Shown here: one piece after another, positions 1 through 64,000 of the stretch
Position numbering within the stretch: position 1 is the first letter of the stretch
Layout of the letters: every line of letters starts with the position of its first letter
Assembly: GCA_000990355.1 (NCBI GenBank)
Contig: LBSX01000004.1
Span: 1,757 to 65,756 of the forward strand
From: Candidatus Magasanikbacteria bacterium GW2011_GWC2_37_14
GTDB lineage: Bacteria; Patescibacteriota; Patescibacteriia; Magasanikbacterales; UBA922
Length of the DNA stretch: 64,000 nucleotides
Reading direction: 5' to 3'
The notes under the pieces: generated by a model
Told to the model about the DNA's origin: nothing
Databases searched by the model: none
What the model saw: the letters and a program-made list of their open reading frames with translations, nothing else
Program-made: the position numbers and the translations under genes

Positions 1-312
1 ATTGCCCACAACGAAGCGATAAATCATTTAAAAAAATATCATCGCGAAGTAATGTCCTTGGATGAAGGCGAGTGGGAAGTAGTAGATAGTAAAATTAATT
101 ATGGTGAAAAAATTGATTCACAAATTTTAAGAGAAAAAATTGGTAAATATTTATTACAAATAAAAGAAAAATATCGCACCCCGTTGGTTCTGTATTTTTT
201 TGAAGAAAAAAGTTATGAAGAAATTAGTGACATTTTGCGAGTACCAGTGAGTACTGTAGGAGTACTAATTATGCGGGGTAAAAAAATGCTAAAAAATTTA
301 ATAAACAATTAA
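1..312 (+). CDS. ECF-type RNA polymerase sigma factor, C-terminal part (5' truncated by window edge)
   Basis: Frame 1 is open from position 1. Sigma-70 region 4 HTH (YEEISDILRVPVSTVGVLIMRGKKMLKN). Confidence 0.6.
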   Translation: MAHNEAINHLKKYHREVMSLDEGEWEVVDSKINYGEKIDSQILREKIGKYLLQIKEKYRTPLVLYFFEEKSYEEISDILRVPVSTVGVLIMRGKKMLKNLINN

Positions 313-337
313 TTACTCGTCGTGAGTTTAACAAACT

Positions 338-1132
338 ATGGAAAATAATAATTTGGAAAATGTAGAAAAAAAAGTAATGTCGGAAATTAAAACTGGCCGG
401 ATAAAATTAAAATCTAAATATCTTTTTTTAGTAGAAAAACTTGGTTTAAGTAGCATTTTGGTTTTCTCTATTTTTTTGGCAGTATTGTTTTTTAGTTTAT
501 TTTTTTATTATTTAAAAACTACCGATAATTTGTGGTATTTAAGTTTTGGTAGTCGGGGTTTCTTTGCTTTTTTGGAATCTTTTCCCTATTTATTGATAGC
601 GTTGTTTATAATTTTAATTTTAATTGCCGGTTTAGTTATTAAAACCAAGGGGTGGCTTTATAAAAAGCCTTTTTCGCAAGTAGGTTTAATTTTATTGGGT
701 GTTATTGTTTTATTAGGTGTTGTTTTGTCGCTTACTAATGTTTGGGAATTTGCCGAAAGAAGAAGTTTTGGGCCAGGAGGTAGTCATTTTTTTCGACCAT
801 TTTTTGAACCGGGATTAGGTATACGTGGCAGTGGTATTGCTGGTTTGGTTGTTATGGTAGATGATAAAACTATCAGTATTCAAACTCCGCATGGCGAGGT
901 AAAATTGGATTTAAGCATGGCTATAGATAAACCGGAAAATATTTTACCAGGTAATTTTGTAATGGCAATTGGTGAAAGAAATGGCGACCTGTTTGTAGTA
1001 GAAAGAATTCGGATAGTAGAAGAAGGAACAATGCCCATGATTAGAAGGGGAGTAGAACGAAGATTTAATAGTGAACGTTTGCCTGTAAATTTTAGAGAAG
1101 ATTGTGGTCATCTTGATTGTTTTTTAAAATAA
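338..1132 (+). CDS. membrane protein downstream of sigma factor (possible anti-sigma factor)
   Basis: Several hydrophobic helices. Anti-sigma role is inferred only from its position right after the sigma gene. Confidence 0.3.
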   Translation: MENNNLENVEKKVMSEIKTGRIKLKSKYLFLVEKLGLSSILVFSIFLAVLFFSLFFYYLKTTDNLWYLSFGSRGFFAFLESFPYLLIALFIILILIAGLVIKTKGWLYKKPFSQVGLILLGVIVLLGVVLSLTNVWEFAERRSFGPGGSHFFRPFFEPGLGIRGSGIAGLVVMVDDKTISIQTPHGEVKLDLSMAIDKPENILPGNFVMAIGERNGDLFVVERIRIVEEGTMPMIRRGVERRFNSERLPVNFREDCGHLDCFLK

Positions 1133-1138
1133 TTTTTT

Positions 1139-3004
1139 ATGAAGAAAATTTTTGATTACATAAAACTTCACAAAATGTATTCTGTAATTATTTTAGTGAT
1201 TTTGTTTTTAGTTGTTTATTTTGCTTGGGGGAAAATTTTTTCAACCACAGCCGTGGTACGTTATGTTACTGCTCAAGCAGAAAAAGGCACTCTACTTTCT
1301 TCAATTACCGGCACGGGCCAGGTTTCTACTTTAAATCAATTAAATATTAAACCACTGGCCTCGGGAATTGTAAAAAGTGTAAATGTAAAAGCTGGGGATA
1401 TTGTTAAAGCCAATCAAATTTTGTTAACTCTAGATCAAAGTAAAGCTTATTTTACACTCTCGCAAGCTCAATCGGCAGTGGCAAGTGCCCAAGCCAATTA
1501 TAATGCTTTAATGAATGTTCCGCAAAAAGATTTGAATACTTTTTTGAATGCGGTAAAAAGTGCGGAATTGGATTTGGCCAAGACTAAAAATGATTCTAAT
1601 TCTAGTATTATTGTTGCAGAAAATACCGTGGTTACTGCCCAACAAAATTTAAAATTAGCAGTTGGAGGAGAAAATAGCGATATTGTTAATTCTGCTTACC
1701 AAGATGCTGTTTTTTATTTAAATAATTTATCAGTTAAATTACATGATACGCTTAATGAAGTTGACAGTATTTTGGGTATTGATAACCCTTTAATTAATGA
1801 TAGTTTTGAACAAATTTTATCAACTTTGGATGAAAGTAAATTAACAATTGCTAATCGAGATTATTATCCAGCTAAAGATACTACTATAATTGTGCAAAAA
1901 ACGGCCAATAGTCTGACTATTAATAGCAGTCATAGCGAGGTAGATCAAACTTTGGTTTTAGCAGGAGATGCTTTGCAAAAAATGTCTGATTTACTAACTA
2001 CTATGACTGACATGCTAAATGCTACTCCAGCTGTGGGAAATTTAACGCAAACAGAATTAGATAGTTTAAAAAGTAGTATTTCCAGTGCTCGCACTACCAT
2101 CAATAGCCAATATACAAGTTTACTTAGTCAAAAAGAGAGTTTAACAGATGCAAAAAATAGCTATACAAATTATCAGATTGCTTACGACAAAGCGGTACGA
2201 GATTTAGCTACTGCTAAATTGAATGCCGAAGTGAGTATTAATACCAAAGAAGTAGCTTTACAAACGGCTAAAGATAATTTAAATGAAAAACAAAATCCTA
2301 GTGAAGATGACATCAGAATCACGCAAACCAAATTAGCTTCGGCGCAAAATCAATTGGCTAGTGCTGTGGAAGATTACAATAATATGATTATTCGCGCGCC
2401 ATTTGAAGGAGAAGTGGCCGAGATTTCGGTTTTAAGAGGCGATCAAATTGGTGAATCAACTTCGGTAGCCACATTAATTACCGAACAAAAAATTGTCGAG
2501 ATTCCTTTAAATGAAGTGGATATTGCCAAAATAAAATTGGGACAAAAAGCCAGTTTAAATTTTGATGCATTTTCTGATTTAACTATTACTGGTCAGGTGA
2601 TTGAAATTGATACTTTGAGCACTGTTAGCCAGGGGGTGGTTAGTTACAATATTAAGATTGCTTTTGATGTACAAGATGAAAGAGTTAAACCTGGTATGAG
2701 TGTAAGTGCTAGCATTATTTTAAGTAGTAAACCAGATGTTTTGTTGGTACCTACTGGAGCAGTTAAAACTCAAAATGGCGCTAATTATGTAGAAGTATTA
2801 GTAAATAATTTACCAGTGCAAAAAAACGTAGAAATTGGTGAAGAAGGCGACACCATGACCGAAATTTTGAGTGGTTTAACCGAAGGTGAAGAGATAATTA
2901 CCCAAAAAATAACTACTTCGGCTACAACTGTTAGTGCAGGTACTCCTGCTTTTGGTGGTGGCAATAGTGCTTTAAGAACTTTGGGCGGTGGCGGTGGAAG
3001 ATAA
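1139..3004 (+). CDS. HlyD/MacA-family periplasmic adaptor subunit of ABC efflux system
   Basis: N-terminal TM, long coiled-coil, HlyD-type motif IRAPFEGEVAEISVLRGDQIGE, Gly-rich tail. Confidence 0.7.
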   Translation: MKKIFDYIKLHKMYSVIILVILFLVVYFAWGKIFSTTAVVRYVTAQAEKGTLLSSITGTGQVSTLNQLNIKPLASGIVKSVNVKAGDIVKANQILLTLDQSKAYFTLSQAQSAVASAQANYNALMNVPQKDLNTFLNAVKSAELDLAKTKNDSNSSIIVAENTVVTAQQNLKLAVGGENSDIVNSAYQDAVFYLNNLSVKLHDTLNEVDSILGIDNPLINDSFEQILSTLDESKLTIANRDYYPAKDTTIIVQKTANSLTINSSHSEVDQTLVLAGDALQKMSDLLTTMTDMLNATPAVGNLTQTELDSLKSSISSARTTINSQYTSLLSQKESLTDAKNSYTNYQIAYDKAVRDLATAKLNAEVSINTKEVALQTAKDNLNEKQNPSEDDIRITQTKLASAQNQLASAVEDYNNMIIRAPFEGEVAEISVLRGDQIGESTSVATLITEQKIVEIPLNEVDIAKIKLGQKASLNFDAFSDLTITGQVIEIDTLSTVSQGVVSYNIKIAFDVQDERVKPGMSVSASIILSSKPDVLLVPTGAVKTQNGANYVEVLVNNLPVQKNVEIGEEGDTMTEILSGLTEGEEIITQKITTSATTVSAGTPAFGGGNSALRTLGGGGGR

Positions 3005-3019
3005 ACAGGAGGATATTAT

Positions 3020-3703
3020 ATGATTAAATGTATTGATATTACAAAAATTTATAACACTGGAGGCAGTGAAGTGCCTGTACTCAAGAATGTTAATTTTGAA
3101 ATAAATAAAGGTGAATTTGTGGCAATTGTGGGTCCTTCGGGATCGGGCAAATCTACCTTAATGCATATTTTGGGGGCATTGGATAGGCCGACTAGTGGTA
3201 AATATTTTTTGGATAACAAAGATGTTTCTTCTTTAACCGACGAAGAGTTAGCTCAAATTCGTTCGCAAAAAATTGGTTTTGTTTTTCAATCTTTTAATCT
3301 TTTACCACGTTCATCGGTCCTGCGTAATGTTTCATTGCCTTTTATATATGATAAAAAAGTTTCTAGAAATGAACGTCAGGCAAAAGCAGAAAAAGCTTTA
3401 TTAGCTGTTGGTTTAGAAAAAGATCGTTGGCAACATTTATCCAACCAATTGTCTGGTGGCCAAATGCAACGTGTGGCAATTGCTCGGGCACTGGTCAATG
3501 ATCCCGATATTATTTTGGCCGACGAGCCGACGGGTAATTTGGATTCCAAAACCGGTGAAATTGTTTTGGAAACTTTTCGTAAAATTAATCAAGAAAAAGG
3601 ACATACTATTATTTTGATTACTCATGATAAAAGAGTAGCCAGTTTTGCCAGGCGAACAATTGAAATAAAAGATGGTTTAATTGTGGCTGATTTTAAAAAT
3701 TAA
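3020..3703 (+). CDS. ABC transporter ATP-binding protein (MacB/LolD-like)
   Basis: Walker [13 protein letters not shown] signature [15 protein letters not shown], Walker [12 protein letters not shown]. Confidence 0.9.
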
Positions 3704-4931
3704 TTATATGCAAGCTCCCGATTTATTTGAAGAAACCTTTTTTTCTTTATCGGCCAACAAATCACGGTCGATTTTAACAATTTTGGGAATTGTAATTGGT
3801 ATTGCTTCGGTAATTACCATGATTTCCGTTGGTCAAGGAGCCGCGCAAGATATTACTGGTCGTATTGAATCACTAGGTACTAATCTTTTAGTAATAAGTC
3901 CTGGTTCAGGACAGCAAGCCGGTACAATTGTACGTGGTGGCGCAGGTTCGGCGGAAACTTTAAAAATTTCCGATGCCGAAGCAATTAGAGCCAGTGTCCC
4001 CGAAGCAGAATTAGTAGCCCCGGTAGTAAATTCTCGTAAACAAGTAATCGCCAAAGGACAAAATACCAATACTAGTATTTATGGAATTGAGACTAATTAT
4101 TTTACAATTAAAGCTATTGTTGTAGAAAATGGTTCAGCATTTACTGATCGACAAAATACTTCTCGCGCCAAGGTGGCAGTTTTGGGTCCAACTGCGAATA
4201 CTGATTTATTTGGCGAGGGTTTTAATTCCGTAGGACAAAAAATAAAAATCAACAATCAAGAATTTACGGTGATTGGTATAACGCAAGCCAAAGGCGGAAC
4301 TGGTTTTGGCAATGCTGATGATTTAATTTATATTCCACTTAACACTGCCTTACAATACATTTCTGGTAGTGATTCTTTGAGTAGTATTAATGTTCAAGTG
4401 AGTGAAGCTGAACTAATGACTGTGGCTCAAGCGGAAATTCAAGATTTGTTATTGCAAAGACATCGAATAAATGATCCGGCTAATGCTGATTTTAGTATTG
4501 TTAGTCAAGCAGATCTATTAAGTTCTTTATCCTCGGTTAGTGATACTTTAACCATGCTACTTGGAGCAATTGGGGGAATTTCTTTAATCGTCGGTGGTAT
4601 TGGGATTATGAATATGATGTTGACTACAGTTACCGAACGTACTCGAGAAATTGGATTGCGAAAATCTTTGGGTGCTACCAAAAATGATATTAGCTGGCAG
4701 TTTTTGGCTGAATCGGTAGCGCTAACTTTTATTGGTGGAATAATTGGTATTATGATTGGTTATTTGGCATCTTTGGCAGTAACCAAATTTAGTGGTATTA
4801 ATACAAATATTACCATGTCTTCGGTTTTGATTGCCGTGGGTGTATCTGGTTTAATTGGCATTTTGTTTGGTTACTATCCGGCTCGCCGGGCTGCCAAAAT
4901 GGATCCAATTGAAGCTTTACGTTATCAATAA
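3681..4931 (+). CDS. ABC transporter permease, FtsX/MacB family
   Basis: MacB-type periplasmic domain followed by C-terminal four-TM FtsX-like region. Overlaps the ATPase gene. Confidence 0.8.
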   Translation: MWLILKINYMQAPDLFEETFFSLSANKSRSILTILGIVIGIASVITMISVGQGAAQDITGRIESLGTNLLVISPGSGQQAGTIVRGGAGSAETLKISDAEAIRASVPEAELVAPVVNSRKQVIAKGQNTNTSIYGIETNYFTIKAIVVENGSAFTDRQNTSRAKVAVLGPTANTDLFGEGFNSVGQKIKINNQEFTVIGITQAKGGTGFGNADDLIYIPLNTALQYISGSDSLSSINVQVSEAELMTVAQAEIQDLLLQRHRINDPANADFSIVSQADLLSSLSSVSDTLTMLLGAIGGISLIVGGIGIMNMMLTTVTERTREIGLRKSLGATKNDISWQFLAESVALTFIGGIIGIMIGYLASLAVTKFSGINTNITMSSVLIAVGVSGLIGILFGYYPARRAAKMDPIEALRYQ

Positions 4932-4934
4932 CAT

Positions 4935-4964
4935 AAAACCTCCCCAAGTGGGAGGTTTTATGTT
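4935..4964 (+). terminator. intrinsic terminator after efflux operon
   Basis: Hairpin aaaacctccc-caagt-gggaggtttt followed by a T-run. Confidence 0.55.
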
Positions 4965-4975
4965 AAAATAGTTTC

Positions 4976-7228
4976 ATGGCGTTAAATACCTCACTCGTAC
5001 AATTAAATACTTTTAGTAAGAGTTTGAGTGCCAAATTAAAAAAAATTGGACTTTTTTCAGTACAAAATTTACTATTTTATTTGCCTTTTCGTTATGAAGA
5101 CTATAGTAAAGTTTTAACAATTGCTAATTTAACCCCAGGAGAACAAGTAACCATTAAAGCGCAAATTAGTGCGATTGCGGTAAAACGTGGTTGGAAATAT
5201 AGTAAAATGTTTACTGAAGCCATTGCCGAAGATGAAACTGGAAAAATAAAATTAATGTGGTTTGGCCAACCCTTTATTGCCAAAGTTTTAAAAATGGGTG
5301 ATGTGGCTTATTTTTCGGGAATTGTGAAAGATGGTAAATTGGGTTTGAATATGGTGAACCCAGTTTATGAAAAAGATACCCCCCCTAGCCCCCCCTTATT
5401 AAGGGGGGGGAAACAGAACGACACCCTTGTTAAAGTGGGAAATCGGATACATACTGCTAGAATTGTGCCAATTTATCATACAACCGAAAAATTAACGCAA
5501 AAACAATTACGTTATTTAATTAGCCAAGTTATTGGTTTGGCAACAGAAATCAAAGAATGGCTGCCTGAAGAATTTTTGGAAAGTGCAGATTTAGTACCAT
5601 TAAGTGAAGCGATTCGGGGAATTCATTTTCCCGAAGATGAAACTGATTTAGTACAAGCGCAAAAACGTTTAAAGTTTGGGGAAATTTTTATTTTACAATT
5701 GCGAGCGGAAATGATTCGCCAGTCTTTAAAAAGAGCTAATGCGCCAATTATTAGTTTTCAAGAAAAAGCAGTAAAAGAATTTGTAGCTAAATTGCCATTT
5801 GAACTTACCGCACCACAAAAAGTAGCTAGTTGGGAAATATTAAAAGACTTAAACAAAAACGAACCAATGAATCGTTTGTTGGAAGGGGATGTGGGCAGTG
5901 GTAAAACTGTAGTAGCGGGTTTGGCACTTTACAATACAGTTTTAAATGGTTATCAGGGAGTGATTATGGCACCGACGGAGATTTTGGCAAGGCAACATTT
6001 TGAATCTTTAAAACAAATTTTGGGTGATAATGTTAGTTTGGCGTTATTAACACGTTCTCAATTTACAGTTTACAATTTACAATTTACAAAAAATTTCCAA
6101 TTTTCAAATGACAAATTAAGTAAACAAAAAATTGTTGAGTTAATCAAAAATGGGGAAATTGATGTGGTAGTTGGTACTCATTCATTGCTCTCAGATGATG
6201 TACAATTTAAACATTTGGGTTTGGCAGTGGTAGATGAACAACATCGTTTTGGTGTGGAACAACGTAAAATTTTGCGTGAAAAAGCTGGTGGTGGGCGACT
6301 TAACCCACATTTTTTATCAATGACCGCTACGCCAATTCCGCGTTCGTTCGCACTCCTGCTTTATGGTGATTTGGATTTATCAATTATTAATCAATTACCA
6401 GTTGGTCGCAAACCAATTAAAACCCGGGTAGTAGAACCTTATAATCGGCAGAAAGCTTATGAATTTATTAAAGAACAAGTAAAACTAGGCAGGCAAGTGT
6501 TTGTAATTTGTCCGCTAATTGAATCATCTGTCATCCCGACCGAGTCTCGCGACGAGTGGAGCCTGCCTGCCGGCGAGGCAGGGGATCCCTCGACTTCGCT
6601 TCGCTACGCTCGGGATGACAAAAGTGACGAGAAAAAAACAGTAATGAGTGAATATAAAAAACTTTCCGAAGAAATTTTTCCAGATTTAAAAGTTGCTTAT
6701 TTACATGGAAAATTGCCCGCCCGAGGCGGGTCCGCCTTGGGCGGAAAGCCATCAAAAGAATCCGTCATGGAAGCTTTTAGAAATGGGGAAACAAATATTT
6801 TGGTTTCTACTTCGGTAATTGAAGTAGGAGTAAATATTCCCAATGCGAGTGTAATGATGATTGAAGGAGCCGAAAGATTTGGTTTGGCACAATTACATCA
6901 GTTTCGCGGTCGGGTAGGCCGGGCCGAGCATCAATCATATTGTTTACTATTTTCTAATACAGAAAACGAGAAAGCCTTAGCACGTTTAGAATTTTTTCAA
7001 AATAATATTGATGGTTTTAAGGTAGCAGAATATGATTTGGAAACTAGGGGACCGGGTGAAGTGTATGGTACGGCGCAATCTGGTTTGGGTAATTTTAAAT
7101 TAGCGACTTTAAAAGATATTAAATTAATAAAACTAGCGCGGGATTTGGTAAGAGATATAGATTTTAACCAGTACCCGATTTTTAAAGAAAAAGTAAAAGA
7201 ATGGGAAAAAGGAGTGCATTTGGAGTAA
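4976..7228 (+). CDS. recG: ATP-dependent DNA helicase RecG (carrying in-frame palindromic-element insertions)
   Basis: Wedge domain, GDVGSGKTVVA, DEQHRFGV, helicase C motifs QLHQFRGRVGRA. Extra Pro/Gly-rich segments correspond to the repeat insertions. Confidence 0.9.
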   Translation: MALNTSLVQLNTFSKSLSAKLKKIGLFSVQNLLFYLPFRYEDYSKVLTIANLTPGEQVTIKAQISAIAVKRGWKYSKMFTEAIAEDETGKIKLMWFGQPFIAKVLKMGDVAYFSGIVKDGKLGLNMVNPVYEKDTPPSPPLLRGGKQNDTLVKVGNRIHTARIVPIYHTTEKLTQKQLRYLISQVIGLATEIKEWLPEEFLESADLVPLSEAIRGIHFPEDETDLVQAQKRLKFGEIFILQLRAEMIRQSLKRANAPIISFQEKAVKEFVAKLPFELTAPQKVASWEILKDLNKNEPMNRLLEGDVGSGKTVVAGLALYNTVLNGYQGVIMAPTEILARQHFESLKQILGDNVSLALLTRSQFTVYNLQFTKNFQFSNDKLSKQKIVELIKNGEIDVVVGTHSLLSDDVQFKHLGLAVVDEQHRFGVEQRKILREKAGGGRLNPHFLSMTATPIPRSFALLLYGDLDLSIINQLPVGRKPIKTRVVEPYNRQKAYEFIKEQVKLGRQVFVICPLIESSVIPTESRDEWSLPAGEAGDPSTSLRYARDDKSDEKKTVMSEYKKLSEEIFPDLKVAYLHGKLPARGGSALGGKPSKESVMEAFRNGETNILVSTSVIEVGVNIPNASVMMIEGAERFGLAQLHQFRGRVGRAEHQSYCLLFSNTENEKALARLEFFQNNIDGFKVAEYDLETRGPGEVYGTAQSGLGNFKLATLKDIKLIKLARDLVRDIDFNQYPIFKEKVKEWEKGVHLE

Positions 7229-7233
7229 ATGAT

Positions 7234-7360
7234 TTTCCCCCTTAACAAAGGGGGACCTGCCTACCGGCAGGCAGGTTAAGGGGGTTGTTGGCGAATATCC
7301 CCCCCGCCTGCCATGCCTGGCACTGGCGGGCAGGCCTAGCCCCCCTTTACCAAGGGGGGT
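7234..7360. repeat. array of C-run/loop/G-run mini-hairpins (family 2) plus a CCTGCCTNCCGGCAGGCAGG hairpin
   Basis: tcccccTTAACAAAGggggac is identical to the module inside ugd. ggggttgttggcgaatatccccc is the reverse complement of a module at 56467-56490. Confidence 0.7.
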
Positions 7361-7374
7361 AAATTGACAAGGTC

Positions 7375-7403
7375 TTGACAAAAGTCGTTATTTGTGCCAT
7401 AAT
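7375..7403 (+). promoter_or_regulatory. sigma-70-like promoter of rnpB
   Basis: TTGACA (7375-7380), 17-nt spacer, extended -10 TGcCATAAT (7395-7403). Confidence 0.55.
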
Positions 7404-7409
7404 ATTTAG

Positions 7410-7750
7410 GTGATTTTCAATTTAGGATCCAACCATAAAGTTGGTGTTGTCGCGAAAGTGACAGGATTGAAATCACTATCTTTCCACTGTGCTGGAGGAG
7501 AAACCCCATGAGGTGTAAGGAAGCGCGAGCCGCAGGTGGTGTCCCCGCGGGTCAAACTCCGGGGAAGAAGCCGAGGAGCAAGTTTTCCTATCGTAGCCTC
7601 CGCGTCCGCGTGGAGACTGTTGGGGTGGCCGACCTCAGTGAGATGTCGGAACACCGCCCGGCGTGCTGTACGACGGATGAAGACCACGTCCTTCTGCAAA
7701 TGGGGTTCAACCCCAGTGAGATGCCGGGTCGCAAAGATCCTTCGTAAAGC
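7410..7750 (+). ncRNA. rnpB: RNase P RNA, bacterial type A-like
   Basis: GC-rich (~57%) island with no credible ORF. GGAGGAgAAA + AACCCCAU (7494-7509) can pair with AUGGGGUU (7700-7707), as in P4. AAACUCC...GGAGCAAG (7554-7582). CAGUGAG (7636-7642) and GGAUGAAGAC (7675-7684) match the E. coli M1 P15-P18 region. P1-like AGGAUC/GAUCCU pairs the two ends. Boundaries are approximate. Confidence 0.65.
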
Positions 7751-7898
7751 CCTCCTTTGTCCGGCCAGTTCTTGGCCGAAGTTCTTTCTTACCTCCCCCC
7801 AAACGAGCTTGGTGGGGCTCTTCAGACCGCCAACTCGCTTCCTCTATAATTTCAGTTCGAGATTACTGGTGAAGCGAGCGGCCTGAAGTTTGTAAATT

Positions 7899-7931
7899 AA
7901 AAACATCCACCTCTTCGGCGGATGTTTTTTT
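7899..7931. terminator. bidirectional intrinsic terminator (rnpB transcript / minus-strand gene 7938-9398)
   Basis: Hairpin aaacatccacc-tcttc-ggcggatgttt followed by seven T's on the plus strand. Confidence 0.6.
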
Positions 7932-7937
7932 GTAAAA

Positions 7938-9398
7938 TTATTCTGGTAAAATTTTAGTATTTGAAGGACATTGATTTTTATCAACAGTCACATATAAATT
8001 TGTAACACCCAAGCCCATTACTGTGGCCGCAGTTCCAAAAGTGTAATCTCTTGGCGCACCACGAAATACTTTTTTCCCACCAAGACCGTACTTGGTGCCT
8101 GCGGGAAAGGTGGTATCTGGCCAAGTGTTTGGGTCACATTTAAATATATCGAGTGCTTGTTCCAAACCACCACTACCATTGGCATTACCAAAGTAGATCA
8201 TTAGAATTTTAATTTCGTCTGGGGCATTTTTACATTTGCTTTCAATTAATTTTAAATGGTACTTGATCATATTTACACCAATAGCAGTATTCACAGCAGG
8301 ATTTTTTATGGTAAGTGTATCACACAGACTTTCATTAAGTTTCATTTGTTTTAAATTTTCTTTGCAATATTCTGGTAATGTTTGAAAAAGTCCAGTATAG
8401 CCTATTTTGTTTACGATGTCGGCGTTTAAACCAGATTCTCTGTGCGAAATTCCTTTTAAAACTCTCCAATCTATTCCTATACAATTTGCAAAAGATTGGA
8501 ATACGCTATCGTATTGAGTAGAAGAAATAGGTTGGGCTTTCCAGTAGCCAACACTGTGTCCTTCCAAAATTAATTTGCTTAAATCAGCCCCAGTTACATA
8601 CGCCACTCTTAAATTTTTAAATTCCACCAAATTTGGATTGATACGATAAAGTAGGGAATAAGAACCAACTGCCAAAAGTATGCCAATGATTGCTTCACCA
8701 ATGCGTTTTTTGGAATGACTAATTTTTTCGGCTTCGCCAGCCGACATTACCCAGCCTAAGCCGGCACCAATAATCATCACAATGGAAATAACGGCCATAA
8801 CCGCGATAGCATATTTGTAAATGGCAGCAATGTATTCACCTAAAAAAGGAATATACATGTAAGTACTACCATTTTCTTCAACAGTTTTTATCTCACTAAA
8901 ATTTACTCCAGGAATACTAACACGGGGAGTGGGTTTAATAGTTTTTACTTCATCCAAAAGTTTTATAGTAGCAGGAGTAGCATCGGAGTTAACCAAATAA
9001 TCCCAAAAACTTTGGTCTTTAATAGGTAAAGGAAATTTTGAATTAGTGGCGTTTCTTTTATCTATACAATAGTCCAAGTCCCAGGTCATGTCTTCTCCAT
9101 CGTGGCATTTCCAGTCTTCGGGGACTCCACCAAATTCATCAGAGCAGGTTTTACTGGTTCCTGGATTAAAAGGAACCCACTCGCCATATACTTCTCCACA
9201 GTCACAGAAGGCCAGGGTTTTTCCATTTTCTTCTTTGTTACTGTTTTCACAATCATCGCTTTTGCATTCAGAATTATTATTACAAGGTTGACCAAAAGCT
9301 TTGGTACCAACGGCAAAAGTAAGACTGGGGAATAGACAGAAAATTAAAATAATAATAGACAAAGATTTTTTCATAGATTTTCTTCTGGATCCCCGCAT
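7938..9398 (-). CDS. secreted/membrane protein with Cys-rich N-terminal domain and C-terminal lytic transglycosylase (SLT/GH23-like) domain
   Basis: Signal peptide, TM helices, SLT-like catalytic motif HRESGLN...GYTGLFQ. Confidence 0.5.
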   Translation of the reverse strand: MRGSRRKSMKKSLSIIILIFCLFPSLTFAVGTKAFGQPCNNNSECKSDDCENSNKEENGKTLAFCDCGEVYGEWVPFNPGTSKTCSDEFGGVPEDWKCHDGEDMTWDLDYCIDKRNATNSKFPLPIKDQSFWDYLVNSDATPATIKLLDEVKTIKPTPRVSIPGVNFSEIKTVEENGSTYMYIPFLGEYIAAIYKYAIAVMAVISIVMIIGAGLGWVMSAGEAEKISHSKKRIGEAIIGILLAVGSYSLLYRINPNLVEFKNLRVAYVTGADLSKLILEGHSVGYWKAQPISSTQYDSVFQSFANCIGIDWRVLKGISHRESGLNADIVNKIGYTGLFQTLPEYCKENLKQMKLNESLCDTLTIKNPAVNTAIGVNMIKYHLKLIESKCKNAPDEIKILMIYFGNANGSGGLEQALDIFKCDPNTWPDTTFPAGTKYGLGGKKVFRGAPRDYTFGTAATVMGLGVTNLYVTVDKNQCPSNTKILPE

Positions 9399-9416
9399 TC
9401 GCGAGGATGACAGGGG

Positions 9417-10061
9417 TTATAATTTTAATAAAGTTTCCCAGCCTTCAAGAAGTTGTGGGGCTTGAATTTGTTTATTATTAAAAAATATAGTCGGCAGTGC
9501 TTGAATATTTAAAAGCATTGCCAATTGTTCGTTTTTTTGCAAATAATTTTTTGGCTCTGCCGAGGCTAAACAATCAGTTAATTTTTTTGAATCCAAATTA
9601 ATATTAACAGCAATCAAATCTAATACTTCTTTATTTAAGTTGTCACCATTTACAAAAGCGGTTTCGGCAAATTCATTAAATTTTTTTTGTTTATTGGCGC
9701 AATAAGCATAATTGTGAGCCAATTCGGTAGAAGCCGGGTAAACAGTACGAGATAAGCCTTTCCAAATCACTTTTACTTTTGTAGGATACTTAGTAATTAA
9801 TTCTTTTAATAATTCATGTTGAGCTTGGCAAGTAGGACAACCAAAATCTCCAAAAACTACCAAAGTTGTGCCAGTATTTTTGTTGCCAATTATTGGGTCT
9901 TCAAGATTTAAAGGTATATTGAAGCTGGTTGGTTTGATTTTTTCATATTCAGCCGCGCTGGGGTTTAGTGGGTTGTATTGAATTATTCTTACAAAGAAAA
10001 CTAGCATTACCAAAAGAATTGCCGGAATAAAAATTAATAAAAGTTGTTTGGTTTTTATCAT
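9417..10061 (-). CDS. DsbA-like thiol:disulfide oxidoreductase (thioredoxin fold)
   Basis: N-terminal TM anchor, CPTC active-site motif (FGDFGCPTCQ). Confidence 0.6.
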   Translation of the reverse strand: MIKTKQLLLIFIPAILLVMLVFFVRIIQYNPLNPSAAEYEKIKPTSFNIPLNLEDPIIGNKNTGTTLVVFGDFGCPTCQAQHELLKELITKYPTKVKVIWKGLSRTVYPASTELAHNYAYCANKQKKFNEFAETAFVNGDNLNKEVLDLIAVNINLDSKKLTDCLASAEPKNYLQKNEQLAMLLNIQALPTIFFNNKQIQAPQLLEGWETLLKL

Positions 10062-11275
10062 AAGCTTAAATTAAATAATCCTGTTTGATTTTTATCGGTA
10101 AAGTAAAGCGTTGTGCCATCAGGGCTTAGGTTTAAAGAATCAATGGTGTGATTTTCATTGAGTGGTACTTCAATTTTTACACCACTTTCCAAATCAATTT
10201 TAAAAATTTGGTCAGGTGTGCCATTGGCCAAAGCTGGAGCAAAGCCAGCACCAGTTTGCAAAGCAATTGGTACAGCGCAATAAGCATAGCGTTCGTCGGC
10301 AAAAGTACATTTGTCTACCCAAGTATTTACACTAAGCAAGCGGCGATTACTGCCAATATTGTCGCCTTCGGCATCAACTACCCAAATTTCTGGTTTGTAA
10401 TCGTTTCTGGCGCTATAAACACTATAAAGTAATTTTTTACCAGTTGGCGACCAAGAACTTTTTAGACCACGACCTTCTACAATAATTGAAGGAAAATTTT
10501 CTTTGTTTAAACCGACCATGAGTATTTCTTGGCGGTCATCTCCTAGTGCTTCACCAGTGGCCGAAAGAGCTACTATTTGTTTGTTTGGCGACCAATCTAC
10601 AGTTACTTTGCTAGAATTATCACCCATTGGTTCAATTAATTTAATATTTTTACCATCGGGATCCGAAGTTACCAGCCAACGATTTTCGGTTGCTAAACCT
10701 TCACTCTTGGCAGCAATTTTATCGCCAGTTGGAGAAAAGGAAAAATTTTCCCAGTGTTTTGGTAAAGAAGCTTTTTTGCCAGTATCAAAATCATAATAAA
10801 TATTAGAACCATCTGGGTATTCTAAAATTGATTCATTTTTTACTTTGGACCAAGTAACCTTTTGTACATTATAAAAAACTTCATCACTCAGGGCTTGCAT
10901 TTTTCCATTGGCGTCTAGTCGATAAAATTTTCCATCAATTTGATCATAAAATTTTACTTGCCCATCTTTGTCGGGATTAAGCCCAATTAATGGAGAATCT
11001 ACTACTTGTTTGCTAGTAATTTCTGTTTGATCAAAGCCTTGAGTGCTTGGTAAATTACCTGCAGTAGGTAAACCAACGGTAACATCGTCAGCAATAGTAG
11101 TAATGGTGCCTTCACCGGCAGTTGGTAATTTGCCTATAGTGGTAGTTGTGGTGCCTGTGCTTACATTTGATGGGGGAGTTTTTTTGGCAAAAAATACCCA
11201 ATACAATAAATAACCAAGGCCCAGACAAAGGATTACAAAGAGAATGGCAATTATTAGTCTTTTTTTGTTATCCAT
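10058..11275 (-). CDS. membrane-anchored PD40/TolB-like beta-propeller protein
   Basis: N-terminal TM. Repeated WSP(T/N)G/FSPTGDK and SPDGTTLYF PD40-type repeats. Confidence 0.5.
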   Translation of the reverse strand: MDNKKRLIIAILFVILCLGLGYLLYWVFFAKKTPPSNVSTGTTTTTIGKLPTAGEGTITTIADDVTVGLPTAGNLPSTQGFDQTEITSKQVVDSPLIGLNPDKDGQVKFYDQIDGKFYRLDANGKMQALSDEVFYNVQKVTWSKVKNESILEYPDGSNIYYDFDTGKKASLPKHWENFSFSPTGDKIAAKSEGLATENRWLVTSDPDGKNIKLIEPMGDNSSKVTVDWSPNKQIVALSATGEALGDDRQEILMVGLNKENFPSIIVEGRGLKSSWSPTGKKLLYSVYSARNDYKPEIWVVDAEGDNIGSNRRLLSVNTWVDKCTFADERYAYCAVPIALQTGAGFAPALANGTPDQIFKIDLESGVKIEVPLNENHTIDSLNLSPDGTTLYFTDKNQTGLFNLSL

Positions 11276-11302
11276 AGATAATTAATAAAAAATAAAATTT
11301 AT

Positions 11303-12688
11303 TTATTTCTGGGTTTTATTTCTAAACAAAGAGGCATTGTATAATTTATTGATTTGTAAACTAGTTTCTTTTATTTGTTTTTCAATATTTTTCACTTGTT
11401 TGTCAATATTACTTATTGATTTTTCTTTGGCGATGTTTTTTATTTCTGTGTTTACTTCTTTTATTTCTTTATTTATTTTTCGGTATTTGGGATAAAATCT
11501 CCAAACAAGTGGTAAACAAATAAAAATAAGCACAATTATAATTCCTCTAAGCTTGCGTTTTTTCTTTTTTAAAACATCTAGTTTGTCTTGCAAAGGTTTG
11601 TTTAATCTATTGTATTCTCGTTTTCGCTGGCCAATTAAACTACTTTTTTGGTTTGTTAGTTGTTCACTGATTCCTTCTAGTGGTTGTATTTTTTCACGAT
11701 TGCGCTGCGCGTTTATCATTTGGGTAAAACCGCTGCGTTGTTTAATTTTTTCTTGAGGATCTTCCTGTGGTTTGCCGTCTTCACCATTACCTTCTGGCTG
11801 ACTAGTACCATCGCCATTTTGGTTTTGGTTTGCACCAGTAGATTTAGCATCATTAGCGGTATCTTGGTTTGGTAAACCAGTCTGAGTATCAGCTTCGCCG
11901 TTTTCTGTTGGCATGCTGGGGGCAGTGTCGGTTGGTTTTTCTCCAGTATCATCTTGATTAGTTGGTGCAGTTTTGTTGTCTGGACTTGCTGGTTGTTTTG
12001 AAGGTGCTGTTTCTGGCGTTGTTTCTGGGTTCTGTTCAACAGGTTTTTCGGTAGGAGCTGTTTTGGGCTCAATTGGTGGTGGTAGGTCAGGATTTTCTGC
12101 TATTGGAGGAGTTGGTGGATTTTGGGGAATTCCACTGTCAGTTGGTTCTGGAGCGTTTGTTCCATTTGTATCGTCTTCATTACCACCGCTATTGTCGTCG
12201 TTATTACCAGCTGGATTACTACCGGCAGCTTGGGTAGGTGTGGCAATATTACCAGTTTTATTTGTTGATTTTGGTCCAGTTGGTTTTTGTTGGGCACCAG
12301 TAGTTGTTGGAGCTAGCGCTGTACCCTCATCTTCTGCAGATTCAGTTTCGTCTGTAGGGGTAGTAGTTTTAGGAGCCTCGGCAATCAGATCTCCTTCGGG
12401 AACTAATTCTGGTTCTTCTAAACCTAAATTTTCAATAGCAGACACAGCTTCTTCTTCTCCTAACTCATTTCCAACTGCTTGAATCAAGGCGGCATTTTTG
12501 ATAGCGTCTGTCATTGTTGCTTGTTCAACAATTTTTTTGGTTTCTTCCTCAGCAACTTGTTCGGCAATTTTTCTTATTTCTTTTTCAATATCTGGTTCAG
12601 CTGTTTCGGCCACGCTTTTAGCGGTATTATTAATTAGACCAGGTTTGATAGTTAATTTTTTATTAAATTGTTGGCTATTTTTGGCCAT
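11303..12688 (-). CDS. low-complexity acidic/Pro-Thr-rich protein with C-terminal TM helix and coiled coil
   Basis: Composition only. No recognisable catalytic motif. Confidence 0.35.
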   Translation of the reverse strand: MAKNSQQFNKKLTIKPGLINNTAKSVAETAEPDIEKEIRKIAEQVAEEETKKIVEQATMTDAIKNAALIQAVGNELGEEEAVSAIENLGLEEPELVPEGDLIAEAPKTTTPTDETESAEDEGTALAPTTTGAQQKPTGPKSTNKTGNIATPTQAAGSNPAGNNDDNSGGNEDDTNGTNAPEPTDSGIPQNPPTPPIAENPDLPPPIEPKTAPTEKPVEQNPETTPETAPSKQPASPDNKTAPTNQDDTGEKPTDTAPSMPTENGEADTQTGLPNQDTANDAKSTGANQNQNGDGTSQPEGNGEDGKPQEDPQEKIKQRSGFTQMINAQRNREKIQPLEGISEQLTNQKSSLIGQRKREYNRLNKPLQDKLDVLKKKKRKLRGIIIVLIFICLPLVWRFYPKYRKINKEIKEVNTEIKNIAKEKSISNIDKQVKNIEKQIKETSLQINKLYNASLFRNKTQK

Positions 12689-12689
12689 G

Positions 12690-13043
12690 TTAGTTACTAA
12701 AAACTTTTAACAATTTATTACATTCTAAATAATATTTTTTATATTCGTTTTCTATAAACAAATTACTAATAAATCCCAGATTTTCTTTTTCTTCTTCTAA
12801 ATGTAAAATCATTAGTTTGGCTCGAACTTTTATAACAGCTTGCAAATAATAATTTATATCTAAACTAGAATCATTTGGATTTTGGTATATTTTAAGTAAT
12901 TGATTTTTAAAATAACCAAGTTCTTCTTTTATTTGTTGGCGTTTTTGGGCTAGTGGTTGTTTGGGGGTATTTTTTTGTTGTTGTGTTTTTTTCAACACCG
13001 TTGCCCATTGTTGTTCGAAGTTTGGCATATTTTTGGTTGTCAT
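12690..13043 (-). CDS. hypothetical protein; start codon lies in the terminal TGTCAT of a MITE
   Basis: ORF only. The ATG is the reverse complement of the element's left terminus. Confidence 0.3.
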   Translation of the reverse strand: MTTKNMPNFEQQWATVLKKTQQQKNTPKQPLAQKRQQIKEELGYFKNQLLKIYQNPNDSSLDINYYLQAVIKVRAKLMILHLEEEKENLGFISNLFIENEYKKYYLECNKLLKVFSN

Positions 13044-13137
13044 GCTGAATCCTGAAATAAATTCAGGACAAGTACCATTTCAGCATCCCAGGGGATCCTG
13101 AAACAAGTTCAGGATGACAATTGTTTTCAGGATGACA
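13038..13137. mobile_element. MITE-like element, family 1 (copy A)
   Basis: Termini TGTCATGCTGAA...TTCAGGATGACA (right end duplicated). Two hairpin modules, GTCATGCTGAA/TTCAGCATC and GATCCTGAAAC/GTTCAGGATGAC. Confidence 0.75.
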
Positions 13138-13142
13138 GTTGT

Positions 13143-15662
13143 TTACTTTAACTGGTAATTATTTTCTGTAACCATCATTTGATAAGTTTTTTTGCGATTA
13201 TTTTTTTGTAAAATGTCAATTACCAAATCCTGAAAAGTATCTTGCAGTATTTTTTCTACTTGGCGGGCGCCTTCGTTTTCATTCCAAGATTCTTCGGCCA
13301 TTTTTTCCAAAGCGTCTTTGCTCAAATTAATTATTAAATTTTGTGTTTCTTTTAATTTGTTATTTAATAAATCTACTTGATTTTTTATAATTTCTTTAAT
13401 AGTATTTTTGTTTAATGGTGAAAAAATTAAAATATTATCTAAACGTCCAATAATTGTGGAAGTTAGTTCTTCTTTTAATTTGTTTTTAATATTTTTTTCT
13501 AATTCGGGATTAAATTCTGATGTGCTGGCGCCAAAACCAAAACCTTGGTTTTTAAAATATTCGGCGCCAAGATTGGTAGTTAAAATAATTACTGCATGGT
13601 TGAAATGAGTTTTTTTACCACCACTATCAGTTAATTGGCCTTCATCCAAAATTTGTAAGAGTAATTTAATAACATCGGGGTGGGCTTTGTCTATTTCGTC
13701 CAAAAGTAATACACAATAGGGACGGCGACGAATATCTTCTAAAAAGCGATTGCGTTCTTTGTAGCCCACATAGCCAGCTGGGGAGCCCAAGAGTTTGGAA
13801 GTACTGTGACTTTCGGAAAATTCACTCATATCTAGTTTAACCAGAGCTTTTTCATCGTGAAATAATTCTTTGGCTAATATTTTGGCTAAATAAGTTTTGC
13901 CCACACCGCTGGGGCCGGCAAATAAAAATGAGGCAAAGGGGCACTTTTTATTTTTTAATCCCAAACTAGCTTGACGGAGATTTTTTACCAGAGTTTTAAT
14001 GGTGTTTTCTTGTCCAAATAAATTTTGATTTAATCTTTCTGCCAAAGTGCTTAATTCCTGCCACTCATTATTGGTTAATATTTTTTCGTCGATGTTTAAA
14101 CGAGTGGCTAGTACATGAATAATATGTTCAGCACCTACTTTTTTGGTAATTATTTTTTTATTTTTTTGCAAACTTTTTTCTACATTATTTATACTTACAA
14201 TGGTATCTTCTAGTTGTTTTTTAAGTTCCAAAGCCTCGTTAAAATTACCACTACTAACAGCCAGGTCTTTTTTGCTAATAATTTCTTCTAAATTTTTTCT
14301 TAATTTGATAATTTTTTCTTCTTGCAGGTTGAGTTTGACTCCCGAACGCACATAGGCACAAGCTTCATCTAATAAATCAATTGTCTTGTCGGGTTGAAAA
14401 TTATCATGAATATAACGGTCGCTTAATTTTTGTGAGGTGATTAAAGCCTCGGCCGTAATTTTTAAATGATGGAAATTTTCGTAGTATTTTTTTATGCCCA
14501 ATAAAATTTCTGCAGTCTCGGCTTCATTGGGTTCATCTACCAAAATTGTTTGAAAACGTCGCTCTAGTGCTGGATCATTGGCTAAATGTTTTTTGTATTC
14601 ATCCAAAGTGGTGGCGCCAATACAACGTAGTAGCCCTCGGGCCAAAGCTGGTTTTAAAATATTGGCCGCATCCATGGCTCCTTGCGAAGAACCAGCGCCA
14701 ATAATATTGTGTAGTTCATCGATAAATAAAATAATATTGGGTGATTTACTTACCTCATCAATTACTTGTTTTAGCCGGGCTTCAAATTCGCCACGGTAAA
14801 TAGTCCCAGAGATTAAAAGGGTCATGTCTAGTGACAATAGTTTTTTACCGCGTAGTACTGCTGGTACTTTGTTTTCACTAATGCGTTTGGCCAAGCCTTC
14901 GACAATGGCAGTTTTGCCCACCCCTGGCTCGCCAATCAAGACTGGATTGTTTTTGGTGCGGCGGGCTAAAATATTTACTAGTCTTTCTATTTCTGACTCT
15001 CGGCCAATTACGGGGTCAATATTTTTTTGGATTTTTTCGTCGGTTAAATTGGTAGTATATAAATCCAAGGCACTAGAATTTCCGCGTTTATTTTTTGGTA
15101 AAGTAGAGGACCGTGGTGGCATTAGTGGTTCACGTTCATCATTGCCAAAAGTTTCTTCTAATTGCGACATAATACTGCCAACTTCTTCTATATCGGGAAA
15201 ATTACTAATACTCTGGACAATACTTTCTATTTGTTCGGTTATTTGGGCGTTGGAAATTTTAAAATAAGCCAAAGTTTTTTTAATTTCTTGATCATCACAA
15301 TTTATTAAGCCGTGCAATAAATGTTCACTACCTACATGGGCATGTCCGCGTTCGTAAGCCAAGAGCATGGCTTTTTCCATAGCTTTGCGAGCATTGGTAT
15401 TAAGTTGTGGCAAAATGGCGGTGGCAGTTTTTTCCGTGCCTAGTAGGGGAGTAGTTTCCAAAAGTTTATAAAGAATGTCGTTGTTCCATTTAAATTTATT
15501 TAAAATTTCCGCGGCGACTGAGCCTTTTTCTTCGTACAAGACAATCAAAAGCATAAGTGGATTCACTTGTGTTTGTTCCAAAGAAGTTGCCAAAGCCATG
15601 GCCTTGGCAACAATGTTTTTTAGATGTGAGGAAAAACGCTCCAAAATCTGTTCTGGATTCAT
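13143..15662 (-). CDS. clpC: ATP-dependent Clp protease ATP-binding subunit ClpC/ClpB family (two AAA+ modules)
   Basis: Clp_N repeats. NBD1 GEPGVGKTAIVEGLA / FIDELHNIIGAG. NBD2 GPSGVGKTYLAK / LLLDEIDKAHPDV. Confidence 0.85.
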   Translation of the reverse strand: MNPEQILERFSSHLKNIVAKAMALATSLEQTQVNPLMLLIVLYEEKGSVAAEILNKFKWNNDILYKLLETTPLLGTEKTATAILPQLNTNARKAMEKAMLLAYERGHAHVGSEHLLHGLINCDDQEIKKTLAYFKISNAQITEQIESIVQSISNFPDIEEVGSIMSQLEETFGNDEREPLMPPRSSTLPKNKRGNSSALDLYTTNLTDEKIQKNIDPVIGRESEIERLVNILARRTKNNPVLIGEPGVGKTAIVEGLAKRISENKVPAVLRGKKLLSLDMTLLISGTIYRGEFEARLKQVIDEVSKSPNIILFIDELHNIIGAGSSQGAMDAANILKPALARGLLRCIGATTLDEYKKHLANDPALERRFQTILVDEPNEAETAEILLGIKKYYENFHHLKITAEALITSQKLSDRYIHDNFQPDKTIDLLDEACAYVRSGVKLNLQEEKIIKLRKNLEEIISKKDLAVSSGNFNEALELKKQLEDTIVSINNVEKSLQKNKKIITKKVGAEHIIHVLATRLNIDEKILTNNEWQELSTLAERLNQNLFGQENTIKTLVKNLRQASLGLKNKKCPFASFLFAGPSGVGKTYLAKILAKELFHDEKALVKLDMSEFSESHSTSKLLGSPAGYVGYKERNRFLEDIRRRPYCVLLLDEIDKAHPDVIKLLLQILDEGQLTDSGGKKTHFNHAVIILTTNLGAEYFKNQGFGFGASTSEFNPELEKNIKNKLKEELTSTIIGRLDNILIFSPLNKNTIKEIIKNQVDLLNNKLKETQNLIINLSKDALEKMAEESWNENEGARQVEKILQDTFQDLVIDILQKNNRKKTYQMMVTENNYQLK

Positions 15663-15811
15663 AATTATGTGCGAAATACTAATATTACGAAAGTACGAAA
15701 TTTTCGAACTTCGTACATCTGCAGTTAACCCTTGATATAACTGCTATAATATTATATACTTTTTTCAGTTTTTAAGCAAAGTTTAAATATAGTTAATTTA
15801 TTATAATTATT

Positions 15812-17239
15812 ATGCAAATAAATCCACATATTTTTCGCGGTTATGATTTGCGCGGTTTGGCAGGCGAAGATCTCAATCCTTTGATAGCCGAACATTTGGG
15901 TAAGGCCTTTGGTACTTTTTTGTTGAGAAGAGATATACATGATGTAGTAGTTGGGCATGACTGTCGATCCACTAGTTCGGAGTATAGTGTTGCTTTAATT
16001 AAAGGACTTTTGTCAACTGGCGTTGATGTGGTTGATATTGGTATGAGCTTGGTAGGGACACTATATTGGTCACAATATTATTTTAAGCACAAAGGTGGGG
16101 TTTTTGTGACTGCTTCACACAACCCAGCACAGTATAATGGTTTTAAATTTGCCCATGATTTTTCTAGTACTTTGGTTTATGAAGAATTGCAAGAATTACG
16201 CAAGTTGGCGGAGATAGAGGATTATATTATTGCTGGTCAGCCGGGTAAATTAAAAGAATCTGGCATTAATGATTTATATATTAAAGATTTAGCTGGTCGT
16301 TTTGGTAAGTACAAAAATTTTAAGGTTTTAATTGATTCTGGCAATAATAATTCAGCTTTGATTGCTCCGGAGTTATTTAGACAAGTTGGGTGTGAAGTAT
16401 TTGAAAAAAATACAAATATAGATTCTAGCTTTCCGTTGGGTACTCCTGACCCCACTGACAAAATTGTGATGCAGAGATTGGCGGATGAAGTAATGAGCGC
16501 TGGTGCAGGAATTGGTTTTACTTACGATGCCGACGGCGATCGTCTTGGGGTGGTTGGAAATCAAGGCGAATTTGTGTGGAATGATGTGTTAGTGGCCTTG
16601 TTTGCGGCCGATGTTTTACACGATAACCCAGGCGCAAAAATTGTTTTTAATACTCTTTGTTCCAAAATTGTGGTGGACACTATAAAAAATAATGGCGGTA
16701 TTCCTGTGATGTGTCGCACTGGTCATTCTTTTATTAAAGCTAAAGCTAAGGAAGTACAAGCAAAATTTGCTGGTGAATTGTCAGGACATTTTTTCTTTTT
16801 AGATAAATTTTATCCGCACGACGATGGTCCTTATGCCACATTAAGAGTTTTAGACTATCTATCTAAAACCAATCAAACTTTGAGTCAGGCTATTGCTAGT
16901 TTACCCTTTTATATTTCTAGTCCAGAAATTAAAGTGTTTTGTGCTGATGATAAAAAAGTAGAATTGATGAGTAGAATTAGTCCTATATTGAAAAAAGATT
17001 TTCCTGAAGCAGAAGTAATTGATGATGAAAGAGCAGCCGACGGTGTACGTTTGGAATTGTTTGATGGAATGTTTGTGGTACGATATTCACAAAATGGACC
17101 TTATCTAACTGTTAAGTTTGAGGCCAAGACACAAGAAAAATATCAAGAATTAAAACAATACATTGATAAATTATTACATCAGTTTGGAGATATTGATTGG
17201 CAATCTAAAATGAATGTAAATATTGAGTCTTTGGACTAA
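15812..17239 (+). CDS. phosphomannomutase/phosphoglucomutase (alpha-D-phosphohexomutase)
   Basis: Active-site TASHNPAQYNGFK. Metal-binding DADGDR. Four-domain length. Confidence 0.8.
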   Translation: MQINPHIFRGYDLRGLAGEDLNPLIAEHLGKAFGTFLLRRDIHDVVVGHDCRSTSSEYSVALIKGLLSTGVDVVDIGMSLVGTLYWSQYYFKHKGGVFVTASHNPAQYNGFKFAHDFSSTLVYEELQELRKLAEIEDYIIAGQPGKLKESGINDLYIKDLAGRFGKYKNFKVLIDSGNNNSALIAPELFRQVGCEVFEKNTNIDSSFPLGTPDPTDKIVMQRLADEVMSAGAGIGFTYDADGDRLGVVGNQGEFVWNDVLVALFAADVLHDNPGAKIVFNTLCSKIVVDTIKNNGGIPVMCRTGHSFIKAKAKEVQAKFAGELSGHFFFLDKFYPHDDGPYATLRVLDYLSKTNQTLSQAIASLPFYISSPEIKVFCADDKKVELMSRISPILKKDFPEAEVIDDERAADGVRLELFDGMFVVRYSQNGPYLTVKFEAKTQEKYQELKQYIDKLLHQFGDIDWQSKMNVNIESLD

Positions 17240-17276
17240 AAAATTAGCAGAAATAAAAAAAATAATTATTTAATTT

Positions 17277-17984
17277 ATGTTAAAAGAAGGTCGAAGAGTT
17301 GTTCCACCAGTAGATTCAGGAAGTGAAATATTGGTAGGTAGTAAGATAGACTGCATAGAGACTGGTTTCAATCCAAATTTTAGTTTGGCAGAGTTTGTTG
17401 AAAAAAGAGTGGCTGATGAGAGTCGTTTTTTGGGGAGGGGTGGAGTTGGCAAAGTGTTTGAGTTGGGACATGGTTTGTGTATAAAAATTATGGAAAATAG
17501 ACATACCAAACCAGATGCGCACAAATATAATCTGGGCAATTCACCACTTGATGAGTTTAGAATTCAAAATCGTTTGCGTGGCTTTGAAGCAAGTGGTTGT
17601 TTTGCGCCAAATACAGTAGCTTGTTATGCTGGGGCAGAAACATCAGCCATTATGATGGAGCAAATTGATGGTGCTGAATTACAAAAAATTTTAAATGGCG
17701 AGGAAGTATTGCCAGATAGTTTTGATTTTGATACTTTTTTTGAAGCGTTGGATGATTATCTTCAGGAGATGCACGATCGTTTTGGTATTGTTCATAATGA
17801 TTTGGAGCCAAGAAATCTTATGGTTGACAGGACTACGGGTTTGCCCAGACTTATAGATTTTGGGCGATCTTTAGAAGTAGGTGCTTTGGATACACAAAAA
17901 GCAGAAAGGATTAAAAACGCAGAATTAGATAAAATGGATGTTGTTTATCAAACAGTGGAGAGATTTTTAAATAAAATAAATTAA
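17277..17984 (+). CDS. protein kinase-like fold protein (eukaryotic-like Ser/Thr kinase / Kdo-RIO-like)
   Basis: Gly-rich loop LGRGGVGKVF, catalytic-loop-like HNDLEPRN, DFG motif (LIDFGRS). Confidence 0.5.
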   Translation: MLKEGRRVVPPVDSGSEILVGSKIDCIETGFNPNFSLAEFVEKRVADESRFLGRGGVGKVFELGHGLCIKIMENRHTKPDAHKYNLGNSPLDEFRIQNRLRGFEASGCFAPNTVACYAGAETSAIMMEQIDGAELQKILNGEEVLPDSFDFDTFFEALDDYLQEMHDRFGIVHNDLEPRNLMVDRTTGLPRLIDFGRSLEVGALDTQKAERIKNAELDKMDVVYQTVERFLNKIN

Positions 17985-18000
17985 TTTTAATATCAATTAT

Positions 18001-18246
18001 ATGAATGCTTTTTCAGAAGGGCCTAGTGTTTCGGGTGAATATTCTCCAGAAATTTTACAGGCAGCTGAAGCTTTGGCACACGAAATGCTCTTGAAAGGAG
18101 AAACAGGGGTGCGCAAGTTTCCTTTTGGCCAGAGAGCCGGTGACTTGTTTTTAACTACTGATCCTAATTTAGTTATTGGTTCCAAAACTATAGAAGTAGA
18201 GGATCAGACATTTTATATTGGTTTATCTTTGGCTGGTGAGAATTAA
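18001..18246 (+). CDS. hypothetical small protein
   Basis: ORF only. Confidence 0.25.
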   Translation: MNAFSEGPSVSGEYSPEILQAAEALAHEMLLKGETGVRKFPFGQRAGDLFLTTDPNLVIGSKTIEVEDQTFYIGLSLAGEN

Positions 18247-18277
18247 AATCTTGTAGCAGTGTATTAGTGCAGTAATA

Positions 18278-18306
18278 CAAAACCCCGGGATGAACCCGGG
18301 GTTTTT
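18278..18306. terminator. bidirectional intrinsic terminator between convergent genes
   Basis: aaaaccccggg-atgaa-cccggggttttt. Confidence 0.6.
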
Positions 18307-18318
18307 CTATGTATATGT

Positions 18319-18579
18319 TTACATCTGTGCTGGAGGAGTTGGTGGGGTAGTAGTTTTGTGTTCACAACAGCCACCAGAACAATTATGCTTAGCAAACACG
18401 TAAATGTACAAAATTTCCAAAATACCTACAGTATTGATTATGCACAAGGCAATAAACCAGCCCAAATCATTGTTACGGGCGGCTTTCCAAAGTGCAATGG
18501 CTTTCCAAACGCCAGACCAAATTACCACAGCGGTAATTAATAGGCCAAATCCGGCGATAAATGGAACAATGTCTTCCAT
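18319..18579 (-). CDS. small two-TM membrane protein, PLDc_N-like domain, Cys-rich C-terminus
   Basis: W...WKAxxW...WFIALCIINTVGILEILY resembles the PLD N-terminal membrane domain. Tail CSGGCCEHK. Confidence 0.35.
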   Translation of the reverse strand: MEDIVPFIAGFGLLITAVVIWSGVWKAIALWKAARNNDLGWFIALCIINTVGILEILYIYVFAKHNCSGGCCEHKTTTPPTPPAQM

Positions 18580-18606
18580 ATTTTATTGTTTAAGAATTAA
18601 ACGGTT

Positions 18607-18688
18607 TGTCATGCTGAATCCTGAAATAAATTCAGGACAAGTACCATTTCAGCATCCCCAGGGATCCTGAAACAAGTTCAGGATGACA
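18607..18688. mobile_element. MITE-like element, family 1 (copy B)
   Basis: Near-identical to copy A (TGTCATGCTGAATCCTGAAATAAATTCAGGACAAGTACCATTTCAGCATCCC...GTTCAGGATGACA). Confidence 0.75.
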
Positions 18689-18695
18689 GTTGTTG

Positions 18696-20546
18696 TTAAT
18701 TAGTTATTTTTACACCCTTACTTTGCCCTAGGGCGTCGGTTTTAAGACTTATATCCAAGTCACCAAAATTTTTATTAATTGTTGTTTCTAAATAAGTATC
18801 AACAGCCGAAAAATTAATATTTTTTATTAAGATTGGTGAAGTGCCAACTTGATCTGTAGTAGGAGTAAAGCCAAGTTCAAAATATACTCCGGCTGTGGTA
18901 TGAGCGTTTAAGGAATTTAACGTCCAACTTATATTTCGTTTATTGGCGTCATATACTGGATTATTACCAAACGTTACACTACTTTTTCCAGTCCAATTAA
19001 CAAAACTAGGTAATTCGGCAGATAGTTTTAAATTGCTAATTTTACTGGTGCCGTTGCTAATCGGTATAAAGACCCAATATTTGGTTTCTTGCCCAACTTG
19101 CGGTGGCAAAGGCCCACGACCCAATTGATCACCTTCAAAAGTATAATAGCGCAATTCCGGTGTGCCAGCAACACTAGTACCAATTTTTATGTTTGGTGAT
19201 AAGCCGTCGGTTTGAAATAAACTATTTTTGATTTCGGCTACATTTGATTGCCAGTTAATTCCTTGGGCAAAAGATAAATCAGTACCGCCTTGGGGAATAT
19301 TTTTAATAAGCAACTGAATATTAATATTTGCTGTATCATTTATTTTTAATTCTTTTAAAGCTGAAATTTGTTCAACAGAAATTATTAAATTATTATTTTT
19401 TATTTGGCCTAAATTAAGTTTTTGTGTGGCTGGTACGTCAATAATCGCCGAAGAAAGTGGTAAACTAAGTTGACCGTTTACTAAATTAATATTGCCATTA
19501 TTTTTAATTTGAATTTGTAAGGTAGCTGTTTCGCCAGGCTGAATTTTAGCCAAATCATTTTGCCAGTTGCTAGTAATTTGTGCTTTGGGATAAGCAATAG
19601 CGACTTCTTGAATTAAAGGACTTTGAGGTACAGAAGTATTATTAATTTTAATTACTGGTGTAAAGTTTAAAGAAATTTTGTCACCAGTCGCTGGATTAGT
19701 ATTTTTTAATTCTGCTGTCAAAAATACACTTTCATTTGGTTCTAACTTGTCTAGGTACCAAAGATCATTTTCAATTATACCTTTATTAACAATTATTTGC
19801 TCCAAACTTAAGCCAGGGTTTTGGTTTAAAGGTACTTGTAAATTGGTTAAATTTTGACTGCCAGTATTTTGGAATTCTAAATTAATAGGTGTGTTGCCGT
19901 TATAAAGAATATGAGTGGGAACAATAATTTTACCAACCAATACCGAACCGCGCAAGGTTTTAATCAGTAAAGTATTTTTTTCTTCAAAAACTTGACGTGA
20001 ATTTTGGCGATAAGATAAAGTGGCAGTAATATTTTCATCTTTGTCTGGTGTGCCATAGATCCAACCAGCCACACTTAAAACACCAGTTTCACCTGTACCA
20101 AGGTCATTTAACTTAAAACTTTGTTTAGTTTTATCAAATAAGTTTTCGGGATTCGCACTTATCAAAATAAAACCAGTGGGAAGTTTTAAAGAAAGAGTGG
20201 GGGAAACAAGTTTTTGGTCACTTTGGTTTTTATAAGAAATTTGGTATTCCACATATTCGCCACTCTTTACTTTGTTGGCTGTAGGGTGAATAGATAAGTA
20301 AACCAAGTTAGTAACTTCTGGGTTATAGTTAAACAAAAAAATTGTCGTGCCAAATAAAAATACTGCCGATAAAAGTAAAGTAATATCAAAAATGAAAAGC
20401 TTACGAGCATTCTCGTATTTAAGATGGTAGCGATTTTTATAATGTAATTCCGCAAAGTGAATAGGGGACAAGAGAAAGGCCAAAAACCATTTATGGGGTG
20501 TGTGGGTAAAATGGTGTTTTGTAAAATAGGTAGTGAAGAATTGCAT
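18696..20546 (-). CDS. large membrane-anchored, Asn/Thr-rich, beta-rich surface protein
   Basis: N-terminal TM helices, long extracytoplasmic low-complexity region. No catalytic motif. Confidence 0.35.
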   Translation of the reverse strand: MQFFTTYFTKHHFTHTPHKWFLAFLLSPIHFAELHYKNRYHLKYENARKLFIFDITLLLSAVFLFGTTIFLFNYNPEVTNLVYLSIHPTANKVKSGEYVEYQISYKNQSDQKLVSPTLSLKLPTGFILISANPENLFDKTKQSFKLNDLGTGETGVLSVAGWIYGTPDKDENITATLSYRQNSRQVFEEKNTLLIKTLRGSVLVGKIIVPTHILYNGNTPINLEFQNTGSQNLTNLQVPLNQNPGLSLEQIIVNKGIIENDLWYLDKLEPNESVFLTAELKNTNPATGDKISLNFTPVIKINNTSVPQSPLIQEVAIAYPKAQITSNWQNDLAKIQPGETATLQIQIKNNGNINLVNGQLSLPLSSAIIDVPATQKLNLGQIKNNNLIISVEQISALKELKINDTANINIQLLIKNIPQGGTDLSFAQGINWQSNVAEIKNSLFQTDGLSPNIKIGTSVAGTPELRYYTFEGDQLGRGPLPPQVGQETKYWVFIPISNGTSKISNLKLSAELPSFVNWTGKSSVTFGNNPVYDANKRNISWTLNSLNAHTTAGVYFELGFTPTTDQVGTSPILIKNINFSAVDTYLETTINKNFGDLDISLKTDALGQSKGVKITN

Positions 20547-20719
20547 ACAATATTGTACAATGTATATGTATTATAGCACCTTTGTTGTTGTCAGAGAATA
20601 GTTAAAATTTTCAATTTACAATTTACAGTTTCCTGTGAATTATCAATTTTGTAATTTACAATATTGAAAATTGGTAATTGTAAATTTATTGAAAATTGAT
20701 TATTGTTAAAATGTAAATT

Positions 20720-20746
20720 AAAAACCCCTTTTAGTTAGGGGTTTCA
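20720..20746 (-). terminator. intrinsic terminator of HTH gene (minus strand)
   Basis: Minus strand reads aaacccct-aactaaa-aggggttttt. Overlaps the stop codon. Confidence 0.5.
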
Positions 20747-21093
20747 TTCTTATCATTTTCAGTGGGTTTAGGAACAACGGCTTTGGTACTAGGAGAATAG
20801 AGAGTATTGGATATTTTCCACTTATCCACATATTGGCCAATGCCATGGGTATTGGCTTTTTTCTTAACAGTGGTCTTTTGTTGACTCCAGCGCACTAAAC
20901 TTTCAAAGTTAATTTTATAACGGCCGGCCACTACTACATAAGTAATCTCGCCAGCCTTGATTGCTCTACGGATTGTTTGGGCATTTACCCCAAAAAGCTT
21001 ACCAGCCTCTGATATGGAAAGGCGGATCATTTCTTTGTTTTTCAGCTCATTTTTAGGGTTTTCTGCCATATTTGTATAATATAGTTTATACAA
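20731..21093 (-). CDS. helix-turn-helix DNA-binding protein (excisionase/MerR-type HTH_17-like)
   Basis: GKLFGVNAQTIRRAIKAGEITYVVVAGRYKINFESLVRWSQQ. Confidence 0.5.
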   Translation of the reverse strand: MYKLYYTNMAENPKNELKNKEMIRLSISEAGKLFGVNAQTIRRAIKAGEITYVVVAGRYKINFESLVRWSQQKTTVKKKANTHGIGQYVDKWKISNTLYSPSTKAVVPKPTENDKNETPN

Positions 21094-21276
21094 TTATAGC
21101 ATATTTGGGTTAAATTGTCAATAGGACAGTATGTGCATAGTTTATTAGTGATTTTTTTGAAAATATCTTAATTTTGTATACACTAGTGTATACAAAAATA
21201 GTATTTTAAATTAGCAAAATAATTAGGTAAATAGTAAAAATGTATAGGCTAGTGTATACAAACGTCTGTCATTGCG

Positions 21277-21457
21277 AGGAAGTGCCTGTAAGAGTACGAC
21301 GAAGCAATCCCACTGTTGTCATTTTCGCGAATGTGGAGATCCAGAAATCGTTGGCCATTTGCCTGGATTCCTGCCGGAGTTTATCCTCGTGTAGACGGGG
21401 GCAGGAATGACAATAATGGGATTGCTTCACCCCGCTCGGGCGGGGTTCGCAATGACA
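21277..21457. mobile_element. composite/nested MITE (family 3 element containing a TGTCATTTTCGCG...AATGACA element)
   Basis: Outer termini TGTCATTGCGAGGAAG...CGCAATGACA. Internal cgacgaagcaatccc / gggattgcttcacc inverted copies. Inner element 21317-21412 has its own TGTCAT/ATGACA ends. Confidence 0.65.
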
Positions 21458-21607
21458 GTGGATGTGTATAACCCGCTTGTCTATGTTGCCTTGCTCTGCT
21501 ATACTTAGCCCTATCTTTTAGTTTGAACGCCAAAAGATATTATGAAAATAATCTAATTTAACTGTGGAAAACGCGTGTTTTTGGTTATAATTTTGTTTTC
21601 CGTGTTT

Positions 21608-21690
21608 TCCCCTCCTTAGAAAGGAGGGGCTAGGGGTGGTTGAGTTTATTACGTCAACCCCTCCTGACCTCCCCTTTCCAAGGGGAGGAA
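21608..21690. repeat. family 2 C-run/G-run mini-hairpin array
   Basis: cccctccTTAGAAAGgaggggctagg ... ctcccctTTCCAAGgggaggaaa. Confidence 0.6.
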
Positions 21691-21731
21691 ACCAAAAACT
21701 GTAACACTTTGTTAAATTCCACGTCTTCTAT

Positions 21732-22283
21732 ATGGTAAGGATATTGAATGAAAAATGGCTAGTTTACCAAGTACGAGCAAAGAAAGATCCAGAAGCTTTT
21801 GCTAGTCTTTATGATTTGTATGTAGAAAAGATTTACCGATTTGTGTATTTTAAAATAAATAACAAAGAAGATGCTGAGGATATAGTAAGTAGTGTCTTTT
21901 TAAAAGTTTGGAGTTATTTAATAGAATATACGGAAAAAGAAATAGATAGTTTTAGTGGTTTGATTTATAAGATTGCCCGCAACTTAGTGATTGATCATTA
22001 CCGGGAAAAAGGGAAAATTAAAAAAGAAGATTTAGAAGATTTTGAGGAACTGCCAGCAGAAGAAAATAATTATGAAACTGTGGCAACAAATATGGAAGTT
22101 GAACAGCTAATGGTGGTGATTAAAAAAATGAAACAAGATTATCAAGAGGTGTTACTGTTAAAACATGTGGAAGAATTATCCACTGCCGAGATTGCCGAAA
22201 TTTTGGGCAAGTCGCAAGTAGGGGTAAGGATTACTTTACATCGTGCCATAAAGAAGTTGCAGGAGATGGTTAATAAAAAATAA
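21732..22283 (+). CDS. ECF (sigma-24/sigma-70 family) RNA polymerase sigma factor
   Basis: Region 2 (DIVSSVFLKVW, IARNLVIDHYR) and region 4 HTH (LSTAEIAEILGKSQVGVRITLHRAIKKL). Confidence 0.8.
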   Translation: MVRILNEKWLVYQVRAKKDPEAFASLYDLYVEKIYRFVYFKINNKEDAEDIVSSVFLKVWSYLIEYTEKEIDSFSGLIYKIARNLVIDHYREKGKIKKEDLEDFEELPAEENNYETVATNMEVEQLMVVIKKMKQDYQEVLLLKHVEELSTAEIAEILGKSQVGVRITLHRAIKKLQEMVNKK

Positions 22284-22289
22284 TAAAGT

Positions 22290-22347
22290 TGTCATGCTGA
22301 ATTTATTTCAGCATCCCAGGGGGTCCTGAAACTAGTTCAGGATGACA
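22290..22347. mobile_element. MITE-like element, family 1 (minimal copy C)
   Basis: TGTCATGCTGAATTTATTTCAGCATCCCAGGGGGTCCTGAAACTAGTTCAGGATGACA. Confidence 0.75.
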
Positions 22348-22358
22348 GAACTAAACAT

Positions 22359-23369
22359 GTGTCCCAAGAACTTATCTCACAATTAAAAAAGATTAGAGAA
22401 ACAAATGGTCGCATAAATGCAGACCAGTCTTGGGTTGTGCAAAATAAAGCACGCATGTTGACTCAAATAAAAAATACTGTTCCAGAAGAACCAGTAAAGT
22501 TTAATTTACATATGGTTTGGCAGGCAATGGAAGTTTTGTTGCCTGGTCGAGTGGTATATAGTGTAGTACGTCCAATGGCAGTGTTTATTTTAGTTGGTGG
22601 TATTGCTCTTAGTGGTTGGATAACTAGTGCTAGTGCTACAGAAAATTGTTTGCCAGGAGAAATGTGTTATGGTGTAAAAATGGCAGTCGAAAAAACTCAA
22701 GAAGTAATAGTAAATGTTACTGGAAGTAACGATGCCAAAACTCAAATGCATTTGGAATTTGCCAGTCGTCGTGCCAATGAAGTAAAACAAGTGATTGCCA
22801 AAAATGATTCCAATTCTTCTGCCCAAGCTACCGAAACCATCAAAATGTTAGAAGAATCTTTACAATCAGTGCGCGATAATTTTTCCAAGTTGGGTGTAGA
22901 CAAACCAGAAAGAGCCAAAGAAATTACCAAAGAAATTACCAAGAAGACCGAAGAAATTAAAACCAAATTAGAAGATGTAAAGGTTTTGATAGCCGACAAC
23001 ATGAATAAAGTATTGGCCGAAGCTCAAGTAGTAAACAAAGAAATTACTACCAATACTTTGCCTGTGTTAGAATCGGCCTCCGCTGAAGCTACGGCAGACA
23101 AGAAAGTTTTGGAGGATAAGAAAGCTACGACAACACCAATTGTTATTAGCACTACCACAGTTATTGTTAGTGAAGAAAAACCTGGGCTGACGATTGACGA
23201 AGTTTTGGCAAAATTAAACGAAGCCACAGCGAGTAGTGTACAAACCGAACAAAAAATTTCTGATTCCGATAAAAGTGTTAAAGAAGCTGTTGCTAGTAAT
23301 TTAGCTAGTACCACACCAAGCGTGGCTGTACCGATTATCAATACTACTAGCACCACTAGTTCTTTATAA
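22359..23369 (+). CDS. single-pass membrane protein downstream of ECF sigma (putative anti-sigma factor) with long extracytoplasmic coiled-coil/Thr-rich tail
   Basis: GTG start. Cytoplasmic N-terminal segment, TM (VFILVGGIALSGWI), coiled-coil C-terminal region. Role inferred from position. Confidence 0.35.
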   Translation: MSQELISQLKKIRETNGRINADQSWVVQNKARMLTQIKNTVPEEPVKFNLHMVWQAMEVLLPGRVVYSVVRPMAVFILVGGIALSGWITSASATENCLPGEMCYGVKMAVEKTQEVIVNVTGSNDAKTQMHLEFASRRANEVKQVIAKNDSNSSAQATETIKMLEESLQSVRDNFSKLGVDKPERAKEITKEITKKTEEIKTKLEDVKVLIADNMNKVLAEAQVVNKEITTNTLPVLESASAEATADKKVLEDKKATTTPIVISTTTVIVSEEKPGLTIDEVLAKLNEATASSVQTEQKISDSDKSVKEAVASNLASTTPSVAVPIINTTSTTSSL

Positions 23370-23371
23370 AC

Positions 23372-23467
23372 TGTCATTCTGAATATGTTTGTCATGCTGA
23401 ATTCACCTGCCTATCGGCAGACAGGTTTCAGCATCCCAGGGGATCCTGAAACTAGTTCAGGATGACA
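23372..23467. mobile_element. MITE-like element, family 1 (copy D, with CCTGCCTATCGGCAGACAGG hairpin insert)
   Basis: TGTCATTCTGAA...GTCATGCTGAATTCACCTGCCTATCGGCAGACAGGTTTCAGCATCCCAGGGGATCCTGAAACTAGTTCAGGATGACA. Confidence 0.7.
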
Positions 23468-23530
23468 GTTATGTTCAGCATGACAATGAATAATTCATTT
23501 GCCTGTGGTACTGTGTGGCTAAGATGGTTT

Positions 23531-23615
23531 TCCTCCCCCTACGAGGGGGAGGCGAGGAGGGGGTTTGGCCAACCGCGAAACCCCATCCCACCCTCCCCTT
23601 GTAGGGGAGGGAAAC
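23531..23615. repeat. family 2 C-run/G-run mini-hairpin array
   Basis: cctcccccTACGAgggggagg ... ccctccccTTGTAggggaggg. Confidence 0.6.
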
Positions 23616-23833
23616 ACCCTCTCGTGCCATACAGTATTGCCGTGAATCTTTAATAGGTTTGCGGTTGGCTGTCCTTCACAAGACGGCCAGGGCACCCCGA
23701 TTTAATCGGGGAGCATAAAGTATAAAGGTCGATCCGTGGCAACACGGAACAGCATGCAAAATTTAAATGCACACTTATTTGGCCAGATTGTGGCGCAAGT
23801 CGCAACGCTGACGAATAAGTTTCTTAATTTATT

Positions 23834-26800
23834 ATGACTTTAATGAAATTAGGGAAAAAAGTGTTTACTGTGTCTGTAGTTGTATTAACAATCGTTTGGA
23901 GTATGGGCTTAGCCGCCTTGGTGCCATCCGTAGTTAATGCAGTAGACTGCCCAACATTAGAAGCCGGTGACCTTTTCAAGGTTGAAGGCAATACTGCAGT
24001 TTACTTACTCAACGCCGACATGGAACGCATGTATTTTCCATCCTCAGAAATCTATCATACTTGGTATACAGATTTCTCTGGCGTTCAAACAATCTCCAAC
24101 TCTTGTGTGGATGCTTATCCAGCTCCATCCAAGGCTCCTTATGGTGTCAACTTCCGCCCAGGATCTCGCATGGTTAAAGTGCAGATTTCCAACAGCGTAT
24201 ACGTAGTTGAACCAAACAACACCAAATCCAAAATTGCTTCCGAAGCTGTAGCTTCTGCACTTTATGGTGCTAACTGGAGTACTTTGGTTCGCGACGTTTC
24301 CGATGTATATTGGCCAAACTATGTAAACAACGGTACTGAATTAACAGTTGCTGCTCTTACCAATGGAATGTTGGTAAAGAAAGCTTCTGCTACTGCTGTT
24401 TATGCTGTAGTTGGTGGTAAATTATATCAAGTAGACGGCACCTTGGGTGACGCTGCTAAAGATGATGTACGCACTGTTTCTGATGCTTTGTTTAATGCAA
24501 CAGAAATGGGCACTGGTACAAAGACTGCTGCTTCTGTTTTGGAAAATCCTTCCCAAACAACTGCAACTGGTACTGGTACTACAACCGTTACTACTGGTGA
24601 CTTAATGGTATCTTTGTCTGCTGCTTCTCCAGCTGCCACAACTTTACCAGCTGGCTCCGAAGCTGAATTGTTGAAAATCAACTTAAAAGCTGGTGCTGCT
24701 GCTCAAAAAGTTACTGGTTTAACTGTTCAAAGATCCAATTTAATGGCTGCTGCCACTTTGTCCGAAGTAGGAATTTACATTGGTAACGTTCGTTACGGCA
24801 ATGTAAAGACCTCTTGGAATACTGACAAGCAAATGGCTTTCAGTTTCTCCACTCCAATCGAAGTTGCTGCCAATGCTACTGTTACAGTTACTGTAAAAGT
24901 TAAAATTGGTACAACTGGTAGTTACGCTGGTGTAACTATCCCAAGTGCTGCTGCTGTGATTACTACTGCAAAAGTTGGCGGTTCCTTCCCAATTGCTGGA
25001 GCTGTGATGACTTTGGCTACTGATGTAGTTGCTGGTAGTTTAACTTTGGATAACATTGTTGATCACACCAATGCTAGTGCTCAATTTGGCGATAGTGATA
25101 CATCTTTTGCCGAATTTGACTTAAACAACGCTTCCTCAGTTATGGATGTGTTGGTAAATGGTATTGTGTTTGAAAACGGTGGCACTGCTCCATCTACTGC
25201 TGTAAACAATTTACGTTTATATGTAGAAGGTGACGAAGTAGCTACTGCTGAAATGGACGGCGACCGCGTTGTCTTTGATTTTGACGCTTACAAGATTGAA
25301 AAATCCAAAGATGTAACTGTTGAATTAAAAGGTGATTTGGTAAATGGTGAATCTGGAGATACTTTTGATTTCTTCATTTACACTATTGACGCTACTGATT
25401 TAGAAAGTGGCTTAAGTGCCGCTGCTACTTTCACTACTTTAGACAAAAAGTCTGATGCTGGTGTAAGTACTGTTACCTTAAATGCTGGTGATGTAACCTT
25501 AGCCATGAACAAAACTGCTGCTTCTGGTACTCCTGCCAAGGATGTTCGTCCAGATACCAATAATGTTGTTTTGGCTACTTTGGAAATGACTTCCAATGAT
25601 GAAGATTTAATCATCAACAGTATTACTGATACCGACGGTCATCCTTTCCGTATCGTTACTACCACTGCTTCTGGTGCTTTGGAAAATATCCAATTCGAAG
25701 AAGTTGGTGGTGGTACTTATGATTTGGATGCCACTATGGATAGTGGTCACTATGATTTCACCTTAAGTGATGAAATTTACTTAGCCAAAGGTGTTAAAAA
25801 GACTTTTAGAGTTGTAGCCGATGTAGCTTCTACTGCTGCAGAAGGTACTACTTATCAAGTATCTTTTGATGCTGACGCTATTGACTACGAAGGCCAAACT
25901 TCTGGAGCTGTTACTGGTATTACTATCACTCCAAACACTCTTTCTTCGGCTATCACAACCGTTAAGAAAGCTTACTTAACCATTACCAATACCACTTTGT
26001 CTGGAGAAACTTTGGTTGGTGGTGAAGAAAATATCTTGGTTTACCAAGGTAAATTAAAAGCTGGTACCTCTTCTGATTTGTACATCAAAGAAATGACTGT
26101 TTCTACTTATGATGCAGGCGCTCCTGGACATGAAGAAGAATACTTTGCTGATACTTACATTTCTCAATTACGCTTGTACATTAACGACGAATTAGTAAAA
26201 TCAAGAAGTAATGCTATTACCGAAACTGCTGGTGCAGCAACTACTTCTACCATTGCTTTCTCGGGTATTAGTGTAAAGATCCCAGCTGGCAAAGAATATA
26301 CTGTAAAAGTAAAAGCTGATTTTGCTTCCACTTTGGTGGCTGGTGAATGGGCTTTGACTATCAATGCTAACACTGATGTAGTAGCTCGTGACCAAGACAA
26401 TACCGTATTGGATGCTGACCAAAAGAACACCGTTGCTGTAGCTGAAAGTAAAGTTGTTACTTATGCTACTGCCGGTACCTTAAAAGTTGACATGCAAGTA
26501 GACGGTGCTAACTGGAGTAAGGATCTATATGTTTTGGCTGGTTCTACTGGCCCAACTGGTCGTTACTTAGGTGAATTAGTCTTTACTGCTGCCAACGAAG
26601 ATGTAACTGTAACTCAATTAGATTTAGCTGCCACTTCTACAGCTTCTGCTGGTACAGATGATATTGACCAAGTAGAATTGGTAAACAATAGTGGTGTAGT
26701 AGTTGGTACTGCCAACTATGATACTGTTACTGAATTTACCGAGCTTAACTACTTAGTTAAGAAAGATTCTGCTCAATCTTTGTATATTAGAGTTAAAGCC

Positions 26801-27478
26801 AGAGGCATGAATGTTGCTGGTGATGATTCTGCTACTGCTGATTCTGGAGCTACTGTAATCTTCGGAGTTGATGATGTAGTTGCCAGTGGTGCTACTTCTG
26901 GCGACATTGCTATGTCTGCTGGTGCTGGTACTGCCGATGATACATTCGATACTGTTACCGCTTCTAAAGAAGGTTTGGTAATGGGTGTTGTATTAACAAA
27001 CGTTACCAACCAATTAGCTGACGGTACTTTAACCGGAGGTACAAACAGAATCTTGGCTAAATTTGCCTTAACCTTTGACAATGGTTCCAATCGTTTGGAA
27101 GCTGATGACACAGATTTATTAGCAGTGTTAGGTAATGCTTTCAAGCTAACCTTCACTACTTCTTCTGCTGTTGCTGTAACCAATGTTGAAGCCTACATTG
27201 AAGGCGATGATTCCAATGTAACTGATCCAACTAGTACTTTTGCTAGTGGAATAGCTACTTTAGACATGACCACTTTAGACAACAGCGCCAATCAAGTTGA
27301 TGGTGTAGTTGTTATTGTAGTTCGTGGTGATGTAGTTACTACTTCTGCCGACAGTGAATACTGCCAAGTAGATATAGCTGCTATGTCCACCGATGTTAAT
27401 TGGGGTGATGCTACAACTACTGTTACTAACAGTCGTTTGAAGATCACTACTGTTACCGGTGCCAACCTTCATGAATAA
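23834..27478 (+). CDS. giant Thr/Ala/Val/Gly-rich cell-surface protein (S-layer/adhesin candidate)
   Basis: N-terminal TM/signal helix. 1214 aa, almost Cys-free and beta-rich. Long 5' leader and strong terminator suggest high expression. Confidence 0.4.
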   Translation: MTLMKLGKKVFTVSVVVLTIVWSMGLAALVPSVVNAVDCPTLEAGDLFKVEGNTAVYLLNADMERMYFPSSEIYHTWYTDFSGVQTISNSCVDAYPAPSKAPYGVNFRPGSRMVKVQISNSVYVVEPNNTKSKIASEAVASALYGANWSTLVRDVSDVYWPNYVNNGTELTVAALTNGMLVKKASATAVYAVVGGKLYQVDGTLGDAAKDDVRTVSDALFNATEMGTGTKTAASVLENPSQTTATGTGTTTVTTGDLMVSLSAASPAATTLPAGSEAELLKINLKAGAAAQKVTGLTVQRSNLMAAATLSEVGIYIGNVRYGNVKTSWNTDKQMAFSFSTPIEVAANATVTVTVKVKIGTTGSYAGVTIPSAAAVITTAKVGGSFPIAGAVMTLATDVVAGSLTLDNIVDHTNASAQFGDSDTSFAEFDLNNASSVMDVLVNGIVFENGGTAPSTAVNNLRLYVEGDEVATAEMDGDRVVFDFDAYKIEKSKDVTVELKGDLVNGESGDTFDFFIYTIDATDLESGLSAAATFTTLDKKSDAGVSTVTLNAGDVTLAMNKTAASGTPAKDVRPDTNNVVLATLEMTSNDEDLIINSITDTDGHPFRIVTTTASGALENIQFEEVGGGTYDLDATMDSGHYDFTLSDEIYLAKGVKKTFRVVADVASTAAEGTTYQVSFDADAIDYEGQTSGAVTGITITPNTLSSAITTVKKAYLTITNTTLSGETLVGGEENILVYQGKLKAGTSSDLYIKEMTVSTYDAGAPGHEEEYFADTYISQLRLYINDELVKSRSNAITETAGAATTSTIAFSGISVKIPAGKEYTVKVKADFASTLVAGEWALTINANTDVVARDQDNTVLDADQKNTVAVAESKVVTYATAGTLKVDMQVDGANWSKDLYVLAGSTGPTGRYLGELVFTAANEDVTVTQLDLAATSTASAGTDDIDQVELVNNSGVVVGTANYDTVTEFTELNYLVKKDSAQSLYIRVKARGMNVAGDDSATADSGATVIFGVDDVVASGATSGDIAMSAGAGTADDTFDTVTASKEGLVMGVVLTNVTNQLADGTLTGGTNRILAKFALTFDNGSNRLEADDTDLLAVLGNAFKLTFTTSSAVAVTNVEAYIEGDDSNVTDPTSTFASGIATLDMTTLDNSANQVDGVVVIVVRGDVVTTSADSEYCQVDIAAMSTDVNWGDATTTVTNSRLKITTVTGANLHE

Positions 27479-27513
27479 TTGCTTTTCTTTATAAGGCATT
27501 AAACATGCAAGTT

Positions 27514-27545
27514 CAAAACCCGCCGCAAGGCGGGTTTTGGTTTGG
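27514..27545 (+). terminator. intrinsic terminator after surface-protein gene
   Basis: aaaacccgcc-gcaa-ggcgggttttgg. Confidence 0.65.
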
Positions 27546-27575
27546 GTGGACAAGAAATAGATAAAGCGTTATAAT

Positions 27576-27697
27576 TGTCATGCTGAATTTATTTCAGCAT
27601 CTTTTCGTTAAATAATTACACTAAGTAAATATAATCTTAAGAAAGATCCTGAAACCCTTCGGCATGAGCTCAGGTCGAATGCAAGTTCAGGATGACA
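27576..27697. mobile_element. MITE-like element, family 1 (copy E, long variant)
   Basis: TGTCATGCTGAATTTATTTCAGCATC, then AAGTAAATATAATCTTAAGAAAGATCCTGAAAC...CTCAGGTCGAATGCAAGTTCAGGATGACA. The ATG of the downstream ORF is the terminal ATGACA. Confidence 0.75.
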
Positions 27698-29755
27698 AAT
27701 TCTATGAATAAAATTATTGAAAAAATTGCCAAGTATCTCATCATCGCTTCGTTTTTCGTCCCGCTTATTGTTTTGCCAACCAGCTATATTTTTCCCTTCA
27801 TCGTTCCTAAGATTTTATGGTTTCGGAGTATTAGTTTGTTAATTTTTGCTAGTTATTTATTATTGTTATTTAGCAATTGGCAAAAATTTAAAATTAAATT
27901 TAATTTTTTAAATATTGCTGTTGGTTTGTTTTTTTTAAGTTTTATTGTTTCCACTTTTGTGGGAGTGGATTGGTACAAAAGTTTTTGGGATTCTCACGAA
28001 AGAATGCTGGGTTTGTTTACTTTGTTTCATTATTTACTTTATTACTTGGCTGTTAGCCGTCTCATTAATGGTTGGCCAGAATGGAAAGTGATCTTGCGTT
28101 GGTTTTTGGGTGCTGGGTTAATTGTAATGGTAATTGGCGGCATGCAACAAATTAATCCTGAACTTTTAATTAATCGTGGTGCTCATCGTGTTTCGGCCAC
28201 TCTTGGTAATGCGATATATTTTTCTGGTTATGGTTTGTTTTTATTTTTGCTTGGCTTGCTTTTGGCTATAAAAGAAAAAAAAACAACCCTTCGGCTGGGC
28301 TCAGGACAAGCCTTCTGGTTTTGGTATGCTTGTATAGGTAGTTTGTTTGGTTTTTTGGGAATATTTTGGGGTGGTACTCGTGGTACTACTTTGGGGTTGT
28401 TAGTGTCTTTGGCGGTTATATTTTTTGGTTATGTAATTACTACCAAAGAACACAAAAAATTAAGACAAATGTTATTGTTTTTATCGATATTTTTTATAGT
28501 AGTTTTGGGAATATTGTTTGTTTATCGGAAAAATGAAACCATAAAAAGTATTCCTACACTTGGCAGGTTGTTAAATGCTTCGATTACCGAAGGTAGTGGT
28601 CTTACGCGTTATATGGCTTGGGGGATTGCGGTTGAAGGCTTTAAAGAAAAACCAGTGTTTGGTTGGGGGCCAAATAATTATTATTATGCTTTTAATAAAT
28701 ATTATAACCCAGCGTTTTTAGAACATGGTTGGACTGAAACCTGGTTTGACAATGCTCATAGTGTCATTTTTAATACTTTGGCAGTACAAGGATTTACTGG
28801 TTTGGGTGCCTATCTATTAATGTTTATAGCTGGGGCTTGGATGTTAATTAAGGCTTATAGAAATAAAGGAATAGACCAGCATATTTTAGTATTAAGTATG
28901 GCATTTTTAGCTGGCCATTTTGTGCACAATGCTACAGTATTTGAAAATCCTACGTCATATTTATATTTCTTTTTCTTTTTGGCATTTATAAATTCACAAA
29001 CTGCAGATAACAAACAGCAGATAACAGATAACAAAAAAACATCAGAAATTTCTGTTGGTTTGCTAGTGACAATCGGTCTGATTTTATTGCTCATCATTTA
29101 CTCTACGAATATTAATCCTGGACGGGCAAATAATAATACTCTGCAAACTTTAATGGCTTTTTCTACTGGCAAGGATGTTTTTGGCCCTTATGAAATAGCC
29201 CAAAGTACTCCCACACCTCATATAGATGATATTCGTAGTGATTTTGCTCGTACTGCTATTCAAGCTTTGCCACAAATTTATCAAAGTAAACAAACAGATT
29301 TGGCCAACAAATTAGCTGATTTGGTAATTAATGAATTACAAAAGAATCTAGTTTTACACCCAATGGATATTCGTACTAATCTGGCTTTAAGTCAGGTTTA
29401 TGGTTTACGTGCTCAGGCAGAAAACAATGGGCAGTGGCTTCTAAAAAGTGAACAAATTTTAAATCAAGCTTTAAGTTATTCACCAAAAAGACAACAAGTG
29501 CTTTTTGTATTATCTAGTGTAGAATTAGGTTTGGGCAAAGTGCCTGAAAGTTTAAAATTAATCCAGCAAGCCTTGGATAGTGATAATAAAATTGCCGAAG
29601 GTTGGTGGCGCTTGGCAGTTACTTATGCGCAAATTGGCAACAAAAAAATGGCTATAGAAACCATTAATAAAGCAAAAAGTTTAAATATTGAGCCTACCGA
29701 AGAACAACAAGCTTTACTTGATCAGGTTATGGGTGTAAGTAGCACTCAAAAGTAG
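27692..29755 (+). CDS. O-antigen ligase-like (Wzy_C) polytopic membrane protein with C-terminal TPR repeats
   Basis: About 12 TM helices with a large periplasmic loop (WFDNAHSVIFNTLAVQG), then TPR-like C-terminal region. True start may be the second ATG at 27704. Confidence 0.55.
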   Translation: MTNSMNKIIEKIAKYLIIASFFVPLIVLPTSYIFPFIVPKILWFRSISLLIFASYLLLLFSNWQKFKIKFNFLNIAVGLFFLSFIVSTFVGVDWYKSFWDSHERMLGLFTLFHYLLYYLAVSRLINGWPEWKVILRWFLGAGLIVMVIGGMQQINPELLINRGAHRVSATLGNAIYFSGYGLFLFLLGLLLAIKEKKTTLRLGSGQAFWFWYACIGSLFGFLGIFWGGTRGTTLGLLVSLAVIFFGYVITTKEHKKLRQMLLFLSIFFIVVLGILFVYRKNETIKSIPTLGRLLNASITEGSGLTRYMAWGIAVEGFKEKPVFGWGPNNYYYAFNKYYNPAFLEHGWTETWFDNAHSVIFNTLAVQGFTGLGAYLLMFIAGAWMLIKAYRNKGIDQHILVLSMAFLAGHFVHNATVFENPTSYLYFFFFLAFINSQTADNKQQITDNKKTSEISVGLLVTIGLILLLIIYSTNINPGRANNNTLQTLMAFSTGKDVFGPYEIAQSTPTPHIDDIRSDFARTAIQALPQIYQSKQTDLANKLADLVINELQKNLVLHPMDIRTNLALSQVYGLRAQAENNGQWLLKSEQILNQALSYSPKRQQVLFVLSSVELGLGKVPESLKLIQQALDSDNKIAEGWWRLAVTYAQIGNKKMAIETINKAKSLNIEPTEEQQALLDQVMGVSSTQK

Positions 29756-31160
29756 TGGCAAGCATTTTTTCTAGTGTATAATTTGGTTTAGGGCTTTGTG
29801 TAAATTGTTCTTGCAAATTTTGATTAGAAATAATTTTTACTAAATTTTCTGCTAATAATTCCGAAGAAGCAGGGGAGAGCAACCCTGTTTTTTCATGTTC
29901 TATTAATTCGGGAATTCCACCAACGTTTGTGGCGACAATTGGCAAATTAGCGCTTAAAGCTTCCAAAATAGTATAAGGCAAACCTTCTTTTCTGGAAGGT
30001 AAAACAAAAATATCAAAGGCAGTTAAATATTGGCTAGCGTTTTCTATTGAACCAAGTAGGTGAATGTTGTTAATTTGTAATTTGTTTATTTGTTGTTGTA
30101 ATTTTTCATGTTCTGGCCCTTCGCCAATAATGATAAACTTGGCACTGTCATTGCGAGGAGCCTCAAAAGGCGACGAAGCAATCCCGCCGCTTTCATTACG
30201 AGCCTCGCTCGAGGGAGGCGTGGCAATCCCTTGCTTCATTGGGATTGCTTCGTCAGTCAATGCGAATTGACTTCCTCGCAATGACAATAACTTTACCGCC
30301 TCAATCAAAATATCAATTCCTTTAGTTTTATATAAATTAGCAATCGTACCTACCCAAATGTTACCACTGTCATCCCGACCGAGGCTCGCGACGAGTGGAG
30401 CCTGCCTGCCGGCAGAGGCAGGGGATCTCTTGGTGTTGTGTAAGGGATTCCTCGGTTCCGCTCCGCTACACTCGGAATGACAGACAGACGCTAAAAATCG
30501 TCTCGCCACATCTCTTTCCAAAAACACCGTCTTTTCAATTCCCAATGGTATTTTAACTAATTTGTTTTTTGCAATACCTAAATCCATTCCATCCTGATAA
30601 TCTTTATCCGACAAAACAATAATTTTATCTTTTAATTTAGCAGTAATTTTTTCCAAAAATCTATAAATTGTTTTTCTAAAATTGTTCATTGGCTCATTAA
30701 ACACCCAGCCGTGAACCGTGTACACCAACTTGTCATTGCGAGAAGTCCCGAAGGGCGACGAAGCAATCCCAAGTCTAGCAAGAGACCCAACAATTCCTGC
30801 TTTAGAGCTATTTAAATGTACAACATCTGGCTTTAGTGTTTTATATAGTCTTCTAAGCTCAAAAATAGCTAAAATATCATGCCAAGGACAAATTTTTCTT
30901 ACTAAATGTGAAAGTTGTACTATTGTTATGCTATTTGCCCCTCGGCCTGAGCTCGGGACGAAGGTTATCTGTTTTTTGTTATCTGCCAAAATTTTCTCTT
31001 GTAATTCCTTTTTTCTATTCTTTTCTCCCACAGCCACAAAAACCTGCCAGTCAGTAGGTGTATTAATAGCCAAGTCATATACATATCTCTGCGCTCCACC
31101 CCACTCACCTTGGGTAATTACATAGAGAATTTTCTTTTTTTGTTTATCTTGACTTTCCAT
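29727..31160 (-). CDS. GT4-family glycosyltransferase interrupted in-frame by three palindromic elements
   Basis: GT4 C-terminal motif PSRKEGLPYTILEALSANLPIVATNVGGIPELI. Inserted peptides SLARLGIASSPFGTSRNDK, ...ECSGAEPRNPLHNTKRSPASAGRQAPLVASLGRDDS and ...EAIPMKQGIATPPSSEARNESGGIASSPFEAPRNDS. A single ORF is maintained. Confidence 0.6.
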   Translation of the reverse strand: MESQDKQKKKILYVITQGEWGGAQRYVYDLAINTPTDWQVFVAVGEKNRKKELQEKILADNKKQITFVPSSGRGANSITIVQLSHLVRKICPWHDILAIFELRRLYKTLKPDVVHLNSSKAGIVGSLARLGIASSPFGTSRNDKLVYTVHGWVFNEPMNNFRKTIYRFLEKITAKLKDKIIVLSDKDYQDGMDLGIAKNKLVKIPLGIEKTVFLERDVARRFLASVCHSECSGAEPRNPLHNTKRSPASAGRQAPLVASLGRDDSGNIWVGTIANLYKTKGIDILIEAVKLLSLRGSQFALTDEAIPMKQGIATPPSSEARNESGGIASSPFEAPRNDSAKFIIIGEGPEHEKLQQQINKLQINNIHLLGSIENASQYLTAFDIFVLPSRKEGLPYTILEALSANLPIVATNVGGIPELIEHEKTGLLSPASSELLAENLVKIISNQNLQEQFTQSPKPNYTLEKMLATTFECYLHP

Positions 31161-31215
31161 AGTATTTATAGCATAATATATTTAGACTTTTTTTGCAAGA
31201 ATAAGCGGAAAAAAC

Positions 31216-31329
31216 TGTCATGCCTAACTAGTCTGTCATGCTGAATTTATTTCAGCATCTCTCTTAATATTAAAAAGATCCTGAAACCTTTCGGCGTGAG
31301 CTCAGGTCGAATGCAAGTTCAGGATGACA
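31216..31329. mobile_element. MITE-like element, family 1 (copy F, long variant with duplicated left terminus)
   Basis: TGTCATGCC...TGTCATGCTGAATTTATTTCAGCATC...GATCCTGAAACCTTTCGGCGTGAGCTCAGGTCGAATGCAAGTTCAGGATGACA. Confidence 0.75.
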
Positions 31330-32295
31330 ATTACTATGAACATTCTAATAACCGGTGTGGCAGGTTTTATAGGCTCGCACTTAGCCGAAGCCCTTATTGC
31401 CAATGGGCATCAGATAATTGGCGTAGATAATTTATTTACGGGGAGTTTGGAAAATATTAAGCATTTACAAAATAATGCTAATTTTAAGTTTATTGAACAC
31501 GATATTGTTGAACCTTTGTTTTTAGACCCTTCGGTAAACTCAGGGCAAGCGAAAATTGATCAAATTTACAATCTTGCCTGTCCTGCCTCGCCCATTCATT
31601 ATCAAAACAACGCGGTACATACTATCAAAGCTAATACTTTGGGTGTAATCAATATTTTGGGCTTGGCCCGAAAGTATGGGGCGACAATTTTACAAGCTTC
31701 TACCTCCGAAGTGTATGGCGACCCAGAAATTCACCCTCAAACAGAGGAATATCGTGGCAATGTAAACCCTATTGGTCCGCGAGCTTGTTATGACGAGGGT
31801 AAACGCGTAGCCGAGACTCTTTGTTTTGATTATCACCGCATGCACGGCTTAAAAATCAAAGTGGCCCGGATTTTTAATACTTATGGACCAAAAATGTCTT
31901 TTAATGACGGCCGAGTGGTTTCTAATTTTATTGTCCAAGCTTTACAAAACCAGCCAATTACGATTTATGGTCAAGGTGAGCAAACTCGTAGTTTTTGCTA
32001 TGTAAGTGATTTGGTAGAAGGGCTAATTAAATTAATGAACAGTGGAGAAGAAGTTACCGGGCCAATAAATTTAGGCAATCCTGAAGAATTTACTATTTTA
32101 GAATTAGCTAAAAAAGTTATTAATTTAACCAAAAGTTCTAGCGAATTAGTTTTTAAAGATTTGCCAGTAGATGATCCACAAAAACGTTGTCCTAATATTA
32201 CCAAAGCCAAAGAAATATTAAATTGGCAACCAGAAATTGATTTGGAAGAGGGACTAAAATTAACAATTAGTGAATTTAAAGAAAGATTATGTTAA
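31324..32295 (+). CDS. uxs: UDP-glucuronate decarboxylase (UDP-xylose synthase), SDR family
   Basis: Near-colinear with the UXS family: [78 protein letters not shown]. Likely real start at the second ATG, 31336. Confidence 0.85.
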
Positions 32296-32296
32296 C

Positions 32297-32354
32297 TGTC
32301 ATCCTGAATTTATTTCAGGATCCCTTGGGATTCTGAAACGAGTTCAGAATGACA
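32297..32354. mobile_element. MITE-like element, family 1 (minimal copy G, CCTGAA/CCTGAA variant)
   Basis: TGTCATCCTGAATTTATTTCAGGATCCCTTGGGATTCTGAAACGAGTTCAGAATGACA. Confidence 0.7.
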
Positions 32355-33128
32355 TTTTGTATTATGAAACAAAAAATTTGTTTTTTAGCAATAGACACCG
32401 AAGAGGACTTTATAAATAGTCAGACTGTTAATAGTTTTGAAGGGGTCAAAAATTTAAAATTAATTAGTCCAATTCTAAAAGAGTTTAAACTTCGGCCAAC
32501 TTTTTTTTGTACGGGTAAAGTCTTAGAAAATTTTGCTAGTTTATTTAAGCAATATCAAAATTTTGGTTGTGAAATTGCTTTACATGGTTTTTATGACCAT
32601 TTAAATATGAAAGAACAAAATCAAAAAGAACGAGAAGAAAAATTATCTAAACATTACAATTTATATCAAAATATTTTTAAGGAAGCACCAGTCGGTTTTC
32701 GCGCGGTGCAAAATACTATTGACGAAGCAGGTTTAAAACTATTAGAAAATAAATTTAAATACGATTCTAGTATAATTTCTTTTTATCCACATTTTAAAAA
32801 ATATATTGGTTATACTGGTAAAACTGCCAGTAAACTTTATCGGCCAGATAATTTAAATATTTTGGAAATTCCCTTAAATCCCTTGTTTGCTGGGGTGCAA
32901 TTGCAAGGTAAATGGCTTAGAGAATTAGGTGTAGTTTTTTATAAATTTTGGTTGAAAATAAAACAACCAGAGTTAATTAGCCTAAGTTTTCATAGTTGGG
33001 ATTTAAATCCAGAACAAAAAAATGGGGGAGAAATTTTTGTTGGTTATTTGCGAAAAATTATTTTACTCTTAAAAGAACAAGGTTATGAGTTTAAGAATGG
33101 CCAAGAAATTTATGGAGAATATAAATAA
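32349..33128 (+). CDS. polysaccharide deacetylase-like protein (CE4-like, tentative)
   Basis: IALHGFYDH His motif and size. Weak assignment. Confidence 0.3.
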   Translation: MTFCIMKQKICFLAIDTEEDFINSQTVNSFEGVKNLKLISPILKEFKLRPTFFCTGKVLENFASLFKQYQNFGCEIALHGFYDHLNMKEQNQKEREEKLSKHYNLYQNIFKEAPVGFRAVQNTIDEAGLKLLENKFKYDSSIISFYPHFKKYIGYTGKTASKLYRPDNLNILEIPLNPLFAGVQLQGKWLRELGVVFYKFWLKIKQPELISLSFHSWDLNPEQKNGGEIFVGYLRKIILLLKEQGYEFKNGQEIYGEYK

Positions 33129-34086
33129 CAATTTAAAAGAAATTACTAATTTGTTAGAATGGCAAAATTTTTTAGACAAAGCTGAACGCCAGCATTGTTT
33201 TTTTTCTGTTGTTTGGGAAAAGCAAGTGGAAAATTATTTTTCTGATTGGCAGTTTAAACATTTTTTATTCAAAGATAATTTTTTAGTTAGTGTTTTGGTG
33301 AATAAAGAAGGTAGAGCAGTGAGTGTGCCTTTTTCAGAAGTAGGTAACATTATTGCTTTAGATTATAGTCAAGAGCTTGATACAAATGATCTAAAAATCG
33401 TTTTAGCAAATATTTTTAACAGTTTTAAATTAACAGTCAACATTTTTTATTGCCCTGTAAAAAACATAGAAGAAACAATGTTGATAGATTATGTTTTGCC
33501 TTTAAACAAATTTAATTCTTTGGAAGAATTAGAAAACAACTATCGCAAAACTACACGTCAAGAAATTGAAAAGTCCAAAGTAGAAATAAAAGTAATGGAA
33601 AACATCAAAGAACTCAAACAAGTTTATAAATTATATTTAAAAAATATTCGGGCAAAAATGAATTTAGTTTTGCCATATAGTTTTTTTGAGTATTGGTTCC
33701 AAAACAAAGAAACTTTTTTGTTATCGCTGATGAACGGTAAAATTGTTGGTTTTTCGCTGTATTTAGAAAATAAAAATCTTACTCATTATTTTTTAAATGC
33801 TTCTAGTCTTGTAGGTAAACAAAGTGGCGCTACGCATGCACTTTTAAGTAGTCAAATTAAAAATAGTTTTAATAAACAAATAAAGTATTTTGAATTTGGC
33901 GGTACTAAAAAAGATTCAAATTTAGAAATATTTAAAAAGGGTTGGGGTGGAGAAGTTTATAATATTTATACTATTAGTAATCAAGAATTTGTAAACATCA
34001 AATCAAAAGGTCGTACTTTATGGAAATTCGTGCCGTTGTGTTTGTTACCGTATCTAAGTAAAATTTTGTGGAAGAGATTTTTATAA
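33085..34086 (+). CDS. FemAB-like / GNAT-fold acyltransferase family protein (tentative)
   Basis: About 330-aa two-lobed architecture common in glycan loci. C-terminal GWGGEVY. Overlaps the upstream gene, so the start is uncertain. Confidence 0.3.
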   Translation: MSLRMAKKFMENINNNLKEITNLLEWQNFLDKAERQHCFFSVVWEKQVENYFSDWQFKHFLFKDNFLVSVLVNKEGRAVSVPFSEVGNIIALDYSQELDTNDLKIVLANIFNSFKLTVNIFYCPVKNIEETMLIDYVLPLNKFNSLEELENNYRKTTRQEIEKSKVEIKVMENIKELKQVYKLYLKNIRAKMNLVLPYSFFEYWFQNKETFLLSLMNGKIVGFSLYLENKNLTHYFLNASSLVGKQSGATHALLSSQIKNSFNKQIKYFEFGGTKKDSNLEIFKKGWGGEVYNIYTISNQEFVNIKSKGRTLWKFVPLCLLPYLSKILWKRFL

Positions 34087-34087
34087 T

Positions 34088-35920
34088 ATGAAAATATTAA
34101 TGCCAGTTTTACATTATCATCCAATTATTGGTGGTTTTGAAATTTTTATAAAAAATATTTGTGATCGGCTTAAAGACAAGGCTGAAATTTTTGTGGTAAC
34201 TGGAAAAGTAAATAATCAGCCAGCTTTTGAGCAAAGTGCAGGTTTAAGAATTTATCGCAACGCTTCGTTGTTTACTTTAAAAGATTATTCTTATAGTTCT
34301 TATTGGTATATTTTTACCATGTTACCAATTTTATTTATTAAATCTTGGTCGTTAATCAAAAAAGAAAAAATTGAATTACTCCATGCCCAAGGTTATTTTA
34401 GTGGAATTATTTGTTTATTACTAAAAAAATTAACTGGCGTGCCTTATCTTATTACTATTCAATCAGCCGATTTTACAGTTTATCATTCCGAAGTAAAAGC
34501 AAATTTTATTGTCCGTTGGCAAGATAAACTAGAAAAAAAGGTTTACCGCGAAGCGAGTATTTGCCATGCTGTAAGTAATGATTTAGTAAAACATTTTGCC
34601 AATCAAGGTCGGACCGACGCGATAATGATTCCGAATGGTGTAGAAACCGACATTTTTAAACCAATTATATGGCAAGAAAAAAATAAAATAAGAAATGAAA
34701 TTGGTATCCGAGAAAAATTTGTAATTAGTTGTGTTTCGCGACTGCAAGAGAAAAATGGTACTCATGATTTAATTTCGGCAATTGCTTTGCTAAAAAAAGA
34801 GGGAATTGCTGTAGAATGCTGGATAATTGGTGACGGTCAAGAACGAGCTAGGCTAGAAAAATTAGTTGGTGAATTAAATATTAAAGATAATATAAAATTT
34901 TTGGGTCAAATTTTACACGAAGATGCAGGAAAATTGGTGGCAGCCACCGATTTGTTTGTGCGTCCTTCTTTGGCTGAAGGCTTTGGTATTGTTTATTTGG
35001 AGGCCTTTGCCTGTGGCGTGCCAGCAATTGGCACTCCGGTTGGAGGAATTCCAGACTTTATTGTTGAAGGGGAGACTGGTTTAATTTGTCAAGTTGCCAA
35101 CCCCAAAGATTTAGCAGAAAAAATAAAATTACTAATAAGTAATGAAGAATTAAGAAATAAAATTATTGCCAATAGTTTTAAATTGATAAAAGAAAAATAC
35201 AGTTGGGACAAGATTGCCGAAAAAATTCATAATCTTTATTTAGAAAATAATCAAAAAAATGATCAAATAAAAAAATGGGTCTCTGAATTTAGAGTTAGAA
35301 ATAATTGGGATTCGGCCAAACAAAGAAAAGTTCAAGAAAAAGAAGCAAAATATATTTATAATTTTTTTAAAAAAATAGCTTTACCAAATAAAAATATTTT
35401 AGAAATTGGCAGTGGCAATGGTTATTTAGGTGCTTATTTAATTGAGTTGTTTTCTAAAAATGAAAAAATAAAGTATACTTTTTCTGATCTTATTCCTGAA
35501 TGTGTGGAATTGTGTAAAAAAAATACTGTATTATTAAAGAATGATAATATATTTTACAAAGTATTAGATGTTTATAACCCGGGAAATATTTCTGGTTATA
35601 ATATAATAATTTCCACGGGCTATGCGTCGGCAGCAACTTACAAAGAAGCAGTGCCAATTTTAGCAAAAAATATCCAAAGTGGGGCATATTTAATTTGTGA
35701 TTTTGTTAATCATTTTTCAATATTTGTTTTTTTTCAGCACCCTTACAATAGATTAAAACAATTTATTAAATATCTACTAAAGAAATCAGACAAGAAAAAT
35801 TATCATTTTGGAAAATTAGGTATAAAAAATTATTTTGGTGTTTATGATTTAAAATTAGTAAAGATAAATAGTTTAAGGTTTAGAAGAAATCCGTTTATAG
35901 CAGTTTTTAAAAAAATATGA
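34088..35920 (+). CDS. GT4 glycosyltransferase fused to C-terminal class I SAM-methyltransferase-like domain
   Basis: GT4 motif EGFGIVYLEAFACGVPAIGTPVGGIPDFI (residues ~290-330). C-terminal motif I LEIGSGNGYLG. Confidence 0.65.
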   Translation: MKILMPVLHYHPIIGGFEIFIKNICDRLKDKAEIFVVTGKVNNQPAFEQSAGLRIYRNASLFTLKDYSYSSYWYIFTMLPILFIKSWSLIKKEKIELLHAQGYFSGIICLLLKKLTGVPYLITIQSADFTVYHSEVKANFIVRWQDKLEKKVYREASICHAVSNDLVKHFANQGRTDAIMIPNGVETDIFKPIIWQEKNKIRNEIGIREKFVISCVSRLQEKNGTHDLISAIALLKKEGIAVECWIIGDGQERARLEKLVGELNIKDNIKFLGQILHEDAGKLVAATDLFVRPSLAEGFGIVYLEAFACGVPAIGTPVGGIPDFIVEGETGLICQVANPKDLAEKIKLLISNEELRNKIIANSFKLIKEKYSWDKIAEKIHNLYLENNQKNDQIKKWVSEFRVRNNWDSAKQRKVQEKEAKYIYNFFKKIALPNKNILEIGSGNGYLGAYLIELFSKNEKIKYTFSDLIPECVELCKKNTVLLKNDNIFYKVLDVYNPGNISGYNIIISTGYASAATYKEAVPILAKNIQSGAYLICDFVNHFSIFVFFQHPYNRLKQFIKYLLKKSDKKNYHFGKLGIKNYFGVYDLKLVKINSLRFRRNPFIAVFKKI

Positions 35921-37110
35921 AAATATTAATTACCACAGGAATTTATCCACCAGACATTGGTGGGCCAGCTCGAATGATAGAAAAAATGGCTGAAGAATTA
36001 AGCAATAACAATTTTAAAATTGAAATTTTGACTTTTGGTGACGAGGGATTGGTGGAAAATGGAAAATACAAAGTTTTTAAAGTTTCTAAGAAAAAATCAA
36101 AAATAAGTCAAAAAATAAAGTATGCTTTTTGGCTTTTTCGTTTGGCAAAAAAAAGTGACTTAATTTATACTTTTGATTTGTATACTGCTGGTTTTTTTTC
36201 TTGGTTAATCGGCAAAATTATTTTAAGAAAAAAATTGGTTGTTCGTTTTGCTGGAGATAGCGCTTGGGAAATAGCTAATAACCGTGGTTATACCAGTGAT
36301 GATATTCTTAATTTTCAAAATAAATTTTATGGGATTTACATTGCAGTTATAAAAAAATTTAGAAATTTGATTTTGCGAGGCGCCGATAAAGTTGTTTGTG
36401 TAAGTGAATTTATGGGTGATTTGGCAGAAAAAATTGGAGTAGCAAAAAATAAAATTGAGGTTATATATAATTCTGTGGAGTTTTTAGATTTTTCTAATAA
36501 ATCTAAAAATAATTTAATATCAGAATTAGATTTGCCTACAGAATCAAAAATAATTGTTACTGCCGGACGTTTGGTTCCTTGGAAAGGCGTCGCTGGTTTG
36601 ATAAAATCATTAAAAATTATTAAAAATACTCCAATTGGAAAAAATTTAAAATTATTAGTAATTGGAGATGGTCCGGAATTAGAAAATTTAAAAAAATTAG
36701 CTGGAGAAGAAGGAGTGTTGGAATCGGTTCATTTTACAGGTTTAATTTCCTTAAATAAGGTAATTGAGTATTATAAATTAGCTGATGTTTTTGTTTTAAA
36801 TTCTAATTATGAAGGATTATCGCATACTTTGTTGGAAGTTTTAAGTTTAGGGATACCGGTAGTGGCTAGTAATGTTGGTGGTAATCCCGAACTGGTTGAG
36901 AATAACAAAAATGGTGTTCTGATTTCCTACAATGATCTCTCGGCAATATCCTCGGCAATTGTGAGAATTTTGACCGAAGAAAAATGGAAAAGTGACGAAT
37001 ATAAAAAAGAGTGTGCTAAGATTTTAGAAAAATTTACTTGGAAAAATAATATTGAAAAAACCATTAATCTTTTAAAAAATATTTACCATGAGCAAAGTAC
37101 TTTTAATTAA
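35917..37110 (+). CDS. GT4 glycosyltransferase
   Basis: EGLSHTLLEVLSLGIPVVASNVGGNPELV. Confidence 0.7.
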   Translation: MKILITTGIYPPDIGGPARMIEKMAEELSNNNFKIEILTFGDEGLVENGKYKVFKVSKKKSKISQKIKYAFWLFRLAKKSDLIYTFDLYTAGFFSWLIGKIILRKKLVVRFAGDSAWEIANNRGYTSDDILNFQNKFYGIYIAVIKKFRNLILRGADKVVCVSEFMGDLAEKIGVAKNKIEVIYNSVEFLDFSNKSKNNLISELDLPTESKIIVTAGRLVPWKGVAGLIKSLKIIKNTPIGKNLKLLVIGDGPELENLKKLAGEEGVLESVHFTGLISLNKVIEYYKLADVFVLNSNYEGLSHTLLEVLSLGIPVVASNVGGNPELVENNKNGVLISYNDLSAISSAIVRILTEEKWKSDEYKKECAKILEKFTWKNNIEKTINLLKNIYHEQSTFN

Positions 37111-38533
37111 TCCACCATTTAATATTGCCAAAGAAAACTACGACAGTTCATTATCTGTTGGTCTTTTGAGTATTGCTTCATATTTGGATAGCAAAGGAAT
37201 AGATGTAAAAATAGTTGATGGTGTTAGAGAAGCAGACTACCGAGAAAAAATAATCAAAGAAGCTAAAAATTGTAGTTATGCGGGAATTTCGTTAATGACT
37301 ACCCAGCTTTCCGAAGCTTTAAAAATTTCTCAGTTAATTAAAACCACTAATAAAAATTGTCAGATTGTTTGGGGCGGTCCACATCCTACTTTTTTTATGG
37401 AACAATGCGCCCTATCACCATTGGTAGACGTAGTTTGTGTGGGGGAGGGTGAGGAATCTTTTTACGAAGTAGTTAGCGGTCAGGAATTATCTCAAATTCG
37501 GGGAATTTTATTTAGAAAAGAAGATAAGTTGAGAGGTAATCCTAATCGCCCTTTGCACAATCCAGCCCAAATGCCCTTGTTTAATTGGGATTTAATTGAT
37601 AACCAAGTTCTCAAAGAATTATCTTTTATTCCTTCTTTAACTTCGCGTGGTTGTCCGCATATTTGTACTTTTTGTATCAATGCTATTTTAAAATTAAGTT
37701 GGCGGCCAAGAACAGCGGAACAGGTAATTGAGGATTTAAAAATAATAAAAAGTAAAGAATATTTTAAAGATAAAAAATTGCGGTTTTGGGATGAAAATTT
37801 TTTTGTTAACATCGAGAGAGCCAAAAAAATTATTAATGGCATGTTAGAAAATAATTTAATTTTTCCTTGGGAAACAACCGTGCGTGCCAACTATCTTAAA
37901 GAGGGCATGGTTGATGATGAATTTTTAGAAAAATTAAAACAATCTGGTTGTTATCTTTTGGCCTTTGGTGCCGAATCCGGCTGTCCTAGGATTTTGAAAA
38001 AAATAAAAAAGAATATCAATCCTGAGGACATAATTAATTCTGCCAAAATGTGTCTTAAACATGGGATTATTCCCCAGTATTCTTTTATGATCGGTTTGCC
38101 TGGAGAAGAAAAGCACGAGATGATGGAGACTTTAAAAGTTATTGACCAGCTTTTAAAATTAAGTGATAAAGTAGAGATTTTGGGGCCCCAAGCATTTCGT
38201 CCTTATCCTGGTTCAGAATTGTATGACGAATGTGTGGCCGCTGGTTGGCGGGCGCCACAAACTTTGGATGAATGGGTTCATTTGGTTGAAAATGAATTAA
38301 ATTATTTAACCGTACAGAATTTCCCTTGGGTAAAAGAAAAAGATTTTGTGGAATCAATGGAAGCTTATGTGCGTTTTGGTGCTCATACTGTTAAAAATGC
38401 CATGGCTTCTAGTATCAAGGCTCCTAAACTTCTAAAATTAGGTTTTGTTTTACTCTGTAAATTACGTTGGAAATTAAAGTTTTTTTATTTTCCAATTGAA
38501 TTTAAAATAGCTAAAAAGTTTGTCACCAAATAA
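37088..38533 (+). CDS. B12-binding domain radical SAM enzyme (class B)
   Basis: N-terminal cobalamin-binding-like Rossmann region. CxxxCxxC cluster motif SRGCPHICTFC. Confidence 0.7.
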   Translation: MSKVLLINPPFNIAKENYDSSLSVGLLSIASYLDSKGIDVKIVDGVREADYREKIIKEAKNCSYAGISLMTTQLSEALKISQLIKTTNKNCQIVWGGPHPTFFMEQCALSPLVDVVCVGEGEESFYEVVSGQELSQIRGILFRKEDKLRGNPNRPLHNPAQMPLFNWDLIDNQVLKELSFIPSLTSRGCPHICTFCINAILKLSWRPRTAEQVIEDLKIIKSKEYFKDKKLRFWDENFFVNIERAKKIINGMLENNLIFPWETTVRANYLKEGMVDDEFLEKLKQSGCYLLAFGAESGCPRILKKIKKNINPEDIINSAKMCLKHGIIPQYSFMIGLPGEEKHEMMETLKVIDQLLKLSDKVEILGPQAFRPYPGSELYDECVAAGWRAPQTLDEWVHLVENELNYLTVQNFPWVKEKDFVESMEAYVRFGAHTVKNAMASSIKAPKLLKLGFVLLCKLRWKLKFFYFPIEFKIAKKFVTK

Positions 38534-38535
38534 CT

Positions 38536-39615
38536 ATGAGAATTTTGAGTTTAAGTTTGGATAGAAATTTATTTGATTCTCAATCCGCAGTTGCCGAAAG
38601 AACATTGTCTTATGGCAGTTTAGTAAATTTATACCATGTCATAGTGCAAGACAAGAAAGATAATGTCTTAAATTTGTCAGAACAAGTTATAGTTTTTGGC
38701 AGTGGGGGATCAAACAAAATCTGGCGTTTTTTTAAGATTTACCATTTAGTTTGTGATTTGTCAAAAAAATTTAAATATGATATTATTACGACTCAAGATC
38801 AGTATTATTTGGGCTTTTTAGCCTTAATTTTAAGTAAAAAATTAAGGTTAGGTCTAGAAGTGCAAGTTCATGGTTGGGATAATTTTTGGGGATTAAGGTA
38901 TTTATTGGCTAGAATTGTCTTGCCTCGAGCTAAAACTATTAGAACTGTAGGTGAAAGATCAAGTAAAAAATTAGTTGGTTTGGGAATTTCAAATCAAAAA
39001 ATAGTAGTTGTGCCAATATTTACAGATTATCTAAATTTTTTAGTTGCTAACAAGCAAAAAAGTAATAGCGAAAAATTTGTTTTTTTAACAGTTGGTCGTT
39101 TGGTAAAAGTAAAAAATATTCAGCAACAAATTTTGTGTTTTGCCCAGTTGTCTAAACAATTTAGGAATATAGAACTACGAATAGTAGGAGACGGGCCAGA
39201 GAGAAATAAATTAGAAAAAATCGTTGCAAATTTAAATTTAAAAGATAAAATTTTATTTACTGGTTGGTTGAATGGTAATGAATTAAATAGGGAATACGAA
39301 AATGCTAATTGTTTTTTACTTACTTCAAAGAATGAGGGTTGGGGATTGGTAATAGTAGAAGCAGCCAATTATTCTTTGCCAATAATAATGACCGATGTTG
39401 GTTGTGCTGGCGAATTTATAAAGGATGGGGAAAATGGTTTGGTAATAGAAATAAACAATAATGAATTATTGCTAAAAAAGATGAAAGAAATTTTAGAAAA
39501 CAAAGATTTAGCCTTTAAATTGGGGCAAGCTGCCCAACATTCGGTAGTAACGATGCCTAGTAAAGAAGAAACTTTAGCTTTATATAAAAAATCTTGGGTC
39601 CGGGCTTTAAAATAA
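38536..39615 (+). CDS. GT4 glycosyltransferase
   Basis: EGWGLVIVEAANYSLPIIMTDVGCAGEFI. Confidence 0.7.
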   Translation: MRILSLSLDRNLFDSQSAVAERTLSYGSLVNLYHVIVQDKKDNVLNLSEQVIVFGSGGSNKIWRFFKIYHLVCDLSKKFKYDIITTQDQYYLGFLALILSKKLRLGLEVQVHGWDNFWGLRYLLARIVLPRAKTIRTVGERSSKKLVGLGISNQKIVVVPIFTDYLNFLVANKQKSNSEKFVFLTVGRLVKVKNIQQQILCFAQLSKQFRNIELRIVGDGPERNKLEKIVANLNLKDKILFTGWLNGNELNREYENANCFLLTSKNEGWGLVIVEAANYSLPIIMTDVGCAGEFIKDGENGLVIEINNNELLLKKMKEILENKDLAFKLGQAAQHSVVTMPSKEETLALYKKSWVRALK

Positions 39616-42038
39616 TTATGTTAGTTAAATATAGTAAAAAAATATATTTAAGCGTAATTTTAATAGTAATTGCAGTTTTTGGTTGTTTGTTAGTTTTTTT
39701 AAATTCTTTGCCAATGACAGCCAAGGCCAAAGTGCTTAATACTTTTCCTCTATTATATAGAGCTTCGGAATTAACAAAATTTTTTGACTTTTTTTATTTA
39801 CCAATGACTATTGGGGAGTCTAAGACCGAAAAATGGAATTTGATTATAAAACAAAAAAATTTGGATCAATTAGACTCAAGTTTGCCAAAAGATTTTTTAC
39901 ACGAACAACCGGGGTCTGGTTTTAAAGATGAAGTAAAAGCCAAATTGTATATTGGCAATGAAGAATATGATGTAAATGTACGCTATCGCGGGGCCACCCC
40001 ATCTCATTGGGCTTGGGCCAAAAAATCTTGGTCAATTAATTTTGATAAAGATAAATCATATAAGGGTATAGACAAGATTAATTTAATTGAGCCAAAAGAT
40101 CGGCATTTCTTTATTGAAGCTCTCAATAATTATCGTGCCAAAAAATTAGGTTTAGTGGTGCCACATTATGATTTTATTAATTTATCTATTAATGGGCAGA
40201 ATCAGTCATTTTATTATTTATCCGAACAGCTTTCTGCTACCATGTTGGCAAAAAACAATAAACCCGACTCTTCAAATATCTATGGTGATTCAACCGAAGA
40301 TAACTATCTTTATCAAGATCCAGCTGTTTGGAAGAAGTTGAGTGGAGGAGAAACAGATGATCGGTCGGATCTAAGTGCTTATTTAACTTTTTTTCAAAAT
40401 AAAGATCGAGATTCTTTGTTGAATTTAACTTCCAGAAATAATCTTATTTCTTGGTCAGCTTTAAATTTATTGGCCGGTTCTCGGCATCAAAATAATGGTA
40501 ATAATGTTAAAATATTTTTTAATAATTCTGTTGGTCGGTTTGAATGGATTCCCGATGATGTGGCTTTGTTTGAATTAACTGGTGATATTAATCAGACTGA
40601 TAATGATTTAATTGATTATATTTTTACAGATAATTCTTTAAGACAACAAAGGGATGACTTGCTTAAGAATTATTTAAATAATGAAGATAATCTAAAAGAT
40701 GATTTAAATTATTTGGCTGGTTTGTATAAACAATACAAAGCAGATGTTTATTCCGACAATTTTAAGAGATATGGCAATGTAATGTTTAGTTTGGAGTATT
40801 GGAACTATCGCGATATGTTGGAAGATAATGTGGAGAAGCTAAAAGAAATTTTAACAAAAACTACCTATGAAAAAGAAACTGTTCAAGGTCCGGTAGCATC
40901 TCTAGATGATAAGTATGTAAAAAATAATCAGATTCTAAATCATTTTTTTGAAATTACTGATGTAGAAAAATTTAAAAATCAAAACAAAATGTTTCTGGTA
41001 AACGAAAAGAATAAAGAGATTATTTTACCAGCTGGATTGTATAGCTTTTATAGTACTGTTGTTATACCCAAAGGTTTTACTTTAAAAATAAATGCTGGGG
41101 TGACGGTTTTAATGTCTCCGGGGGTTTCTTTAGTAAGTTATAGTCGGGTAATAGCAGAGGGAAGTATTTCCGCACCAATAGCTTTCAAGAGACTGAATTC
41201 TTTAAAGCCCTGGGGAAGTTTCGCTGTTTTGGTAGAAGGGGGAGCAAATAGTTTGTTTGATTATTGTGATTTTTCTGGTGGTAAAGATGACACTATTAAT
41301 GGTGCTTTTGTTTCGGGAATGTTGAATATTTATTCATCGGGGGCAGAAATAAAAAATTGTTCATTTAGTAATGCCACTGGAGATGATTCTTTAAATATCA
41401 AAAATGGTTATGGTTATTTGGAGAATAATATTTTTAAAAACAATATCTCTGATGCTATAGATTTTGATTGGGGGACTGGTGCAGTGCTGAGTAATAAATT
41501 TTATGGTAATGGCAATGATGCTATAGATTTGGGAGGCTGTAATGGAGTGTTAGTCAAGGATAATTTGGTATTTAATTCTGGTGATAAATGTGTTAGTATT
41601 GGTGAAGAATCATTAAATATTAAATTGTTTAATAATTTGTTTTCCCATTGCAATATTGGCGTAGCGGTAAAGGATAAATCTGTTGCCCAGGCAGCCAATA
41701 ATATTTTTTGTGCTAACAAAACCGGGATTGCCGCCTATATGAAAAAGGATATCTTTGGCGGATCAGAATTTGAAGTTTATAATTCAATAATTTGGGGTGG
41801 AGAAAAAATGGTGGATATTGATGAACTTTCCAAAGTTAAAATTTTGTACAGTGACGTGGCTGGCGGTTATAGTGGAAAGGGGAACATTACCACAGATCCA
41901 AAATTGGATGTCAGTTGTCATGTTTTGTCAACCGACAGTAATTTTTCAACAGGTGGTGAAGTAAAATATTTAGAAAATTTTGATATTTTAAAAGTCGATA
42001 AAACTCCGATTGGTTTGTTTAATCCTGCTATTTATTAA
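39594..42038 (+). CDS. CotH kinase-like domain protein with C-terminal right-handed parallel beta-helix repeats
   Basis: N-terminal TM. CotH signature VRYRGATPSHWAWAKKSWSINFDKDKSYKGIDKINLIEP. C-terminal beta-helix repeats (NATGDDSLNIKNG..., NISDAIDFDWGTG..., GNDAIDLGGCNG...). Confidence 0.6.
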   Translation: MGPGFKIIMLVKYSKKIYLSVILIVIAVFGCLLVFLNSLPMTAKAKVLNTFPLLYRASELTKFFDFFYLPMTIGESKTEKWNLIIKQKNLDQLDSSLPKDFLHEQPGSGFKDEVKAKLYIGNEEYDVNVRYRGATPSHWAWAKKSWSINFDKDKSYKGIDKINLIEPKDRHFFIEALNNYRAKKLGLVVPHYDFINLSINGQNQSFYYLSEQLSATMLAKNNKPDSSNIYGDSTEDNYLYQDPAVWKKLSGGETDDRSDLSAYLTFFQNKDRDSLLNLTSRNNLISWSALNLLAGSRHQNNGNNVKIFFNNSVGRFEWIPDDVALFELTGDINQTDNDLIDYIFTDNSLRQQRDDLLKNYLNNEDNLKDDLNYLAGLYKQYKADVYSDNFKRYGNVMFSLEYWNYRDMLEDNVEKLKEILTKTTYEKETVQGPVASLDDKYVKNNQILNHFFEITDVEKFKNQNKMFLVNEKNKEIILPAGLYSFYSTVVIPKGFTLKINAGVTVLMSPGVSLVSYSRVIAEGSISAPIAFKRLNSLKPWGSFAVLVEGGANSLFDYCDFSGGKDDTINGAFVSGMLNIYSSGAEIKNCSFSNATGDDSLNIKNGYGYLENNIFKNNISDAIDFDWGTGAVLSNKFYGNGNDAIDLGGCNGVLVKDNLVFNSGDKCVSIGEESLNIKLFNNLFSHCNIGVAVKDKSVAQAANNIFCANKTGIAAYMKKDIFGGSEFEVYNSIIWGGEKMVDIDELSKVKILYSDVAGGYSGKGNITTDPKLDVSCHVLSTDSNFSTGGEVKYLENFDILKVDKTPIGLFNPAIY

Positions 42039-42044
42039 AGATCT

Positions 42045-42860
42045 ATGGGTTATAATGTTCATTTTCAAAGGTTTGAATTTAAATATATTATTACTTTGGC
42101 TCAAGAGAAGGAAATTATGGAACGAATTGGTAAGTATTTGTGTCCTGACAGTTATGTTAAAGAATCCAAAACTGGCTATGAAGTTAGAAGTCTGTATTAT
42201 GATAGCCCACAGTTTTTTTATTATGACGAAAAAAATGATGGCGTTGGTTTAAGAAAAAAGATACGTTTGCGTTGTTATGGAGTTGATGAAGAATCAAGAA
42301 ACAATGTTTTTTTTGAAATTAAACGTAAGAATGATGCCGTAGTAATTAAAGATAGATTTTTGCTTTCTCGAGATGAATACAACAAATTGATCAGTTTTGA
42401 CGATTTATTGTTTGAAGAATTAAAAAAAGATTCTCATAGGGCCAATGTTATTGAGGAGTTTAGGTGTGAGAGGGGTTTACGTAGTATTGCCCCCAAGGTT
42501 TTAGTGGTGTATGATAGAATTCCTTTTTTGGATAGATACAACCCTTCTTTTAGAATTACCTTTGATAAGAATATAAGAGCTGCCAAGACTGATGATTTAT
42601 TTTGTGATAATAAGGATTTGTTGGATGTTTTTCCCGATGGGGTAGTTATGGAAATAAAATTTAATGGTACGATGCCATTTTATATAAGGGGAATAATAGA
42701 ATTTTTTGATTTACAGCGAACTTCTTTTTCCAAATATTGTACAGCTGTGGATACTTGTGGTGCCAATTCAGCTTTTATCTTTCCTTATCAAAATAGATTA
42801 AATAACAATTTAAATTTTTATTCATTTAACCAATCTTTCTATGACGGATTTAATTCTTAG
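42045..42860 (+). CDS. VTC-domain (polyphosphate-polymerase-like) protein
   Basis: YEVRSLYYDSP...GLRKKIRLRCYG, typical of the bacterial VTC domain. Confidence 0.5.
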   Translation: MGYNVHFQRFEFKYIITLAQEKEIMERIGKYLCPDSYVKESKTGYEVRSLYYDSPQFFYYDEKNDGVGLRKKIRLRCYGVDEESRNNVFFEIKRKNDAVVIKDRFLLSRDEYNKLISFDDLLFEELKKDSHRANVIEEFRCERGLRSIAPKVLVVYDRIPFLDRYNPSFRITFDKNIRAAKTDDLFCDNKDLLDVFPDGVVMEIKFNGTMPFYIRGIIEFFDLQRTSFSKYCTAVDTCGANSAFIFPYQNRLNNNLNFYSFNQSFYDGFNS

Positions 42861-43515
42861 TGGGGGGAGTCAGGTGACCTTGTATGCAGTAATATTGAAT
42901 TTGTTACTGACTTTTGTTTTGGTGTCCTTTGTTTGTTTTCTTTACAAAAAAACGCATAGTGGGGTTTCTTATTCTCAAACTTTTGTCTTTACTTTAATAA
43001 TTGTTGGTATTGTGGGAGCAATGGTGATGATGGTGGTTGGTAGTAATATTGCTACAGCTTTTGGACTTTTAGGGGCTTTTTCAATTATTAGATTTCGGAC
43101 ACCAATGAAAGATAGTAAAGATGCTGGTTACATATTTTTTGTTTTGGCAGTGGGAGTAGCCATTGGTACTAGTAATTATGCTATTGGTGTTATTGGTACT
43201 TTTTTGTTATCGGCGATAATTTGGTTTTTACATAGAATTAATTTTGGTTCTATAAAAAAATATGATTATTTATTGGTTTTTACCAGTACTAACGGCAGTT
43301 CTTCCAACAAATATGAAAGTATACTTAAGAAATATTTAAAATCTAGTTTGTTATTGAATATTTCGTCTAAAAAAGATGGTGAAGAAAGTGAAATTACTTA
43401 TCATATTACTTTCTTGGACAAAAATACCCCAGATAGCTTTATGCAAGAAATGTCTCATGCCGAAGGAGTCAAGAACGTGCATTTAGTTACTTCTTGGGAT
43501 AATGTGGAATACTAA
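42841..43515 (+). CDS. DUF4956-like small membrane protein (partner of VTC/CotH)
   Basis: Three to four TM helices, IIRFRTPMKDSKDAGYIFF. Conserved neighbourhood with the VTC domain. Confidence 0.45.
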   Translation: MTDLILSGGSQVTLYAVILNLLLTFVLVSFVCFLYKKTHSGVSYSQTFVFTLIIVGIVGAMVMMVVGSNIATAFGLLGAFSIIRFRTPMKDSKDAGYIFFVLAVGVAIGTSNYAIGVIGTFLLSAIIWFLHRINFGSIKKYDYLLVFTSTNGSSSNKYESILKKYLKSSLLLNISSKKDGEESEITYHITFLDKNTPDSFMQEMSHAEGVKNVHLVTSWDNVEY

Positions 43516-43530
43516 TTTAACCCCAAAACA

Positions 43531-44148
43531 ATGTCATTATTAAAACCCAGTTTATTTTTCATTCTTCTTAAAAGATTACAAAAAAAGAGTTTTTTGTATG
43601 AATTTTATTTTAAAAATAAGCAGACTCTTGATATTGGTTGTGGGGAAGGTGAATTTCTTAATAATGACCCAGAGAATATCTATGGGGTAGATCTTAACAA
43701 GACAGCTATCGGGAGACTTTTGAACAAAGGCTGTAAAGTGAAGCTGGGGGATATAACCAAACTGGATTACGAAAGTAATTATTTTGAGGCAGTTCATTGT
43801 TCCAATGTTATTGAACACCTGAATGTGGAGGAGGCACTACAAATGATAAAAGAAGGAGCTAGGGTCTTAAAAAAGGCCGGTATTTTTGTCTTGGCCTCAG
43901 AAATGCCCACTCGTTTTTTTTTGGACACCTTTGGACATATTAAGCCCTATCCGCCAAAGGCCATAAAAAAATTACTTCGGGAAAATAGTTATGAAGCTTT
44001 TGAAGGAGTAGATAATCTGGAGTATCTAACTGAATTTTATATTGGTAATTATCATAAAAATCCAATTTTGTATGCATGTTCTTTTATTTTAGGTTTTTAC
44101 CTGCCATTTTTTAGGAGAGAGTATTTTGTGATTTTAAGAAAAAAATAA
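43531..44148 (+). CDS. class I SAM-dependent methyltransferase
   Basis: Motif I LDIGCGEGEFL, post-I DLN, motif II-like AVHCSNVIEHL. Confidence 0.65.
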   Translation: MSLLKPSLFFILLKRLQKKSFLYEFYFKNKQTLDIGCGEGEFLNNDPENIYGVDLNKTAIGRLLNKGCKVKLGDITKLDYESNYFEAVHCSNVIEHLNVEEALQMIKEGARVLKKAGIFVLASEMPTRFFLDTFGHIKPYPPKAIKKLLRENSYEAFEGVDNLEYLTEFYIGNYHKNPILYACSFILGFYLPFFRREYFVILRKK

Positions 44149-44163
44149 TTATTTTTTAGTTGG

Positions 44164-45252
44164 TTGGATATGAATTTACTGTTAATTACTCAGAAAATTG
44201 ATAAAGATGATCCAATTTTAGGTTTTTTTCATCGTTGGGTTGAAGAATTTGCCAAACATTGTAAAAAAATAACGGTGATTTGTTTACAAAAAGGCGAATA
44301 TAACTTACCAGATAATGTAAAAGTGTTAAGTCTTGGTAAACCAGCCCAAGGCTGGCCAGCCTTGGGCTGGGAAAAGTATTTGGGAAAATTGAAAGCGTTG
44401 GTAAATTTTTACAAATACATCTGGCAGGAACGAAAAAATTATGATTCAGTATTTGTGCACATGAATCATTTTTACGTTATTTTAGGTGGTTTGTTGTGGA
44501 AATTGTTGGGAAAAAAAGTTGGCTTGTGGTATGCTCATGGGCATGTACCACCAACGTTAAAATTGGTAGAAAAACTTTCTAATATTATTTTCACCTCTAC
44601 AGTTAGTGGTTTTCGTTTACCAAGTAACAAATTAAAAGTAATTGGCCAAGGCATAGATACTGATTTTTTTATTCCCAATTATAATTTAACAAAACAGAAT
44701 AATGATCTTATTTTAATTAGTGTTGGACGAATTAGCGTAATAAAAAATTATGAAACTATTGTTGAAGCACTTGATGTATTATACAATAAGCAAGGAATAA
44801 CCAAACTTAAGTTGATTTTGGTAGGTGAGGCTAGTGTGGGTGCCGAAGACTATGAAAGAAAAATTAGAGAATTTATTGTAAATAAAAATTTATCAGTCGT
44901 AGTTGATTTTGTTGGTGCTTTGCCCAATTACCAAATAGTTGAATATTTGCAAAAAGCGGATTTATTTTTAAACTCTAGTCTTACTGGTAGTTTGGATAAG
45001 GCGATGGTAGAAGCCATGGCTTGTGCTTTGCCAGTTTTAACCTGTAACGAGTCAATGCAGGAAGTATTAGGTGGTTATCAAGATTTGTTAATGTTCCCCA
45101 AAAAAGACAGTCAAAAATTAGCATCTTTGATAAGTTCTTTTTTAAACAAAAGTTTGGAAGAAAGAATTGAACTTGGTTTGGCGTTGAGACAGCTAGTTGT
45201 AGAAAAACATAATTTAAAAGATTTTATTGTTAAAATTTTATCTCAATACTAA
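44164..45252 (+). CDS. GT4 glycosyltransferase
   Basis: GT4 C-terminal region LTGSLDKAMVEAMACALPVLTCNES. Confidence 0.6.
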   Translation: MDMNLLLITQKIDKDDPILGFFHRWVEEFAKHCKKITVICLQKGEYNLPDNVKVLSLGKPAQGWPALGWEKYLGKLKALVNFYKYIWQERKNYDSVFVHMNHFYVILGGLLWKLLGKKVGLWYAHGHVPPTLKLVEKLSNIIFTSTVSGFRLPSNKLKVIGQGIDTDFFIPNYNLTKQNNDLILISVGRISVIKNYETIVEALDVLYNKQGITKLKLILVGEASVGAEDYERKIREFIVNKNLSVVVDFVGALPNYQIVEYLQKADLFLNSSLTGSLDKAMVEAMACALPVLTCNESMQEVLGGYQDLLMFPKKDSQKLASLISSFLNKSLEERIELGLALRQLVVEKHNLKDFIVKILSQY

Positions 45253-45266
45253 AATTAAATAATATT

Positions 45267-45893
45267 ATGATGACTCCCTGGCGAGAATTATTTTATAAAA
45301 AATTAAAGGGGCTTAAATTGGAAGGTGAAGTTTTGGATATGGGTGGAGCCGTAGACGCCGATTATCATAATTTGTTTCAAAAAAAAGATGGTACTCATAT
45401 TTATGTTTTAGGATTTGATAAAAATTATGGTTATGACATACAAGCTGATCTAGAAAAAGCAACCACTTTGAATAATAATCAATATGATACAGTCCTTTGT
45501 TTTAATCTTTTGGAACATATCTTTAATTATGAGAATGTTTTACAAGAAAGTTATCGAGTACTTAAAATTAATGGTCAATTTTTGTTAGCTGTGCCCTTTT
45601 TGTTTAATTTACATCCTTGTCCAGCGGATTATTGGCGTTTTTCTGGGGATTGTTTAAGAAAAAATTTGGAAAAAACTGGTTATCGCAATATTGAAGTGAT
45701 AGAAATTTATACGGGTTTATTTGAGACCTTATTTCAAATTGCTTATAATTTTTATGGGTTTAATTTTTTAAGATTTGTTTTTAAAAAGATTGCTATCTTT
45801 TTGGATTTACTACTGGGTTTAATTGGCGGAATCAAGTATAAAAATTTAATTAAAAATTATCCCTTGGGTTATTTGGTAAAAGCATACAAATAA
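45267..45893 (+). CDS. class I SAM-dependent methyltransferase
   Basis: VLDMGGAVDADY, FNLLEHIFNYENVLQESYRVLKINGQFLLAVP. Confidence 0.55.
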   Translation: MMTPWRELFYKKLKGLKLEGEVLDMGGAVDADYHNLFQKKDGTHIYVLGFDKNYGYDIQADLEKATTLNNNQYDTVLCFNLLEHIFNYENVLQESYRVLKINGQFLLAVPFLFNLHPCPADYWRFSGDCLRKNLEKTGYRNIEVIEIYTGLFETLFQIAYNFYGFNFLRFVFKKIAIFLDLLLGLIGGIKYKNLIKNYPLGYLVKAYK

Positions 45894-45895
45894 AT

Positions 45896-47563
45896 ATGGG
45901 AAACAGAAAAGTTTTGGTGGCTATTAACGATTTAAACTTTGGCGGAGCACAAAAATTGGCTGTTGAACAAGCCAATCGTTTGTTTGTTTTGGGTTACAAA
46001 GTATCATTCTTAATTTTTTTTGATAACCGAGAACAGAGTTTTGAAAAAAAAATATTGTCGGGAATTAATATCTATAAAATTAAAAATTCTAAGTTTAATT
46101 TTATAACATTTTTTAGGTGTTTTAAATTCATTTATAAAAATAGATTTGATTTAATTTTTACTCATTTATTCTTTTCTAATACTTTGGTTAGAGCTGTTTC
46201 AATATTTTTGTGGAGAAAACCGTTTATTATTTCCTATGAACACAACGTGTATACTGGACAGAAAAGTTCACTCTCTCTACAAATAGATTACTTTTTATCT
46301 AGTCGTTCTGATTTAATAATTGCCGTCTCTGAGGAGGTTAAAAATTATTTGATTGAGAAAAGGATTAATTCGAAAAAGATATTATTGGTTAACAATGGTA
46401 TTAACTTGTTAGAACCAAAAAATTTAGTTAATTTAAAAAGAAAAGAATTAAATATTAGCAATGATAAATTTATAATTGTTTCGGTTGGCAATGTTGATTA
46501 TCAAAAAGGTCATGATATTTTGGTTGAGGCAGCAAATTTAATTATTAAAAAATTTCCCAATTGTATTTTTTTGGTTTGTGGAAATGATAGTAATAAGGTT
46601 ATGGTGGATAAGATAAAAGCCAAGATAGTTAAATATGGATTAGAGAATGAATTCAAATTACTAGGTAATAGAGCTGATGTAGAAGAAATTGTGGAAGCTG
46701 CTGATATTTTTGTGATGCCTTCTCGATTTGAAGGATTGAGCATTGCTCTGCTTGAAGCCATGTCACTTAAAAAAGCTATTGTCGTATCGGACATAGACAG
46801 TATGAAAAATATTTTGACCAATGGCAATAATGGTATATTTTTTTCTACCGAAGATCCTGTTGATTTAGCAGAAAAAATAATTGGCTTAGTTCCTGATTCT
46901 ATTTTGAGAGAAAAGTTGGGTAGAGTAGCCTATTCAACGGTTCAAAATTATTCAATTGAAAATAATGTTATTAATATAATTAAGGCTGTTGAATCATTAA
47001 AAAAAAGGAAACATTATTTTTTTAATAAGTATAATTTGAATCATCAAAAATCACTTAAGTGGACAGAGAGGTCCAAAGAAGCATTGGAGTTGTTTAAAAA
47101 TATAAATTTTACAAACAAAATTATAAAAATTGCTGACTTGGGTTGTGGTGATAAAAAATTATTTGAATTAATTAATAAACTTAAAAATTTGGAATTTACA
47201 TATAAAGGTTTTGATATAATGCCACAAGCCGATGATGTAGAAAAAATAAATTTGTCTGAAAACGTTATTAATGAAGAGTTTGACGTTGTTTTTTGTCTTG
47301 GATTAATTGAATATTTAAAAAATATTGATTTTTTCTTTGCAAATTTAGTAAAAATATCTAACTATGTTATATTGAGTTGTGTAGTTAGTGATTATGCTGA
47401 TTATAATGAAAAAGTAATTCGTAGAAAAGGTTGGGAAAATTATTTATCTGTTAAACAATTAGAGATGTTAATTAAAAAATACGGTTTTGAGATTATTAAA
47501 AGTAAAATGATTGATAACGGAGTAACTTATCTGTGTATTTTAAAAAAGATAGAAACTAAATAA
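45896..47563 (+). CDS. GT4 glycosyltransferase fused to C-terminal SAM-methyltransferase-like domain
   Basis: N-terminal GT4 (MPSRFEGLSIALLEAMSLKKAIVVSDIDSM). C-terminal IADLGCGDKKLFE...FDVVFCLGLIEYL. Confidence 0.6.
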   Translation: MGNRKVLVAINDLNFGGAQKLAVEQANRLFVLGYKVSFLIFFDNREQSFEKKILSGINIYKIKNSKFNFITFFRCFKFIYKNRFDLIFTHLFFSNTLVRAVSIFLWRKPFIISYEHNVYTGQKSSLSLQIDYFLSSRSDLIIAVSEEVKNYLIEKRINSKKILLVNNGINLLEPKNLVNLKRKELNISNDKFIIVSVGNVDYQKGHDILVEAANLIIKKFPNCIFLVCGNDSNKVMVDKIKAKIVKYGLENEFKLLGNRADVEEIVEAADIFVMPSRFEGLSIALLEAMSLKKAIVVSDIDSMKNILTNGNNGIFFSTEDPVDLAEKIIGLVPDSILREKLGRVAYSTVQNYSIENNVINIIKAVESLKKRKHYFFNKYNLNHQKSLKWTERSKEALELFKNINFTNKIIKIADLGCGDKKLFELINKLKNLEFTYKGFDIMPQADDVEKINLSENVINEEFDVVFCLGLIEYLKNIDFFFANLVKISNYVILSCVVSDYADYNEKVIRRKGWENYLSVKQLEMLIKKYGFEIIKSKMIDNGVTYLCILKKIETK

Positions 47564-47566
47564 AAT

Positions 47567-48607
47567 ATGAATTATTCTGTTCTCACACCTTATTTAATAC
47601 CCAAAGAGTTAGAGGGTTATAAAATACAAAATATTGGCGATGGTTTTATTTTATTGGCCATTAAAAATATTCTAGAACCATTTAATGCTCTTTTTGAATT
47701 TTCAAGCAGAAAAATTTTGGTTCAAGAAGACTTTGACAAAATTAATTCTACTAAGGCTTTAATTGTAGCGGGTGCTAATCCGTTAAATGATGAATATACG
47801 ATAAGCCCTAGTTTGAATTTAGAATCATTAAAAAAAATTAAAGTACCAATTATTTTTTTAGGAGTAGGTTACAGTGGTCTTGATTCGTTAAATTTAAAAA
47901 TGACGAATTTAACAAAAAATATTCTTTTGCAAGTTCATTCGGGTATTGAATATAGTTCGTGGCGTTGCCCAATTACCGTAAGATATTTAGAAGCTAATAT
48001 TCCAGAAATAAAATCAAAATTTTTGATGACTGGTTGCCCTGTTATTTACGGAGAAAAACTTTTGTCGGGACAGCCATTTACTGATAACCCAGAGAGAATA
48101 GCCGTCACGATTACCGAGCGTGGTAATTGGTGGGGTAGAGAGAAGAAGACTATAGATTTTGTAGCGAATAAGTTTAAAGGTAAAGAATTATTTCTAGTAT
48201 TGCATCAGGATTTTACTAAGAAAAAATTAAAAACTAAGATTAAAGATTTGTTAAAATTAAATCCACCTGCCAGACTAATTCACTGGTATGCCCAATGTAA
48301 GGGTTTTAAAATAATTAAGCCAGTTTCGGTAGAAATTTGCCAACACTTTTATGACTCTTGTGATTTGCATATTGGTAGCAGGTTACATGCTCACTTGTAT
48401 TGTTTAAGCAATTGTTCCAAATCATTTTTAACCTATGTTGATGGAAGGGCTACAGGTTTTTCGGAATATTTAGGTTTTCCTGCTGTGGATGTTGATAATA
48501 TAGAATCATTTTTAGATTATGATTTTGAAATTTACAGAACTAATGTTTTAAAACATTATAAAAATATGAATTTTTTTATTAATTATCTAAAAGAAAAGAT
48601 TTTATGA
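47567..48607 (+). CDS. hypothetical protein (possibly polysaccharide pyruvyl-transferase-like)
   Basis: Size and locus context only. Confidence 0.25.
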   Translation: MNYSVLTPYLIPKELEGYKIQNIGDGFILLAIKNILEPFNALFEFSSRKILVQEDFDKINSTKALIVAGANPLNDEYTISPSLNLESLKKIKVPIIFLGVGYSGLDSLNLKMTNLTKNILLQVHSGIEYSSWRCPITVRYLEANIPEIKSKFLMTGCPVIYGEKLLSGQPFTDNPERIAVTITERGNWWGREKKTIDFVANKFKGKELFLVLHQDFTKKKLKTKIKDLLKLNPPARLIHWYAQCKGFKIIKPVSVEICQHFYDSCDLHIGSRLHAHLYCLSNCSKSFLTYVDGRATGFSEYLGFPAVDVDNIESFLDYDFEIYRTNVLKHYKNMNFFINYLKEKIL

Positions 48608-49161
48608 GCCCAAAAGTTTTTAAGTGTTTTGAAAAAATTATTCAAAATTATTATGAGCAAAAGTCAAAACCGTTAAGCGTAATTGAGCTTGGCGCTTATT
48701 ACTGGAGTTTGCTTAAAATTGATACTTTTGCTAATTCTCGCAAAGTGGCTTTTAATCTCTCTTTTACTGATGGTGACAAATTAGCTCTAAAAGATTATGA
48801 AATAGTCGAAGGTAATATAAATAATTTACCATTTAAAGACAATGAACTTGATTGCATTTTATCCTGTTCGGTATTTGAACATGACAAATATTTTTGGAAG
48901 TCGTTTGCTGAAATAAATAGAGTAATTAAAATTGGTGGTTTGTTGGTTATAGGAGTACCAGTTTATGTTTCTCTAAAAACTGATTGTTTAAATACAACTT
49001 TAACTTATCACCGCCATGGAAAAAATTATAATGCTGATTTTTATCGATTTAGCGAACAGGCAGTTAGAGAAGTATTTTTTGAAGGATATAAAATAGTCGC
49101 CACTCAATTAGTGCGAAGATATCCCAATCCTTATTTGATAATGGCGGGTATAAAACTCTAA
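48604..49161 (+). CDS. SAM-dependent methyltransferase (type 11-like)
   Basis: LSCSVFEHDKYFWKSFAEINRVIKIGGLLVIGVP. Confidence 0.5.
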   Translation: MSPKVFKCFEKIIQNYYEQKSKPLSVIELGAYYWSLLKIDTFANSRKVAFNLSFTDGDKLALKDYEIVEGNINNLPFKDNELDCILSCSVFEHDKYFWKSFAEINRVIKIGGLLVIGVPVYVSLKTDCLNTTLTYHRHGKNYNADFYRFSEQAVREVFFEGYKIVATQLVRRYPNPYLIMAGIKL

Positions 49162-49195
49162 TTATTTATTACCCTATTTATTTTATAGAAGCAGT

Positions 49196-50590
49196 TTAGG
49201 CCCGAGCAAATAGCTGGTTTTTGAGAGAAGAAAAAAGTTTTTTTAATTTATAAAAAGTTTCTTGGGCATATTCTCTGGCTACATAAAAAGCGAAGTGGCT
49301 GTAAGGATGTTTGATCGTGTAAATAAGTTTTGCTTTGTTAAATTTTTTTACAGCTTTTCTTTGCAAAGTAACAATTTCTTCTTTGGTAAAATTTTCAGTT
49401 TCAAAACAAGGATCAAATCTAGTGAAATCAAAGTCTCGATCTATTTCATATCCCATATTAATCGTTTGATCATAAATTTCAGTATTGGGAAGTGGGGTGA
49501 GAACAGAAAATTGGGCGTCATAGGGCAAAATCTGGCAAGCAAAATCAATGGTGTCTTCGATCATTTTTTTTGTTTCCCAGGGAAAGCCAATCATCATATA
49601 AGCTTTGGAAACTATACCAACTTTTCTACATAAAGACATGGCCTTTGCCGATTCCTCAGGTTTAATCATTTTATTTATTCTTAGAAGTGTTTCCGGAGAA
49701 CTAGATTCAATACCAAAAGCAATTTCTTGACAGCCAGCTTTTTTCATTAGCCGCATTAAATATTCATCTAAGACATTTACTCGGGATAGGCAACGCCACA
49801 ATATTTTTAATTTTTTTTCTAATATTAAATTACAAATATCAATTAGCCTTTGTTTATCGACTGTAAAATTATCATCATAAATTATAAAAGCCCGATAATT
49901 AAAAGTATTGTATAAGTATTCAATTTCAGCTATTACGTTTTTGGCACTACGGCGTCTATAAATTTTTCCATGAAAGTCATGGAAACAAAAAGAACATCTA
50001 AATGGACAACCACGAGAAGTTATAATGTTGGTAGCTTTTTTTAGAAAGAATTTAGAGTTATATCTTGGTAGATTAAATATTGATCGATCTACTATTGGTA
50101 TTGTATCAAGGTCTTTGATTATTGGTTCTGCTTCACTAGTAATTACTTCTTCGCCTTTTTTGTACACCAAATTGGTCACTTGTTCTAATGATATTTTTTC
50201 ATCTAAATAATCTAGCAGTTTAAGAAAAGTTTTTTCACTTTCACCTTTAAGGACAAAAGTTTTAATTTGTTCAACAGTTTTTCTTTTTAAATATTCTTCG
50301 GGTTCAGAAGTTGATTGGGGGCCACCGAATACCACATTGTAGTCTTTTAGTAGCTCAGCAATTTTAAGAGCTTCTTTTTTTGAACGAATAGTTGAAGTAA
50401 TACCTACTAATTTTGGATTATGTTGTTTGATTTCCACAATTAAATCAGCATATTTTTTTTGTTCTATTTCTAAATCTATAATTTTAACACTGTGTCCGGC
50501 AACTTTTGCTACTGTACCAATATAGCCCAGGCCCAAAGGAGGAAAGTTGTCATAGCCTACAGTTTTTGGTTGAATTAAACAAATATTCAT
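49196..50590 (-). CDS. B12-binding domain radical SAM enzyme (second copy)
   Basis: N-terminal B12-binding-like region. SRGCPFRCSFC CxxxCxxC motif. Confidence 0.7.
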   Translation of the reverse strand: MNICLIQPKTVGYDNFPPLGLGYIGTVAKVAGHSVKIIDLEIEQKKYADLIVEIKQHNPKLVGITSTIRSKKEALKIAELLKDYNVVFGGPQSTSEPEEYLKRKTVEQIKTFVLKGESEKTFLKLLDYLDEKISLEQVTNLVYKKGEEVITSEAEPIIKDLDTIPIVDRSIFNLPRYNSKFFLKKATNIITSRGCPFRCSFCFHDFHGKIYRRRSAKNVIAEIEYLYNTFNYRAFIIYDDNFTVDKQRLIDICNLILEKKLKILWRCLSRVNVLDEYLMRLMKKAGCQEIAFGIESSSPETLLRINKMIKPEESAKAMSLCRKVGIVSKAYMMIGFPWETKKMIEDTIDFACQILPYDAQFSVLTPLPNTEIYDQTINMGYEIDRDFDFTRFDPCFETENFTKEEIVTLQRKAVKKFNKAKLIYTIKHPYSHFAFYVAREYAQETFYKLKKLFSSLKNQLFARA

Positions 50591-51939
50591 AGGTTTGTTG
50601 TTTCTAGTGATTTCTTAGTAGTTTCTTTTAATGATATTATTGTTGCTAATACTAAATTAAAAATGCCAGCTAATAGTTTTCCGGTCATGATTCCTATAAT
50701 TCCCAGTGGGCTTAACAAAACAATTGCCGAAATTTGAATAATGGAACTGGTTATGGATAAATGTAATATTTTTTTCTGACTTTTTTTGGCGTATAAAACC
50801 GAGTAGGGAATAATAGTCGCCGAAGTAATTAAAATTAATGAATAAATTTGTGAATAAGCAATTGATTCAAGATAATTAGGGAAAAATAGTTTATAAATTA
50901 TAGGAGAGATTATTATATAAATAATAATTAGTGGGATAATAATAAAAATTAATTTGAGTATTGAGGGGAGTATTTTAGCTTGCCAATTTTTTTTATCGGA
51001 ATTTAAAAATTTTGTAAAAACCATTATTTGTAAAGACCTTAGCATGTCTTTCATTATTTCTGGTGGAATAACTGCAAAAAGAAAAATAGCTACCTCTTTG
51101 GCTCCCAGGTAATGGAAGATCAGTATTTTATCAAATTGTTCAGAGATTGTTTCTAGAGCGTTAATGACTGACAAATTTTTTCCATATTTAACAATTGATT
51201 TGCCGGTTGTTAAGTTGGAAGTTATCTCAGGGTTTGGGTCATTTTTTATTTTTTTAAATGTAAATTTTAGTATTATTAAATTGGTAAGAGTAATAACTGT
51301 AAAATAAACAATTAGCAAAGTAAGTATGTTGGTTGTTTGTGTAATGGTAATTATCATTGCTAAAAGATAAACTATTTTGCTAATAGTTTGGTAATAGTTT
51401 AGTTTTTTAAATTCATTTTTTCCATTAAGAATATTTACATAAATAGTAGAAGAATAAAAAAGAGGTATAAAAAAACTACTAATTAAAAAGCAAGTGAACA
51501 AAAGATTGTCGCCTTGGTAATAATAATATGCAGATAATAAGATACTAACAACTGTGCCAATAATTCCATATTGATTTTTTTTCCAAAAACAAAATAAAAT
51601 ATCTTTTTTTGTTGTCCCGGTAATCACTGCTTGGGTTATGGCTGTGGACATTCCTTGCAAAGTTATAATGGCAATTACTCCTATTACCGATAAGATAAAT
51701 TTGTATAATCCATAAGTTTCTTTAGGTAGATTATGGGCAATAAAGACTGATAAAACAAAATTAATTAAAGCCCCAATAATTTGGTTGGAAGTAAGCCAAA
51801 AACTGCCTTTGGCAAAATAAAGCATGTCAATTCGGGTGTATTTTTGGCTCCAAATTAGCGCTGTCTTGATTTTTTCTCTAATTTTGTTAAAATTCATATG
51901 TTCGTTTTTAATTTTAGCATAAATAGGCTTAAAAGCCAA
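50587..51939 (-). CDS. Wzx-type polysaccharide/O-unit flippase (MOP superfamily)
   Basis: About 12-14 TM helices, no soluble domain, typical Wzx length. Confidence 0.55.
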   Translation of the reverse strand: MAFKPIYAKIKNEHMNFNKIREKIKTALIWSQKYTRIDMLYFAKGSFWLTSNQIIGALINFVLSVFIAHNLPKETYGLYKFILSVIGVIAIITLQGMSTAITQAVITGTTKKDILFCFWKKNQYGIIGTVVSILLSAYYYYQGDNLLFTCFLISSFFIPLFYSSTIYVNILNGKNEFKKLNYYQTISKIVYLLAMIITITQTTNILTLLIVYFTVITLTNLIILKFTFKKIKNDPNPEITSNLTTGKSIVKYGKNLSVINALETISEQFDKILIFHYLGAKEVAIFLFAVIPPEIMKDMLRSLQIMVFTKFLNSDKKNWQAKILPSILKLIFIIIPLIIIYIIISPIIYKLFFPNYLESIAYSQIYSLILITSATIIPYSVLYAKKSQKKILHLSITSSIIQISAIVLLSPLGIIGIMTGKLLAGIFNLVLATIISLKETTKKSLETTNL

Positions 51940-51953
51940 TTACTTTAGGGTTT

Positions 51954-52697
51954 ATGAAAAAAATAGGAATAATCGGTGGCTCGGGTTTAGAAAATTTAGA
52001 GTTAACGGGAAAAGTTCAAAATTTGGTTGTTAATACTCCTTATGGCAGTGTGCCTTTAAAAATTATTAGTTTTTCTGAAAAAGAAATAGTTATTTTGTCT
52101 CGTCATGGTATCAATCACATTATTCCTCCCACGCAAATTAATTTTCGGGCCAATATTTTTGCTTTAAAAGAATATGGTTGCGATTGTGTTTTGGCCACCA
52201 CTGCTGTAGGCTCTTTGCGCGAAGAAATCAAACGAGGTGATTTGGTAATTCTGGATCAATTTATAGATTTTACCAAACATCGCTTGGCTACTTTTTATGA
52301 ATCATTTGAACCAAATAAACCTGTGCATACGGCTATGGCTGATCCTTTTTCCGTATTTTTAAGAGAAAAATTAATTGAGAATTGTCAGAAATTAAATTTT
52401 TCGTTTCATAAAAAAGGTACAGTGGTAACTATCGAAGGTCCGCGTTTTTCTACGAGAGCCGAAAGCAAAATGTTTAAAATGTGGGGAGCCGAGGTAATTA
52501 ATATGAGCACTGCTCCTGAAGTAATTTTGTGTAATGAAGTAGGTTTGCCTTATGCCTCCGTAGCTATGTCCACAGATTATGATTGTTGGAAAGAAGATGA
52601 AGAACAAGTGTCTTGGGAAGGAATTGCTAAAATTTTTGGGGAAAATGTAAAAAAAGTTACTGATTTGCTAGAAGCAACAATTTTAAGTTTAGAATAA
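51954..52697 (+). CDS. mtnP: S-methyl-5'-thioadenosine phosphorylase / purine nucleoside phosphorylase family
   Basis: N-terminal KIGIIGGSGL. PNP fold motifs (VVTIEGPRFSTRAES, GAEVINMSTAPE). Confidence 0.7.
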   Translation: MKKIGIIGGSGLENLELTGKVQNLVVNTPYGSVPLKIISFSEKEIVILSRHGINHIIPPTQINFRANIFALKEYGCDCVLATTAVGSLREEIKRGDLVILDQFIDFTKHRLATFYESFEPNKPVHTAMADPFSVFLREKLIENCQKLNFSFHKKGTVVTIEGPRFSTRAESKMFKMWGAEVINMSTAPEVILCNEVGLPYASVAMSTDYDCWKEDEEQVSWEGIAKIFGENVKKVTDLLEATILSLE

Positions 52698-52699
52698 AT

Positions 52700-53233
52700 A
52701 TGAATGATTTTATAAAAGAAAAAATTAGAACTATACCTAATTGGCCAAAAGCAGGGGTAATGTTTAGAGATATTACTACGTTGTTAAAAGATCCTGCTGG
52801 TTTTCAAGAAGTAATGAAACTTTTTTTTGAACGTTTTCAGAATGAAAAAATAGACAAAATTGTTGGTGTGGAATCTCGGGGTTTTATTATTGGTGGGGCT
52901 TTGGCCGATAGATTAAAAATTGGTTTTGTGCCAGTACGTAAAATTGGCAAGTTGCCAGCCGAAACTATTACCGAAGATTATGAATTAGAATATGGCAGTA
53001 ACAAATTACAGATTCATCTTGATGCTATAAACCCTGGAGAAAAGATTTTAATTATTGATGATTTGTTGGCTACTGGTGGAACAGCTTTGGCGACTTGTAA
53101 GCTAGTTAAAAATTTAGGAGGAGAAATTGTGGAATGTGCTTTTATCATAAATTTGCCCGATTTAGGTGGAAGTGATAAACTTAAAAAACATGATTTTAAA
53201 GTTTTTAATTTAGTGGAATTTTTAGGTGAATAA
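52700..53233 (+). CDS. apt: adenine phosphoribosyltransferase
   Basis: PRPP-binding motif ILIIDDLLATGGTALA. Size 177 aa. Confidence 0.8.
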   Translation: MNDFIKEKIRTIPNWPKAGVMFRDITTLLKDPAGFQEVMKLFFERFQNEKIDKIVGVESRGFIIGGALADRLKIGFVPVRKIGKLPAETITEDYELEYGSNKLQIHLDAINPGEKILIIDDLLATGGTALATCKLVKNLGGEIVECAFIINLPDLGGSDKLKKHDFKVFNLVEFLGE

Positions 53234-53253
53234 TTGGTTGTGCCATTTATCCA

Positions 53254-53428
53254 CACCCTCATCTTTACCAATTACGGAGGGTGATCATAAATTGAGTATA
53301 AGACGTTTCTGTTTTTTATCATTTTTGATAAAAAACAGAAACGTCTTACTATCAAAGTTATTCGCAATGGGATATATTTGGCAGGTTGTTTCCAGATTAG
53401 TATAATTATTATACTAATCTGGAAACAA
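53254..53428. repeat. three intergenic hairpins, including two long perfect palindromes
   Basis: caccctc...gagggtg. 19-bp stem taagacgtttctgtttttt/aaaaaacagaaacgtctta (53299-53348). 19-bp stem ttgtttccagattagtata/tatactaatctggaaacaa (53386-53428). Confidence 0.7.
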
Positions 53429-53509
53429 TTGTATAATTGAAGAATTAGAGGAAAAAGCAAAAAATTTTCTTATCAGACAAAAATTAAGTGGAAAGTATAA
53501 TTTGCGCCT

Positions 53510-54673
53510 ATGTTTAAAAAAATAAATAGTGATTATACTTATAATTTTTCGGTTGAAGAAGAAGGTCTTTATTCAATTTCTATTTCTGCTACTTGTAAAA
53601 AAAAGAATTATTTAAGAGTAGAAATTGATGACTTGGCTTTAAAAGGTTTATTACCAAAGAGCAAGAATGAACATTTTAATATTCCACCTGCCTGGAATGG
53701 TAATGAATTGAAAGGTGTTTTGAAGACAGTTGTTTTTATTTTAAAATTGTCTAAAGGCAAACAAAGTTTAAAATTTGTTCCCAAAGGAGAAGCAGAGATT
53801 AGTTTTGAACCTGAAGTAGTTTTGTTGGCTAAAAGTGGTTTAATAACCCTATTTAAAGATCTTAAAAGTGAAGAAAGAAATTGTCAACCGTGGATAACTG
53901 TAGCCCTAATTAATTTGCCTTTGCCAATTTTGGATGCTTCAATTAGTTGTCAAAAAAAGTTTTTAGATAGTGACGAGGCTAAATTAATCATCGATGGTCA
54001 AATTCAAAAAAATACCCAAACTATTTTGCGAGGAAAAAATTGGTTTTGGAGGGGTTGGCAGCTTAAAGGAAAAATTTTGACTTCTAGATTTTATCCAAAT
54101 TTACCAGCGGGGGTTCACTATATAGAATTATGGGCAGACAGAACACCGATTTTAAAAAGTTTGGATATCCTAGTAGTTAAAGAAGTTTCAATAAAAAGAA
54201 TTCCCACAGTTGAGAACCCCGAGTGGACTGGCAATTTTCTTGATGATCCAGAGGAAATTATATTAGCTAGATTAATTTTTGGAGAAGCTAATAATCAACC
54301 ATCTGAAGCCAAAGTTTGGGTTGGCTGGTCGGTGATTAACAGAACAAAAGCAAAATCGTGGTGGCCGGATAATATTCACGGTGTTGTCTTGCAAATTGGT
54401 CAATATGACGCTTTTAAATTGAGTGACAGAAATTTTTCTAAAATCATCAATCCTTTGGGTTTTAATAATGTTGGTCAATCAGATAAAAAAAGTTGGTATG
54501 AATGTTATGAAATTGCTGAGAAAATTATTTTAGGAAAAATTGAAAATCCGACAGAAGCAACCCATTTTCATGGTGTTGGAGTTAGTAAAGATTGGTTCGA
54601 AAAACATCAAGTTCCAAAGGGAAATTTTTTAAAAAAAATAGGTGATACTTACTTTTATTGGAGTCCGAATTAA
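53510..54673 (+). CDS. cell-wall hydrolase with SleB/Hydrolase_2-like domain
   Basis: ILARLIFGEANNQPSEAKVWVGWSVINR matches the SleB-family core. N-terminal domain unassigned. Confidence 0.5.
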   Translation: MFKKINSDYTYNFSVEEEGLYSISISATCKKKNYLRVEIDDLALKGLLPKSKNEHFNIPPAWNGNELKGVLKTVVFILKLSKGKQSLKFVPKGEAEISFEPEVVLLAKSGLITLFKDLKSEERNCQPWITVALINLPLPILDASISCQKKFLDSDEAKLIIDGQIQKNTQTILRGKNWFWRGWQLKGKILTSRFYPNLPAGVHYIELWADRTPILKSLDILVVKEVSIKRIPTVENPEWTGNFLDDPEEIILARLIFGEANNQPSEAKVWVGWSVINRTKAKSWWPDNIHGVVLQIGQYDAFKLSDRNFSKIINPLGFNNVGQSDKKSWYECYEIAEKIILGKIENPTEATHFHGVGVSKDWFEKHQVPKGNFLKKIGDTYFYWSPN

Positions 54674-55178
54674 AGAAAATATGATGTACAAATTTGGCAA
54701 AATTATTTTCTTTTTCATATTATTTTTAATCTTTGGTTTAACCATTGTTTTTTCAATTTGTCCTTCTTTATTAGTTTATATATACAGAGGTGATGATGAA
54801 AAAACTATTTGGGTTGAAACAAAATATTTCCCAATTAAAAAAAATATTTTCAGCACAAATTATTTGATAGCACCAAATGTGGAATGGTCACCTAATGGTA
54901 CATATTTTTCTTTTTATGATTATGTGAGACTAGAATGGGCTACTAAAGAATGGGCGTTAAAGATTATTAATGCCAGAACTTTTAGAATAAAAACTATTTT
55001 CATAGGTGATTATAAAACTAGTGAATATAAATGGATTGATAATGAAAATGTAAGGGTCTATGAAGATGCTGGTAGTGGAGTAAGAATTTATCGGGACATA
55101 AATATTAATGTACCTGAACCATTTATTGCTACTGATCATGCTTCACCGGAATATTGGACACCAGAAAAAACATTTTAA
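54642..55178 (+). CDS. hypothetical membrane-anchored protein
   Basis: N-terminal TM helix. ORF only. Confidence 0.3.
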   Translation: MILTFIGVRIKENMMYKFGKIIFFFILFLIFGLTIVFSICPSLLVYIYRGDDEKTIWVETKYFPIKKNIFSTNYLIAPNVEWSPNGTYFSFYDYVRLEWATKEWALKIINARTFRIKTIFIGDYKTSEYKWIDNENVRVYEDAGSGVRIYRDININVPEPFIATDHASPEYWTPEKTF

Positions 55179-55220
55179 TTTTTTAAATTAATATTTTATT
55201 TATAGTGAATTTATTGAACT

Positions 55221-56711
55221 ATGAAAATACTTTATATTGGTTCGGGGTTTGTGGGTGCTTGTAGTGCGGCGGTATCGGCCGACAGTGGCCACGAGACTTT
55301 GGTCTACGATATTGATCAAAGAAAAATTGATCTTTTGTCGTCTGGCGATCGTGATACCATTCAATCTTGCCTATACGAAGAAGGGCTAGGGGATTTGCTT
55401 ATTCGTAATCGCGAACGAATTAAATTTACTACCGATTATGCGCTTGTGGAAGAGTTTTTAAATACGGCCGAAGCAGTTTTTATGTGCTTGCCTACGCCAG
55501 AAATTGGTGAAACTGGTGAGAGTAATTTAAGTTATTATTTTTCTGCTGCCGAAAAATTGGCTGAGAGTCTTTTGAAACGCAATAAAAATAAGCAAACTCA
55601 ATACATCGTGATTATCAACAAGAGCACTGTGCCAATTGATATGATAAATAAAACTGCGGAAATTATGGATAAAAGCCAAGTAAAAAATTATGGTGTGGTT
55701 TCTAACCCAGAATTTTTGGTAGAAGGCAAAGCAGTGCAAGATTCACTTCACCCCGATCGCGTGGTAGTAGGTGCTTGGACCGAAAAAGATTTTGCGATTA
55801 TGCGTCAAGTTTATAATCGTTTTTATAATTCGGCAAATGTAAAATATTTGGAAGTAAATCCCAAAGAAGCGGCGGCCGGAAAATTATTGGCCAATTTTAC
55901 TTTGTTTAATAAATTGGCAATTTGTTTTGATGTAATTGGCCGTACTTGTGAAACTTTTAGCGATTTAAAATTTGAAAATTTACGGCAGATTTTAACTAGC
56001 GACCCTCGTATTGGCACTTGGGGTATGTATGATAGTTTGTATGCTGGTGGTAGTTGTTTTATCAAAGATGCGCGTTCATTGTCGCACCAATTACAAACTG
56101 CGGGGCAAAACGCGGTAATGGTCAATGAAACTTATTTGGCCAACAAGCGCCAATTGGAATTGTTTATGAGTCGGGCAGAGAAAGAAGTCCTTCGACCAGC
56201 TCAGGATAAATCTAATTTTTCTTGGACTGGTAAAAAAGTTGCCTTACTTGGTTTGGCTTTTAAACAAGCCACCAATGATATTCGTAATTCTCCGGCAATT
56301 GATATTGTACGGATTTTACAAGAAAAACAAGTAGGTGAGATTCGTTGTTTTGATCCAGCGGCAATGTTTTGGTTTAAAACAATATTTCCCGAAAATGAAC
56401 AGATGAAGTATTGTGAGAGTGAGGTAGATTGTCTTGGTTCGGTCTCCCCCTTAACAAAGGGGGACGAAGGGGGATATTCGCCAACAACCCCCCAACCCCC
56501 CTTTATTAAGGGGGGGAATAGTGACTGTATTGTTGACGTTGTCATCATCGCCACAGACTGGCCACAATTTAGAAATTTAACTACTAGTTTATTAAATTTA
56601 AAAAACAAACCACTTATAATGGACGGCCGGCGCATGCTCTCGGGAGATTACGAAAAATTAAAAGAAAATGGTTTTGTAGTTATTCCAGTTGGGGGACAGG
56701 TAGTGAAGTAA
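55221..56711 (+). CDS. ugd: UDP-glucose 6-dehydrogenase with in-frame mini-hairpin insertion
   Basis: MKILYIGSGFVGACSA (NAD binding), catalytic GGSCFIKD, C-terminal UDP-binding domain. Inserted peptide SPLTKGDEGGYSPTTPQPPFIKGGNS. Confidence 0.8.
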   Translation: MKILYIGSGFVGACSAAVSADSGHETLVYDIDQRKIDLLSSGDRDTIQSCLYEEGLGDLLIRNRERIKFTTDYALVEEFLNTAEAVFMCLPTPEIGETGESNLSYYFSAAEKLAESLLKRNKNKQTQYIVIINKSTVPIDMINKTAEIMDKSQVKNYGVVSNPEFLVEGKAVQDSLHPDRVVVGAWTEKDFAIMRQVYNRFYNSANVKYLEVNPKEAAAGKLLANFTLFNKLAICFDVIGRTCETFSDLKFENLRQILTSDPRIGTWGMYDSLYAGGSCFIKDARSLSHQLQTAGQNAVMVNETYLANKRQLELFMSRAEKEVLRPAQDKSNFSWTGKKVALLGLAFKQATNDIRNSPAIDIVRILQEKQVGEIRCFDPAAMFWFKTIFPENEQMKYCESEVDCLGSVSPLTKGDEGGYSPTTPQPPFIKGGNSDCIVDVVIIATDWPQFRNLTTSLLNLKNKPLIMDGRRMLSGDYEKLKENGFVVIPVGGQVVK

Positions 56712-56722
56712 AAAATTATTTT

Positions 56723-56760
56723 GTAGAGACGTCCCGAATGCGGGACGTCTCTATTTTATT
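56723..56760. terminator. intrinsic terminator after ugd
   Basis: agagacgtcccg-aat-gcgggacgtctct followed by a T-run. Confidence 0.6.
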
Positions 56761-56761
56761 A

Positions 56762-56790
56762 TTGACAAAAATATTTTTTAGTGTTTAAAT
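56762..56790 (+). promoter_or_regulatory. sigma-70-like promoter ahead of GC-rich ORF
   Basis: TTGACA (56762-56767), 17-nt spacer, TTAAAT. GAGGGA SD lies 6 nt before the ATG at 56822. Confidence 0.45.
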
Positions 56791-56821
56791 TAGTTTGCGT
56801 GAACCACGTCCCGAGGGACAA

Positions 56822-57139
56822 ATGGCCAAGGCGAAGTTGCCCTTCCTGTTGCGTTTGGACTTGGGGGAACCCATTCCTTTCTACCCCCAGAGTCCGGTGT
56901 GTACCGAGCCCAAGAGCAAGCGGCGCTACCTCTTGCTCTGCACGAGCTTGATGGTTGGGGTGCTCACCTTCATCGAGAACCCCGCCAAGATCGTGCACTC
57001 CGACGGCGGGCTCGCCAAGCTGATGTTGCCCAAGGGCGCCAAGCCCGGCGACAAGCTGATCCCTGTGCGCAGGAGCCACAAGTTCAAGTGCTACTGGGCC
57101 AGGATCGCTGCGCCCACCACCACCACCACCAAGCGCTAG
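56822..57139 (+). CDS. small (105 aa) protein of unknown function encoded in a compositionally foreign GC-rich island
   Basis: Strong GC3 codon periodicity (AAG, GCC, CCC, ATC, GAG) in this frame only. Ends in a Thr5 run. No recognisable family. Confidence 0.45.
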   Translation: MAKAKLPFLLRLDLGEPIPFYPQSPVCTEPKSKRRYLLLCTSLMVGVLTFIENPAKIVHSDGGLAKLMLPKGAKPGDKLIPVRRSHKFKCYWARIAAPTTTTTKR

Positions 57140-57361
57140 GTGCGCGCCATGCTCTTTTCTACTGGACCGCCCTGTCTTGTACGATTATTCAATTGTACAG
57201 CAGGCCAAGACCACATCCCCAGCCTGTTTAGTTTTTAAAAGATTAAAAATTGAGCAGGCCTGCCTGCCGGTAGGCAAGGAGAAATAGGGATGTGGTTTTT
57301 GTTTTAGTTAATTTTTTTGAAGCGATTATTTTTTTGTGATATAATATTGTCATTATTTTTT

Positions 57362-57514
57362 TCTGTCATGCTGAACTCGTTTCAGCATCTTCGCGTCATT
57401 CCCGTGTAGACGGGAATCTTACAAACAAAAAAAGATCTCCGCCTACGCGGAGATGACGCATAAAAAAGATTCTGAAACCTGCCTGCCGGTAGGCAAGGTA
57501 AATTCAGGATGACA
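57362..57514. mobile_element. MITE-like element, family 1 (copy H, nested inserts)
   Basis: TGTCATGCTGAACTCGTTTCAGCATC, then GTCATTCCCGTGTAGACGGGAATC hairpin, then AGATCTCCGCCTACGCGGAGATGACG hairpin, then GATTCTGAAACCTGCCTGCCGGTAGGCAAGG...TTCAGGATGACA. Confidence 0.7.
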
Positions 57515-57529
57515 ATGTAACAAAACAAT

Positions 57530-58018
57530 ATGTTTAATAAAAAAAATTTCTTGGTGACAATAATTATTATTGTGGCAGTATTGTTGGTAGGTGGCGGGGT
57601 AACGTGGTACAAAAATTGCCAAGAGTATGTAAAAAGAGGTTTGGCAAAAAACACTTTTCCGTACACAAAATATAATCAAGATGAGTTGAATAGTTTGTAT
57701 TCACAATACCCATTGGAAAATGTGGCTACTACTCAAACTCCCGAACAAACTTATCAAAAATTTAGAGAATATTTAAAAAATCAAGATATTGATGGGGCAT
57801 TGAGTTTGATTTTTGAACGTTATCGAGCAGAATATAAAAAAGCTTTTGAAAAAGCAAAAAATGAGGGCAAAGTTTTAGAATTGTATAAAGCCTTGCCTGA
57901 AACTTTACAAAAAGTTAGTTGTTATGACACGATTTGTACTTACAAAATTGGAAATAAAGATGTTGAAGTTGAATTTGTGAAAAATTTGCAAGGTGTTTGG
58001 TTGATTGAATCAATTTAA
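57530..58018 (+). CDS. hypothetical membrane-anchored protein
   Basis: N-terminal TM. ORF only. Confidence 0.3.
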   Translation: MFNKKNFLVTIIIIVAVLLVGGGVTWYKNCQEYVKRGLAKNTFPYTKYNQDELNSLYSQYPLENVATTQTPEQTYQKFREYLKNQDIDGALSLIFERYRAEYKKAFEKAKNEGKVLELYKALPETLQKVSCYDTICTYKIGNKDVEVEFVKNLQGVWLIESI

Positions 58019-58027
58019 AATACCAAT

Positions 58028-61000
58028 ATGCCAGAAAGGAGAAAGAAAATTTGGGGCTGGGGCTTTTTATTTGGTTTGGTATTTATTTTGATTCTCTTTA
58101 TTTATTTGTCCGAGGATTCTTATACCTACGACACCAAGGTAGCTCACCCGGGAATTGTGGATGCAGCCGTAAAACTTTATAATGAAAAAAATCCTGATAA
58201 AAAAATTACTGTTCAACAAACAATTTGGTTGCGTGAAGGCGCAATGGACGAAGATACTCCCACTCGTTGGCTTAATCATTTTTATGATCCCGTGTATAAC
58301 CGCGGGATTTGGTTTACAGATCAACAATTGTCGGCCAAGGCCTGGTATGATAGTTCTTTTACGCAAAAAATGTTTGCTTTGGGTGATTTTAGTTGGAGCA
58401 GAGCTTTGAATGATTATGTAAATAATGATCAAAAAATGGCTTTTATTGGTTTGGGGCATACTTTGCATTTATTGGCCGATATGACTGTGCCAGCTCATAC
58501 TCGCGATGATATTCATGTTATTCCTGGTGATTCTTATGAACAGTATTTAAAAAGCAATTGGAAAAATATTCCTAAAGGGGAATATGTAGAAATTACTGAT
58601 TTGGATAGTGCGTTTGATGAATTAGCTGGTTTTACTAATAATAATTTTTATAGTGATGATACAATTGTTAATGAAAAATATATTTTTCCTAAATTTGACG
58701 TCAAAGAAAAAGTTGGTGATTATTTGATTAAAAATTTAGGAGGTAAAAAATATAAACTTCTTTATAAAAAACAAACTGCTTTTGAAGGGATAGAAGATAT
58801 ATACGTTTTTAAATTTAATGATTTAGTCCGTTATGACTACTCCCAACTCCTCCTCCCCAAAGCCATTGGCTATAGTGTCGGAGCAATAAAATTATTTTTT
58901 GATGAAGCAGAAAAATATCAAGGAGAAATTACTGAAAGTAGAATTAATTCTTTAGGTTATACAGATTATTTACTTGGCAAAGGCATTAGTTTTTTGGGTG
59001 AATTAAAAGATTATTTTAAAACGAAAACCGGTGATAATACTGTGATTACTGAAACGCCTCCAGAAATTAAAACTACCACAGAAAACACTCCTAAAACCGA
59101 AACCAAACCGGCTGTGCCAGTAGTCGTGGCACCAATAGTAAAACCCATTGTTACCTTGCCTGTAGAGCCCAAAAATGAGCCCCAAAGCCCAATAATCCCT
59201 GTTTTAGATATTCCAGCTCCGGAAACAGAAATACCCTTGCCAGAGCCTGTTTCTACTACTCCGCCAGTGGTCTATCCTGGCAATGGTGGACATGATGGTG
59301 GTAGTAGTGATAATATCTCTGGTAACACTTGTACAGACGCATTATTATGCGTCTCTACACCAACTTCTACCATTCCCGACCCGATTGTGCCAACTACAAC
59401 TCCAACCTCCACTATTCTTGATCCAATTGTTCCGACTTCCACTTGTACAGACGCAACATCTTGCGTCTCTACAACTACACCACCGATTGACCCACCTCCG
59501 ACTTCTACTCCAACTTCTACACCTCCAGACACAACGCCCCCAGAATTGCCAATTATAAATATTACGCAAACAAATTTTGTGACGCCAACTTTACAAATCA
59601 CTTGGGAAAGTGTTGGAGCAATTGCTTTTGCTTTGGAATACAGAGTGGGGGATTCGGAAAATTTAAGTGGCATAGAATATCTTAATTTAACTACTAGCAC
59701 CACCAGTACAGTTTGGGAATTTGTGGGCGAAAAATTAAAAGTTTATCAATTTCGTGTGCAAGCAGTAGACGAAGTTGGCAATGCGACCGACTGGGTAGAA
59801 AGCGATACTGTAATTCCGGATTGGCCAAAAACAATAATAATCAATGAAATTGCTTGGATGGGTACTGGCCCCACACCAGATCAAAAAAACGATGAATGGT
59901 TGGAACTTTATAATAATACGGAGGCAGAAATTGATTTGAGTACTTGGCAAATATTAATTAATAGTCAGCCCCTGACTTGGAATAAAATTAATACCAAAAT
60001 TTCCGCCGGTGGTTATTATTTATTGGAACGTACCGATGATAGTTCTGTAGTAAATATTCCAGCCGATGGTTTCTTTACCATTTCCGGTGGCCTTAATAAT
60101 AGCGGTGCAAATTTAAAATTAGTTAATAATGGCCAGACAATTGATGAAATAAATTGTGTTAGTGGTTGGTATGCGGGACTAATTGCCAATAATAAATATC
60201 GAAGCATGCAAAGAATTTTTGCTAATCAGCCAGGGTCTATGGTGAATAATTGGCAAACAGCGTTGGGTGCGGCGCCCAAAGCTAAAGTTTCTGGTGGAGA
60301 AGTAATCTATGGTTCACCAAAATTGTCAAACCAAGGTTATTGGCTTTTATATGGTGATTTGTCAAATTATTATAATCAAGCAATTACCAGTAATGTTTTG
60401 CATTTAACCAAAGATAATAGCCCATATTTTATTGGTTATCAAGTAACTATTCCTAGTACTTTAAAAGTAGAAATAGATCCTGGAGTAATCTTGGTGGGTT
60501 TTGATCGTTCATCTTTTATAGATGTAAGTGGGGAATTAAACTTACTTGGTACAGAAACAGAGCCAGTTATTATTACTTCTGCACTGGATAGTAATTATTT
60601 TAATCAGAATTATTTAGCTTTTACAAATTTAACTGCAGGTGAACCAGCGCCAGGGGATTGGAGTCGGATTCAAGTAAAACAAGCTGGGAAATTTACTGCC
60701 AATTATACAAACTTTTTTTATGGCGGAGCCAGGTTTTTAAAAAATAATGGCTGGGTGTATGGTGATTTTGTGGCCCAAGTAATTCGTAATTTGGGAGGAA
60801 CAGTGGAAATAAATAACACTACTTTTAATAATAATTATTTGGAAACTCGCTCAGCCGAATTGGGATCAAATGCAATTCTTTGGAATGAAGCGCCACCAGC
60901 AGGTACTGCCAATTTAAAAGTAGAAAATTCACGCTTTAATGGCGGGAATTTGGCAATCAAAAATACTAGTGAGGTAGAATCAATAATTAGTAATAATTAT

Positions 61001-61741
61001 TTTACTGAATTTCAAAGTGCCAATGGTCCAATTGATACTTCGTTTTTAAAAACTAGTTTAGAAAACAATGAATTAGTAAACAATTTACTTGATCGAGTAG
61101 AATTCGGCCAATTAATTTTAAATAGAGACGTGACTTTAACTGGTGACAACAATTATTCTTTTAGTACTATCAATGTACCAAGTGATTATACTTTAACCAT
61201 TGAACCAGGAGTTAATTTGTATTTAATTGGTGATTTTGTGGTAAATGGCAATTTGGAAGCACAGGGCACAAGTGAAGCACCAATAAATATTTTACCCAAA
61301 AATGAACATTGGGGAGTATTGTCTTTAAATAATGCTAATACAAATTTAGCTTACACAAATTTGGAATTAGGTAATCATTCAAGCGTTAGTTCGGTTTTTA
61401 CTCGGGGTATGATTACGGCAAATAATTCTAATTTAACACTAGAAAATGTAAATTTAAAAAATTCCGAACGTCCGGCCAACATGATTTATGCTAAAAATAG
61501 TGCTTTACAAATAGATAATAGTCGTTTAGAATGGATAGAGGAGTGGAACGATCCTGGAGACTGGATTATTGCTGGTATTATTGTAGACGGTGGGTCTTTG
61601 GCACTCACAAATAGTTATTTGGATAATATGGATTATGGTGTGGAATTTTTGGGTGGAGCGACTTTTGATCCTCTAAATTTGTTTACTAATACTTTTTCTA
61701 GAATTACACTTGGTAATTGGTGGCCTTTAATTCCTAATTAA
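58028..61741 (+). CDS. large secreted multidomain protein: zinc phospholipase C / S1-P1 nuclease-like N-domain, Pro/Thr-rich linker with Cys hairpin repeats, lamin-tail (LTD) domain, beta-helix repeats
   Basis: N-terminal TM. HFYDP and GHTLHLLADMTVPAHT Zn-site-like motifs. LTD signature IINEIAWMGTGPTPDQKNDEWLELYNNTEAEIDLSTWQI. C-terminal NNT/beta-helix repeats. Confidence 0.5.
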   Translation: MPERRKKIWGWGFLFGLVFILILFIYLSEDSYTYDTKVAHPGIVDAAVKLYNEKNPDKKITVQQTIWLREGAMDEDTPTRWLNHFYDPVYNRGIWFTDQQLSAKAWYDSSFTQKMFALGDFSWSRALNDYVNNDQKMAFIGLGHTLHLLADMTVPAHTRDDIHVIPGDSYEQYLKSNWKNIPKGEYVEITDLDSAFDELAGFTNNNFYSDDTIVNEKYIFPKFDVKEKVGDYLIKNLGGKKYKLLYKKQTAFEGIEDIYVFKFNDLVRYDYSQLLLPKAIGYSVGAIKLFFDEAEKYQGEITESRINSLGYTDYLLGKGISFLGELKDYFKTKTGDNTVITETPPEIKTTTENTPKTETKPAVPVVVAPIVKPIVTLPVEPKNEPQSPIIPVLDIPAPETEIPLPEPVSTTPPVVYPGNGGHDGGSSDNISGNTCTDALLCVSTPTSTIPDPIVPTTTPTSTILDPIVPTSTCTDATSCVSTTTPPIDPPPTSTPTSTPPDTTPPELPIINITQTNFVTPTLQITWESVGAIAFALEYRVGDSENLSGIEYLNLTTSTTSTVWEFVGEKLKVYQFRVQAVDEVGNATDWVESDTVIPDWPKTIIINEIAWMGTGPTPDQKNDEWLELYNNTEAEIDLSTWQILINSQPLTWNKINTKISAGGYYLLERTDDSSVVNIPADGFFTISGGLNNSGANLKLVNNGQTIDEINCVSGWYAGLIANNKYRSMQRIFANQPGSMVNNWQTALGAAPKAKVSGGEVIYGSPKLSNQGYWLLYGDLSNYYNQAITSNVLHLTKDNSPYFIGYQVTIPSTLKVEIDPGVILVGFDRSSFIDVSGELNLLGTETEPVIITSALDSNYFNQNYLAFTNLTAGEPAPGDWSRIQVKQAGKFTANYTNFFYGGARFLKNNGWVYGDFVAQVIRNLGGTVEINNTTFNNNYLETRSAELGSNAILWNEAPPAGTANLKVENSRFNGGNLAIKNTSEVESIISNNYFTEFQSANGPIDTSFLKTSLENNELVNNLLDRVEFGQLILNRDVTLTGDNNYSFSTINVPSDYTLTIEPGVNLYLIGDFVVNGNLEAQGTSEAPINILPKNEHWGVLSLNNANTNLAYTNLELGNHSSVSSVFTRGMITANNSNLTLENVNLKNSERPANMIYAKNSALQIDNSRLEWIEEWNDPGDWIIAGIIVDGGSLALTNSYLDNMDYGVEFLGGATFDPLNLFTNTFSRITLGNWWPLIPN

Positions 61742-61752
61742 AACTATTTATT

Positions 61753-62664
61753 ATGTCACATTATTTAGTCACTGGTGGAGCTGGATTTATTGGCTCCAAT
61801 TTAGTAAAAAAATTAATTGCTCAAGGCCATAAGGTGCGAGTTTTTGATAATTATTCGGGTGGGAAAAAACCTGAGCGCCTATTTCCCGAGGTAGAATATA
61901 TTGAAGGGGATATTAGAAATTTAGCAGATTTAAAAAAAGTAATGATTGGTATTGATGGCGTGTTCCATACGGCTGCCATTCCCCGCATGCCATATTCTGT
62001 AGAACAACCTTTGGAAACCAATGAGGTAAATGTAACTGGTACTTTGCAAGTGCTTTTGGCAGCCAGGGATGCAGGTGTAAAAAGAGTGGTCTATAGCGCC
62101 TCTTCTTCGGCTTATGGCGATCAACCCGCCTTACCATACCAAGAAACCATGAAAACCCGTCCTATGAGCCCCTATGGCCTGCAAAAGTACATCGGTGAGG
62201 AGTATTGCAGGCTGTTTTTTGAGCTCTACGGCCTACAAACTGTGTCCCTGCGGTATTTTAATGTTTATGGTCCTTTGATGGACCCAGAGGGCGCTTATGC
62301 CCTAGTAATTGGTAGATTTTTGAAGCAAAAAATGGCAGGTGAGCCAATGACTGTCTGTGGCGATGGCGAGTATTATCGTGATTATACTCATGTAACAGAC
62401 GTAGCCGAGGCTAATATTTTGGCTATGACAACAGAAGGAATTGGCAAGGGCGAAGTAATAAATATTGGTAATCATGATCCGCATTCAGTAAATGAATTAG
62501 TAAAATTAATTGGTGGAGATTTTGTAAATGTGCCAGCTCGGGCTGGAGATCCACGTAAAACTGATGCGGACAACACTTTAGCAAAAAATCTTTTAAATTG
62601 GCAGCCACAAATTGCCTTGGCCGAAGGGGTAGAAATGTTGAAAAAAGAGTGGAATATTGCTTAA
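61753..62664 (+). CDS. NAD-dependent epimerase/dehydratase (GalE/UDP-sugar 4-epimerase family)
   Basis: YLVTGGAGFIGSNLV, SSSSAYGD, catalytic YGLQKYIGE (YxxxK). Confidence 0.65.
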   Translation: MSHYLVTGGAGFIGSNLVKKLIAQGHKVRVFDNYSGGKKPERLFPEVEYIEGDIRNLADLKKVMIGIDGVFHTAAIPRMPYSVEQPLETNEVNVTGTLQVLLAARDAGVKRVVYSASSSAYGDQPALPYQETMKTRPMSPYGLQKYIGEEYCRLFFELYGLQTVSLRYFNVYGPLMDPEGAYALVIGRFLKQKMAGEPMTVCGDGEYYRDYTHVTDVAEANILAMTTEGIGKGEVINIGNHDPHSVNELVKLIGGDFVNVPARAGDPRKTDADNTLAKNLLNWQPQIALAEGVEMLKKEWNIA

Positions 62665-62703
62665 AACAAAAAATGACCGTCTAGTATTAGCTAGGCGGTT
62701 TTA

Positions 62704-62732
62704 TTGACTTTTTTCGCTTAATTATATATAAT
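62704..62732 (+). promoter_or_regulatory. sigma-70-like promoter upstream of infB (precedes a MITE in the 5' UTR)
   Basis: TTGACT (62704-62709), 17-nt spacer, TATAAT (62727-62732). Confidence 0.5.
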
Positions 62733-62749
62733 CAAAGCACTTTTGGGTC

Positions 62750-62843
62750 TGTCATCCTGAGCTTGTTTCAGGATCTATCCTAAAGTCATATTTGTTAAGT
62801 AAAATAATCTTAAGAAAGACCCTGAAACAAGTTCAGGGTGACA
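62750..62843. mobile_element. MITE-like element, family 1 (copy I, variant with CCTGAG/CCCTGAAAC arms)
   Basis: TGTCATCCTGAGCTTGTTTCAGGATC...AAGTAAAATAATCTTAAGAAAGACCCTGAAACAAGTTCAGGGTGACA. Shares the AATCTTAAGAAAGAYCCTGAAAC insert with copy E. Confidence 0.7.
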
Positions 62844-62848
62844 ATTTT

Positions 62849-64000
62849 ATGAACGTCTCAGAACTAGCTCGAACACTTAGAATAAATACTCACGAATTAC
62901 TGGAAATTTTACCCAAGTACGGTTTTGATGTTGGTTTGCGAGCCGTAAAGATTGATGACCGAGTGGCCGAGAAAATTACCCGTCAATGGAAATATATTAA
63001 AAAAGAATTAGAAGAAAAGAAAAAGAAAGAATTAGAAGAGAAAAAAATAAAAGAAAAAGAATTACGTAAAGAGAGTGGTCAAACAGTTATTTTGCCGCAT
63101 TTAATTACCGTTCGCGCTTTTGCCGAAAAATTAAATTTACCAGTTAGCCAAATTATTACCGAACTCATGAAAAATGGTATTTTGGCCAACCAAAACCAAA
63201 ATATTGACTATGAAACTGCCGCGATTATGGCCGAGGATTTGGGTTTTACTGTACAAAAAGAAATTGGTGAAAAAATTGACGTAGCTAAAGAAGAAGAAAT
63301 GAGTAAAGCTTTGGAAGAAGCTTTGAGTAAAGTAAAAAATCTAGAATCACGTCCACCGGTCGTGGTAGTTATGGGCCATGTAGACCATGGTAAAACCAAA
63401 TTACTAGATGCAATTCGCAGTGCCAATGTAATTGATACGGAAGCTGGTGGTATTACCCAGCATATTGGTGCTTATCAAACTGTTTGGAAAGATCCCAAGA
63501 CCAAAGAAGAGCGCGCGCTTACTTTTATTGATACTCCTGGCCACGAAGCTTTTACGGTAATGCGTAGTCGTGGTGCCAAAATTGCCGATATTGCCATTAT
63601 GGTTGTAGCCGCCGATGATAGTGTAAAACCACAAACCGAAGAAGTAATAAAAATTATTCAAGCTGCTAAATTACCACTTGTCGTGGCGATTAATAAAATA
63701 GATAAAGAAGGCGCTGATCCAACTCGCGTGCGCGCTGATTTGGCGCAACGTGGTATTCAATGTGAAGAATGGGGTGGTAATGTGCCAATGGTAGATATTT
63801 CTGCCAAACAAAATTTAAATATTGATAAACTTTTGGATGTTTTATTATTGGTCGCCGATATTAATGCCGAAAAAATTCAGGCTGACTCGGGCATCCCAGC
63901 TGTGGGTACAATTATTGAATCACATGTAGACAAAGGCATGGGTCCAGTGGCCACAGTATTAGTTCAGGCTGGTACACTGGTGGCCAATGATCCATTGGTA
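62849..64000 (+). CDS. infB: translation initiation factor IF-2 (3' truncated by window edge)
   Basis: Open frame from the ATG at 62849 to the window end. G-domain motifs [33 protein letters not shown]. Confidence 0.9.

Follow-up and report, generated by a model that had tools for sequence, protein, structure and literature searches.

Genomic islets attributed to recent transfer are outliers in G+C content and codon usage, and consist of a single small gene in a surface-polysaccharide neighbourhood. The lineage-specific orphan small proteins of the CPR, in turn, are restricted to narrow clades, are missed by gene callers and are encoded in gaps that look intergenic. Finally, the type I toxin mRNAs of hok/sok and symE/symR are stand-alone, compact, structured and presumably stable transcripts with a sequestered ribosome-binding site and a small product. 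All these traits recur, with a 5'-3' helix as a further possible likeness to the toxin mRNAs, in a G+C-rich island of Candidatus Magasanikbacteria, an AT-rich groundwater bacterium of the CPR. The island is part of a cell-envelope and surface-glycan gene cluster within the 64,000-nt stretch of DNA analyzed here (the window). A previous, sequence-only reading had proposed it to be either a recent horizontal acquisition, possibly of a toxin, immunity or phage-derived gene, or an assembly chimera. Unusual G+C content and codon usage commonly pass for proof of recent transfer or misassembly, but here they mark a gene that has kept its place across a species split.

Composition and organization of the island

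The G+C content reaches 52-64% at positions 56797-57230, against a window background of 34.6% (0.585-0.625 in 200-nt windows across 56800-57199 versus 0.346 for the whole window, with a standard deviation of 0.060 in 300-nt windows). The ORF at 56822-57139, of 105 codons plus stop, translates exactly to the 105 residues quoted in the sequence-only reading and displays the clean third-position periodicity described there, with GC1, GC2 and GC3 values of 0.49, 0.47 and 0.91 without the stop codon (0.48, 0.46 and 0.915 with it) and a period-3 signal (0.85-0.97, in one phase) that sets in near its ATG and ends at its stop. Among the 44 other window genes GC3 averages 0.247 ± 0.038 and does not exceed 0.339, which places the island ORF at z = 17.6. 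On a CAI-like index, a codon-adaptation score with the window's own genes as the reference, the island ORF scores 0.278 and its ortholog on contig L019, from a sister species, 0.34, against 0.684 ± 0.038 for the window genes. The island ORF is thus written almost exclusively in the host's rarest, G/C-ending type of codon, and its codon usage is, as had been claimed, unlike that of any other window gene: lysine is encoded by AAG in 12 of 12 codons (4/4 in the L019 ortholog) and phenylalanine by TTC in 4 of 4 (4/5). TTG makes up half of the leucine codons (7/14), and AGG is also freely used. By transcript part, the G+C content is 0.12 in the promoter, 0.64 in the 5'UTR, 0.62 in the ORF and 0.52 in the 3'UTR. 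Elsewhere in the window, the segment 7375-7930 may be a second example of such a gene, on the tentative reading, set out below, of a composition kept by selection.

The island appears to be organized as one self-contained unit, comprising a promoter, a short 5'UTR with a Shine-Dalgarno (SD) sequence, the 105-codon ORF and a structured 3'UTR that leads into a compound terminator, all on the plus strand. The upstream gene, ugd, ends in an intrinsic terminator (56723-56754; a 14-bp stem and then a T run) that lies outside the unit and forms its left boundary; in L019 this region shows no more than 72% conservation and a 34-nt indel. The predicted sigma-70-type promoter (56762-56791) combines TTGACA (56762-56767) and TTAAAT/TAAATT (56785-56791) across a 17/18-nt spacer, with 10 of 12 consensus positions. 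It recurs at L019:4307-4336, and the segment 56755-56796 is 95% identical between species, against roughly 50% at the four-fold sites of neighbouring genes. The predicted 5'UTR (56797-56821; ~25 nt, 64% GC), the start of which is placed from the position of the -10 element, is 92% identical to that of L019. Within it, the GAGGGA SD (56813-56818) stands 3 nt upstream of the ATG in a small GUCC/GGAC hairpin (56808-56819), which is predicted in both single sequences and in the consensus fold. The promoter, the SD and the flanking ugd terminator had all been pointed out in the sequence-only reading and are indeed there.

Downstream of the ORF, a 3'UTR block (57140-57206; 52% GC) contains hairpin HP1 (57171-57204) and is 90% identical to its L019 counterpart, including perfectly matching stretches of 26 and 33 nt. 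A 32-codon ORF at 57140-57238 was considered as a gene and rejected, since a stop codon interrupts its counterpart in L019, and the block is therefore non-coding. The compound terminator that follows (57207-57304) is composed of an outer stem (57207-57219 / 57287-57299), which is also found as an inverted repeat, the inner hairpin HP2 (57222-57259) and a final TTTTTGTTTT run. It folds with z = -5.8 in the window and -4.7 in L019, and the predicted transcription unit thereby extends past position 57235, where it had been thought to end. A 21-nt repeat hairpin (CCTGCCTGCCGGTAGGCAAGG; 57259-57279) is inserted in the terminator loop as an addition specific to this genome: it is absent from the L019 terminator and has other copies in the window at 57478-57498 and 7255-7275. 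The right boundary is the promoter of the downstream operon (57317-57345; TTGAAG-17-TATAAT with an upstream TG, 10/12 positions), kept at L019:4837-4865 in a segment of 87% identity, and this operon encodes proteins of 162 aa and 1237 aa (LTD). The hairpin repeats noted earlier downstream of the gene are likewise real (57259-57279, 57478-57498 and the 57362-57390 family, which has about ten copies in the window). A second copy of the island core was sought within the window and none was found, only 57259-57279 and 57362-57511 being repeated, and the island was on this basis rejected as a MITE or repeat element.

A syntenic ortholog and an orphan protein

The L019 ortholog (103 codons, L019 4367-4678) sits between homologs of ugd and of the 162-aa gene, and matches the window copy in its promoter, its SD and the positions of start and stop. 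The two share 45% amino-acid and 59% nucleotide identity, while the proteins of the flanking genes are 52-88% identical between window and L019 (88% for ugd), and the non-coding parts of the unit are 84-95% identical, against 58% for the bulk of the ORF. The frame 56822-57139 is the sole one open in both species, other island ORFs of more than 100 aa being broken in L019; antisense ORFs in the island were rejected for the same reason. Indels between the orthologs are in frame, identity at codon positions 1, 2 and 3 is 0.57, 0.69 and 0.525, and the BLOSUM sum is 233 in the true frame versus 53-157 in the other five, all of which agrees with the original call of a small protein-coding gene. We are highly confident that this is a real gene, with a conserved frame, a syntenic ortholog, conserved UTRs and RNA structure, and rare codons in both species. 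Its ω is 0.84, near neutral, against 0.13-0.36 for its neighbours, as computed with the Nei-Gojobori estimator (NG86), which raises ω under strong codon bias; weak constraint on the protein remains a concern.

The synonymous divergence of the island ORF (dS of 0.67) equals that of its neighbours (0.70-1.06), and the island was therefore in place already, or has been for as long as they have. The island unit thus goes back at least to the split of this genome from the L019 species, and the presence check in sister genomes that the sequence-only reading had called for speaks against the recent acquisition deduced there from composition; the analysis turned up no donor homolog, and no mobility gene, terminal repeats or duplicated target site either. 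The more distant loci that carry homologs of the 162-aa gene (L020-L031 and L033) differ in the gene upstream, lack the island and are uninformative on site occupancy. In a metagenome scan with a conserved 21-mer of the 3'UTR the L019 contig was the sole match, and ugd matches in the genome collection are to relatives at 23-27% identity only, mainly Planctomycetota MAGs.

The protein itself belongs to no family that we could identify, in line with the sequence-only reading, which had been unable to place it. Searches of Pfam, PDB, PHROGs, PADLOC and NCBIfam with the 105-aa product or a two-sequence profile gave no match, and about 15 billion proteins in all yielded no homolog. A search of 5.8 billion clusters returned the query alone, whether run with the one sequence or with the two-sequence profile, an HMMER search of 1.84 billion cluster representatives gave nothing beyond the query and a short repeat motif of one protein (P0002), and neither tblastn of phages and plasmids nor a peptide or DNA pattern search of viral contigs gave anything. 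The toxin, immunity or phage origin entertained earlier thus found no confirmation in PHROGs, PADLOC, phage or plasmid matches. Residues 60-83 of both orthologs align, in single copy, with the P0002 repeat motif of ~20 residues, DG-x4-[ILV]-x-VP-x-GA-x-PGD-x-L (phmmer E = 2.5e-4, summed over 7 repeats), and the two proteins have this one short motif in common without domain-level homology. P0002 itself scores 24 bits against the Pfam DnaJ_C beta-hairpin, below the 26.6-bit threshold, and the P0002/DnaJ_C likeness does not indicate a function.

The island product looks soluble and beta-rich. Maximum Kyte-Doolittle hydropathy over 19-residue windows (KD(19)) is 1.56 for the 105-aa protein and 1.31 for its 103-aa ortholog, in which a lysine falls inside the hydrophobic stretch; there is no convincing membrane helix, and a membrane protein was rejected with hydropathy under the threshold. 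Net charge is not conserved (pI of 10.2 in the window versus 6.1 in L019), and the single-sequence AlphaFold model, at a pLDDT of 45, is unreliable. A RiPP precursor was rejected, modifying enzymes being absent nearby, as was a diversity-generating retroelement target or retron, with no second island copy and no reverse-transcriptase gene in the vicinity. The gene tables of the ENA and JGI contigs call no gene in the island gap, and the only database entry for the product is a Logan call on a short contig, with no NCBI source listed. The L019 ortholog is uncalled altogether, and protein databases therefore hold essentially none of the family.

RNA structure and a probably maintained composition

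Since the family has two members, from which the consensus structure is itself predicted, covariation and selection tests have low power. With this scope, the consensus-fold z is -5.79 for the whole transcript, -4.66 for the 3'UTR, -3.24 for the 5' half of the ORF and -0.89 for its 3' half, against -0.03 ± 0.8 (minimum -2.12) in 22 control coding windows; single-sequence folds of the whole transcript give -6.2 in the window and -4.9 in L019. The 3' half of the ORF, which lacks conserved structure, is the most GC3-rich part. In the 5' part of the ORF, a predicted mRNA hairpin (56857-56895, GGACUUGGGGG...CCCCCAGAGUCC; columns 61-99 of the consensus-fold alignment) differs between species by one G-C to C-G flip and one G-C to U-G change. 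HP1 stays paired despite a compensatory change, from A-U to G-C, and three further changes that affect one side only, and in HP2, as read from the two folds, four pairs differ, each on one side, with pairing preserved. The 5' end is less consistent: in the MFE folds it pairs with the terminator arm in the window and with the 3'UTR block at 57172-57179 in L019, and the 5'-3' closing helix of the window MFE fold is replaced in L019 and in the consensus fold by a different, weaker 6-bp partner. Rfam gave no match over the window at the gathering score and, at E ≤ 10 across 56000-58000, none inside 56797-57306, and a known structured RNA family was rejected on that ground; ARAGORN found no tRNA or tmRNA genes in the window.

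GC3 is 0.915 in the window ORF and 0.69 in its ortholog, compared with 0.18-0.34 for the neighbours in both genomes, and G↔C transversions account for 23 of the 48 third-position differences between the orthologs. A two-state decay model, with 406 four-fold sites from neighbouring genes as the basis of the fit, leaves at most 0.68 today even if the ancestral GC3 was 1.0; the window copy lies well above this value, while that of L019 coincides with passive decay from ~1.0. Maintenance is in this way demonstrated for the window copy alone, which a later allelic replacement could also explain. On balance, we moderately favour a lineage-restricted small protein expressed from a G+C-rich, highly structured mRNA of maintained composition, with an RNA-level mechanism included. 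The richness in G+C would then be maintained across the transcript as a whole (5'UTR, synonymous sites and 3'UTR) and would not be the leftover of a recent transfer. Selection on the RNA may keep the mRNA G/C-rich, heavily base-paired and probably long-lived, the folded 5' region, the SD hairpin and the host-rare codons may keep translation low or conditional, and the amino-acid sequence of a fast-evolving small protein would be only loosely constrained. As regards this mechanism, for which both the direction of selection and the effect on expression are deduced, we remain doubtful and put it forward tentatively. It is conceivable, though short of probable, that the seemingly alien composition (GC3 of 0.7-0.9 versus 0.25 for the genome) is a selected, heritable property of the mRNA, kept through speciation amid G↔C turnover, with the gene acting through an RNA that is structured, long-lived or dual in function and encoding a fast-evolving small protein as well.

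A transfer from an unsampled G+C-rich pool, through ancestral entry with partial adaptation or through repeated allele swaps via the conserved flanks, would account for the extreme compositional contrast. In the allele-swap version the window copy would have come in recently, and that of L019 longer ago. The window copy is much more GC3-rich than that of L019, whose GC3 equals the value expected from neutral decay, and the 84-95% identical flanks could have served as recombination arms. Synonymous G↔C turnover would be expected inside a GC-rich lineage, and exchange is common among surface-glycan clusters such as this one. However, the representatives, clusters, phages, plasmids and viral contigs searched hold no homolog of any composition, and the locus has no integrase, tRNA, terminal repeat or target duplication, its edges showing short AT-rich chance repeats only. 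Moreover, GC1, GC2 and the amino-acid make-up are unlike those of an organism with a GC3 of 0.9, the free use of TTG and AGG does not suit such a donor, and G+C-rich UTRs that are much better conserved than the ORF argue against a neutral import; we thus consider transfer unlikely, while according it some weight. A recombination hot spot with local GC-biased gene conversion, pushing third positions towards G/C, would dispense with selection on the RNA. The same pattern would result from a protein under diversifying selection whose conserved flanks act as recombination anchors. The coincidence of an ω of 0.84, high GC3 and well-conserved flanks is in keeping with it, and GC3 enrichment in bacteria is reportedly tied to recombination (Lassalle et al. 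2015). Such a process is nonetheless very unlikely here: the effect would have to be limited to ~450 bp with sharp edges, between a promoter of 12% GC and the AT-rich next promoter, it would not predict the signal of RNA structure seen in the 3'UTR and in the 5' half of the ORF, and we know of no bacterial gene-conversion effect near the magnitude of a shift from 0.25 to 0.9.

Other explanations start from the transcript or from the assembly. An island rich in G+C within an AT-rich genome usually proves to be an RNA gene, and the strong fold z-scores, the conserved hairpins and an ω near 1 would suit a structured non-coding RNA with an incidental open frame, but the codon-position signature, the near-uniform choice of AAG and TTC in both orthologs, the retention of frame, start and stop while all other frames break, the strongest conservation at codon position 2, the highest amino-acid score in the true frame and the empty Rfam search, even at E ≤ 10, make this highly improbable. 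A type I toxin-antitoxin-like module in the style of hok/sok or symE/symR, with a stable toxin mRNA that is folded back and translationally silent until processed, would fit a stand-alone, G+C-rich and highly structured transcript with a predicted strong promoter, an SD inside a hairpin and rare codons suited to a product kept scarce; in the window MFE fold, the 5' AACCACGUCCC pairs with the 3' GGGAUGUGGUU, closing the transcript. Against this, a consensus scan for canonical promoters revealed no conserved antisense promoter overlapping or facing the transcript, the minus-strand sites at 57369-57325 losing their spacing in L019. The fold-back partner differs in L019, PADLOC and Pfam provide no toxin match, and a product of 105 residues with no convincing membrane helix and a variable charge is a poor candidate, so that a toxin seems quite unlikely. 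As for an assembly chimera or contaminant insertion, the compositional edges are sharp and nearby repeat elements might mislead an assembler, yet both junctions are 100% identical in a Logan contig (L001; SRR3309152, two samples) and in an ENA MEGAHIT contig (L017). Two independent assemblies reproduce them exactly, and the island is therefore not the chimera suggested earlier; with a homologous island in the same gap of another species, from a different JGI sample, the likelihood of an artifact is negligible.

Relation to known systems

We found nothing in the literature on this gene or on such a maintenance of composition. If the composition is indeed kept by selection on the RNA, the island would provide a clean natural case for the control of stability and translation by mRNA G+C content, structure and rare codons in the ultra-small cells of the CPR, and composition-trained gene callers would systematically overlook genes of this kind, which would be misread as recent transfers. 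With two members and no function assigned to the protein, practical value is limited at present. Compared with hok/sok and symE/symR, the island has no detected cis-antisense RNA gene, toxin-family match or membrane helix in its 103-105 residues, and its fold-back is inconsistently predicted in the second species. Unlike the genomic islets of recent transfer, it lacks a donor, mobility genes and insertion scars, is syntenic in a sister species with a neighbour-like dS, is GC3-rich in both genomes and has strongly constrained non-coding parts. From the orphan small proteins of the CPR, finally, it differs in its conserved, structured UTRs and in a codon usage opposite to that of its genome, which is likely why it was missed.

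Composition and coding capacity of the island

The gap between ugd and the gene for a 162-aa protein harbors a G+C-rich unit, here termed the island, with a 105-codon ORF at 56822-57139 (+ strand). The sequence-only reading had set this segment against a background of about 35% G+C, and the measured contrast is indeed sharp: 0.585-0.625 in 200-nt windows across 56800-57199, as compared with 34.6% for the window (300-nt windows: mean 0.346, sd 0.060). The 105-residue translation given there is the exact product of this ORF, and the third-position GC periodicity is recovered in sliding windows, where G+C at one phase stays at 0.85-0.97 from shortly past the ATG up to the stop codon, beyond which the period-3 signal is lost. 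G+C at codon positions 1/2/3 is 0.48/0.46/0.915. Codon usage departs, as had been claimed, from that of every other gene in the window: third-position G+C (GC3) is 0.247 ± 0.038 (maximum 0.339) in 44 other ORFs, placing the island ORF 17.6 sd away, and its CAI-like index, scored against the window's own genes, is 0.278 versus 0.684 ± 0.038. Lysine is encoded by AAG in 12 of 12 cases (the genome prefers AAA, 86%) and phenylalanine by TTC in four of four (genome share 8%), while TTG and AGG are freely used. The UTRs of the predicted transcript are also enriched (5'UTR 0.64, 3'UTR 0.52; promoter 0.12), and hence G+C richness is a property of the RNA, which within the ORF appears at positions free to vary.

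An assembly chimera, one of the origins proposed for this contrast, is refuted by independent Logan and ENA contigs that read through the same junctions. The sole database protein identical to the island product, for which Logan is the only listed source, comes from a 1016-bp contig (run SRR3309152; seen in 2 samples) that matches 56486-57501 without mismatches and spans both compositional junctions, and a 72-kb ENA MEGAHIT contig of the locus is 100% identical to the window over 8.5 kb around the island. The island is thus a real feature in an unusual compositional state. The window belongs to a groundwater genome of the Candidate Phyla Radiation, as indicated by the 162-aa neighbor, which NCBI lists under a Candidatus Magasanikbacteria bacterium of the GW2011_GWC2 series (locus tag US42_C0004). 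No gene is called in the 818-bp ugd/162-aa-gene gap by either the ENA or the JGI table.

An ortholog lies on contig Ga0172379_10004076 (L019; JGI sample 3300014208) from a sister species, where the gene order is the same: ugd, a 767-bp gap, a homolog of the 162-aa gene and a lamin tail domain (LTD) protein, with amino-acid identities of 88%, 52% and 67%, respectively, for the three neighbors (global alignments, complemented by BLASTP local alignments and the L019 gene table). Promoter, 5'UTR, SD and ATG position in this gap are as in the window, and the 103-codon ORF shares both its TAG stop and the 3'UTR beyond it with the window copy. Its G+C is 0.60/0.37/0.69 by codon position and 55% overall, on a contig averaging 35%. 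At the loci of more distant 162-aa-gene relatives, the upstream genes differ and the island is absent.

The two ORFs share 45% protein and 59% nucleotide identity and are protein-coding. Theirs is the single frame open in both species; the 106-aa antisense and 110-aa +2-frame ORFs of the window are both interrupted in L019. Codon positions 1/2/3 are identical at 0.57/0.69/0.525, no indel breaks the frame, and BLOSUM62 scores add up to 233 in the claimed frame versus 53-157 in the other five. Nei-Gojobori estimates (dN 0.56, dS 0.67, ω 0.84; ω is 0.13 for ugd, 0.36 for the 162-aa gene and 0.25 for the LTD gene) suggest that the protein is under weak constraint. Conserved residues cluster in RLD[LI]GE..PF, RYLLLC.S.M.GV..FIE[ND]P.K and A.LM.P..A.PG..L; both proteins also retain two Cys. 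Neither product has a convincing membrane helix (maximum Kyte-Doolittle hydropathy over 19 residues, 1.56 and 1.31), net charge differs (pI 10.2 in the window, 6.1 in L019), and a single-sequence AlphaFold model is beta-rich with low confidence (pLDDT 45).

The inability of the sequence-only reading to place the product in a family is matched by the searches, which gave no hits in PDB, Pfam, PHROGs, PADLOC or NCBIfam, nor any to the island in phages, plasmids or viral contigs. A phmmer search of 1.84 billion representatives recovered only the query and P0002, a repeat protein that has in common with it a motif of ~20 residues, VP-x-GA-x-PGD (E = 2.5e-4 as the sum of 7 repeats). A two-ortholog profile found nothing beyond the query in 5.8 billion clusters, and when JGI metagenomes were scanned for a conserved 21-mer of the 3'UTR, the L019 contig alone was recovered. 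The product constitutes a new orphan family of two members. P0002 itself (283 aa, Ala/Pro-rich) contains at least 7 tandem ~30-residue copies of DG-x4-[ILV]-T-VP-E-GA-R-PGD-x-L-x-[IV]-P, which may represent an undescribed repeat family; its Pfam matches are all sub-threshold, the only similarity being to DnaJ_C (24 bits).

Predicted transcript layout and RNA structure

Every particular observed in the earlier reading is confirmed: the ugd terminator (56723-56754), a promoter with TTGACA at 56762-56767, a 17/18-nt spacer and TTAAAT/TAAATT, an SD (GAGGGA, 56813-56818) 3 nt ahead of the ATG, and repeated hairpin elements downstream. Only the end of the unit, placed at 57235, requires revision, since the terminator extends it to near 57304. 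Identity between window and L019 is 0.95 in the promoter, 0.92 in the 5'UTR, 0.71 in ORF codons 1-30, 0.58 in the remaining ORF, 0.90 and 0.84 in two segments of the 3'UTR, 0.88 in the terminator 3' arm, 0.87 in the next promoter and 0.81 at the 3' end of the ugd coding sequence, against a benchmark of ~50% at four-fold sites of neighboring genes.

The 3'UTR is predicted to fold into three elements: a stem taking in the stop codon; hairpin HP1 (57171-57204), in which one A-U pair has a compensatory change to G-C and three further changes, each on one side only, retain the pairing; and a compound terminator (outer stem 57207-57219/57287-57299, then a U run) enclosing hairpin HP2 (57222-57259), where four such one-sided changes leave the pairing intact. 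Comparison of window 57240-57285 with L019 4760-4800 shows that a 21-nt repeat hairpin is inserted in the terminator loop of the window and absent from L019. The outer stem is undisturbed, so that nature here provides a case in which a terminator loop accommodates a repeat element. When RNAalifold consensus energies were compared with column shuffles preserving the conservation pattern, z was -2.95 for the 5'UTR together with the initial 75 ORF columns, -3.24 and -0.89 for the 5' and 3' halves of the ORF, -4.66 for the 3'UTR and -5.79 for the whole transcript. For 22 control windows of 165 columns, drawn from the ugd, 162-aa and LTD genes, z was -0.03 ± 0.8; the lowest value (-2.12) came from one that contains a palindromic insertion. 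Folded singly, the two transcripts score z = -6.2 and -4.9, and either ORF alone -2.7. A predicted 4-bp hairpin (56808-56819) contains the SD in both species, and an intra-ORF hairpin (56857-56895) stays paired despite a G-C to C-G flip. The MFE fold of the window copy closes the molecule by pairing AACCACGUCCC, at the 5' end, with the terminator 3' arm, whereas in the L019 and consensus folds the 5' end pairs with the 3'UTR block UGGACCGC; given these differing partners, a fold-back of the transcript is possible but not established.

Origin and apparent maintenance of the island composition

Recent horizontal transfer, as first suggested, is not upheld, in view of the ortholog at the same site in L019 and of a dS equal to that of the neighbors, which implies that both copies have been diverging for as long as the genomes. 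The 48 third-position differences comprise 23 G↔C transversions, 23 sites with G/C in the window and A/T in L019, one of the reverse and one A↔T transversion; 47 more third positions share an identical G/C base. A two-state (G/C versus A/T) model fitted to 406 four-fold sites of three neighboring genes (equilibrium G+C 0.34, λT = 1.33) predicts that an ancestral GC3 of 1.0 would decay to about 0.68 in each lineage. The L019 value (0.69) is consistent with passive decay, but that of the window (0.915) exceeds the expectation by about 5 sd (arithmetic on 105 sites), and the compositional state is thus apparently maintained rather than a fading scar.

The best-supported explanation is a vertically inherited, lineage-restricted small-protein gene with a G/C-rich, heavily structured mRNA, in which RNA-level selection would keep composition and UTRs. 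A stable transcript is a likely effect, as is throttled or conditional translation, given an SD enclosed in a hairpin, a folded 5' coding region and host-rare codons. Import of the window copy from an unsampled GC-rich pool, or repeated exchange with it, is an unlikely alternative: about 15 billion proteins contain no donor, GC1 and GC2 do not match a GC-rich organism, and the ORF makes free use of TTG and AGG. We consider a type I toxin mRNA improbable, for no conserved antisense promoter was found and the product is neither hydrophobic nor small. Local GC-biased conversion seems slightly less probable still; it fits neither such abrupt edges nor so large an effect, and RNA structure is not among its predictions. 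That the unit is a non-coding RNA is hardly credible in view of its codon signature.

Regarding the role of this small-protein gene, a cell-wall hydrolase gene and ugd lie upstream and an operon for the 162-aa and 1237-aa LTD proteins downstream, followed by an NAD-dependent sugar epimerase/dehydratase-family gene, and polysaccharide-synthesis genes precede the island in L019. This envelope/glycan neighborhood hints at an envelope-linked role.

Other G+C-rich units and repeats in the window

A second stand-alone G+C-rich unit (up to 60%) occupies 7375-7930 (+) between recG and an SLT-domain gene, with a promoter (TTGACA-17-CATAAT, 7375-7403), an SD (GGAGGAG), a terminator hairpin at ~7900-7929 and a transcript fold z of -4.25. 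Its 79-codon ORF (7508-7747; GC1/2/3 = 0.63/0.53/0.67, weak periodicity) is called in a Logan contig only, and the unit has no Rfam or Pfam matches; it may be a further structured, G/C-rich small-gene transcript of the island's class, or a new non-coding RNA. An intergenic stretch rich in G+C (23500-23760, about 54%) contains a long palindrome, CCTCCCCCTACGAGGGGGAGG ... CCCTCCCCTTGTAGGGGAGGG, as well as another segment that looks structured, and yielded only chance-level microRNA matches in Rfam.

A short, abundant intergenic hairpin repeat family, TGTCATGCTGAAYTCGTTTCAGCATC, occurs at 57362-57390 and about 10 other sites, including 13094, 18663, 22290, 22326, 23442, 27576, 31232, 32329 and 62748, and a second family, CCTGCCTGCCGGTAGGCAAGG, at 7255, 57259 and 57478. 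A JGI contig that also carries this 162-aa gene starts only 253 bp upstream of it, within the repeat region. The ugd coding sequence itself contains a palindromic repeat at 56443-56517 (CCCCCTTAACAAAGGGGGAC ... CCCCCTTTATTAAGGGGGGG), through which the frame remains open, reading ...PLTKGDEGGYSPTTPQPPFIKGG.... The L019 ortholog lacks this repeat, and related copies lie in intergenic sequence (7237-7256) and in the recG ORF (5388-5407). The arrangement recalls the palindromic elements of Rickettsia, which are inserted within genes in frame.
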